Below, in pieces: positions 1 through 64,000 of a stretch of 64,000 bases of DNA. The translations under genes were made by a program, and so were the position numbers. The stretch is from Macrostomum lignano (lineage: Eukaryota): contig NIVC01000623.1 in assembly GCA_002269645.1 (NCBI GenBank), positions 1-64,000 on the forward strand, written 5' to 3'. The notes under the pieces were generated by a model. The model was not told the DNA's origin. It worked only from the letters and a program-made list of their open reading frames with translations, and did no database searches. Position 1 is the stretch's first letter, and the number at the start of each line of letters is the position of its first letter.

Positions 1-7
1 CACTTAC

Positions 8-1311
8 CAGACACTCCAACGGTTCGACCTCTAGAGAAACATAACGAAAGGCAACGAATATCCGGATATCATCTGCCTGGAAGTGAAGAAACCCCCACGG
101 TTTTGTCTCCACCAAATATGCAAGTTTTAAACTAATTTTTTGCAAATTCTATACACTTTAAATAGGAATAACTGCACAGTAAACGCGTATAGCTTACTAT
201 AAGGCGCTGCATCATCTCTTGGCTTGTGTTGTGTAGAGCACCTTGTACAAAACCGATATATTTCTCCTGGCAATCAGATTTTCAAATTCAATTCCAACCT
301 GAAAATTGGAACTTTAACAGCTGTACTTTTACTAGTTAAGTAGACCCTGAGCCCTAGATCTAGGCGAGATCTCTAGAGGCGATTGGCTGTTTTTCGTCAC
401 GAGCAATTTAACTCCCTGTTTATGTCGCTCATGGAAATTAACCAATTGAAACCCGGATGCAGGACGAATACTAACCGGGTAGATCTGGTCGGCCTCCGTG
501 ATCAACAGGCCAATCTTGTGCCACTTATGCTTTAGCAAGATCTGGACGATCTCCTCATTGTAGAGCCCGTGCGTCATAAACAGCCGACTGTAGGTTCGGT
601 AGCGAGTCTTGTCCGACAGCAGCGGCGACGCGTTGGAGTAGGCCAGCTGAAAGACGAGGGACAGACGGTCTGTGAATAGGCAGCCAGATTTAAAGTAACA
701 ATACGATTTAATTTTCTTTTTATTCAAGACAAGAAGACAACAAAACAGCTCAAAGTATTTTGTATTTCGAGGATTGAAGCATTTTGTACTTCGAAATCGC
801 GAGCCGTCAAGCTTAAATTTAATCTGTCAAGACGCTTATAAGCTGTTTACCTCAACTCGAGAAAACTCACCATGGGGACATGGTAGAGCTTGCACACGTC
901 GGCCACTACCTGAGACTGTTGCGAGAAAAGAATCCCCAAAATCATAGCTTTGTTTGGCTCGCTGAAGTAGCCGTCGATAAACGCCTTCGAAGCGCTGCCT
1001 TTGTCTTCCTGCAGATGGATTTATTCATATTGTACGATCAAATATGCCAGTATATTTCAGTTTTAATAACTCACATCGATAGCGCACTGATAGTAAATCT
1101 TGAGCTTGAATGTCGGGAACAAGTCAGTCAGGTTGTTGATCAGCGGCAGGAAGGCTCTGAGCGAGAGCTCCTGAAACCTTCGTTCTCCAGAAATCGGCCT
1201 TACGGTGCAGATGTTGAGCAGAGCAACCTCAGTTCGGTTGTCCTCAGCTTCGCACTGCTCAATCAGGCAGACCGCTGCACTGAACAGCAGCAGGTGGCGC
1301 CAGAGACACAT
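8..1311 (-). CDS. GABA-B-receptor-like class C GPCR, paralog B (5' part only, runs off left edge; exon 4 has a 1-nt frameshift)
   Basis: Exons 1311-1075, 1008-871, 646-476, 298-198 and 76-8, all with AG/GT ends. Exons 1, 2, 3 and 5 have the same lengths as paralog A (237/138/171/69). Exon 3 encodes LAYSNASPLLSDKTRYRTYSRLF, matching the GABA-B VFT motif [20 protein letters not shown]. Exon 4 is 101 nt versus 102 nt in A, giving an in-frame TGA. Confidence 0.85.
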
Positions 1312-1818
1312 GCAATTTTGTCTTTGTATTAGGAATTTTTTTAATACTGAACTCGATTTGCTGAGATTTTTCGCGCGCAGAATTACTGAGTCATTATTAT
1401 GCTCTTGGATTTACAAAGACTAATTGAGCCTGGATTTGTTCGGATCAGTAGTCACTTTTATGACTTTTATGCAACATGTGGCCTTCTTGAAAAAGTTCTC
1501 TGATTGGATCTGGACGTTACAGCCGGTTATTGGCCAAAATGGCGGATCAAAGAAACGTTTTGTTGGGGAAAAACTACGAGCATATTTCTCCAAAAGACTT
1601 CCCTGTACAGAAGTTGTAGCTCGTATGATCCTACTCACGATTGGCGTAAGTAAGATGTGAAGACTTTTAATATGCGCAAATATGGTTGAAAGAGCTGAAT
1701 AAATATCCATTCTTGGTATGTACTTCCTGGGGGCGCCATGGATTTCATGGTGGGGGGGACAAAGCCAAGAGTTCTACATGATTAAATTCCTACATTGTTT
1801 AAGGAATCGGTGTTGTTA

Positions 1819-1989
1819 GCACTCATTTTGTCGCCGCAGGCACTCATTTGGCGCCACAGGCACTCATTTTGTCACTGCAGGCACTCATTTTGTCACCGCA
1901 GGCACTCATTTTGGCGCCGCAAGCACTCATTTTGTCACCACAGGCACTCATTTTAGCGCCGCAGGCACTCATTTTGGCGCTGCAGGCAC
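1819..1989. repeat. 21-nt minisatellite (GCAGGCACTCATTTTGTCACC-like), inside a short GC-tailed dispersed element (~1730-2037)
   Basis: About 8 degenerate tandem units; flanked by the inverted motif GGACAAAGC/GCTTTGTCC and poly-G/poly-C tracts. Confidence 0.8.
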
Positions 1990-2155
1990 TATGCTTTGTC
2001 CTGCCCCCTTCCCCCCCCCCCCCGGAGGCGACGCACCTGTGTACCACCACCTCCTGCGGATTCAAAGATGCAGTTCCAGGCGTTTCCCTTCCGGCGTTTC
2101 CCTTCCGGCGTTTCCCTTCCGGCGTTTCCCCTTGCTGTTTCTTCTCTGGTTGACG

Positions 2156-2425
2156 TTCCACTGACTGGGATTCCACTGACTGGGATTCCACTGACTGGGA
2201 TTCCACTGACTGGGATTCCACTGACTGGGATTCCACTCACTGGGATTCCACTGACTGGGATTCCACTGACTGGGATTCCACTGACTGGGATTCCACTGAC
2301 TGGGATTCCACTGACTGGGATTCCACTGACTGGGATTCCACTGACTGGGATTCCACTGACTGGGATTCCACTGACTGGGATTCCACTGACTGGGATTCCA
2401 CTGACTGGGATTCCACTGGCTGGGA
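2156..2425. repeat. 15-nt minisatellite (CCACTGACTGGGATT)n
   Basis: Near-perfect tandem array; explains the GIPLT and SQSVE ORFs. Confidence 0.95.
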
Positions 2426-2812
2426 TTTCTCTAAGCTACGTCAGCCTTATGTACACTGTTTATACCGGACTCAGAGCAGCTTCATACTCAATAACTGTAC
2501 GACTCAACTCTTCTCCATTCATCATATAAACTGTCTACTCGCAGTATCTCAACCTAGATTAAAAAATCAATTGCTCATCTATTTTATTTATTTAAGCATG
2601 CTCTGTTCTGCCTCTTCGCATCCTACAATTACTACTTCGAAAGTAGAGTAAGCAAAAGACGATAGTTGTGCATTGCAGGTGTGTTTTAATGCTGCTAAAT
2701 TCTCTAATAGTGGGCAAATAGAGCCCTTTGTGTATTTTGTGCCTGCGCATTTTTGAAATTGAAGCTATCGAAAATTCTCTAATTAACAGCAGCAACTCTG
2801 TCTCTCAGAAAC

Positions 2813-3562
2813 TAAAGCTACTCTCGCTGTTAACTAAAGCTACTCTCGCTGTCAACTAAAGCTACTCTCGCTGTCAACTAAAGCTACTCTCGCTGTCAAC
2901 TAAAGCTACTCTCGCTGTCAACTAAAGCTACTCTCGCTGTCAACTAAAGCTACTCTCGCTGTTAACTAAAGCTACTCTCGCTGTTAACTAAAGCTACTCT
3001 CGCTGTTAACTAAAGCTACTCTCGCTGTTAACTAAAGCTACTCTCGCTGTCAACTAAAGCTACTCTCGCTGTTAACTAAAGCTACTCTCGCTGTCAACTA
3101 AAGCTACTCTCGCTGTTAACTAAAGCTACTCTCGCCGTTAACTAAAGCTACTCTCGCTGTTAACTAAAGCTACTCTCGCTGTTAACTAAAGCTACTCTCG
3201 CTGTTAACTAAAGCTACTCTCGCTGTTAACTAAAGCTACTCTCGCTGTCAACTAAAGCTACTCTCGCTGTTAACTAAAGCTACTCTCGCTGTCAACTAAA
3301 GCTACTCTCGCTGTTAACTAAAGCTACTCTCGCTGTTAACTAAAGCTACTCTCGCTGTCAACTAAAGCTACTCTCGCTGTTAACTAAAGCTACTCTCGCT
3401 GTTAACTAAAGCTACTCTCGCTGTCAACTAAAGCTACTCTCGCTGTCAACTAAAGCTACTCTCGCTGTTAACTAAAGCTACTCTCGCTGTTAACTAAAGC
3501 TACTCTCGCTATTAACTAAAGCTACTCTCGCTGTAAACTAAAGCTACTCTCGCTGTTAACTA
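2813..3562. repeat. 22-nt minisatellite (AACTAAAGCTACTCTCGCTGTY)n
   Basis: About 34 tandem copies read directly. Confidence 0.95.
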
Positions 3563-3747
3563 AAATCTACTAAAGTCTAAAATCTAAAGTCTAGAAGCTA
3601 CCAATCGAAAGTATCACCAAAGAAAATCGTTAATTACCAAGCATTTGCTCTTCAACAGTTCAATAATTAAACTGAGTTTGTCTTCCGCTCCCTCAGTTTC
3701 AGGACTTCAATCGCTCCAGCGGCGCACGCGATTCGCTTTGAACCTGG

Positions 3748-6700
3748 CTAGTTGCCACTGGTTCTCTCGGCATTAGCGGGGGTGCCCGGCATCGCAAACG
3801 TGTTCATGGCGTTGGTGACGTCATCAACTTTCGTGGGCCCGTGTTGGATTAAAAGAATCATCTGAAAAATGGAATTGAAACCTGCATGACATTCTGAAAG
3901 CTGAGAGCCCGATGATTCGTCCGTAAATGACTACATTGAGCTTCAATGGCACCACCTTGCTGCCGAACACGAACAGCAGAGTGGTAGTCGAGCAGATGAT
4001 GATGCACACGACAACCAGCACGAATCGAAGCGTGGCCTGGCTGTTGGGCAGGACGTAGCTCAGCGACACTCCGATGGCGGCCATGATGAGCGTGTTGTAC
4101 ACGCAGATGCCGATCTGCTTGCTGTCGTTTAGCGCCTCCACCTTTATTTTGCGAGTCTCCCAGGCGAAGAAGATGCCGAAGATGAGGATGAGACCTGCAA
4201 TGCAGTGAAAAAACGAAAAGTTGAACCTGAGATTTCTGGAACTCGGTAATTAGCCATTCTATCAGGACTGGTTAGGACTAATTTTGAGAGTCAACCTGAT
4301 CATAGCTCTGCTATGAGGCCGATACATGTAGTTAAAACTGCTTCTAGTTGGTAATTTGCTCAACTAGTATCCCCCATAGTGCAAAGCTTTGGTAGTCCGA
4401 AGGGTGACATAATGAGCGCCGTGATAAAGAAGAAAAATGACATAATGACATGCGGCTGCCTGGTGTAATAACCCGCTGAAAAACCACCTGGATAAGCAGG
4501 CGAAAGCCTTCATCGTTAGAAACGCAGTCTTACTGACGAGCCGGTACAATAGACTTCACCTTTAATGCCCAGAAGAATTCCATCCCATATGGCGGCCATT
4601 CTAGACCGGCAAGCTTCAAGGCGCGGCTTGTAGATTATTCCGAGTTCAGGGTTCTCCTTAAATTTGTTGCGTGCGTTGTTTCAGAAATTGCGGTGCTTTT
4701 CTTTTAACTAAATTTCTGAAGACTTTTAGGTACGTACCTCCGGTGGATACAAGTGCACTTGAATATGAATTGAATCCAAGACAGACCAAAGGATGAGAAC
4801 AGCGGCGTCAAGCAGGAGAAGAATGCCAACAACGGAGAGTAAGTGCCAGTCTTTTATTGACTGCAAATTGAAAGCAAAAATCTTCTCCAGAAGATAGCCA
4901 TAAAAATTTTATGCTCGAAACAATTGCTCAAGACTGGTCTGGGAAAGGTCAACCACTCACCACTCGCTTGAGGCGCTTGTTGGTGAAGATGACGTGCACC
5001 CGCCACGTCTTGGCGAACATGGCCCCAAACGCACACGAGTATCCAGCAGCCAGACAGCAGGTCTGAGTCCAGCACAGAGACACCCCCGTGAAGCTGCCGC
5101 CATTCAGAGCCATCGCGATGCAGCTGCAGTAGCCGAGCACACAGCCGAGAGCGATCACGAGGTTCACGTTCGGAGAGCTCATCTTGATCAGCTTCAGATT
5201 TCGGTACCACAGGTTGACGCACACCGACACGACAGCGAAGCCGATTCCCACTGCGCACAGGACGAGACAGGTGGTGCTGGCAGACTGGCTGACCATGATT
5301 CTCTCATTCAGCACCACCGGAGAGTCGATCGGAGGCTTGTCGCCAGCGAACTGCAGACTCTGCTTCCACACCGTGACGTTTGTAGCGGGGTCGAAGTTCG
5401 CGACAGGGACGGCTACATTGTCTGAGGGTTGAGGGGACAGTTTTAAGTGAGCCTTGCTAGGCTTGCATCGAGCTTTCTTTGGCATGGCAATGCGCTACAA
5501 TAAGACTGTTACCTCGGATTTGAAAGACCACGACCTGTCCGATGCGGTCTCCGTTCTTGTCGAACTGGACGGGGCCCTGAAAAAATATTTATTTTCACAG
5601 CTTCGACAGTTCTGAAACTTACATTCTTGTCGACTAGGATTCAGACCTTGGATTAGTGTATGAACTTAAGCGACAATTATAGCTCAATCTCTCTCCCGAT
5701 TTCCATACATTGTTTTGCTCTTGTTTTCATTCCACATTGGTTTTTTATCACTATCATATTTCACGTACATGTAGCTCACTATACTATTGATCACTACAAA
5801 AAATCCATCCCAAGGGGTTTTTAGTCACCTCTACGCCATTGAATTTTTGTTTGCGAATATTCTGCAGTAGACTCGTTTTGAAGGAGTTGTTTCCAAGCTC
5901 CAGACGAGGGCTGTAGTTGTACAACTGCAGCGAATCGTTGATGGCGAGGGCAGCCGTTGTCAGTGTGTCGAACAGTCTAGCGGCCGTGTTGTTACCTGTG
6001 GTCCATTCCCCAAATGCCGCCTTGTAAGCTCCATAGATGTCATCCAGTGTCTAAAGCAAATCAAAGTTTCATTTGCAGGGTCAGACAGGCCAATATTTTT
6101 AATAACAGCTCCATTTTCCCGGATTTTCTGTCGATGAAACTAATTAAATATTCTAATATTTACTGTAAAAGGTAATGCTCATGCTGCCTTGGAGAAAAGA
6201 CTCAATTGTTCCTTTGATAATCTCACCACCGTCGTTTTGCTGGGTGGAGGCTTGTAGCTAGGGTCAGCCATTGCGGAGTCAAACAGTATGGCATTATGCA
6301 CGGCAGTTTTCCTCATATCCAGTGTGCAGTCTCCCATCGCTGAGGTAGCTGGCAGGCCATGCCACCCACTGAAGATCCATTGGTACTTTGGTCCGTAGAG
6401 GCCGTGCTTGTAAATCTGTTGGTGACGAATATTTATCATCACCATCATAGATATCAACATCGAGAGTTTTGGAAAACGAATCGGAGTCTTCCAGCTGCGA
6501 CTTACCTCGCATTCCAACGGCTGGGCTTCGATGGAACGGTACCGAAAAGCCACGATTATTCTCACATCCTCGTCCTGAAATCATTTCAGAAAATATATTG
6601 ATGGAACTCAGTTTCAATTCATTGCAGAGGAAAATTTCCAGCCAACCATATTCGCCGTATGTCACTTATTCTTACTACCCTTAATACCTTTAAACGCTGG

Positions 6701-8035
6701 ATAATCTCTTTCGTATCGCCAGTAAAAAGCGCCTTGTACAGGATCGAAATGTTTCGTTCGGCGATTAGAGTTTCAAAATTGACTCCAACCTGAAATATAC
6801 AAAAAACTTTGCGTTTGTCGAGTAATTGCATGAATTTGATTCCCAGTTGACCTAGTCAGGCATATCTTGCTCAAACAAGCACGAAACAATAACTAGGCGC
6901 AACTGGACATCCACGACTGGCCAAGGAATAAAACAGTGTGGTGTCAAATCGCTTAAAGTTGAGGGTCCCTATAGTAAGTGCTTCAACCCAGCTTGGTCTG
7001 CAGTGGGTCAACGTAGCGAGCCACCCGTTCTGTCAGCATTAGGACGTCCCGCAGCGGCTCAGGGCAGTAAGGCTTGCTTATGGCCATGCTAAGTACACAA
7101 CATTCAGCTGCGCCTCGTGCGCCTAACCAATATCACATCAGACACATCATCACGAACCGGGTAAATCTGGTCGGCCTCCGTGATCAACAGGCCAATCTTG
7201 TGCCACTTATGCTTCAGCAGGATCTGGACGATCTCCTCATTGTAGAGCCCGTGCGTCATAAACAGCCGACTGTAGGTTCGGTAGCGAGTCTTGTCCGACA
7301 GCAGCGGCGACGCGTTGGAGTAGGCCAGCTGAAATTAAACACTTGAAATGTTTCTTGAAAGCATACGATTCTCCCAGTGTCCGTGCATCCACCAGCTGCT
7401 TTTTGGAGGATGCGCAACCTTCATGGATTACAAAAGTTACTTTGTGAGCATATTATTCAACCCAAAGCTTATTATTTAAATTATGTATGTAGATGGGATT
7501 AATAAAATTCTTGAATTTGCACATAAAAAATATTTTTTGTTGAATTACAACAGCTCAGACAGTTTCAACTACTCACCATCGGCACATCGTAGAGCTTGCA
7601 AACGTCGGCCACGATCTGCGACTGCTGCGAATAAGTTATGCCAATAATGACAGCCTTGTTCGGCTCCTTGAAGTATCCATCTATGAACGCCTTGATGGCG
7701 CTGCCCGTGTCCTCCTAGAAAGTTTCGTGCTCATGAAATTTGAAAAAAGACAACGGAATTAAACAAAAAAATTCTGATCGATGATGCAACCATCTCACAT
7801 CGATAGCGCACTGATGGTAAATCTTGAGCTTGAATGTCGGGAACATGTCGGTCAGGTTGTTGATCAGCGGTACGAAGGCCTTCAGCGCGAACTCAAAGAA
7901 CTTGTGCTCACCAGTGACAGGGCTCACCGTGCAGATGTTAAGAAGAGCAACCTCGGTTCGATTATCTCTGGCGCAGCACAGAACTGTCAGATTGGCAGCT
8001 GCGCACACCTGGAGCAGGCAGCGCCAGAGTTGCAT
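3748..8035 (-). CDS. GABA-B-receptor-like class C GPCR, paralog A (13 exons, about 741 aa)
   Basis: Exons 8035-7799, 7714-7577, 7328-7158, 6789-6688, 6574-6506, 6415-6227, 6050-5829, 5576-5513, 5421-4961, 4860-4738, 4656-4560, 4194-3956 and 3861-3748 join in frame with consistent phases. Contains a signal peptide, a VFT domain and a 7TM region with GABA-B hallmarks IKMSSPNVN, FGAMFAKTWRVH, AWETR and LNDSKQIGICVYN. Confidence 0.92.
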
Positions 8036-8342
8036 GTCAACTGCAGACAGACACTTAATAAACAACTCTCGCTATGCTTGCAAATGAAGTAATTTAGCAT
8101 AAATTCGCAGGATGGTCAGGCACCCAATGCTAAGACTTTTATAGGCAGTCCAGTGGAGAGAATTAATAGGATGGCTTGCATCACCACTATTGGATTAGGC
8201 AAGTACAGCCAGTCTAGATAGGCCAGATATTGTTTAACCTGTCTAGTCAGGGAAAACATTAAGCACATGATTCCGACTATTGCGCATGCAAGGACCAACT
8301 AGAACTGCCGGACTATTGTCTGCACAAGATAGTAAACCTTCA

Positions 8343-8739
8343 AATAACAGTAGGAATACCAAGCCATTTTTCCACCCGTCGAACTACCAAGAGGGGGGAA
8401 TTCCCCCCCCCCCGACAATTGTTTTTGCTGCGCCGTATTGGAGCAACGCAGGTACACGAAATTCAAGAACACAGGCTAAATTTTTGTTGCGCACCTTCTC
8501 AAGCAAGAATCAAGTCGCCAGCCCTCCGGACTGAATACACTAGCGCTTATGGGAAAAATCCGACCTTCTGGCAGAATCGTCGAATATCTCGACGGTCCGG
8601 AGGGCTGGCGACTTGATTATTGTTTAAGAAAGTGCGCAACAAAAATTTAGCCCGTGTTCTTAAATTTCGTGTATCTGCGTTGCTCCGTTCCGGCGCAGCA
8701 AAAAATTGTCAGGGGGCTCTTGGTAGTTCTACTGTTATG
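8343..8739. mobile_element. Foldback/MITE-like element with ~117-bp internal inverted arms
   Basis: 8414-8531 is the imperfect reverse complement of 8595-8710, with a 63-nt spacer. Outer ends AATAACAGTAG / CTACTGTTATG are also inverted. A partial second copy lies at ~53953-54400. Confidence 0.8.
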
Positions 8740-9271
8740 TGTTAATTGAGAACCTACTAGATTATATTTTTCGAGCGTTTGTTTGAGCCTTCAAATACGA
8801 GCGTAGATTAGCCATAAAACGCTAGTGCTGCATCCTTCCTCTTGTATTGGTCATTGTGTGCATAGTTCTAGTTACCATCGATATCCTGCCAAAGCAAAGG
8901 TTGTATAAAGTCATGCTTTCCCTGTGATTTCAACCAAATTATGATGGACCTATCTGATAATTATCATTAAACTTGTTTTAAGTTCAAAGCCGTCAAAGTA
9001 TTCAATAAAGTGCAGTTCTTTATGCTCGCTGCCCTCTTTCATCTCACAGTCCCAGTTTCTGTGAATTTGTGCGGTACCAAACTGCCTGTGCATCCAGTCC
9101 GACAGACCTACATGTAGCAGTCCAAATCAAACAGAAAATATTCTCACATAAAAGTCTGACGGATAGAGTTTTTGAAACAAGCAATGAAAAGTCTGGCTTG
9201 AATAAATAAAGGAAAATCAAGTAAGTATTTCAATTGTGTAAAAATGTCACATTCGGTAGTTTCATCGCAAA

Positions 9272-9417
9272 TAGGGATTCCAAAATCCCGACAATTGACA
9301 ATCCCGGGATTAAAAAATCTCTCAAGTCCCAGGATTTTAAATCCCGAAAAAATCCCGGACTTGTGTAATCCTGGGATCCCGCTTAAAACCTTAGGGATCC
9401 CATGATTGGAATCTCTT
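9272..9417. mobile_element. Small hAT-like MITE rich in ATCCCG/CGGGAT motifs
   Basis: Termini TAGGGATTCCAA and TTGGAATCTCT; flanks ATCGCAAA / AGCGCAAA match 7 of 8 as a candidate 8-bp TSD. Confidence 0.5.
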
Positions 9418-12013
9418 AGCGCAAATCAATATTTTTTCCGTGTTTGAGCTTCCAGGCTCAAAATAATATCAATAACAACGATATCCTTGGATCCTTGGAG
9501 CATAGTTGAGCCATGTTTAAGTCGCAACGATTGCTTCATCATGTCTAAGCATGTCTCAGCATCGGTCTCAGCATGTCTACGTTGACTGCTGAGACTGAGA
9601 GAGGACCTCTTAGCCATTGCAGTGCCCGATTGAACTGTCCAATCGCAAAATGATGTTGCGGATGTGTCACCAAAAAGTTGTGGATGCTCCGGATTACAGT
9701 TTCAAAACCAACTTTTCAGATTTAAATGTACGAGGGGTGCGGAGCAGCTCAGTGGTAATCGCGTCTACGACCCCTGGTTCGATTCGGTGCGCGGCCGTAT
9801 TCATCTGGGGCTTGTGTGCACGAAAATTAGCCTTGGAGTTGACCGATTCACAGCTGTGAGGGTCAGCCACTAAGGCACAGAGAGTGTACATTGCCTGACG
9901 ATTAGAAAGTCGGGGCAGAATTGCCGTCAACGCTGGTTGTGGGACGATGTCGCCGAGTACGTTTTGCCAGGGTGGCCGCAGCCCTCCTCCAATTATTATT
10001 GTCAGTATTATTCCACAATTACTGCTTATTAAACTGCAGTTCACATGTAAAATAATGGGGCTGGTTACTTAAAACTCTAGCTAGCTTGCACAGAGTATTC
10101 TTTGGCAAGCTCGCGCTGAAACTGAACGCAATAACCTGCAGCCTGTAGCTTGTATCCGAAATTGATACCCCAAGCGTGACATTTTTTCGGGCAAAGAATC
10201 TCAAAGCTGGAGCTTGCAAAAAAGGGTGTCTTTTTTCATCAAATTAAAGGCGGTTCATTTTTTTCAAATAATGTTGCGTGCTTACTGACAACATCTTTGA
10301 GTTTAGTGAAGCGCATAGAAATTCGCCACACACGGTATATACGCTCGTAGTAGTGCCAGAGACGACTCAAATATCAAATAGATTGTTGGAGGCTTTCGTG
10401 AGGCTTTTTTCTTTGCTTGATTTCACGGTCGGTTTATTGCAGACTTTCAGCGACATAGGACCTGATTAAAAATAGAATATCGGTTGTGCAGAACAAATTA
10501 AGATCTCCAATAAAATGTAAAGAGTTCTGAACGTTAGTCAGGCTGGTGATAAATCATTGATGGCAGGTTCCGTTGAAAATACAATCGCTACATGTCGATA
10601 GGTTGGTTTTCAGTGTTTTTAGTGCCCTTTCTGCGTGTTTCAAAGAAAAAAGGCAACGGAAGGCATTTAAATTATGTTTTAAGGCCACATCCGCATTGTC
10701 AATTCTTGCCTAACCATGCGCCTCGTGGCTGCCCTGTCACAAGCAGAATGAAAAATCAAAACAATAGGAAAGAAGGGCCAGGTGAGAGAGAAGAGAGCTA
10801 AGAAGAGACGCAAACCTTAAGCTATTGTGAAGTTGCTATTGTGAAGTTTCAACAGGACCCGAAGGGCCGCGGATGGCTAAAGCTAAAGGAGAAGGATTCT
10901 GGTGCACTATACAGGCTTAAGTTGTTGATGTTACTAGGTCGGCATGATGAGGCCCGTTTGAAACGGTGTGGGGGGGGGGGGGCTACATTGCCCGATGCTC
11001 CCGCGTGCTGTACGCGTGCTAAAATCGATAAATGTACGGTTGCAGCCCTGCCCCACCACCCGCAAGGCCCAGTTGTTCGAATTTCACGGCTTGCGTTCAC
11101 TAAGTGGGCAGTGGAGGTAGAGGCTCGGGTTGAGGGGCAGAGAGATAAGAGACAGGCTGCACAATCTAGACCGCCAAACCCTTCCTACCACAAGCAGGCC
11201 AGCAATTCAGAGAGCATTGCTAATTATATCTTTACTTCTTTCTGCCCTTGCCTCTCTGACGTATCCAAGAGAAGGCTAGGGAAGGTTGTAAAAATATGAG
11301 AAGCTAAAAAAGCAACTCTAGCTGCAACAAGAATTGAAAGCATTGCAAAATTTGGTTGTTTTAGCTGCACTATGCTAGCAGCGATATTGACTTCACTTTG
11401 ACTGCGTTCTTTGCCATTGCTTCTGACAGGTTTTCACGTGAGAACAGGTATTCATCTGACAGCTCTCGGTAAGTCTCTAAGCTCTCCCATGTTAGTCCAT
11501 TTTTGTTCTCAATACGATGGGGATGTCAATTCGCAAAGTCGGAGCTTATCATTACCCTTCACGGTTTCTCTTCCCATCTCACACTCTTTCTTCCTCGTTC
11601 TTCCTCGGCAGAGACCAAAGCGCTTATTCCTTTTGCCAAGCCTTAGGGACCAGGATCTGGTACTGGAAGTGTTTGGTTAATGCTTTTGAGCCGATGTACT
11701 CTTACGGCGCCTTACTTAAACGCTGTATCAACAAGCTCGCGCAGATGAAGCTTTAGTAGTTAAGCCCGACTGATAAGAGGCTGGGAAAAAAGATAAGGCT
11801 AAGAGAGTATTGGCCCGACCGCGTCATACATGGCGGGCAGGGCAAACAGACTGGAGGAATAAATCCCCGTACCAATCGGCTCTTATTAAATCGGGGACCT
11901 ACAATTCACTGTCGTGCTCAGCTCACCTCAATATTAAGCAAAGTGACTAAACTCGACTCGACAATCATACAGTACGAGCAACCTTTGCTGCAGTTGCATA
12001 ACTCAAAGCAGCA

Positions 12014-15000
12014 ATGATGGCGGCTGGCCTTCCTAACGATGTGAGCGTCGTCGACTACCTGGGCTACGACCCGGCGTTGCCGCTGCCACGCGACATCGAG
12101 GCCGTGGGCAACATCAATCTCGACGATTTAAACGGGCTGGTAGAAAACGTCGATCTGGAAGCGCAGCAGGTTTTCATTCTGCCGCAACAGCTGCAGGATT
12201 CGCCAGATCAGGTGTCTGTGATGCCGCCACCGCCGCCACCACCCCCGCCGCCGCCACCCCTTTGGCCTCCGCATGTCGCCGGGAGCCTTTCAATGACTCA
12301 CCATCCAGCTCCTCCAGCTTCTCAGCAGCAGCGCGCGGAGATTCCCAAACAGCTGCGGGACCGAGTTGAGAAAACCTCCGAGGCCATACAGCTGCCTGTG
12401 CACACCATCAGCTGTGAGTGCCTGGCTCCTATGTTGCTTAAACATGGATCAGGGACAGGGGGGGTTGAGCCGAATTGGCTGACATTGAAAAGTTGGTTTT
12501 GTGACAAGTTGGGCAGTAAATACGCCCGTAACAACCATTCATTCACCAATGCCCCTCTCCGATTACTCTTTCTTATTCCCCTCTCCCATACCCCTCTGGC
12601 CTATCCCCTCTCCCATTCCACTCTCCCATTCCCCTCTCCCACTCCTATTCCCCTCTCCAATTCCCCTCTCCCGTTCCTCTCTCCCATTCCACTCTCCCGT
12701 TCCCCTATTTCCCTCTCCCGTTCCCCTCTCCCGTTCCTCTATCCCATTCCCCTCTCCCGTTCTCCTCTCCCGTTCCCCTCTCCCATTCCCCTCTCCCATT
12801 CCCCTCTCCCGTTCTCCTCTCCCATTCCCCTCTCCCGTTCCTCTCTCCCATTCCACTCACCCATTCCCCTCTCCGATCCCCCTCTCCCATTCCCCTCTCC
12901 CATTCCCCTCTCTCATTCCCCTCTCCCATTCCCCTCTCTTCATTCCCCCTTTCCATTCCCCTCTCTCATTCCCCCTCCCATTCCCTTCTCCCATTCCCCT
13001 CTGGCCTATCCCACTCTCCCATTCCCTCTCCTATTCCCCTCTCCCACCTCTCCCATTCCCCTCAACTTCCTCTGTCCATTCCTACTCAGTCTGTGTAACA
13101 ACAACCCTGCAGCCTGGAGTTCTCACCAGAAGTTGAAGTGGATCAAGGCCATGGTGACGCGACACCTGCCCAACCCGTCAGTGCAGCAGCATCAGCGGCT
13201 GTTCAACCTCGGCAACGAGCTCAGCCAGTCCGACAGGCGCAGCCTCGAGGAGCTGATCCAGTTGGTGGAACAGGCTGCCCAGGATCCGAGCATCGGCAGG
13301 AAGCTCACCGCTGAGCTCAACGGCTGGCGAAGAGGTGAGCAGGGGTCTGGTGTCTGGCGCTGAACAGCAGCTATTTGTGTCGGAGGGCGTGGCATCTGCA
13401 TCAATGGTGAGATAGAAATCTTCAGATTACGTAGCAACAGGAGAGCATGGGAAGCCGGTATTTGATTAAGTACGGATTACTGCAGAAGGGCTGTGTGCAC
13501 CCTGACGCAACGCGTTTGGCGACATCGTCAAACCTCTGACCCATTCCGCGGACTGCTGAGCACATACTTGTACACAGGCACGCACTCATACAGACCTCCG
13601 ATCCCAGACCTCCGATCCCAGACCTCCGATCCCAGACCTCCGATCCCAGACCTCCGATCCCAGACCTCCGATCCCAGACCTCCGATCCCAGACCTCCGAT
13701 CCCAGACCTCCGATCCCAGACCTCCGATCCCAGACCTTCGATTCAAGTATCTCACGATCTCAAGTATCTCAGGATCCAAGTATCTCACGGTCCAAGTATC
13801 TCACGGTCCAAGTATCTCACGGTCCAAGTATCTCACGGTCCAAGTATCTCACGGTCCAAGTATCTCACGGTCCCAAGTATCTCACGGTCCAAGTATCTCA
13901 CGGTCCAAGTATCTCACGGTCCAAGTATCTCACGGTCCAAGTATCTCACGGTCCAAGTATCTCACGGTCCAAGTATCTCACGGTCCAAGTATCTCACGGT
14001 CCAAGTATCTCACGGTCCAAGTATCTCACGGTCCAAGTATCTCACGGTCCAAGTATCTCACGGTCCAAGTATCTCACGGTCCAAGTATCTCACGGTCCAA
14101 GTATCTCACGGTCCAAGTATCTCACGGTCCAAGTATCTCACGGTCCAAGTATCTCACGGTCCCAAGTATCTCACGGTCCAAGTATCTCACGGTCCAAGTA
14201 TCTCACGGTCCAAGTATCTCACGGTCCCAAGTATCTCACGGTCCAAGTATCTCACGATCCAAGTATCTCACGGTCCAAGTATCTCACGATCCAAGTATCT
14301 CACGGTCCAAGTATCTCACGATCCAAGTATCTCACGGTCCCAAGTATCTCACGGTCCAAGTATCTCACGATCCAAGTATCTCACGGTCCAAGTATCTCAC
14401 GATCCAAGTATCTCACGGTCCAAGTATATCATGGATGTGAAGATCGCACGAACAACCTGCCGGCCAATTTCCTTGCAGAAGCCCCAAATGAAAAAAAACT
14501 TACCATTGAAGACAGCGAGATTACGGCGAATTTATATCTTATGAATAAAGTCCCTTCAATACGTACTTTTAAAAACTATTTGTTCTCGAAATCCACCAAT
14601 GGAATATTTACAAAGAAAACAAAGAAAACAAATAATTGTTGTTGTTTATGACATCAAATTTCCTTTGCAGTTGATTTCCGTTGATATCTTTTTCTTCAAA
14701 ATAAAGCCTACATTTCGCGAAATATTAAAAAAACGCTATTAACTCTTCTATATAAGTAGACGATATAGCATTTTAATTAACTGCTCGTACTATCAGGGTA
14801 AACAATCCAGCCTAACTGCCAGAAACTATACTTAAAAAACGTTGCCCTATAAACTTGGTCACCAAATTAATTACTCAATCTGATTGCTTCCAGTCTGCGA
14901 GGTTCACCTGGTCGAGCTGAGGAGCATAAAGCCGGAGCCGAAGCCAGGAACCCACGGCAGGGGAACCGGTGAGTCGGCGGCTGTTCCAGGGTGTCAGATC

Positions 15001-15937
15001 CCAGAGCCCCGATCCCAGACCCCCGATCCCAGACCCCCGATCCCAGAGCTCCGATCCCAGACCTCCGATCCAAGTATCTAACGATCCCAAGTATCTCACG
15101 ATCCAAGTATCTCACGATCCCAAGTATCTCACGATCCAAGTATCTAACGATCCAAGTATCTAACGATCCCAAGTATCTCACGATCCAAGTATCTCACGAT
15201 CCAAGTATCTCACGATCCAAGTATCTCCCGATTAAAGTATCTCACGATCCCAAGTATCTCACGATCAAAAGTATCTCACGATCCCAAGTATCTCACGATC
15301 CCAAGCATCTCACGATCCAAGTATCTAACGATCCCAAGTATCTCACGATCCCAAGCATCTCACGATCCAAGTATCTAACGATCCCAAGTATCTCACGATC
15401 CAAGTATCTCACGATCCCAAGCATCTCACGATCCAAGTATCTAACGATCCCAAATATTTCACGATCCCAAGTATCCCATTCTGGGATCCTGCAAAAGTGC
15501 AAATTAAACTTCACACAGTACTGATGGCATACTACAATGCTACCCCCTCCCCCCAACGCCCAGGCGACTACCTATGGGAGCACGTGCTCCGCCTGCTAAT
15601 GGAAGGCAGCCCCACGGTGGCCTGGCTGAACAGGGAGGAGGGCCTGTTCGTCTTCAAGGACAGCAGCGGAGCGGCCAGGTCCTGGGGCTACACTAAGAAC
15701 AATGTCAACATGAGCTTTGAGAAGATGAGCCGGTCCATCCGGCAGTACTACAGGCCAGACGGGACCGGCATCATTGAGAAGGCCCCCGAGCAGCCCAAGC
15801 TGCACTACAAGTTTAACATGTTCCACCCGGAGGTGGCCAGCTTTCTGGCCAAGAATTTCCGCGCCATCTGCGAGCGCCACGCCTTCCTGAGCCGCGTGGT
15901 GCACGGCGCCCCGGTTGGGTCAGAAAATCTCTGTTGA
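12014..15937 (+). CDS. ETS transcription factor, SPDEF-like recognition helix, with degenerate PNT/SAM-like region (4 exons, about 371 aa)
   Basis: Exons 12014-12413, 13113-13334, 14894-14968 and 15519-15937 join in phase (1,1,1). ETS domain reads YLWEHVLRLL...W...F...AARSWG...MSFEKMSRSIRQYY...LHYKF. Exon 2 WSSHQKLKWI resembles a PNT helix. The exon 2 acceptor choice is inferred from phase. Confidence 0.85.
12560..13080. repeat. Pyrimidine-rich low-complexity tract (CCCCTCTCCCATT-like) in ETS intron 1
   Basis: Degenerate CT-rich repeats between donor GTGAGT (12414) and acceptor CAG (13112). Confidence 0.9.
13595..14427. repeat. Composite satellite: 14-nt (CTCCGATCCCAGAC)n followed by 16/17-nt (TCCAAGTATCTCACGG)n
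   Basis: Read directly in ETS intron 2. Confidence 0.95.
14998..15475. repeat. Second copy of the same 14-nt + 16/17-nt composite satellite (ETS intron 3)
   Basis: Same unit order as 13595-14427, with the CACGAT variant of the 16-mer. Confidence 0.9.
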
Positions 15938-16004
15938 CTTTTTCTGTAGGGTCACGGACTGACAGAGCAGATGGACGCTGTTCTCCTATGTGCTGACACT
16001 GCTT

Positions 16005-16585
16005 GATCACTGCTTGATAATGTCACTGCCAGGCAGTGGCACTGCTTGACAATGTCACTGCCAGCAATGTCGCTGCCAGGCAATGTCACTGCCAGGCAAT
16101 GTCACTGCTTGATAATGTCACTGCCAGACAATGTCGCTGCCAGGCAATGTCACTGCAAGACAATGTCACTGCTTGACAATATCACTGGTTGATAATGTCT
16201 CTGCCAGGCAGTGGCACTGCTTGACAATGTCACTGCTTGACAATATCACTGCTTGATAATGTCTCTGCCAGGCAGTGGCACTGCTTGACAATGTCACTGC
16301 TTGACAATATCACTGCTTGACAATGCCACTGCCAGGCAATGTCACTGCCAGACAATGTCGCTGCCAGGCAATGTCACTGCAAGACAATGTCACTGCTTGA
16401 CAATATCACTGCTTGATAATGTCTCTGCCAGGCAGTGGCACTGCTTGACAATGTCACTGCTTGACAATATCACTGCTTGACAATGCCACTGCCAGGCAAT
16501 GTCACTGCCAGACAATGTCGCTGCCAGGCAATGTCACTGCAAGACAATGTCACTGCTTGACAATGTCACTAATGTCACTGCCAGA
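16005..16585. repeat. 16-nt minisatellite (CAATGTCACTGCTTGA / CAATGTCACTGCCAGG)
   Basis: Tandem degenerate units just downstream of the + strand ETS stop codon. Confidence 0.9.
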
Positions 16586-17360
16586 TAACAGCACAATTAA
16601 GAATCAACTAAACACATGTTAATAATCGACAATTGGTGGTACACTGACAGTTTGATTTGAATAAAAATTTGCGCAAGATGGCAGTAGCGCAGTGTCCATC
16701 TGTTTGACTAGTTGGTGACTTACTTTATGCTCATTGCTTTTGTCAGCCAAGTTGATATATTTAGATCTTTTTACTGTATGGAAGTCGATGCATTGTAAAA
16801 GCCTGATTTCTATAAGAGAGGTTGCTGCTGACTTCCTTCTTTTGTGCTGATGTCTATGGCCGAATCCACAAGCAGTACATGTAGTATTATAATCTGCACT
16901 CTATTCTGTATAGTTTCATGTTTGCTTTTTCCTTTACAATTCTGTTACCCCAGTAAACTGAAATAATGAGCGCTGGCTGATGCTTACTCTGTATAAGTAG
17001 TAAATTCGTGCGTTTCAAACATAATAAATAATACAGCCGAACATGGAGACGTCTGTCTTATTCAGAAATTTGTTTCGGTTCGTAAATTAAACAATTTGCA
17101 AAGTCAGTTTTTGTAGAATTCATATATTATCATAAAACTGAAGTGGCTGCGTTGGCACCGATTTGAAATTTAGATTACCTGAAACGAACGCTTGGAAGGA
17201 ATTTCTTTCTAAGAAAGTTTAAATTATGGATTTCTAAGAAAAAATAAGGCGCCTGAAACGCATGCACAAAAATGTTTGTTTACAAGCAAATTCAAAGGCT
17301 TCAAAATTCTACAAGAAGGGAGGACATGTAAGTTTTCATGGTGAGAATCTGTAAATTCGG

Positions 17361-20300
17361 TCAGACACCAATCTCTTCTTTGATAACTCCGTCTGCAGCC
17401 AACTTCTCGTAGTGCCCACCAGGATGGTTCTTTATAAATTTCAACACCTGCGGATGCTGCAGGTTGAAGGCAAAGTGAAGCCTGCGACCCTTCACAGGAT
17501 CTGGGATCATTGTGCGATAGTACTTGTTCTCATTCCGGATCCAGTAGTCCCGGATGCAGCGGCTCATCTTCTCGTAGCTCATGTTTTCATTCTCCTTGTA
17601 CTGACCCCAGCGCCGGGCCGCCTGGTTGGCGTCGGTGAACGCGAAGACGCCCGCATCTTGGCGCAGTTCCTTCCAGCCGATGCAAGTGCGCCCGTCAAGC
17701 AGGTCCTTCAGCAGGAACTGCCACAGCAGCAGCTTGCCTTTGCGTCTCTTCTTGTACGGCACCGGCGGCTGGGCCGAGGCCCCTGAGGATGACGAGCAGC
17801 TGGGCAAGCTCACGGCCCGGTCCGGCTGCTCTTCCAGCTGCTCGGTATCTTCGAGCTCTCTTTTCTTTGGCAGCTCCGCCACTGCCGCGGGATGTCCCTG
17901 CCAGGATGGACTCGCCGTTGGCTCGCCCGTCTCGGCAGACTGTTGAGTCACGATTCTGAAGGATACAGGTAACAGTGTTGATGCAAGTTCAAGGACTTTG
18001 CAGCGTTTGTCTGGGCTTACAAAGGACAAAACATTATGAAACTGCTCAAAATTTCTACAGAATCAGCAGGCTGAATACTACAGAATCGGCAGACTACATA
18101 CTACAGAATCAGCAGACTAAATACTACAGAATCAGCAGACTAAATACTACAGTATCAGTACACTAAATACTACAGAATCAGTAGACTAAATACTACAGAA
18201 TCAGCAGACTAAATGCTACAGAATCAGCAGACTAAATGCTACAGAATCAGTAGACTAAATACTACAGAATCAGCAGACTAAATGCTACAGAATCAGCAGA
18301 CTACATACTACAGAATCAGCAGACTAAATACTACAGAATCAGCAGACTAAATACTACAGAATCAGCAGACTAAATACTACAGAATCAGTAGACTAAATAC
18401 TACAGAATCAGCAGACTAAATACTACAGAATCAGTAGACTAAATACTACAGAATCAGCAGACTAAATACTACAGAATCAGTAGACTAAATACTACAGAAT
18501 CAGTAGACTAAATACTACAGAATCAGCAGACTAAATACTACAGAATCAGTAGACTAAATACTACAGAATCAGCAGACTAAATACTACAGAATCAGCAGAC
18601 TAAATGCTACAGAATCAGTAGACTAAATACTACAGAATCAGTAGACTAAATACTACAGAATCAGTAGACTAAATACTACAGAATCAGCAGACTAAATACT
18701 ACAGAATCAGTAGACTAAATACTACAGAATCAGCAGACTAAATGCTACAGAATCAGCAGACTAAATGCTACAGAATCAGTAGACTAAATACTACAGAATC
18801 AGCAGACTAAATGCTACAGAATCAGCAGACTACATACTACAGAATCAGCAGACTAAATACTACAGAATCAGCAGACTAAAGCACGCGAAGGCGTATTCAG
18901 CATGCCAGTGAAGTATGAGACAGACTAGGCCCATGGGCTAAGGTCTGCGATGCTTCACGCCTGCCCCTATCTTCAGCAGGTCAAGGCTGGTGGGAGGTCT
19001 GCACCCTCTATTTGCCTCTGGCAGCCGCAGACCCCCCCCACGCTGTCTCGCAAGTCGACCCAGGGTACTCGTCCCCGCGTGTGTTCAAGGCAGTCCCTAG
19101 GGCTGCTGGACAGACTGGGCTCCGGCGCTGGCGACCCTATCCAGTGGCTTCGGCCGAATTTGGGTATGCGGGTCTGGCTCGCCAACCTGCAGGCCGTGGT
19201 ACTGCTCAACGTACTCTCTAATGCCTAAGGTGTTGACCGTGCCGATGGGCTGGAAGGCCGGGGAGTAGTCCGGTCGCAAGCGGTCCCCCTCCTGGTGTCG
19301 GGCCAGCCTTGAGGGTGCTATTGGCCTACTGCCCGGTCAGGTGGAGCGGCCGGGTGGGTACCGCGCCCCTTTGAGGGTAGCCCACCAACCTTTTATCATG
19401 GCCTTCGAGCCGTCTATGGATAATCAAGCTAACTCTAGGGACGGGGACCCTTCTAAACCCCAACCTCAGTCCGAAGGACCGGCCGGCCCTGCTGGCAGAT
19501 CCCAACCGACTGATTCAACTGTGGCAAAGGAAGGACCGGCTGGCTCTGCTGGCAGATCCGACCAGAGCTACCAAACTCAAAATACCCAAAGACCTGCCAG
19601 CTCCGCTGGTGGATCTAAGGGAACCGCGAGCTCTGAGCCTAAAGGACCGGCCAAATCTGGCAGATCCGATGAAGCTCAGCGGGCTCGGCTTGAGCGCAAA
19701 CGCGCTAAACAACGCGCCAAAAGGCAGGCCAAGAAGGGAGCTGCGGGGGCCAAAGCGGCGGCGTCCACCATGGATGCTAAAGCGACTGGAGTCCCAAGGC
19801 AACCAGGCGGGCCGGCCGGTGGAAGCTCCAGTAGTTCAGCGGCGGCGCTCCCTGGAGCTGCTGCCGCGGCTGCTGAGGCCGAAACCACGGCGCAACAAAT
19901 GGCCACTGCCAACAAGGAGGTTCCTTCGGGAGCTACCTTTGCGGCGAAGGCCAAGGCCAAAATCCCGGGAGTGATCATCCAAGGTCGCGACCAGGACTGG
20001 ACCACTGATCAGCTTCAAAAAGTGTGGAGTGCTGTTGACTCCTATCTGATTGAGCTGACTGTCGAGGAGGGAATCTCCATCGGCGTTGAGCGGATGGTGC
20101 TGCGAAGCACATTCGTTCTTATTGCTCCTAGCAGCGAGGAGGACGCTCGGCGGCTGCTCCAGCGGCTACCGACGGTCTCCTTGGATGCTGACCTTGGTGG
20201 AGCTCTTTTTCTTCGCGAGGGCCAGCGTCCAAAGACGATACCCTATGTGGTTTTCGTCCCTGCTAAGAGCACCGCAGCTGGACCAGACGTTATTCGCCGG

Positions 20301-23300
20301 GTCCTACTGCGTCTGAACCCCGACCTCCCTGCTAGTGGACTGGTGTATCACCGCAAAGTCCGCAGGGGGGAGACGGGCAACTCAATTGTCCTCGGCCTTT
20401 CCAGCACTTGGGCGAGTCGGTACCCTAATGGATCCTCTTTCCAGCTGGGTGCCCTCAAGCTCAAGTTGCGCCGAGGAAAGTCTGCCAAAGGGAAGGCTAC
20501 TGCCAACCCCGGCATCTCCGGCAAGAGCGGGGCGCAGTCTAAGGCCCAAGGAAAGGCGCAAGCCGATCCCAAAGCCAAAGCTGCATCTCGCCCCTCTGCT
20601 AGCAGCAGTTCGGCGACCGCGGTAACGGCTCCGGCCGAGCCCCGGGAACCAAACCTGCCAGTCGGAGAAGGAGTTGAGGACGAGGCCGGGTCTTCGGAAT
20701 CCGAGCTCTCCTCGGCCACCTTGGTGGGGTCTGAAGGTAAAGATGCAGGTGAGGAAGCTTCCTCCATCCTGTCATCGGAGCCTGAGGACTCTGCTGGGGG
20801 GCCGGTGGGGGTGAGGAGGCCATGGACGTCGACCAACTCCCATCTCCCAGTCAAGCCCCAGCGGCCTGGGACGAGGACGATCTGTTGTCCAAGTCTCCTT
20901 GATGGCCCTGGGCTCTAGCCAGATATTGCATTTAATACAGTATGACTAAGCTCCACGCTGCCAAAGGAGCGACATTCTGTCTGCAAATAAATTTACAGCA
21001 TTGCGTATCTGCGTCAGTAAATCTGATGAAGATTGCTGAGCTGTACAGGCCAGGCCTCATCCTGATCCAGGAACCCTGGATGCGCAACGGTAAGTTGCCC
21101 AACATTCCCTCTGGCTACTCTGATTTTTATGTGTGTGGCCCGGGGAACAGCCGCCCTAGAGCGGCTATCCTCGCTGCTAGCCATCTCCAGGCTTGGCTGA
21201 GGACTGATCTCTCTGATGGAGACCTTTGCGTCATCCAATCTAATCATTTCTCTCCGCGTACGTGTCTTGTTGCCTCGGTTTATATCCCAGGCGACAGAGA
21301 CCCTGCTCCCGAGAGTTTACTGCGCCTTGCGCAGTACTGCGAGTCCCAGAACGCTGAGCTGTGCTTAGGGGGCGACCTCAACGCGCACCACAAGCACTGG
21401 GGCAGCAAAGATACCAACACTAGAGGAGAGGAGCTTCTGGCCCTCATCTCTAACACAAACCTCATGCTCTGCAACCGCGGCAGCACTCCTACCTTTAATA
21501 ATGGCAGATGGACCGAGGTCCTCGACGCCACACTCGTTACCCCAAGACTCTTTGACAGAGTCAAGGAGTGGAGAGTCTGGTCTGAGGAGCCCTCCCTGTC
21601 TGACCACTGCTTTATCGCCTTTAATATCGCGGACACTAAAACCCAGTCTCCGATCACTTGGAGACGCAATATCCGCAACACTGATTGGGCGGCCTACAAG
21701 GCTGCCCTTGATCTGCACCTGCAGGAACTCACGGACTTACGTCCGATTGAGACCTGCGAGGATGTGGATCATATGGCTGAGACGCTGACAGGTTGCATTA
21801 TTGCAGCCTACGAAGCGGCTTGTCCTGCTCGCGCCTACAGAGGCAAGACCTCGGCGCCGTGGTGGAACCCGGAGCTGGGGAAACTCAGGCGGAAGGCCAA
21901 AAGCCTTCATCGCCGTGCCATGAAGACCGGAAACCCGGAGGACATGGAGCTTTTCCGGCAAGCCTCCCGCAATTTCAAATCTGAAGTGCGCAAGGCCAAG
22001 GAATGTAAGTGGCGCCAATTCTGCAATGAATTGGATCAAGACAGACCTACTTCTAGGCTTGTCAAGGCCCTTACAATGGACAAAATGTCCAAATTAGCCA
22101 TGATCAAAAAAGATGATGGCTCTTTTACTAAAGACCCTGAAGAAGTGCTTCAGCATATGCTTAGCACATTCTTCCCGAGGGTACCTACTGCTAGACCGGA
22201 GCCCAACCATTCGATGGATGGAGCCACCCTAGCGGCGGGCATTGTCACTGAAGACCTAATCGCTCGTGCGGTCAGAACCTTCAAACCCTTCAAATCTCCT
22301 GGACCTGATGGTATCTACCCTGTTCTCCTTCGTGAAGCAGCCAAGATACCCTCGTTCCTGAGACTCACCCGCAATCTTATGCGGGCCTCTATCCAGCTGG
22401 GATACGTTCCCAAAAGCTGGACTGAAGCTCGAGTAGTCTTTATTCCCAAACCTGGGAAGGGTGACTACCAAAGCGTCAAGGCCTTCCGGCCAATTAGCTT
22501 AACGTCAGCAATGCTTAAGCTCACTGAGAGGCTTATTCTCTGGCGGCTGCTCTCCTGCGAGCTGACAGCGATGCCCCTCAGCAATAATCAGCACGCCTTC
22601 CGTACCGGGAGGTCGACTGACAGCGCCCTGCATGCGATTGTCGAAAAGATTGAACGGGCGGTACTGGGTGACGGTTACGCCCTGGCTCTCTTTCTTGACA
22701 TTGTTGGCGCCTTCGACAACGTTATCTTTGAAGCGTTTCAGAGGGCCCTTCAAAATCGCAAAGCTCATGCTACCCTCATACGGTGGATCATGTACATGAT
22801 CTCCAACCGTACGGTCACTGCCCAACTTCTTGGGCAAACTGCCTCCACCAGAGTCTGTAAGGGTGGACCCCAAGGCGGAGTCCTCACCCCGACGCTCTGG
22901 AACCTGGTCATGGACGCTCTTCTGAGTGACTCCCGACCTGACCCCGTCTTCAAAGTCGGGTATGCTGATGACGTCACGGCCATTGTGGCAGGACCGTCTC
23001 CCAGCACGCTCAGGGATCTGATGCAGAGCTTTATCCGCAAAGCAGAATCCTGGGCCAATGACAATGGTTTGGAACTCTCTGAGCCCAAAACCGTTGCCAT
23101 TATGTTTACCAGCAGACTACGCTGGAACATACGTCCTCTGCAGCTCTACGGCAGAGATATTGCCTTCGCGCACCAGACCAGATGTCTCGGGGTCACACTT
23201 GACCACCGGCTCAACTGGTCCTTCCACGTGAAAGCAAAAGCTAAGCGTGCCTCAGCCATCCTGGCCCAGCTCCGACGAGCACTTGGCACTTCTTGGGGTC

Positions 23301-26300
23301 TATCCCCAAAGCGGCTTTGGTGGATCTATACTTCCGTAGTTAGACCTGCCATTACGTACGCCTCTGTTGTCTGGGTTAGCGCTACCCAGGTCAAAAGCCA
23401 TGCAGACCTGCTCAACACGATCCAAGGCAGAGCGTGTAGGCTCATCTGCAACGCCACCAGGTCCACGCCCTTTGCTGGCATGGGGGCCTTTCTTAATCTT
23501 CCGCCTCTTGACCTCTTCATCAGGGGTGAGGCGGCTAGAACGACGCGGCGTCTAATTGATGCCGGCGTCAAATTCATTTACATGAGAGCACCTGCTAAGC
23601 GGAACCTTGTCCCGCATAGCGATCTGTGCCTCAACTTTCTCAACGAGTGTCAGGCCAATCGCGTCTTCACCGATGGCATTGCCTCAACGCTCAACCTGAG
23701 ACAGCGCTACTCCGTAGCTATCGACTCGCGCGATAACATCAATGACCATTGGAACCCTGGTGAGCTTCATTGCTACACCGACGGTTCTAAGCAGTCAGCC
23801 AACACCGGCTTTGGTGTTGGAATCTTTCTGAACGGGAGGGTCATCGCTACCCACGCTCAATACACTGGGGTCAACTCCAGTGTTTTCCAAAATGAAGTTC
23901 TGGCCATCAGCTCCTGCACTGCAGAGCTTCTCGCCACTGGCGTTACTGGTAAGAACATCATTTTCCATTCGGACAGCCAAGCTGCCTTGCACGCCATCAG
24001 TGGCTGCAGCACCAACTCTGCTACAGTCCTTGACTGTATCAAACTCCTCAATGTGTTGGGTTCCGCCAACAAAATTACCCTTAAGTGGGTTCCGGGGCAT
24101 GTGGGGATCCGAGGAAATGAGTTGGCTGACACCCTTGCAAAAGTTGGTGCCTCCGGCTCCTCTCTCGGCCCCGAACCTCTTGTCCCGATTCCTGGCTGTG
24201 TCATCGACTCGCGCATCAAAGCGTGGATCAGGACTCAGCACCGCTCGACTTGGGCGAACCGCACGAACTGCAGGCAATCCAGAGGCGCTGTCCCTCAGCC
24301 CTCTCACCAGCTCCGGAAGCTCCTCTTGCGCCTCTCGCGCAGAGACATCCGGGCTGCCACCATGACCCTCTCTGGTCACGGCTGCTTCTCCAGGCACCAG
24401 TACCTGCAGGGCAACGCCACCAACGCCACCTGTAGTTTCTGCAACTCAGGTGACGAAACCGCTGAGCATTTCGTCAGCATCTGTCCCGCCTTCACGCGGG
24501 CCAGACTCACTTACCTCGGGCCACACACATCTATTACTGAAGCGTGCAAACCCGAAAACTTTAATCAGCTCATGCGCTACCTTCGGGCCACCCGCAGGGC
24601 TGAACTCTCCTTTCCAGAGAGCACCATAGCTGCTGGCGACACTGGGGGACCTCCCTGGGCGGCGCCAACCCTCCGTCCATAGCGACGCGTCGGCCGTTCA
24701 GGGACTAGCGGAATGGGCGCCCGCGCCTTCCCGCTGTGTCCCCTCCGGGACAGCCCTGCAGCTAAGTCAAGTAAGTCAAGTCAGCAGACTAAATACTACA
24801 GAATCAGTAGACTAAATACTACAGAATCAGCAGACTAAATACTACAGAATCAGCAGACTAAATACTACAGAATCAGCAAACTAAATGCTACAGAATCAGC
24901 AGACTAAATACTACAGAATCAGCAGACTAAATGCTACAGAATCAGCAGACTAAATGCTACAGAATCAGCAGACTGAATACTACAGAATCAGCAGACTAAA
25001 TGCTACAGAATCAGCAGACTAAATACTACAGAATCAGCAGAATAAATGCTACAGAATCAGCAGACTACATACTACAGAATCAGCAGACTAAATGCTACAG
25101 AATCAGCAGACTAAATGCTACAGAATCAGCAGACTAAATACTACAGAATCAGCAGAGTAAATGCTACAGAATCAGCAGAGTAAATGCTACAGAATCAGCA
25201 GACTAAATGCTACAGAATCAGCAGACTAAATGCTACAGAATCAGCAGACTAAATGCTACAGTATCAGCAAACTAAATACTACAGAATCAGCAGACTAAAT
25301 ACTACAGAATCAGCAGACTAAATACTACAGAATCAGCAGACTAAATGCTACAGAATCAGCAGACTAAATGCTACAGAATCAGCAGACTAAATACTACAGA
25401 ATCAGCAGACTAAATACTACAGAATCAGCAGACTAAATACTACAGAATCAGCAGACTAAATACTACAGAATCAGCAAACTAAATACTACAGAATCAGCAG
25501 ACTAAATACTACAGAATCAGCAAACTAAATACTACAGAATCAGCAGACTAAATGCTACAGAATCAGCAGACTGTTTACTATCAGACTGACTACTGAAAGA
25601 ATTCTAAGAAACTATGGGGAATATTATCACCCAAAAATTGTAAGAATCGCGCATCTTTCAGGCAGATCAGTACATAATCTACCTTAATAATGATGACCGC
25701 TGCGATTGGCTCTCGTGGCTAGAAAAATGCGAACTGTTGCTACGCGGAAACAATGTTATCTTAACTGGCGGTTGCTGAACAACATCAGTTGGAGCAGCTA
25801 TGCTTGGCACTGGAGTCATTGGCAGCAGGTCATTCTCTGCGCACACTGAAATGAGATCACGGGAGGCAATTTATATTTTTTAGTCTTCGCAGGTTCTCGC
25901 AGCGCAATAATCAAAAACTGTAATAAAAAAGATTTATTACAATATAGCAGGGCTACGTTAGCAAAGCCTTCTAGAAAATGCCAACACCATTTTGCTGTCC
26001 AACTATTTTGAAAAAGAGACGGTTAGAGAGCCAAAATTGTTTACATACTGGCGAGGTTTACTGTTGCAGTTGCACAAAAAAGCGTTGAAAAGAGTTTTTA
26101 TTTAAGTGTTGCAGCAGTTTAGATAGTTACGAGTACAATCCACAAAGTAATGGCACTCAAAAAAAATAAATAAACAATTTTTTTCTGATATTTACTTCTG
26201 CAGGTTATAGCAGCAAGCACTCCTGTTACACAGATAAATCGTAATACTATTTTACATGTATATACGTACATCCTGCACTCCAAAGCTGATGTTCCTGGCC

Positions 26301-28296
26301 TGGAAATAGAAAGTACTCTGAAAGTAAATAGCGAATACATGTCAATGGTGCGTTCTCCGGTCAATTTCGTGTGTAGAGTCATCTGAGGGTCTTGAGCTTG
26401 AGCCGCATGGGTCAGGCTACATTTTCGGTCAGATTACATTATGGACCCAGCTAATGTAAGCCAAGGATCAGGCTACAGGTACACCATGGGTCAGGCTACA
26501 GGTACACCATGGGTCAGGCTACAGGTACACCAAGGATCAGGCTACAGATACACCATGGGTCAGGCTACAGGTACACCATGGGTCAGACTACAGGTACACC
26601 ATGGGTCAGGCTACAGGTACACCAAGGATCAGGCTACAGATACACCATGGGTCAGGCTACAGGTACACCATGGGTCAGACTACAGGTACACCATGGGTCA
26701 GGCTACAGGTACACCATGGGTCAGACTACAGGTACACCATGGGTCAGGCTACAGGTATGCCATGGGTCAGGCTACAGGTATACAAATGGGTCAGGCTACA
26801 GGTATACAAATGGGTCAGGTTACAGGTATACAAATGGGTCAGGCTACAGGTATGCCATGGGTCAGGCTACAGGTATACAAATGGGTCAGGCTACAGGTAT
26901 ACAAATGGGTCAGGCTACAGGTATACAAATGGGTCAGGCTACAGTTATACAAATGGGTCAGGCTACAGGTATACAAATGGGTCAGGCTACATGTTTTCAA
27001 ATGGGTCAGGCTACAGGTATACAAATGGGTCAGGCTACAGGTATACAAATGGGTCAGGCTACAGGTATACAAATGGGTCAGGCTACAGGTATATAAATGG
27101 ATCAGGCTACAGGTATATAAATGGGTCAGGCTACAGGTATACAAATGGGTCAGGCTACAGGTATACAAATGGGTCAGGCTACAGGTATACAAATGGGTCA
27201 GGCTACAGGTATACAAATGGGTCAGGCTACAGGTATACAAATGGGTCAGGCTACAGGTATACAAATGGGTCAGGCTACAGGTATACAAATGGGTCAGGCT
27301 ACAGGTATACAAATGGGTCAGGCTACAGGTATACAAATGGGTCAGGCTACATGTATACAAATGGGTCAGGCTACAGGTATACAAATGGGTCAGGCTACAG
27401 GTATACAAATGGGTCAGGCTGCAGGTATACAAATGGGTCAGGCTACAGTTATACAAATGGGTCAGGCTACAGGTATACAAATGGGTCAGGCTACAGGTAT
27501 ACAAATGGGTCAGGCTACAGGTATATAAATGGGTCAGGCTACAGGTATACAAATGGGTCAGGCTACAGGTATGCCATGGGTCAGGCTACAGGTATACAAA
27601 TGGGTCAGGCTACAGGTATACAAATGGGTCAGGCTACAGGTATACAAATGGGTCAGGCTACAGGTATATAAATGGGTCAGGCTACAGGTATACAAATGGG
27701 TCAGGCTACAGGTATACAAATGGGTCAGGCTACTACAGGTATACAAATGGGTCAGGCTACTACAGGTATACAAATGGGTCAGGCTACTACAGGTATACAA
27801 ATGGGTCAGGCTACTACAGGTATACAAATGGGTCAGGCTACAGGTATACAAATGGGTCAGGCTACAAGTACCCAATGAGTCAGAAGGCCAATGCTGCAAC
27901 AGAGTTCACGATTAAAGTGGAAAGCTAAAATTCTGTGTGACCATGGGATGTTTGTTCAATAGTTATCCATATAACAAAGGATAAATCTTAAAGGAATGAG
28001 TTTTGAAAAATCGAAAGAGAAAGTAAAATTTTCGGGTTGCTTACAGCCTAGTTTGTCTATTGAAAGCTCGTTAATTGATAAAACTGTGAAATAATTGCTG
28101 CGAGGACTTTACAGGCTTATATGATAGATGCCCCAGTTAACTTACTCGATTCATGAAACATTTGATCGTCGCAGTCTCCACTAAAGCCAACGCACTGGTG
28201 CAGGTCTTGCAGATCCGTCTCAACAAACTCGCTGTTGTGCAGGTCCTCAGTGGGCTCCAAGCACTCCGCTTTCGTCTTCCACATTGACTGCTGCAT
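17361..28296 (-). CDS. Second, divergent ETS transcription factor (at least 3 exons, about 302 aa)
   Basis: Exons 28296(ATG; possible acceptor at 28308)-28146, 25845-25683 and 17955-17361 join in phase (1,2). ETS domain reads LLWQFLLKDLL...W...F...AARRWG...MSYEKMSRCIRDYW...RRLHFAF. The 5' end is uncertain. Confidence 0.8.
18881..19122 (+). ncRNA. HDV-like self-cleaving ribozyme at the retrotransposon 5' end (predicted)
   Basis: P1 GCACGCG (18881-87) / CGCGTGT (19076-82); P2 GACCCA (19057-62) / TGGG(C)TC (19116-22); P3 GGG (19063-65) / CCC (19073-75); L3 TACTCGT; P1.1 AC (19067-68) / GT (19083-84); P4 19089-19107; J4/2 CAGA with C19111. Confidence 0.8.
19398..20918 (+). CDS. Retrotransposon ORF1 (nucleic-acid chaperone, inferred)
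   Basis: Long open frame with first ATG at 19398, a basic patch RKRAKQRAKRQAKK, a central globular region and low-complexity ends. No CCHC knuckle seen. Confidence 0.85.
   Translation: MAFEPSMDNQANSRDGDPSKPQPQSEGPAGPAGRSQPTDSTVAKEGPAGSAGRSDQSYQTQNTQRPASSAGGSKGTASSEPKGPAKSGRSDEAQRARLERKRAKQRAKRQAKKGAAGAKAAASTMDAKATGVPRQPGGPAGGSSSSSAAALPGAAAAAAEAETTAQQMATANKEVPSGATFAAKAKAKIPGVIIQGRDQDWTTDQLQKVWSAVDSYLIELTVEEGISIGVERMVLRSTFVLIAPSSEEDARRLLQRLPTVSLDADLGGALFLREGQRPKTIPYVVFVPAKSTAAGPDVIRRVLLRLNPDLPASGLVYHRKVRRGETGNSIVLGLSSTWASRYPNGSSFQLGALKLKLRRGKSAKGKATANPGISGKSGAQSKAQGKAQADPKAKAASRPSASSSSATAVTAPAEPREPNLPVGEGVEDEAGSSESELSSATLVGSEGKDAGEEASSILSSEPEDSAGGPVGVRRPWTSTNSHLPVKPQRPGTRTICCPSLLDGPGL
20942..24682 (+). 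CDS. Retrotransposon ORF2: AP endonuclease, reverse transcriptase, RNase H, C-terminal CCHC (1246 aa)
   Basis: APE: IQEPW, GGDLNAHH, SDH. RT: KSPGPDG, FRPISL, LFLDIVGAFD, PQGG, GYADD, CLGV. RNase H: YTDGS, FQNE, SDSQ, WVPGH, NELAD. Zinc motif CSFC-x8-H-x4-C. No stops or frameshifts. Confidence 0.98.
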   Translation: MTKLHAAKGATFCLQINLQHCVSASVNLMKIAELYRPGLILIQEPWMRNGKLPNIPSGYSDFYVCGPGNSRPRAAILAASHLQAWLRTDLSDGDLCVIQSNHFSPRTCLVASVYIPGDRDPAPESLLRLAQYCESQNAELCLGGDLNAHHKHWGSKDTNTRGEELLALISNTNLMLCNRGSTPTFNNGRWTEVLDATLVTPRLFDRVKEWRVWSEEPSLSDHCFIAFNIADTKTQSPITWRRNIRNTDWAAYKAALDLHLQELTDLRPIETCEDVDHMAETLTGCIIAAYEAACPARAYRGKTSAPWWNPELGKLRRKAKSLHRRAMKTGNPEDMELFRQASRNFKSEVRKAKECKWRQFCNELDQDRPTSRLVKALTMDKMSKLAMIKKDDGSFTKDPEEVLQHMLSTFFPRVPTARPEPNHSMDGATLAAGIVTEDLIARAVRTFKPFKSPGPDGIYPVLLREAAKIPSFLRLTRNLMRASIQLGYVPKSWTEARVVFIPKPGKGDYQSVKAFRPISLTSAMLKLTERLILWRLLSCELTAMPLSNNQHAFRTGRSTDSALHAIVEKIERAVLGDGYALALFLDIVGAFDNVIFEAFQRALQNRKAHATLIRWIMYMISNRTVTAQLLGQTASTRVCKGGPQGGVLTPTLWNLVMDALLSDSRPDPVFKVGYADDVTAIVAGPSPSTLRDLMQSFIRKAESWANDNGLELSEPKTVAIMFTSRLRWNIRPLQLYGRDIAFAHQTRCLGVTLDHRLNWSFHVKAKAKRASAILAQLRRALGTSWGLSPKRLWWIYTSVVRPAITYASVVWVSATQVKSHADLLNTIQGRACRLICNATRSTPFAGMGAFLNLPPLDLFIRGEAARTTRRLIDAGVKFIYMRAPAKRNLVPHSDLCLNFLNECQANRVFTDGIASTLNLRQRYSVAIDSRDNINDHWNPGELHCYTDGSKQSANTGFGVGIFLNGRVIATHAQYTGVNSSVFQNEVLAISSCTAELLATGVTGKNIIFHSDSQAALHAISGCSTNSATVLDCIKLLNVLGSANKITLKWVPGHVGIRGNELADTLAKVGASGSSLGPEPLVPIPGCVIDSRIKAWIRTQHRSTWANRTNCRQSRGAVPQPSHQLRKLLLRLSRRDIRAATMTLSGHGCFSRHQYLQGNATNATCSFCNSGDETAEHFVSICPAFTRARLTYLGPHTSITEACKPENFNQLMRYLRATRRAELSFPESTIAAGDTGGPPWAAPTLRP
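26405..27870. repeat. 23/24-nt minisatellite (ATGGGTCAGGCTACAGGTATACAA)n in the upstream intron of the minus-strand ETS gene
   Basis: Long tandem array; explains the MGQATGIQ and WVRLQVYK ORFs. Confidence 0.95.
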
Positions 28297-29159
28297 CAGG
28301 GATATTGCCTACACGGAGCTCTTGCTCGACAAGATAAACAGGATCCGAATGATGCAAAAAATTGAGATGGATGGGCGAAAATAGAGAAATATAGGGTTAT
28401 ATTTCTCGCCGATTCTCAAGGACAATGAACCGTCTCAACAAACGGAATAAGGCCAATGAGAGATTGCCTGGAATTAGTTTTTTATTGTCCACGCAAGGTG
28501 TCTCTCTAGTCTCCGAGCTCACTTACGCGGATCGAGGCAGTCCTGAGCTGTTTTGTAAATCCTATCCAACTACAGCAGTGAGCACGAGAGAGAGAGAGAG
28601 AGTCTTGTGCAGAGACAGTGTGCTCAGCTCACACTGAGCACAGAGATACAAGTAGCCAGCATGGCCAGCTGGGGCACAGTTTTTGGTGCAGTCCGCGTGC
28701 AGACAGACAAGACGAGTAGAGAAAAAGTCTGCACTAGAAAAATAAATAAACAGATCCTTGTTACTGGCATTGGGCTCAGGTGGGGCTCAGGTGGGGCTCA
28801 GGTGGGGCGCACTGGGACGCAAATATTACACACCCAGCAACTCATTTAGTCCTTGGCTAGCCTGGCGGATATGCGCTAAAATAAGAGGTTAAGAGGTTGT
28901 CGCAGCTCCAACAGTGTAGAGCAGCTATAGAGTGCGCAAGGAAAAGCAAAACGCGGATGTAAGAGCACTTTGAGCGTGAGCAGTTGTCAAATTTATGCGA
29001 CCGTTTCTTAACCATCTCTCCGCTTGAATTTGCCGAGGGGTTTAAACTAATTGGCTCAGTCCTTTTAGAATAAGCGGCTCTTGTTGATAGCTTAATCTTA
29101 CTCTCCTTATTAGACTCAAGCTGCACACGAGTATGGTCAATTATTCTATGTTTTATAAC

Positions 29160-29815
29160 TCTGTTTATCTGACTTTCTGTTATCTCACTCTCCGTTATCA
29201 GACTCTTCCTACTATCTATCTCTTCCTACTATCTATCTCTTCCTACTATCTATCTCTTCCTACTATCTATCTCTTTCTGCTATCTGACTCTCTGTTATCT
29301 GACTCTTTCTCTGATATCTGACTCTCTGTTATCTGACTCTGCTATCTGACTCTCTGCTATCTGACTCTTTCTCTGATATCTGACTCTCCGTTATCAGACT
29401 CTTCCTACTATCTATCTCTTTCTGCTATCTGACTCTCTGTTATCTGACTCTTTCTCTGATATCTGACTCTCTGTTATCTGACTCTGCTATCTGACTCTCT
29501 GCTATCTGACTCTTTCTCTGATATCTGACTCTCCGTTATCAGACTCTTCCTACTATCTATCTCTTTCTGCTATCTGACTCTCTGCTATCTGACTCTTTCT
29601 CTGATATCTGACTCTCTGTTATCTGACTATTTCTGCTTTCTGACTCTTTCTGCTATCTGACTCTCTGCTATCTGACTCGTTCTGCTATCTGACTCTTTCT
29701 GCTATCTGACTATTTCTGCTATCTGACTCTTTCTGCTATCTGACTCTGCTAACTGACTCTCTGCTATCTGACTCTTTCTGCTATCTGACTCTGCTAACTG
29801 ACTCTCTGCTATCTG
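29160..29815. repeat. Mosaic short-period satellite built from TATCTGACTCT motifs
   Basis: Degenerate tandem units with higher-order re-duplication. Confidence 0.85.
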
Positions 29816-30329
29816 AGTCCTATCACGCCTCAACCAAAGTTTTGCACATAGGCAAAAGAACTAATAAGTCATTGATAATTAATCAAACTGAAAAAAAATT
29901 AAACACACTTCAAAATCTTAAATAATATTTTGCCAGGAAAGCCTAAAAATAAGGTGATCAAAAGCAGAAAAAATTATTTGATACAACTAGAAAAACAGTA
30001 TAGCTACGGTAATTGAAATCAATAAGATCAATAAATGATAGAAAATTATATTATGCCAATAGCCAAAAACATCAGAAAGAACTCAATGAATGATGCTAGC
30101 TTCAACAGCCTCGGAATAGCGCTCTAGTCTATACTGTATAAGACGTAAATATGCACAGAAACACCTAGCTAAGCTACTCTTATCTACTTAGTAAGTAGTA
30201 TAAATCGTGCAGTTTCAGTTATTACTGTGCAACAGTATTAAAGTTAATAATCACACATTTCATAATTTAATCAACAAAAATTTTCAGGAAGACTAATCTA
30301 GCGCACTTTAAGCGACATTGTCACACAAC

Positions 30330-30612
30330 CCGTGAGAGGCATTACTCTGCCGACTCAGCCGACTCCCCTGAGCAGGCACACAAGCGAGCGGATACGTACG
30401 CACAGGCACACACTCACACAGGAGTGTACAGCGGCCCTAACTTTATTTATCGTTAGGCATGTACACTTCACTGCGCCTTGGGGGGTCGGCCCTCAAAGGC
30501 GTTAATTGCACGAGCAGAGCCAAGCCGAGATTCCAGTTTAGCCCCAAATTAATCTGACTGCACTTGGAATCGAGCCATAAAGGCGATGCGCTAGACCACT
30601 TGGCTACGGCCC
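30330..30612 (-). mobile_element. tRNA-derived SINE-like element
   Basis: Minus strand begins GGGCCGTAGCCAAGTGGTCTAGCGC (A-box-like) followed by GGCTCGATTCC (B-box-like). The 3' boundary is approximate. Confidence 0.55.
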
Positions 30613-30657
30613 TACTAAAAAGCTCCTTGTACTGAAATATCAGTGTTTAAACTGCTA

Positions 30658-36980
<6,323 letters not shown>

Positions 36981-37214
36981 CTCTTATTTATATGGTCAAG
37001 TGCGCGACGGGCTGAAGGAGTTTGCATGGACGTCCATATACTGTAGCTGTTCCCGACAATGTCTAACAAGCGTGCGTACTAGTATAGCATTTGCAAGCCT
37101 ACTGCGATCGTGATGGAATGTTTAATTGTACTTGTACATGTAGATCTAATGCTGCAGCCTATATGATCTTGATAGAAAATCGTAACATTGTACCGGTCTA
37201 CGATACAATTTTAA

Positions 37215-38145
37215 TGGACAATCGAACATATGCTGCTGTCTAAGATTTAAATTGCAATGGACAATCGAACATGTTGCAGCGTTACAATCAGATTGCAATG
37301 GACAATCGAACATGTTGCTGACTTACATTCGGATTGCAATAGACAATCGAACATGTTGCAGCGTTACAATCAGATTGCAATGGACAATCGAACATGTTGC
37401 TGACTTACATTCGGATTGCAATAGACAATCGAACATGTTGCAGCGTTACAATCAGATTGCAATGGACAATCGAACATGTTGCTGACTTACATTCGGATTG
37501 CAATAGACAATCGAACATGTTTCTGCGTTACAATCAGATTGCAATGGACAATTGAACATGTTGCTGCGTTACATTCAGATTGCAATGGACAATCGAACAT
37601 GTTTCTGCGTTACAATTAGATTGCAATGGACAATCGAACATGTTTCTGACTTACATTCGGATTGCAATAGACAATCGAACATGTTTCTGACTTACCAGGT
37701 ACATTCGGATTGCAATAGACAATCGAACATGTTTCTGCGTTACAATCAGATTGCAATGGACAATCGAACATGTTTCTGACTTACATTCGGATTGCAATAG
37801 ACAATCAAACATGTTTCTGCGTTACATTCAGATTGCAATGGACAATCGAACATGTTGCAGCGTTACATTCAGATTGCAATGGACAATCGAACATGTTTTT
37901 GCGTTACATTCAGATTGCAATGGACAATCGAACATGTTGCAGCGTTACATTCAGATTGCAATGGACAATCGAACATGTTTTTGCGTTACAATCAGATTGC
38001 AATGGACAATCGAACATGTTGCTGACTTACAATCAGATTGTAATGGACAATCGAACATGTTTCTGCGTTACATTCGGATTGCAATGGACAATTGAACATC
38101 TTGCTGACTTACATTCGGATTGCAATGGACAATCGAACATGCTTT
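37215..38145. repeat. 41-nt minisatellite (GATTGCAATGGACAATCGAACATG...) between MPP6 and STIM
   Basis: Tandem degenerate units, no unique spacers. Confidence 0.93.
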
Positions 38146-38626
38146 TATCTAACAGGGATAAACTGATGACTGATTAGCAATCAAGCTGCATCTGATTTTC
38201 TCGATATGTACGCAGATCAGATGCCTGTGATTGATTAAATTTATTAAACTACGAGTTTTAGCAACAACATGTTTTATATTCGCAATCGAGCGCACATTAC
38301 ACAATAAAACCGTCCCTTAAAAATCAGCGGCAAGGTACTACACACAATGAAACTCAATTAAGTAAAATTATAAGACTCAAATCAGTCGCGAAATCAAATT
38401 TAAGTATGAGCAAAATGCATTGTTGAATCAACTGATTTATTTATAGACCTCTACAGTTGACACATTACAATGTTGACTATGCAAAATGCCATCAACTTGC
38501 CTAATAAGTGTTCATATTTGCCAAATAAAAGATCAATGATAATTAACCCAATGAAACAATAAGCAAGCAATAAAGTCGCTGTATTCAAGCAACATTGGCT
38601 GGCACAAGAAATACGCAAAATATTAT

Positions 38627-39484
38627 TCAATCTGCTTCAGCCTTTCGCTTTCTACTCTGCTGAATGGTGCTCGGATGCGGCAGAATGGCCTGTGCCGCTT
38701 TGCCCTGCTTGTTCTGCTTTTTCCCCACCGACTGTTGCTGCTGCTGGCGCCGGGTCTGCTGTGGACTTTCTTTATTCTTCTTCTTTCTTAATCCTGCCTG
38801 CTGCTGAGACTGCTCTGATTGCTGCTTTTGCTGCCATTTCTTCTTTAACTTTCTCATGCGCTTGCGCTGAAGCCGCATCTCCGCGGTTGCCTCGTCCTCA
38901 TTGGCGTTCGTCGCTTGTACGCCCTGCGGCAGCTCGCCCTCCTCCGGCGACTCTACTTCCGCCGCTGGCGCAGTAGCCTCCTTCTCTTTTTCCGCCAACA
39001 GGCGCCTCTTCCTGGCGCGTTTCGTTTCAAAACTCTTGCCAATACTGGAGGCCAGTCCGCCGCCCTCAGCTGACCGCTGCTGCCGCCGCTGCCGCATCTG
39101 CTCGGCGCTCACCGTGGCGCTGGACTCCGCCTCCAATGCCGCATCGCTGGCCACCCCGCCGTGCTGGCCGGCGGCCATCAGCCGCTCGATAGCCGGATTG
39201 AAGCCGCCGTAGGAGACGCGGCCCCAGGAGGCCGGCTGCAGCGAGGGGGCGCCAGGCGCACCCGATGGCACATAGTCTGGCCTGGACACCGCGCCTGACA
39301 GCGGCGCCGGATTTGGCAGGCCGGACAACAGCTCCGGCTCGTAGCGCCACTCCTCGGATGTGATGACCCGGTCAGCCAGGCTCTGCTGCTTCTCTGCCTC
39401 CATCGCACTGGCCTGCATGAACTTCATGCGCAGCAGATTTTTTGATAAGCCGCGCTTCATCGCTGCTGGATTCGCCTGCGGCAT
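38627..39484 (-). CDS. MPHOSPH6: M-phase phosphoprotein 6 (nuclear exosome cofactor), single coding exon with basic C-terminal extension
   Basis: Contains LSKNLLRMKFMQ and GRVSYGGFNPAIERLM, the two MPP6 family motifs. Confidence 0.9.
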   Translation of the reverse strand: MPQANPAAMKRGLSKNLLRMKFMQASAMEAEKQQSLADRVITSEEWRYEPELLSGLPNPAPLSGAVSRPDYVPSGAPGAPSLQPASWGRVSYGGFNPAIERLMAAGQHGGVASDAALEAESSATVSAEQMRQRRQQRSAEGGGLASSIGKSFETKRARKRRLLAEKEKEATAPAAEVESPEEGELPQGVQATNANEDEATAEMRLQRKRMRKLKKKWQQKQQSEQSQQQAGLRKKKNKESPQQTRRQQQQQSVGKKQNKQGKAAQAILPHPSTIQQSRKRKAEAD

Positions 39485-39589
39485 CGATTGGTTGGGCTGC
39501 GGGATTCCAGAGGAATCTATCCCGATTAACTGACCCTAAATCCTAAATAATATCCTGCTATCCCATGCTTAACATCTCGATCCCTAACC

Positions 39590-40305
39590 AGACATCCCGA
39601 TTCCCAAATCTGACATCCCGATTCCCAAATCTGACATCCCGATCCCAAATCAGACATCCCGATTCCCAAATCTGACATCCCGATTCCCAAATCTGACATC
39701 CCGATCCCAAATCTGACATCCCGATTCCCAAATCTGACAGTTCGATCCCAAATCTGACATTCCGATCCCAAATCTGACATCCCGATCCCCAATCTGACAT
39801 CCCGATCCGAAATCTGACATCCCGATCCCTAACCTGACATCCCGATTCCCAAATCTGACAGTTCGATCCCAAATCTGACATTCCGATCCCAAATCTGACA
39901 TCCCGATCCCCAATCTGATATTCCGATCCGAAATCTGACATCCCGATCCCTAACCTGACATCCCGATCCCAAATCTGACACCCCGATTCCCAATCTGACA
40001 CCCGTTTCCCAAATCAGACACCCCGATTCCCAAATCAGACATCCCGATTCCCAAATCAGACATCCCGATTCCTAAATCTGACATCCCGATCCCAAATCTG
40101 ACACCCCGATTCCCAATCTGACATCCTGATTCCCAATCTGACATCCCGATCCCTAACCTGACATCCCGATCCCAAATCTGACATCCCGATTCCCAAATCT
40201 GACATCCCGATTCCCAAATCTGACATCCCGATCCCAAATCTGACATCCCGATCCCTAACCTGACATCCCGATCCTAAACCTGACATCCAGGTCCCCAATC
40301 TGACA
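39590..40305. repeat. 20/21-nt minisatellite (CCCGATTCCCAAATCTGACAT)n
   Basis: Tandem array immediately upstream of MPP6. Confidence 0.93.
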
Positions 40306-41003
40306 ACCTGAACTCAAAATGATTATATAAGCGATCACAATTGCAATACAGCTAGTATAAAAGCAAACAAAAAGTCAAACACAACTAGCGATGTTCGTAT
40401 AGCAATAGTCCTCGGACTCGCCGAGTTCAGAACGCACAGTATATAAATTTCTGTATAAGGCATAATATAACACAATCTGCTAGCCCAAAACTAGTAACTA
40501 TAGGGACAATATTTCATGTTATAATACAAGAATGTGCCGGCAGATAGTAAAATAAACATCAAAAGACCATTCCAATCAAAGCACTGACTCTTGAATGTGC
40601 TTTATATAAAGAGTCTACCCTCTAATAATATGGAGGTGAATAATATTTAGTGAACAATTAACAAAACGAAAGACGGGTCACCGCACCGCATGGAGGGGAA
40701 CAGATGAGACAGAAGGATAGCCACAACCACACCATAGCAAATAGATCAAATTATTAACACTGAACAAGCTGCACCCATCTTAAAACCCTACTACTGAGTA
40801 AGTAGTCGAATTGAATATAATTGATGCGTGTGACTTTTTAAACCTGTATTTCAATTACAAAAAATAGTGCTTTATATATAAAATGTCAAGTTACGATTAA
40901 CATAACTACTCAAAAGGGGGAAGAAATTTCAACCTTTTTTCAACTTGAGTAGCCCTTGTTTTGAATTCGTGAATTCAAATTCTGTTAAACTTTTTTGTCA
41001 AAA

Positions 41004-44000
41004 TTACCGACCACTGGGATCAAACACCACCCCTTGCTGGCCGCTGACTCGCTCCAGCTTGTCACGCCGGTACTCCAGGCACTGGAACACGGCGGCAATA
41101 GCGCAGGCAATCAGACACGTGCCCAGTAGGGTGACGCCAACGTACAGGACCTGCTTGTCAAAGAATGGCCGCACAAATAGTTCGGAAGTCCAACTGGCCG
41201 TATTGTCGTGCGGATAGGGCACCACAAGCAGCTGAGAGTTGGGGATAATAAAGGTGAAATCGCGCTGCAACGCCGGCGCCTTCTCGTACGGAATTGCCAC
41301 GGTCAGCTTGTCGATATAGTTGCTGAACTGGCCGAGGCCGAAGTGCAGGTAGGGCAGGTCGAGCTGGCTGTAGGCCGACTGGCTCAGCTGGCAGCCGATG
41401 CCAACCCGGGTGCCGCCCTCCGGCCGCTCGGTTGAGAACCGCAGACACGGCCCCGGCACCGGCAGGCCAACTGGTAGGCGCCGCTCCGGGCACAGGTAGG
41501 CATTCTGGCACATACCGTTGAGCACCAGCGAGCGAAAGAAGTAGCCTTCCTCGTTGTACTTCTGCGAGTGGAACACGCTTAGCCAGCGGCTGGCGTCGGG
41601 GCTGGCGCACAGCTGAAGCAGGTCCAGCCCGCCGTCCTGGTTCACGTCGGCCAGAGCCGAGCCGGCCAGTCCGAGGCCGTCCGGGCAGTCCTGCAGGCTC
41701 AGATCGCGCACTGAGGCGGCCGGACTGTCCGAGTCAGTGCAGTCTCCGGTGGGAGTGAGGAATGCGGAGATGCGCTTGTTGTCTGAGCGGCGCAGCGTGA
41801 CCAACAGGTCCAGCCGACCGTCCAGCTCCAGGTCGCCCGGGCGCAGCTGCACCGGCCGCTGCTTAGGCGAGTCCAGATGCCAGTTGAGGCTGAACAAATG
41901 CGGTTTTAGTTGATAAACTACTGTTTAGTAAGTAGCTTGAGTGAGTATTAATACCTTATTTTACACAGCATTACATTGAACGGTGGTAAGTTAATTACTA
42001 CATACTATATATCTATCTATATAACTATCTGGGAGCACGAACTTTGCCAGCCGAACGTTGCTAGCCGGAAAATTTCTAGCCGAGAAAGTTGTCAGCCGGA
42101 AAGTTGCCAGCCGGGAAAGTTGCCAGCCAGAAGGTTGCCAGTCGAGAAAATTTGCAGCAAGAGAGATACCAGCTCAGAATTTCATCAGCTGTCTAAGTTT
42201 ACAATAATAAATAAATCAATTATAATAGCTAAAGTATATAGTAATATATTTATGAGCTATTTATTCGATTAGGCGGCGCTGCATAAACCTTAGGCGGCGC
42301 TGCATAAAAAACTTTTAGCAATTAAATACATGTAGCTAAAAACAAGAGACCTCCATATTCTGTTGCAAAATGATTGAAGCAGTTGAGCTCAGTTTTGCTT
42401 GGTACGCATGCAAATATATGGCACTACTGACTTTTAATAATTGATGATACATATTACTATACATGTCTTTAGAAAGCTAAGAGAAGGCATGCAAGGAAGG
42501 ACAGTCAGACAAGCCCCTCAGAACCCCCACCCCCTTATCTTCGGCTGGGTAGAACGCTAGTAGGGGCCGGCGCTCCCAGGCAGGAAGAGTTCATTGATGT
42601 GAGAAAATCGCAGGCGGGGAGGAATAAAAGTGGGCGCTTGGCTATGATTGGTTGGCGGTGTAACGGATTGGGGTGGGTTGGTCTTAGCCTTCTCCAGTCT
42701 TTAGCTAATAGTTAACTGCCACATGTATTCAACTGCTGAAAGTTTTTTTTTAAATACAGGTCTTTTATGCAGCCTAACCGAATAAAAATGTATACTTTAG
42801 CTCTTCAATTGATTAATTATCATACATGCGCAACTTTGGGAATCACCCGGCCGTTTCTATTGGCAACACACATGTAAGTCGCTATTGGACGGAATAGTAG
42901 TCACGTGACTGCTCTCAGCCAATAGCGACTTACATGTGTGTGTTGCCAATAGAAACGGCCGGGTGAATCCCAAGGTTGCGCCCAAGCATGTTAATTATAA
43001 TTGTAACATTAGACAGCAGAAGATAAAATTCTGAGCTGGTATCTCTCTTGCTGAAAATTTTCTCGGCTGGCAACCTTCCCGATGGCTGGCAACTTTCCGG
43101 CTGGCAATTTTCTCGGCTAGCAACTTTCCGGCTAGCAACTTTCCGGCTAGCAACTTTCCGGCTGGCAAATTTCCGGCTGGCAACTTTCCGGCTAGCAACT
43201 TTCCGGCTGGCAACTTTCCGGCTGGCAACTTTCCGGCTGGCAACTTTCCGGCTAGCAACTTTCCGGCTGGCAACTTTCCGGCTGGCAACTTTCCGGCTGG
43301 CAACTTTCCGGCTAGCAACTTTCCGGCTAGCAACTTTCCGGCTGGCAACTTTCTCGGCTAGCAACTTTCCGGCTGACAAATTTCCGGCTGGCAACTTTCC
43401 GGCTGGCAAAGTTCGTAGACCTATCTATCTATCTATCAAAAATTTAAAAACACCAGCATATCTACGAACCCTTTATTACACTGCTGAGCCTCTCTGACCC
43501 ACAAAAGTTGTACAAGTCTGCAGATTACTCAAGTCTTACAATTACTCGTAATAGATAAAAGTCCTGAACTTCCAATGCCATTAACTTTAAAATGAAATAT
43601 GAACTTTTAATAACTAGAGTACAGCTTGGAAAATAACATGACACAAAAATAAAATCTTTGTCTACTTCCCTTTAGCCTAAACGAGAACTAAGTACTAATG
43701 AATCAAAATCGAAGCATACATTCCATGATAAGCCGCACCTCTGATCCGCGAACTGTTTCACAGTGGCCCGGCACCAGCGCCGAGAGGAGCCATAGTACAA
43801 ATACAGCCAGGAATGGCTGCACCGACCGTCGGAGTCCCGCTTGCAGGCTGGCAGAGCCAGATCCGTCAGCTCGTCATTGTCCAGACTGACGGGAGCGGCC
43901 TGGCCAATGTAGGCGTCCCCTGGCAGGCCCGGCGGCCTTGGCACCTCCGGCCCGGCCTCGAAACCGGCGTCGCTGCGGCGCATAACGACGCCAATACTGT

Positions 44001-45380
44001 CTGTTGAAGTCAGACGGAGCAGCAGGTCGGAGCGCAGGTCGCCAGTCATGTCAGTGAACAAATTGGAATTCGGCACGAATAGGGCCGGCTTGTCCGGGAA
44101 CAGGCCGCTGACGTTGTTGAACCTGAGGGCCAGCGAAGGGGGATTTCTCCCTCTCAACTTATGTAGACAGGCGATTTTTGGTGAGAGTGTACAGGGCGAT
44201 TATTTGATAAGTGTACAGGGCAATTATTTGGTTAGTGTACAGGGTGATCTTTTGGTGGATTTACAGGGCGATTATTTGATGAGTGCACAGGGCGATTATT
44301 TGGTTAGTGTACAGGGTGATCTTTTGGTGGATTTACAGGGCGATTATTTGATGAGTGCACAGGGCGATTATTTGGTGGGAGTGTACAGGGCGATTATTCG
44401 TATTTAATGAGTGTACAGGGCGATTATTTGATGAGTGCACAGGGCGATTATTTGGTGGGAGTGTACAGGGCGATTATTTGATGAGTGCACAGGGCGATTA
44501 TTCGTATTTAATGAGTGTACAGGGCGATTATTTGATGAGTGTACAGGATGACTCTTTGGCGGATGTACAGGGCGATTTTTTGGTGGGTGTACAGGGCGAT
44601 TCTTTCGTGGGTGTACAGGGCGATTCCTTTGGAAAGGTGTACTATAAAGATCATTTTCTGGCGAGATGTGCAAGACGAGAGATAGGTTGTACAGGACGAT
44701 ACAAGACGTACAGGACAATTTTTGGGTTGGGTTTTACAAGGCGGTTGATTGCATTATAAGTGAACGGTCAAAATTATTTTGTGAAGATGGTTTCTCATGG
44801 GCAATTTTTTCGTGGCGCAAGCAGCAATAAGATATTCGAACCTATTCTCGTTGAGCCGTCCAGTAAAGACGGTCCGATGACCAGCCGTCACTTCAACAAG
44901 AAAGTCGGCCACCATATCGGCATTGTAGTCCAGCACAGTTGGCTGGTCAACAGTCTTAGTCACCATCTGCGGCTCGGTGACGCTCTCTCTATCCGGCTTG
45001 CCATAGACAATCCACACCGACAGGTCGCTGGATGAAGCCGCTGCTTGCACGGTGAGCAGCACATCAACCCGACTGTCGCCATTGAAATCGGCTGGCGCGG
45101 CGCCAACCACACGGGCACCAGCTGGTAGGTCGGCCAGCTTCACTACAGTCGGCTCGGCAACACCGCTGCTGCTGTCGCCCTTCTGCCAGAAGTACAGCAG
45201 CAACTGGGAGCTGTTGGCGCTGACTGCTAGCACGTCAAGCAGGGTGTCGGCATTGAAATCGGCATAGGCCAGAGCGCGGCCGTCAATGCTAATGGCCCTG
45301 GTATAGGTTAGCTCGCCGCATAGGCAAACTGGGCACAGACTGGCTACTGCCAATAGTAGGATGGTGAATATGTGAGGCAT
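41004..45380 (-). CDS. ITFG1: ITFG1 / T-cell immunomodulatory protein / LINKIN (3 exons, about 602 aa)
   Basis: Exons 45380-44842, 44122-43739 and 41889-41004 (phases 2,2). Signal peptide, FG-GAP repeats (ADFNADTLLD, ADFNGDSRVD, DYNADMVAD), CQLSQSAYSQLDLPYLHFGLG, NSQLLVVPYP and a C-terminal TM helix. Confidence 0.92.
42040..43420. mobile_element. Foldback-type element with long inverted arms built of 15-bp subrepeats (AGCCGGAAAGTTGCC)
   Basis: 42040-42240 is the reverse complement of ~42990-43420: shared GCAAGAGAGATACCAGCTCAGAATTT and terminal CGAACTTTGCCAGCCG, with unequal subrepeat numbers. Confidence 0.8.
42821..42990. mobile_element. Palindromic MITE (P/hAT-like, 8-bp TSD TTAATTAT), copy 1
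   Basis: ~60-bp inverted arms, 30-nt spacer containing GTCACGTGAC, direct repeat at 42813-42820 and 42991-42998. Confidence 0.85.
44180..44635. repeat. Degenerate ~26-nt minisatellite (GTGTACAGGGCGATTATTTGATGA) in ITFG1 intron 1
   Basis: Read directly. Confidence 0.85.
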
Positions 45381-45576
45381 CGCTCATGAAGGCAACGTTT
45401 TATTTCTTAGAAAACTTTTTTTAATTTGTATTAAAAACAAAGTGCATGCAATTTTTAGGAAAATTATTATTGTTTTAAAAAACTTTATTAGAATAATAAA
45501 AAAGTATTTTGGCCCAGAAATGTCAGTAGAGTTCTGGCATAACCAATTTTTCCTGTATCCATATGTGTAGCCATAT

Positions 45577-45753
45577 CATGCATGCGCAACCCTGGGATTC
45601 ACTCGGCTGTTTCTATTGGCAACACATACATGTAATGTAAGTCGCTATTGGCTGAGAGCAGTCACGTGACTACTATTCCGTCCAATAGCAACTTACGTGT
45701 GTGTGTTGCCAATAGAAATGGCCGAGTGAATCCCAAGGTTGTGCCCAAGCATG
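45577..45753. mobile_element. Palindromic MITE, copy 2 (8-bp TSD AGCCATAT), about 200 bp upstream of the ITFG1 ATG
   Basis: Same arms as copy 1; direct repeat at 45569-45576 and 45754-45761. Confidence 0.85.
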
Positions 45754-47190
45754 AGCCATATCTCAATTTTTCCCTTAGCCTATCTGTATCAGTATCCATA
45801 CCCATAGCTAGTAAACTTTCTATAACTTCCTATAACTCTATTGCTATGGTTGCAGTGTGCCATCAGCATCAGGCATTGTGACCTTTTGCTATAATGTTCT
45901 GCAGAATACATCTATGGCACTCAATGCAAATCAGCTTGATTGCCTTTTGACTGTTCTTTCTATTCTCTCCTCTTTTCCTTCTTCTCTCCCCTCTTTTCTC
46001 TTTCCTTTCTCTCATTTATCTTTTCACAAATCTTCTCATTGTCAGAAGAGGTCAATGAGGTATTTTAAGTACATTCAATTCAATGTAAGAATGGACCCAA
46101 TTCTAATCTGAAATCTCTAGATCCCAAAACTTTTTGATTCCATATGAATTCTACATATGCTTTTATACTTAATAGTGATCTTAATTTTGATAACTATATC
46201 CCAAAATAAGAATCCCATGATTTTATAAAAAATGAAAACTTGGAAAAAATGATCTGAAGTGCCAAAAAGTTTGATCATTAAAAGCATTATAATAAATCGG
46301 TTTTATAAAGTACTAATTTTGTTTATTCAACATTGGTGAAAAATCTATTTTTTAAAACTTAATTTTTTTATTTTAAATATTAAAATAATTTATTTGTTGT
46401 ACAGGAAAATTCTGCATTATTGTGTTGTACATTTGAATTGGTAGATATCTAGAATATATATGCATTAAACCTGTTTATTCTACTTAACTTTTAGATATAA
46501 GATATTAATATTATTTGATATTTAATCACATTTAACTAAATATATTTTAGCAATCTAAAAAGTTATAATAATATAATTATTTGTCTAGAAAAAAACGATT
46601 TATTTAACTAAAAAATGGTTGTATAAATTGAAATTTAGGCTATAAACATAAAGCACTAGCTAAAATTAAATGTATAAGTGTGTCATTATAAGCCTCCATT
46701 GCATTGGCAGGTTATTGAGCACTTAATATTAAGCTTATCCCTGCCATTGCTTCCCTAATTTTACTATTTATAAGCCTAGTTACTAGTTCTACTATTTGTA
46801 TACTAGTCCTACTAGGGGGGGGGGGGGCACAGGCACCACAAATAGGCTGCGAGGCGCCTATAGTAGGCCTAGGCCTAGCATTAGCACATTCATATTGCCT
46901 AGTTTACAATTTTCCAATGCAATTTTTATATTATACTTTATATATTATATTATAGATATACCACCAGTTAAATAAATAACCTAGAAAGAAAAATGGTCTG
47001 TTGCTAAAATGGACTACTGCCTAGTGCCTACCCTGTAACCCCAATACTAGGGACATGTCTTAGTATATGATGGACTAGGCCTATGATAATGATGATATAC
47101 ATCTATATAGCCCTATATTTGTAAAACAAATAACGATTATCAAAGCTCCATATGATAAATTATAGGCAGTAGCTAGACCAATACTATAGG

Positions 47191-47861
47191 TATAGCCCAC
47201 AGTCAGGAAGGTGGCAGTTTGGTCGGAAAATTCCGGCGCACACAAGCCCTTTTTGGGCACACAACGGCGCACAGCGGCGCACAGCGGCGCGCCACAACAG
47301 CGTACAGCGGCGCACTGGCGCACAGCGGCGCACAACGGCGCACACCAGAGGACACCGGCGCATGGCGGCGCGGCGCGGCGGGCGCCGCGCCACATGCAGC
47401 GTTACCCTTGTGGCGATCCCATGTAACGATGTAAGTCGTTACTTGTTACAGTACACTATTCACTGTTCTATCTAATGTAACACTGCATTCTACCAAAAAA
47501 TAAAAAATAAAATATTTTCCTTTTCCTTTTTACCTTTGTTTTTGCCATTTGCTTACTTTTTATGTTTGTTTTGTTTTAAAAATTAGAAATTTAATTAAAT
47601 TTTTTTTAAATTTCTATTTTCGGTTTAACGATCTCAATTTCTCATAATATAATATAGATAGCCCGTAACCGTCCCGTATATTGGCGCACAAAAATTGTTG
47701 CTATGTTGTAAAAAAAGGTCTTTTATTGTCGCAAGGCAGGTAGTGGCGGGCGCACAACGGCGCACACGAGGGTTTTTGTGTCGGCGCACGGCGCACAATT
47801 TTGGGAGAGGCCAAAATTTGTTCCGGCGCACACTCTGCCACCTTCCTGACTATGGGGTATA
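47191..47861. mobile_element. Non-autonomous DNA transposon with ~27-bp TIRs and CGGCGCAC subterminal repeats
   Basis: TATAGCCCACAGTCAGGAAGGTGGCAG (47191-47217) versus CTGCCACCTTCCTGACTATGGGGTATA (47835-47861), 2 mismatches, TA/TATA ends. Confidence 0.7.
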
Positions 47862-50800
47862 GCTAAGTAAGGCCTATGATAGGCCTAAAGCTATCAAATA
47901 AAAATAATTGTTCGATAGACCTTGGCCTAAGCTTGCCACATTGCCAACAAATCTAATCAAGGGCAGGCCAAGCCAAGGGGTGCGTGCACCCCAACGAATA
48001 ATTGTGATAAATTACGATATAATGAATGTAATATTTACTATACTAATTTTTCATGGTCATCAAGCTTTTCTAGATTTTAGGTCTAGGTTGATTGTTTTAC
48101 TAGGCTATTTAGTACTTGCACTAACGATAGGCGTCCGTAGGCCTCCCGGCGGGAAATTTGAGGGCTTTGTGAGCTTTCTTTGTAATTTTGTGTGTCATTC
48201 ATGCTATATGATTCATGCCGTACATTTCAGACGTGTGCACTTAAACGCTTACACTAAGCTCACACAGATCAAGCTCTGAACCCACGGCCCATATTTAAAT
48301 TTTCCGGCAGGCTAATTTTGTATTGCTAGAATTTTTTTTTCGTAAAATCTTTGACTTTTTTGAAGGTGCCTATATGCTAAAAAATCTTTTGTTAAACGAC
48401 TAAGATCTTTGGTAAATAAGCTATATACGATCATTTTAGGTAAAACATATTGTAAACTTTGTTAATGTTAAATGTTTTTGCAATTGACCATTCTGTCGGG
48501 AATATTTTGAAAGCCGCTTTCTCTGTCATTTTTGTTTCAGTGTCGGCGAAGTCCTCGGCGTGATCGTGCGCAGCTGCCATTGTATAAGTTTAGAAGGTCT
48601 AGGTTCATTTGTAGACCTAAGAATAGTGAAAGCATAAATTGATCGTGGTTACATGATACATGTTCTTATTTAAGTTTAAATAAAGCTTAACTCTTCACAT
48701 AGATCCTTCCTCAACTGAGCATGCCATAGGCCTAGTTAAAAATATAAATGAATAAGGCGGCAAGGCCTGGCCTAGGCTAGCACGCCAGGTGCTCTCAATC
48801 TACCCATCCTAGCCATCTATTTATATATTTCATTAATACATTTGTATCCATTAAAGAAAGATGCGATAATGAATAGGTCTAGGCCTAGCCTTTTGTTTTC
48901 TGTATAATAGGCTTATATATTATAGGGGCAATGGCTGAAGTTCTAGCACTGGAACCATTTTTTAAGGGCTATGGATCCGGCAGTCTTCAGCTGACAGTTA
49001 TCTACTAATGGAGTCTTTGAACATTAGAAGTATATTGTTTTGAATCTTATCATTTTGTGTGTCAAATAACAAATTTTTTATATTGATGCAAAAACCTAGC
49101 ATACAAATAAGGTCTCATCATTTTTTCTAGCATTAAACCTGGCATACACTAATATACAATCCAAACTATGGTCCCAATATTACTATATTTCCATAGTTCC
49201 CATAACTATAGCTAGGCCTATAGTTTTAATTAAAAGTCTAGGTCTCTAGAAAACAAAATATTTTGAATCAAGAAAATAACTTGGTGCTTAAACAGTTGCA
49301 AAAGTATAATCTATAAGTTTTTAAGTCTATAATAGTGATGGACCAAATGTAGATTTTTGCAAGTTTCCGAAACCAAATCCAAATGTACAAAAAAGATCTG
49401 AATCCAAATATCCAAATATGTTTCCAAATGTAAAAGTAGTAAAAGGTAAATAATAGGAGTAACTATGATACCTTTCAATGATAAAAATGCCTTATCTTCT
49501 AATTAGTAATCATATTAGTGGTATACATAAATTTACTAACAAGATTCAGTCTATCTTGGGCTTATACTATATCTATCTAGTTTCTGAATTAAATTGAACT
49601 TATAATTAAACTTAATTCTTATATATCTAATCTAACTAATTTCAATTATTAATACTAGCTGACATATTATGTTCGTGCAATTTGATAACTTTATTATGTG
49701 CATGTGCACATCAAATTCGAAAGTCTTGCATTTGCATTTTGAAAAAAAACAAAATAATGATTACCTAAAAATGCTTTTGCAACTTTAGGTTAAATGCCTC
49801 AAAGGTCACAAAGTTGAGTAACTTTACTTAATAACACTTTAAAAATAGATGCTACTACAAAAATAGACAATTGTAAAAATGAACAATATGGCATTAAATT
49901 TTGCATTCTTATTTTTTTATTTTCATTTGTCAAGTTTGTATTTTGTTTATATTTGCATAATTTTGTTCTGGTTTTTATGATTTTTTTCATATTTAGAAGC
50001 ACATTTAAAAATTTGGAAAATAAAATTTCCAAATCTGAAACATTTGGATCCATTAATAGTCTATAGTTTTACTAAAGTATCTTTGTTTTATTCCACTTGT
50101 TTCTAATATTTTTTTTTTTTTTTAATTAATAACTATAGCTTTGGGAATCTATGGAATGTGACAACAACTACCATATTTCTATAGCCATAAGAGTAGCTAT
50201 CTATTGTAGACATATCCATAGTTGCCATAGGCACCTATAATATAATAAAAATATAATTTTATTATATATCATAAAATCTTACAGCCAAAGCTACAGTAGA
50301 ACACTATCAAAACACCAGTAAGAAAAAAGTCTCCATCCAGGGAATGACAAAAGTTCACCTAGAATAAAAAAGCTAAAAGCAATACATTATCTTTTTAATA
50401 TAGACAATATAAGTTTGCTTATTAAATTTCATTTATTAAATGAATCAAATGATTTGTATCCTTTTAATCTTATGGGCTTGTTTTTATTAGATTTATTTTC
50501 AATATAATTTTGAGCAAAAATGAAGACAAAAATAAAGTGGTTGCTAATCTGATAGATCTGCTTCTAAAAATCAAATGGCATTTTTATAGCTTTACAAACT
50601 GTTTATGTATTGTTTTACTTTTAAAAAGACAAAGTTATTCAGTTGCTTTAAAATAATGGCCTTTTGCTTTGATATATAGTTGTTCTATCATTATCTACAG
50701 TATTTCTGGTTAAACTAATCTAGTGACTATGAAAATAACATAATTTTGTCATTATAATATAATAATCAAATATAGTTGGATATAATGTTAAAATGCTAGA

Positions 50801-50873
50801 TACTAGACTTTTCATCATAGAATAAATCATCAATCTGTTTGGTTCACTTTTCATGCCAAGTCAATCAGCCACC

Positions 50874-51359
50874 ATGTCTGACAACACTGAATCCCAGGCA
50901 ACTGTTCCTGATGTTGAAAATGTTAATGAGCAGCCTACAACAGACAAGGTTGAGGTTGAAGCTACGCAGGAAAGTGTTGCTAAGGAGACAGAGAAGGAAG
51001 CAACTGTTGAATCAAAGACTGAAGAAGAGCCAGCTCAGAATGGTGATGCTGAAGCAGCTAAGAATGGTGAAGCTGAGCCTGCTACTGACAATGGCAAGGT
51101 GGAAGAGACCACAGAAGCTGAGGATAATAGCGAATCAACCACAACTCGAAAGCGCAAGGCCAGCGACAACAATGCAGCTGCCACTGACGCTACTGAGGAG
51201 AAGCGTCCAGCTGCTGAAGTCACCGAGGAGGCTGAGGCTGGTGGTGTTCATCCCGATGCCGATATGCCTCTGCCTGAAGGAGCTGGCGATGCCGAGTCTG
51301 CTGGCATCAAGGCTAAGACAGTCGAGGAGGTGCAAGCCGGCTCGGCGGCTACGGCCTAA
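50874..51359 (+). CDS. Small acidic, intrinsically disordered protein (161 aa) with NLS-like RKRK; prothymosin-like composition
   Basis: Acceptor-like AATCAG followed by CCACCATG. Glu/Ala/Thr-rich GC-rich ORF in an AT-rich background, with QNG/KNG/DNG motifs and RKRKAS...EEKRP. Confidence 0.75.
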   Translation: MSDNTESQATVPDVENVNEQPTTDKVEVEATQESVAKETEKEATVESKTEEEPAQNGDAEAAKNGEAEPATDNGKVEETTEAEDNSESTTTRKRKASDNNAAATDATEEKRPAAEVTEEAEAGGVHPDADMPLPEGAGDAESAGIKAKTVEEVQAGSAATA

Positions 51360-52660
51360 ACACCTTCACCTCTAATATCTACCTGTCAGCACGATAAATA
51401 AGGATGGCTTTTTATCATTACGTAACTTGTGGCTATGTGTTTTCTATTGTCTACAATCTCGTTTAATTTTTAAATCGGTTTGCCCTTCACCATTTCCTGT
51501 ATTATTTCTGAGCAATCTAAGCTCACCAAATTTGCCACTTTTTCCACTAAACAGGTTTTTAAAGCAGCTGAAAAATCCAATGTTTCTCTATTTTGTGCAA
51601 TATTTAACTTGCTGTTCAAAATTCAACAAAAGCCTAGGTTAGTTGGTTTTTTGTTACAGAAAGCTATTTGAGTCCCAACCCTGGTTTTTCAACAGTTCGT
51701 TGTCAAATTATGTTTTGGCTGTTTTTGTAACTTTTTCTTCGTATTTAATAATTAACTGTTATTAATTACTATTAGCTGTACCAGTGAAGTATTTTATAGT
51801 CCATAGATTAATGACATTGTAGGTTTGAAGCGACGCAGTGTTTAAACTATAGCATAATCAACTCTGAAGGTCAGAAGAGCCTCAGTATGCTGTTTTAAGC
51901 AGCATACTCGAAAGCTAAAGAAAGCCGTTTTTAGTGTTTAGATTTGCCGGCTCTGCGTCCTTTTTATCTGCAATATTGTGCTGCTTTTTATATTAGTCAT
52001 ACCATGGCAACTAGCTTATTAATTGTTTTAATTTGTCTCGCATTTAGATAATATTTATTTATTAATATCACCAATATCAATCAGGTTGAATTATTAGTAG
52101 TTTATAATAATTTAAGCAAATAAGAAAATCAAAACACCTGCGAGGCAGTCTTTAAAGTAATGCTTGATTTATTAATATAAGGAAAACACTTTAGTTAGGC
52201 TAACATATCCATTTGTTCCATTTTCTCGTTTTTTTCCGAACACGAATGCCAATAGCAATCAACAGCTTTTCTTATGTCCACTGCCCACCGGTTCAAATAA
52301 TTATAATAACTTTTATGTTGTGTTGTTTCCAAGTCTAGTGAGCAACGAATGGCCACCAGTCATTTAAATTATCTCGCATTCGAGTTTTACAATGCTCTTT
52401 AGGCTCCTTTTAATGCTTTTTAATAAGTTAAAATATTTGTCATACTGTTGTTTTTCTAATCTTTGCAACAAAAATACATTTCTAATCGGTTAATTTGAAG
52501 TTCTCCCCAAGCTTCTGTTGTTCTTCGCATGTGAAATGTGGACTGGGTGTTGGTTTTCAAGTCTTCAATGCAGTTATTTTGGCTTTATGGCATTTCAGTG
52601 AAATTAAAACAATTAAAGAAATTACCTGGTATATCAAATAATGAAATTAAATAAGAAGTT

Positions 52661-52960
52661 AAGGGGTTGTAGCCTAGTGGTTAGAGCGTCGGACTCACGA
52701 CCTGAAGGTCGGGGGTTCGATTCCCGACCCACTGGGGAATTTGTGTCTTATAAAGACACGACTCTGCATTCATTCAGTTCACCCAGCTGTAAAATGGGTG
52801 CCAGCATTAGCTAGAGTAATTGAGGGTGTGTGTGGCAACGCCCCCTCCAGTCCTTGGACTGAACAGCCGTACGTAGCCTTCAGATGCTGCAGCAGGCAAT
52901 AGCTGCGGCTGAGCTGTCGGCTGCACATCTGGCCCAATTGGGGCAGGTGTAATCAATTAT
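52661..52960 (+). mobile_element. CORE-type tRNA-derived SINE
   Basis: tRNA-like head with A box (TAGCCTAGTGG) and B box (GGTTCGATTCCC), CORE-like CACCCAGCTGTAAAATGGG, AT-rich tail; second copy at 36040-36208. Confidence 0.8.
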
Positions 52961-53741
52961 TTTATTAATTAGTCAAATTAAGGATTGCGACAAGAATTTA
53001 ATCAGTTAGTTTATGATCTTCAAAAAGCACGTATATTAAAGTATATTAATTTATTTAAACGTGATTGTGTAAGCCTCTCATATTAACTACAGAATTGGTT
53101 TAGTCATTGCGAAAAAAAGCGTTTAAAAATCATTTCTTGTGACAAATAGATTAAAATCTCACTTTGGGATCTTTCGAAAAGAAAATGAGGTCAAAATATG
53201 AACAAAAACAAGAGAGAATGTTGCAAAATTCCATTGCACATTTCGCATACAGGTAGGTATTAAAATCAATAGTTTCAAATAATAATCTTATTAGTTTCAG
53301 GTGCATTTATTCATACTCTCTTATACAAATCCGACTTTGATACAATTTATAAGCAATTGCAATTGGTAACATTCTTAACCAGGGGCTTTTATTACAGTCC
53401 AGCCATGGGTCACTCCATTCAGCGAATATAATGCTAATTAAGCAAAGTATAGCATATTTATAATACTATACTGAACACTGGGACAATTGTCTCGATTCGG
53501 TACAGAAAGGTCCTGCTAAGCTCCTGAAATGACTAAACAGCATGGCGAAATACGAGTAGTGTAGACTTTTACGAACAACAGTAAAAAACTTTATAATGCT
53601 CAGATTAACATATAGTTGCAACTCTTTAAATGATGTTCAATTCGTACAGAATGTATATGGGTTTCACAATTAATCTGTCTATGCAGACTAAATAAAACTG
53701 TAAATTCAGTCTTAAGCGGCCGTCTTGGTCAGGCAGGGTGA

Positions 53742-62992
<9,251 letters not shown>

Positions 62993-64000
62993 CTAAAGTT
63001 GGTGGGCGTTAACAGAAAATAGTTCAACTTTTGATAAGAAAGCCTTTATTATCACAATTTTAAGCAAAAGTAAAAAACAATTAGCAGCCTATAAATAGCT
63101 GCATCAAAACAGTGTTGGTTGTGTATACTTTTGTATATCTTATTTAAAATGCTTTATCAAATCAATACATGTTAATAAACAACAATTAAACATCAAATAT
63201 CAGTTTTACACAACAAGCTTCAATGAGGCATACTCTCATTTTACACAGATAAAAAACTAGAAAATCTCATCTTTTGTATATAAATATGAGCATTTATACT
63301 AGCAAGTCAAAGCAATGATGACTTGGAAATCATTTTGGTTAAATTTTAAGATAAAAGTAATTTTTTCCTAGTGTTTTAATTACCATATATAAATATTTTA
63401 TTTTTCAATTTGATAAGAATATTAATTTTAATAGGAAAAATAACCTATATACCAGACTCCAGAAGGTTACATATACACTGGAAAATTCTGGCATACAAAA
63501 GACCCTTTTCAAAATTTGGTGTACAAATTTTGGTATACAAATTCATGCATTTTTGGCATTCAAATTTTGGTGAATAAATTTATGCTCTACATGACAATTG
63601 TAATATAAGTTAACATTTTTATATAAAATAAACAAAAATCTGTATAGTCTAGAAAGTTAATGAACTTTTTGCCTCTTAAACATTAACAATAAATAAAAAC
63701 AATTAAAATTATTGCTAAAAATGTACATTTTGCACCATTATTTTTATAGGTATAATTTAAGTTTGTTTAAAAGGACAATATTTGTAATACAAGCATGTTT
63801 TTAAAAAAGACTCAACTTATGAAAACCAAGTGACCTTTTTAGGAGAAAGTTTTGGTATACGTTTAGCTAAAATAGGATTCTTGTTTTAATTTTAACATAC
63901 ACTATTACACAATCCAGACCCTGGCTTATATAAAATGTTTGCTTGAAAAGTTTTGATTTCATCATTTAACTTTCATTTCAAAATTTAACAGATTTTAGGC

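Follow-up and report, generated by a model that had tools for sequence, protein, structure and literature searches.

A predicted HDV-like self-cleaving ribozyme at the 5' end of an intact non-LTR retrotransposon of Macrostomum lignano

A 246-nt region on the + strand (18881-19126) of a 64,000-nt stretch of Macrostomum lignano DNA (hereafter the window) is predicted to encode an HDV-like self-cleaving ribozyme with which an intact non-LTR retrotransposon (18881-24780) begins, a reading to which we assign a probability of roughly three-quarters (about 0.77). The region can form all of the helices of the HDV-like nested double pseudoknot (P1, P2, P3/L3, P1.1 and P4); this fold has base 1 of the element as its anchor, would rarely arise by chance and is compensatorily conserved in one relative. 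Self-cleavage is what we infer from these properties. The element is full-length and encodes reverse transcriptase, and the predicted cut falls at its base 1, which marks the region as a putative 5'-terminal retrotransposon ribozyme. HDV-like ribozymes have already been shown at the 5' ends of R2, R4/Dong, RTE, Baggins and L1Tc (PMC3774820, PMC6765202), in agreement with an initial annotation of this DNA that had listed all of these except R4/Dong as processed in this way. That the region would be a new example of a mechanism already known from other retrotransposons is well supported.

Results

The retrotransposon lies inside a 23-bp satellite. Its exact 5' junction (A18880|G18881) was defined by tandem repeat finder together with inspection of the sequence: the satellite array stops at 18880, and the first base of P1 is the first non-satellite base. 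Thus, the predicted cut site coincides with the satellite/element junction, as the initial annotation had claimed. No further copies of the element were found within the 64-kb window. The domain order of ORF2 is APE-RT-RNase H, and the nearest solved endonuclease structure is that of TRAS1 (R1 clade); LOA elements also bear RNase H. Two blocks of the 3' UTR, TAGCGGAATGGGCG (24706-19) and CCCTGCAGCTAAGTCAA (24754-70), are common to the element and to L001, a relative described below, and the 3' terminus of the element consists of two copies of TAAGTCAAG (24763-80). Coordinates are collected in Table 1.

Table 1. Features of the element, its insertion site and the predicted ribozyme, with the changes found in the relative L001. 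Positions are those of the window.
Feature	Position	Strand	Description	Source or energy	Window compared to L001
23-bp satellite, upstream part	18055..18880	none	insertion target	TRF	
13-nt direct repeat, upstream copy	18868-18880		TCAGCAGACTAAA	TRF and sequence	
P1, 5' strand	18881..18887	+	GCACGCG	duplex -10.4 kcal/mol	P1: 2 pairs changed on both sides, one G.U to G-C
Local 5' hairpin, competitor of P1	18883..18894	+	ACGC/GCGU, loop GAAG		
J1/2 insert	18888..19053	+	166 nt, several hairpins		
Hairpin within J1/2	18911..18955	+			
P2, 5' strand	19054..19062	+	P2b GUCG 19054-57, A19058 unpaired, P2a CCCA 19059-62		P2a: 2 pairs changed on both sides, L001 with 2 more nt on each strand; P2b: U.G to C-G
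P3 and L3	19063..19075	+	P3 GGG 19063-65/CCC 19073-75, L3 UACUCGU 19066-72		P3: invariant
P1, 3' strand	19076..19082	+	CGCGUGU		
P1.1 3' strand and J1.1/4	19083..19088	+	G19083 and U19084, then UCAA		P1.1: both pairs changed on both sides, C-G/A-U to U-A/C-G
P4 hairpin	19089..19107	+	8 bp, 3-nt loop	segment 19086-19111, -11.6 kcal/mol	
J4/2	19108..19115	+	GGACAGAC, 8 nt		
P2, 3' strand	19116..19126	+	P2a UGGG 19116-19, CUC unpaired, P2b CGGC 19123-26		
ORF1	19398..20918	+	506 aa counted from ATG		
ORF2	20942..24682	+	intact, 1246 aa; APE endonuclease, reverse transcriptase, RNase H		
3' UTR	24683..24780	+			
23-bp satellite, downstream part	24781..25572	none	same satellite	TRF	
13-nt direct repeat, second copy	24781-24793		TCAGCAGACTAAA		

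The helices of the predicted ribozyme stand in the canonical 5'-to-3' order, as do those of L001. P1 comprises 7 bp, including a G18881.U19082 wobble, and has no possible upstream extension because A18880 lies opposite G19083; the predicted cleavage point is directly 5' of the first P1 base, which in the window copy is the G of this wobble. In P1.1, G19083 and U19084 pair with C19068 and A19067, respectively, and the conserved C-G of L3 corresponds to C19070 and G19071. P2 is bipartite, with two 4-bp helices flanking a 1x3 internal loop. The most likely candidate for the catalytic cytosine is C19111, with C19115 as the alternative; the motif CAGA starts at C19111 and is preceded by three extra nucleotides and followed by one.

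The positions that the initial annotation had given for P1, P3, L3, P1.1, P4 and C19111 are all present in the sequence, and several of its finer details were redrawn. It had paired GACCCA with TGGG(C)TC as P2: the facing of CCCA and TGGG stands, and the helix is better drawn as two parts (19059-62/19116-19 and 19054-57/19123-26). With the bipartite P2, the J1/2 insert that it had set at ~169 nt (18888-19056) is reduced to the length given in Table 1. The 'CAA' described after P1.1 is present, with T19085 having been omitted. Its reading of J4/2 as CAGA(C), fitting CNRA, correctly placed C19111 in the joining strand but took too short a segment, and CNRA is not kept in L001.

When 18881-19125 was folded by plain MFE, the long-range P1 and P3 were recovered, together with a hairpin spanning the P4 region. 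The RNAalifold nested consensus favoured the local 5' hairpin (18883-18894), the pseudoknot being outside its reach. This hairpin, which also covaries in L001, was retained as a competing structure and not in place of P1. An alternative P2 3' strand (19161-65), located after a more canonical-looking CGAAUU, was rejected because L001 has no complementary counterpart.

The chance level of the fold was estimated by use of a strict descriptor in which the helices were sequence-blind (P1 of 6-7 bp, P3 of 3 bp, L3 of 6-9 nt, P1.1 of 2 bp, P2 of at least 6 bp and a C near P2). This descriptor replaced an earlier, looser version that had given dozens of meaningless matches in GC-rich relatives. As background, 95 of the 127,800 start positions of the window match the strict version. 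When anchored on base 1, it was matched by 26 of 20,000 dinucleotide shuffles (0.13%), and by 2 of 20,000 (0.01%) when a 7-bp P1 was required. The match at base 1 of the element exceeds chance expectation.

L001 is a Logan assembly contig with an ORF2 57% identical to that of the element, and is the sole close relative with a 5' UTR; the covariation thus rests on two sequences. The first base of the contig aligns with G18881, and the contig matches the strict descriptor at its own base 1. All eight pairs that changed between the two sequences still pair (six by two-sided and two by one-sided changes), and no shared pair is broken (Table 1). Random column pairs that change remain paired in 34% of cases, which for 8/8 corresponds to p ~2e-4. 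The argument of the initial annotation that P1.1 covaries was upheld, and its HDV-like fold anchored at element base 1 is supported by the start of L001 at the homologous G and by compensatory changes in P1, P1.1 and P2. L3 is UCUCCGU in L001, with the C-G and the leading U kept in both sequences, and N-C-A-A follows P1.1 in both. L001 departs from the window copy in having a P1 of 6 bp, with no counterpart of the seventh pair, and a G1-C194 pair in place of the G.U wobble, a deviation from the usual cleavage-site pair. The hairpin at its P4 place has 11 bp and a sequence unrelated to the P4 of the window. Its J4/2 (GCUGC) has a C at the expected place and no A, and C-N-R-A is not conserved; with C19111-A-G-A embedded in GGACAGAC, J4/2 is non-canonical in both copies. 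The best-conserved block of the 5' UTR is the J1/2 hairpin at 18911-18955, with 80-83% identity to L001 compared to 55% across the ribozyme region, and this hairpin shows covariation as well.

In Rfam searches, no family matched in the whole window at gathering score and no ribozyme family matched in the interval 18700-19400 at E<=10; two irrelevant weak matches were all that these searches returned. The HDV ribozyme, CPEB3 and drz-Agam-type models were among those without a match, as were the twister and hammerhead models. The lack of an Rfam match is probably because the 166-nt J1/2 insert defeats compact models. Of the checks that the initial annotation had proposed, an Infernal-type scan returned no ribozyme match, and covariation was seen, with L001 only.

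More distant relatives were also searched. L003, L004, L007, L008 and L009 (34-36% ORF2 identity), for which upstream sequence is present, neither matched the strict HDV-like descriptor nor resembled the element in the 5' UTR, and L002 (44% identity) starts within ORF1. A candidate 7-bp P1 in L003 (GGGCTGC/GCAGCCT) was not counted, as it would need a 17-nt L3 and has no P4. Nothing was found by an ORF1-domain alignment search, by scanning contigs of viral and prokaryotic genomes for ORF2 or by a scan of viral contigs with the conserved J1/2 motif; the same motif gave two matches in a metagenome scan, both in unrelated bacterial-looking sequence.

Points that speak against a ribozyme are the two-sequence covariation, the negative Rfam result, the non-canonical J4/2, the G1-C pair and 6-bp P1 of L001, the competing hairpin and the finding of nothing comparable in relatives of ~35% ORF2 identity.

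Discussion

In the mechanism proposed here, the element would be transcribed within a longer RNA from an upstream start in the satellite, or from its own promoter, the transcript source being one that we infer. During transcription P3/L3, P1 (18881-87/19076-82), P1.1, P4 and the bipartite P2 would assemble, and the J4/2 cytosine (most likely C19111) together with bound Mg2+ would catalyse attack by the A18880 2'-OH on the phosphodiester that links A18880 to G18881. The upstream satellite RNA would be released with a 2',3'-cyclic phosphate, and the element RNA would begin with a 5'-OH G18881. Full-length DNA copies would then begin with G18881, since target-primed reverse transcription proceeds to the 5' end of its RNA template. 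The initial annotation had pointed to a + strand ETS gene ~3 kb upstream, and an ETS-domain exon exists there (15572-15847); read-through from the ETS-domain gene into the element is pure conjecture.

If the region cleaves, it would explain the precise 5' end of a LINE without an evident promoter, would extend the users of HDV-like ribozymes by an APE-type LINE with RNase H from a flatworm and would offer a natural case, in which J1/2 is large and sequence-conserved and J4/2 is unusual, for probing which core features are required. In that case, Rfam covariance models would also be shown to miss HDV-like ribozymes with a long J1/2, so that those of animal genomes are probably under-counted. 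The general picture, established since 2010-2013, is unchanged. The host is a model flatworm that can be cultured and in which transgenesis is possible.

Among known systems, R2 HDV-like ribozymes have been described from Drosophila, silkmoths and other animals including the planarian Schmidtea (PMC3774820). Like R2, the element is a non-LTR element that starts with the double pseudoknot, which is predicted to free the element RNA from a co-transcript; it also resembles R2 in its P1 of 6-7 bp, variable P4, very large J1/2 and conserved C and G of L3. In R2 ribozymes the C-G of L3 is rigidly conserved, and J1/2 spans 216-498 nt in silkmoths, with P1 and P1' >700 nt apart in honeybee (PMC3774820); large peripheral J1/2 domains activate HDV-like ribozymes (PMC4908430). 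The P2 of R2, of at least 5 bp and often mismatched, is comparable to that of the element. R2 differs by its restriction-like endonuclease, single ORF and insertion in 28S rDNA only, whereas the element is of the APE type, with two ORFs and RNase H, and resides in a 23-bp satellite. The cut predicted here is at the junction itself, that of most R2s 9-36 nt upstream within 28S, and the 'constrained A' of R2 J4/2 is absent from L001.

Cleavage at the element 5' end is on record for R4, Dong, Baggins and L1Tc (PMC3774820), and the exact 5'-end cut predicted here is like that of R4/Dong. Dong inserts in (TAA)n and is excised from a simple-repeat co-transcript, which resembles the satellite context of the element. 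By contrast, the R4 clade is a different one with a restriction-like endonuclease, and satellite specificity of the element is conjecture. Baggins1 (LOA clade) and RTE, for which HDV-like ribozymes are credited to Ruminski et al. 2011 as cited in PMC6765202 and PMC3774820, are similar in being APE-type LINEs with no known promoter of their own and with a ribozyme at the 5' terminus. L1Tc (Trypanosoma cruzi, ingi clade; PMC3185411, PMC3383444) shares APE, RT, RNase H and a ribozyme from base 1; its L1TcRz differs in being compact (77 nt, compared to 246 nt with a 166-nt insert), in doubling as an internal promoter and in its protist host. Non-LTR elements of Schistosoma mansoni are likewise flatworm LINEs with a 5' self-cleaving RNA, but of a twister-variant class (PMC8501958). 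To the ribozymes of hepatitis delta virus and CPEB3 the region is similar in helix order, pseudoknot topology, the G.U at the cleavage site (window copy), the 2-bp P1.1 and a C-bearing J4/2, and dissimilar in its enormous J1/2, bipartite P2, longer J4/2 and failure to match an Rfam model.

The region may instead be a non-cleaving 5' UTR of conserved structure, on which translation could be initiated or the element's own proteins could bind, or a decayed former ribozyme, with the topology kept for non-catalytic reasons. Such a 5' UTR would fit the deviation of J4/2 from C-N-R-A in a different manner in each of the two copies, the absence of the G.U wobble from L001, the highest conservation being in the J1/2 hairpin and not the core, and the Rfam result; IRES-like action has also been proposed for the R2 and L1Tc HDV-like ribozymes (PMC6765202). 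However, it leaves unexplained why P1 starts on base 1 in both elements and why the 2-bp P1.1, which is relevant only to an active-site pseudoknot, covaries at two positions. The window and L001 copies both have intact ORFs and are therefore recent and under selection, and active R2 ribozymes themselves keep little of J4/2 besides one C and one A. We consider this explanation unlikely.

Also quite unlikely is that the G18881 end is set where a promoter inside the 5' UTR starts transcription, with any ribozyme redundant or secondary as in L1Tc. Internal 5' UTR promoters occur in many LINEs, the conserved block at +31 to +75 (18911-18955) could be a DNA-level promoter element, and there is no sign of an upstream promoter feeding into the element. 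In the L1Tc precedent, promoter and ribozyme share the first 77 nt (PMC3383444). Internal initiation does not, however, predict the RNA-level compensatory changes in P1, P1.1 and P2, and the conserved block is itself a covarying hairpin; moreover, such a promoter is compatible with a ribozyme and does not exclude it. Chance resemblance is very improbable: short complements abound in a GC-rich 5' UTR, the partner of the first 7 bases was sought and both descriptors return background matches, yet the anchored probability is 1e-4 to 1.3e-3, the same fold occurs with different bases at the homologous position of L001 with every changed pair kept, and that contig starts on the same G.

A further proposal, within the ribozyme reading, is that the family of L001 and the window copy represents a distinct HDV-like sub-type. 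It would be characterised by the bipartite P2, by a J4/2 without the canonical purines and with a conserved C as its last base, by a covarying 5' hairpin that may swap with P1 as a switch (timing cleavage or capping the new 5'-OH end) and by a sequence-conserved J1/2 with a second job (protein binding, translation or promoter). The element may in addition be targeted to the 23-bp satellite, in which case satellite transcripts would be its obligatory carrier RNA. Taken as a whole, this proposal is doubtful.

ORF1 is without a Pfam match; DUF4780 is present in the ORF1s of distant relatives, and UniRef proteins 86-98% identical to ORF1 exist.

Termini of the element and its 5' junction

The non-LTR retrotransposon occupies the 5,900 bp between two arrays of a 23-bp satellite identified by Tandem Repeats Finder and occurs once within the window (see table). 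ORF2 was found to encode APE-type endonuclease, reverse transcriptase and RNase H domains, with TRAS1 as the closest solved structure to the endonuclease. ORF1 matches Macrostomum lignano UniRef protein fragments at 86-98% identity, and the host is therefore M. lignano or a species very near to it. The 5' junction was placed at A18880|G18881, since the satellite would go on with TA at this point and the sequence reads GCACGCG. At its 3' end the element reads ...GCTAAGTCAAG TAAGTCAAG and satellite follows directly; the window copy terminates in a tandem duplication (TAAGTCAAG x2), not poly(A). The 13-nt direct repeat that flanks the element, TCAGCAGACTAAA, may represent either a 13-bp target-site duplication or a 10-bp target deletion; with a tandem repeat of 23 bp as the target, the two are indistinguishable.

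With ORF2 as query, the search retrieved two proteins of 56-57% identity, a further three of 43-44% and numerous ones in the 30-37% range. The only close relative with a 5' UTR was L001, an element with both ORFs intact on a 6,492-bp Logan contig (ERR14788467). Its first base aligns with G18881 and its 3' end has the same terminal CCCTGCAGCTAAGTCAA as the window element; therefore, both ends of the family are consistently defined. The 3' UTR blocks common to the two elements are TAGCGGAATGGGCG and the terminal CCCTGCAGCTAAGTCAA.

Coordinates of the features in the window and their counterparts in L001
Feature	Window position	Window	L001	Change, window to L001
ETS-domain exon, + strand	15572-15847
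Second ETS ORF, - strand	17361-18029
23-bp satellite	18055-18880; 24781-25572
13-nt direct repeat	18868-18880; 24781-24793
Element	18881-24780
Candidate ribozyme	18881-19126
P1	18881-18887/19076-19082	GCACGC/GCGUGU (first six pairs)	GCCUGC/GCAGGC	2 pairs changed on both sides; wobble to G-C
Local 5' hairpin	18883-18886/18891-18894		5 bp (2-15)	Changed on both sides
J1/2 hairpin	18911-18955			80-83% identical
P2a	19059-19062/19116-19119	CCCA/UGGG	CUCAGA/UCUGAG	2 pairs changed on both sides; +2 nt per strand
P2b		GUCG/CGGC	GCCG/CGGC	One-side change
P3	19063-19065/19073-19075	GGG/CCC	GGG/CCC	Unchanged
P1.1	19067-19068/19083-19084	C-G, A-U	U-A, C-G	Both pairs changed on both sides
P4	19089-19107	8 bp, 3-nt loop	11 bp	Sequence unrelated
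J4/2	19108-19115	GGACAGAC
YUCG hairpin	19146-19155	GGC-UUCG-GCC	CUCGC-CUCG-GCGAG (about 338-351)	Stems differ
ORF1	19398-20918
ORF2	20942-24682	1,246 aa, intact
3' UTR blocks	24706-24719; 24754-24780		about 5888-5965

Fold of the 5' end

The initial annotation had proposed an HDV-like ribozyme cutting at A18880|G18881. Reading the sequence over 18600-19400 located all of the bases it quoted: GCACGCG is complementary to CGCGTGT with a wobble G18881.U19082 (P1), GGG and CCC surround the 7-nt loop TACTCGT (P3 and its loop L3), C19068 and A19067 can pair with G19083 and T19084 (P1.1), and P4 is a hairpin (-11.6 kcal/mol for the folded segment 19086-19111). Other details required amendment. The pairing of TGGG with CCCA in P2 stood, but a bipartite helix fits better than the undivided one drawn; CAA is present after P1.1, but behind a T19085 missing from the drawing; and J4/2 includes CAGA, but the strand from P4 to P2 is 8 nt in length, not CAGA(C) alone. 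In the minimum free energy fold of 18881-19125, P1 already forms over its long range, together with P3 and a hairpin that covers the P4 region; P2 and P1.1 are absent from this plain fold because both are pseudoknots.

HDV-like folds are easily drawn in GC-rich sequence, and a first, loose descriptor was discarded after dozens of spurious matches in such sequence. Because it matched too freely, a strict sequence-blind descriptor was adopted, with 6-7 Watson-Crick pairs in P1 (G.U permitted at the first pair only), three Watson-Crick pairs in P3 immediately 5' of the P1 3' strand, an L3 of 6-9 nt, both P1.1 pairs, at least 6 P2 pairs adjoining P3 with at most one bulge, and a C at most 6 nt from P2. 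The strict descriptor matches at 18881, against a background of 95 in 127,800 start positions on both strands of the window. When anchored on base 1, it matched 26 of 20,000 dinucleotide shuffles of the element 5' UTR, and only 2 of 20,000 with a 7-bp P1. These figures are conservative, since G1, the L3 nucleotides and P4 are disregarded.

Compensatory changes in L001

Base 1 of L001 likewise satisfies the strict descriptor (L001 shuffles, 26/20,000), and identity to the window across the ribozyme region is 55%. The P1, P1.1 and P2 pairings claimed for the window were found to be maintained through sequence change in this one relative: all 8 changed pairs still pair (p ~2e-4, two sequences), compared to 34% for random column pairs that are paired in the window but have other bases in L001, and none of the pairs common to both is broken. 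P2a and P2b are split by a 1x3 internal loop in both elements, an arrangement also found by RNAalifold, and both retain the U...CG of L3 and N-C-A-A after P1.1. The seventh P1 pair of the window, G18887-C19076, has no counterpart in L001, where P1 is 6 bp, and L001 is without the G.U wobble at the first pair. The segment at 19161-65, which follows CGAAUU, was considered as another partner for P2 and rejected, as it has no complementary counterpart in L001.

J4/2 is the weakest point of the HDV-like reading. In the window it reads C19111-A-G-A, with GGA ahead and C19115 behind. In L001 it reads G-C-U-G-C, with the C directly after an A.G that would close P4 and no subsequent adenine; in the viral ribozyme, the J4/2 C likewise stands directly behind the P4-closing pair.

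Comparison with known ribozymes

HDV-like ribozymes are established at the 5' ends of R2, R4, Dong, RTE, Baggins and L1Tc LINEs, and those of R4, Dong, Baggins and L1Tc cut at the first base of the element (PMC3774820, PMC6765202, PMC3185411). R2 ribozymes have a P1 of 6-7 bp, frequent P2 mismatches, a variable P4 and little conservation outside five positions, one of them the catalytic C; their J1/2 loops span 216-498 nt in silkmoths, and the P1-P1' distance exceeds 700 nt in honeybee (PMC3774820). Reports from flatworms cover an R2 ribozyme in Schmidtea (PMC3774820) and twister variants in LINEs of Schistosoma (PMC8501958); a full-text literature search for Macrostomum with ribozyme returned nothing relevant.

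No Rfam family matched the window at gathering score, and no ribozyme family was returned in 18700-19400 at E<=10, which is probably explained by the long J1/2 insert but still counts against the reading. Of five distant relatives (34-36% ORF2 identity, upstream sequence present), none matched the strict descriptor or resembled the element in its 5' UTR, and thus the candidate has so far been seen in one family only. Scans of metagenome and viral contigs with the J1/2 motif, an ORF1-domain alignment search and ORF2 scans of viral and prokaryotic contigs yielded no further relatives. In one of the five distant relatives (L003, 116-236; 35% ORF2 identity), the apparent first bases GGGCTGC complement GCAGCCT about 90 nt downstream (7 bp), and the GG that follows has a possible CC partner inside a 17-nt loop; this arrangement is non-canonical as an HDV-like fold and may be due to chance.

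Competing and peripheral structures

A local 5' hairpin detected by RNAalifold occupies the 5' strand of P1. Its pairs also change on both sides between the elements, and therefore three segments co-evolve. P1 is the more stable of the two (-10.4 vs -5.1 kcal/mol in the window, -10.2 vs -8.1 in L001), and the hairpin could be a kinetic competitor of P1 during transcription or the form of the 5' end after cleavage. No other block of the 5' UTR is as well conserved as the J1/2 hairpin, which exceeds the ribozyme core in conservation and displays covariation. Its role may be to activate the ribozyme from the periphery, to bind protein or to act in a promoter. Large J1/2 domains can accelerate HDV-like ribozymes by drawing P1 and P2 together (PMC4908430). 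Just downstream of the ribozyme, a small YUCG-tetraloop hairpin is kept in both elements.

Proposed 5' processing

The fold, its anchoring on base 1 and its conservation in L001 support the HDV-like interpretation of the initial annotation, with P2 and J4/2 amended. By structure and position, the feature would qualify as an HDV-like 5' processing ribozyme; 18881-19126 most likely serves this role, and we predict, at a probability of roughly three in four, that the RNA self-cleaves at 18880/18881. In the favored reading, the element would be transcribed inside a longer RNA, in which the double pseudoknot then forms. Catalysis would involve Mg2+ and a cytosine of J4/2 (C19111 being the most likely), with the 2'-OH of A18880 attacking the phosphate that follows it. 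The element RNA would thereby be released with a 5'-OH on G18881, and reverse transcriptase running to the end of this template would give DNA copies starting with G18881. HDV-like processing of LINE 5' ends entered the textbooks more than ten years ago; the present element adds a case that is clean, open to testing in a tractable flatworm and unusual in some features.

Neighborhood of the element

The + strand ETS-domain exon noted about 3 kb upstream of the element is present, but read-through from it would be conjecture, and the interval to the element contains another ETS ORF, which is on the - strand. The two coding stretches are in opposite orientation within 2.5 kb, share 39% protein identity and have satellites between and around them. 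The long ORFs at 26441-27928 are simply repeat sequence in translation. Unrelated short-period satellites were detected at 15000-15475 (14/17/33 bp), 16007-16570 (16/64 bp) and 26461-26991 (a second 23-bp unit).
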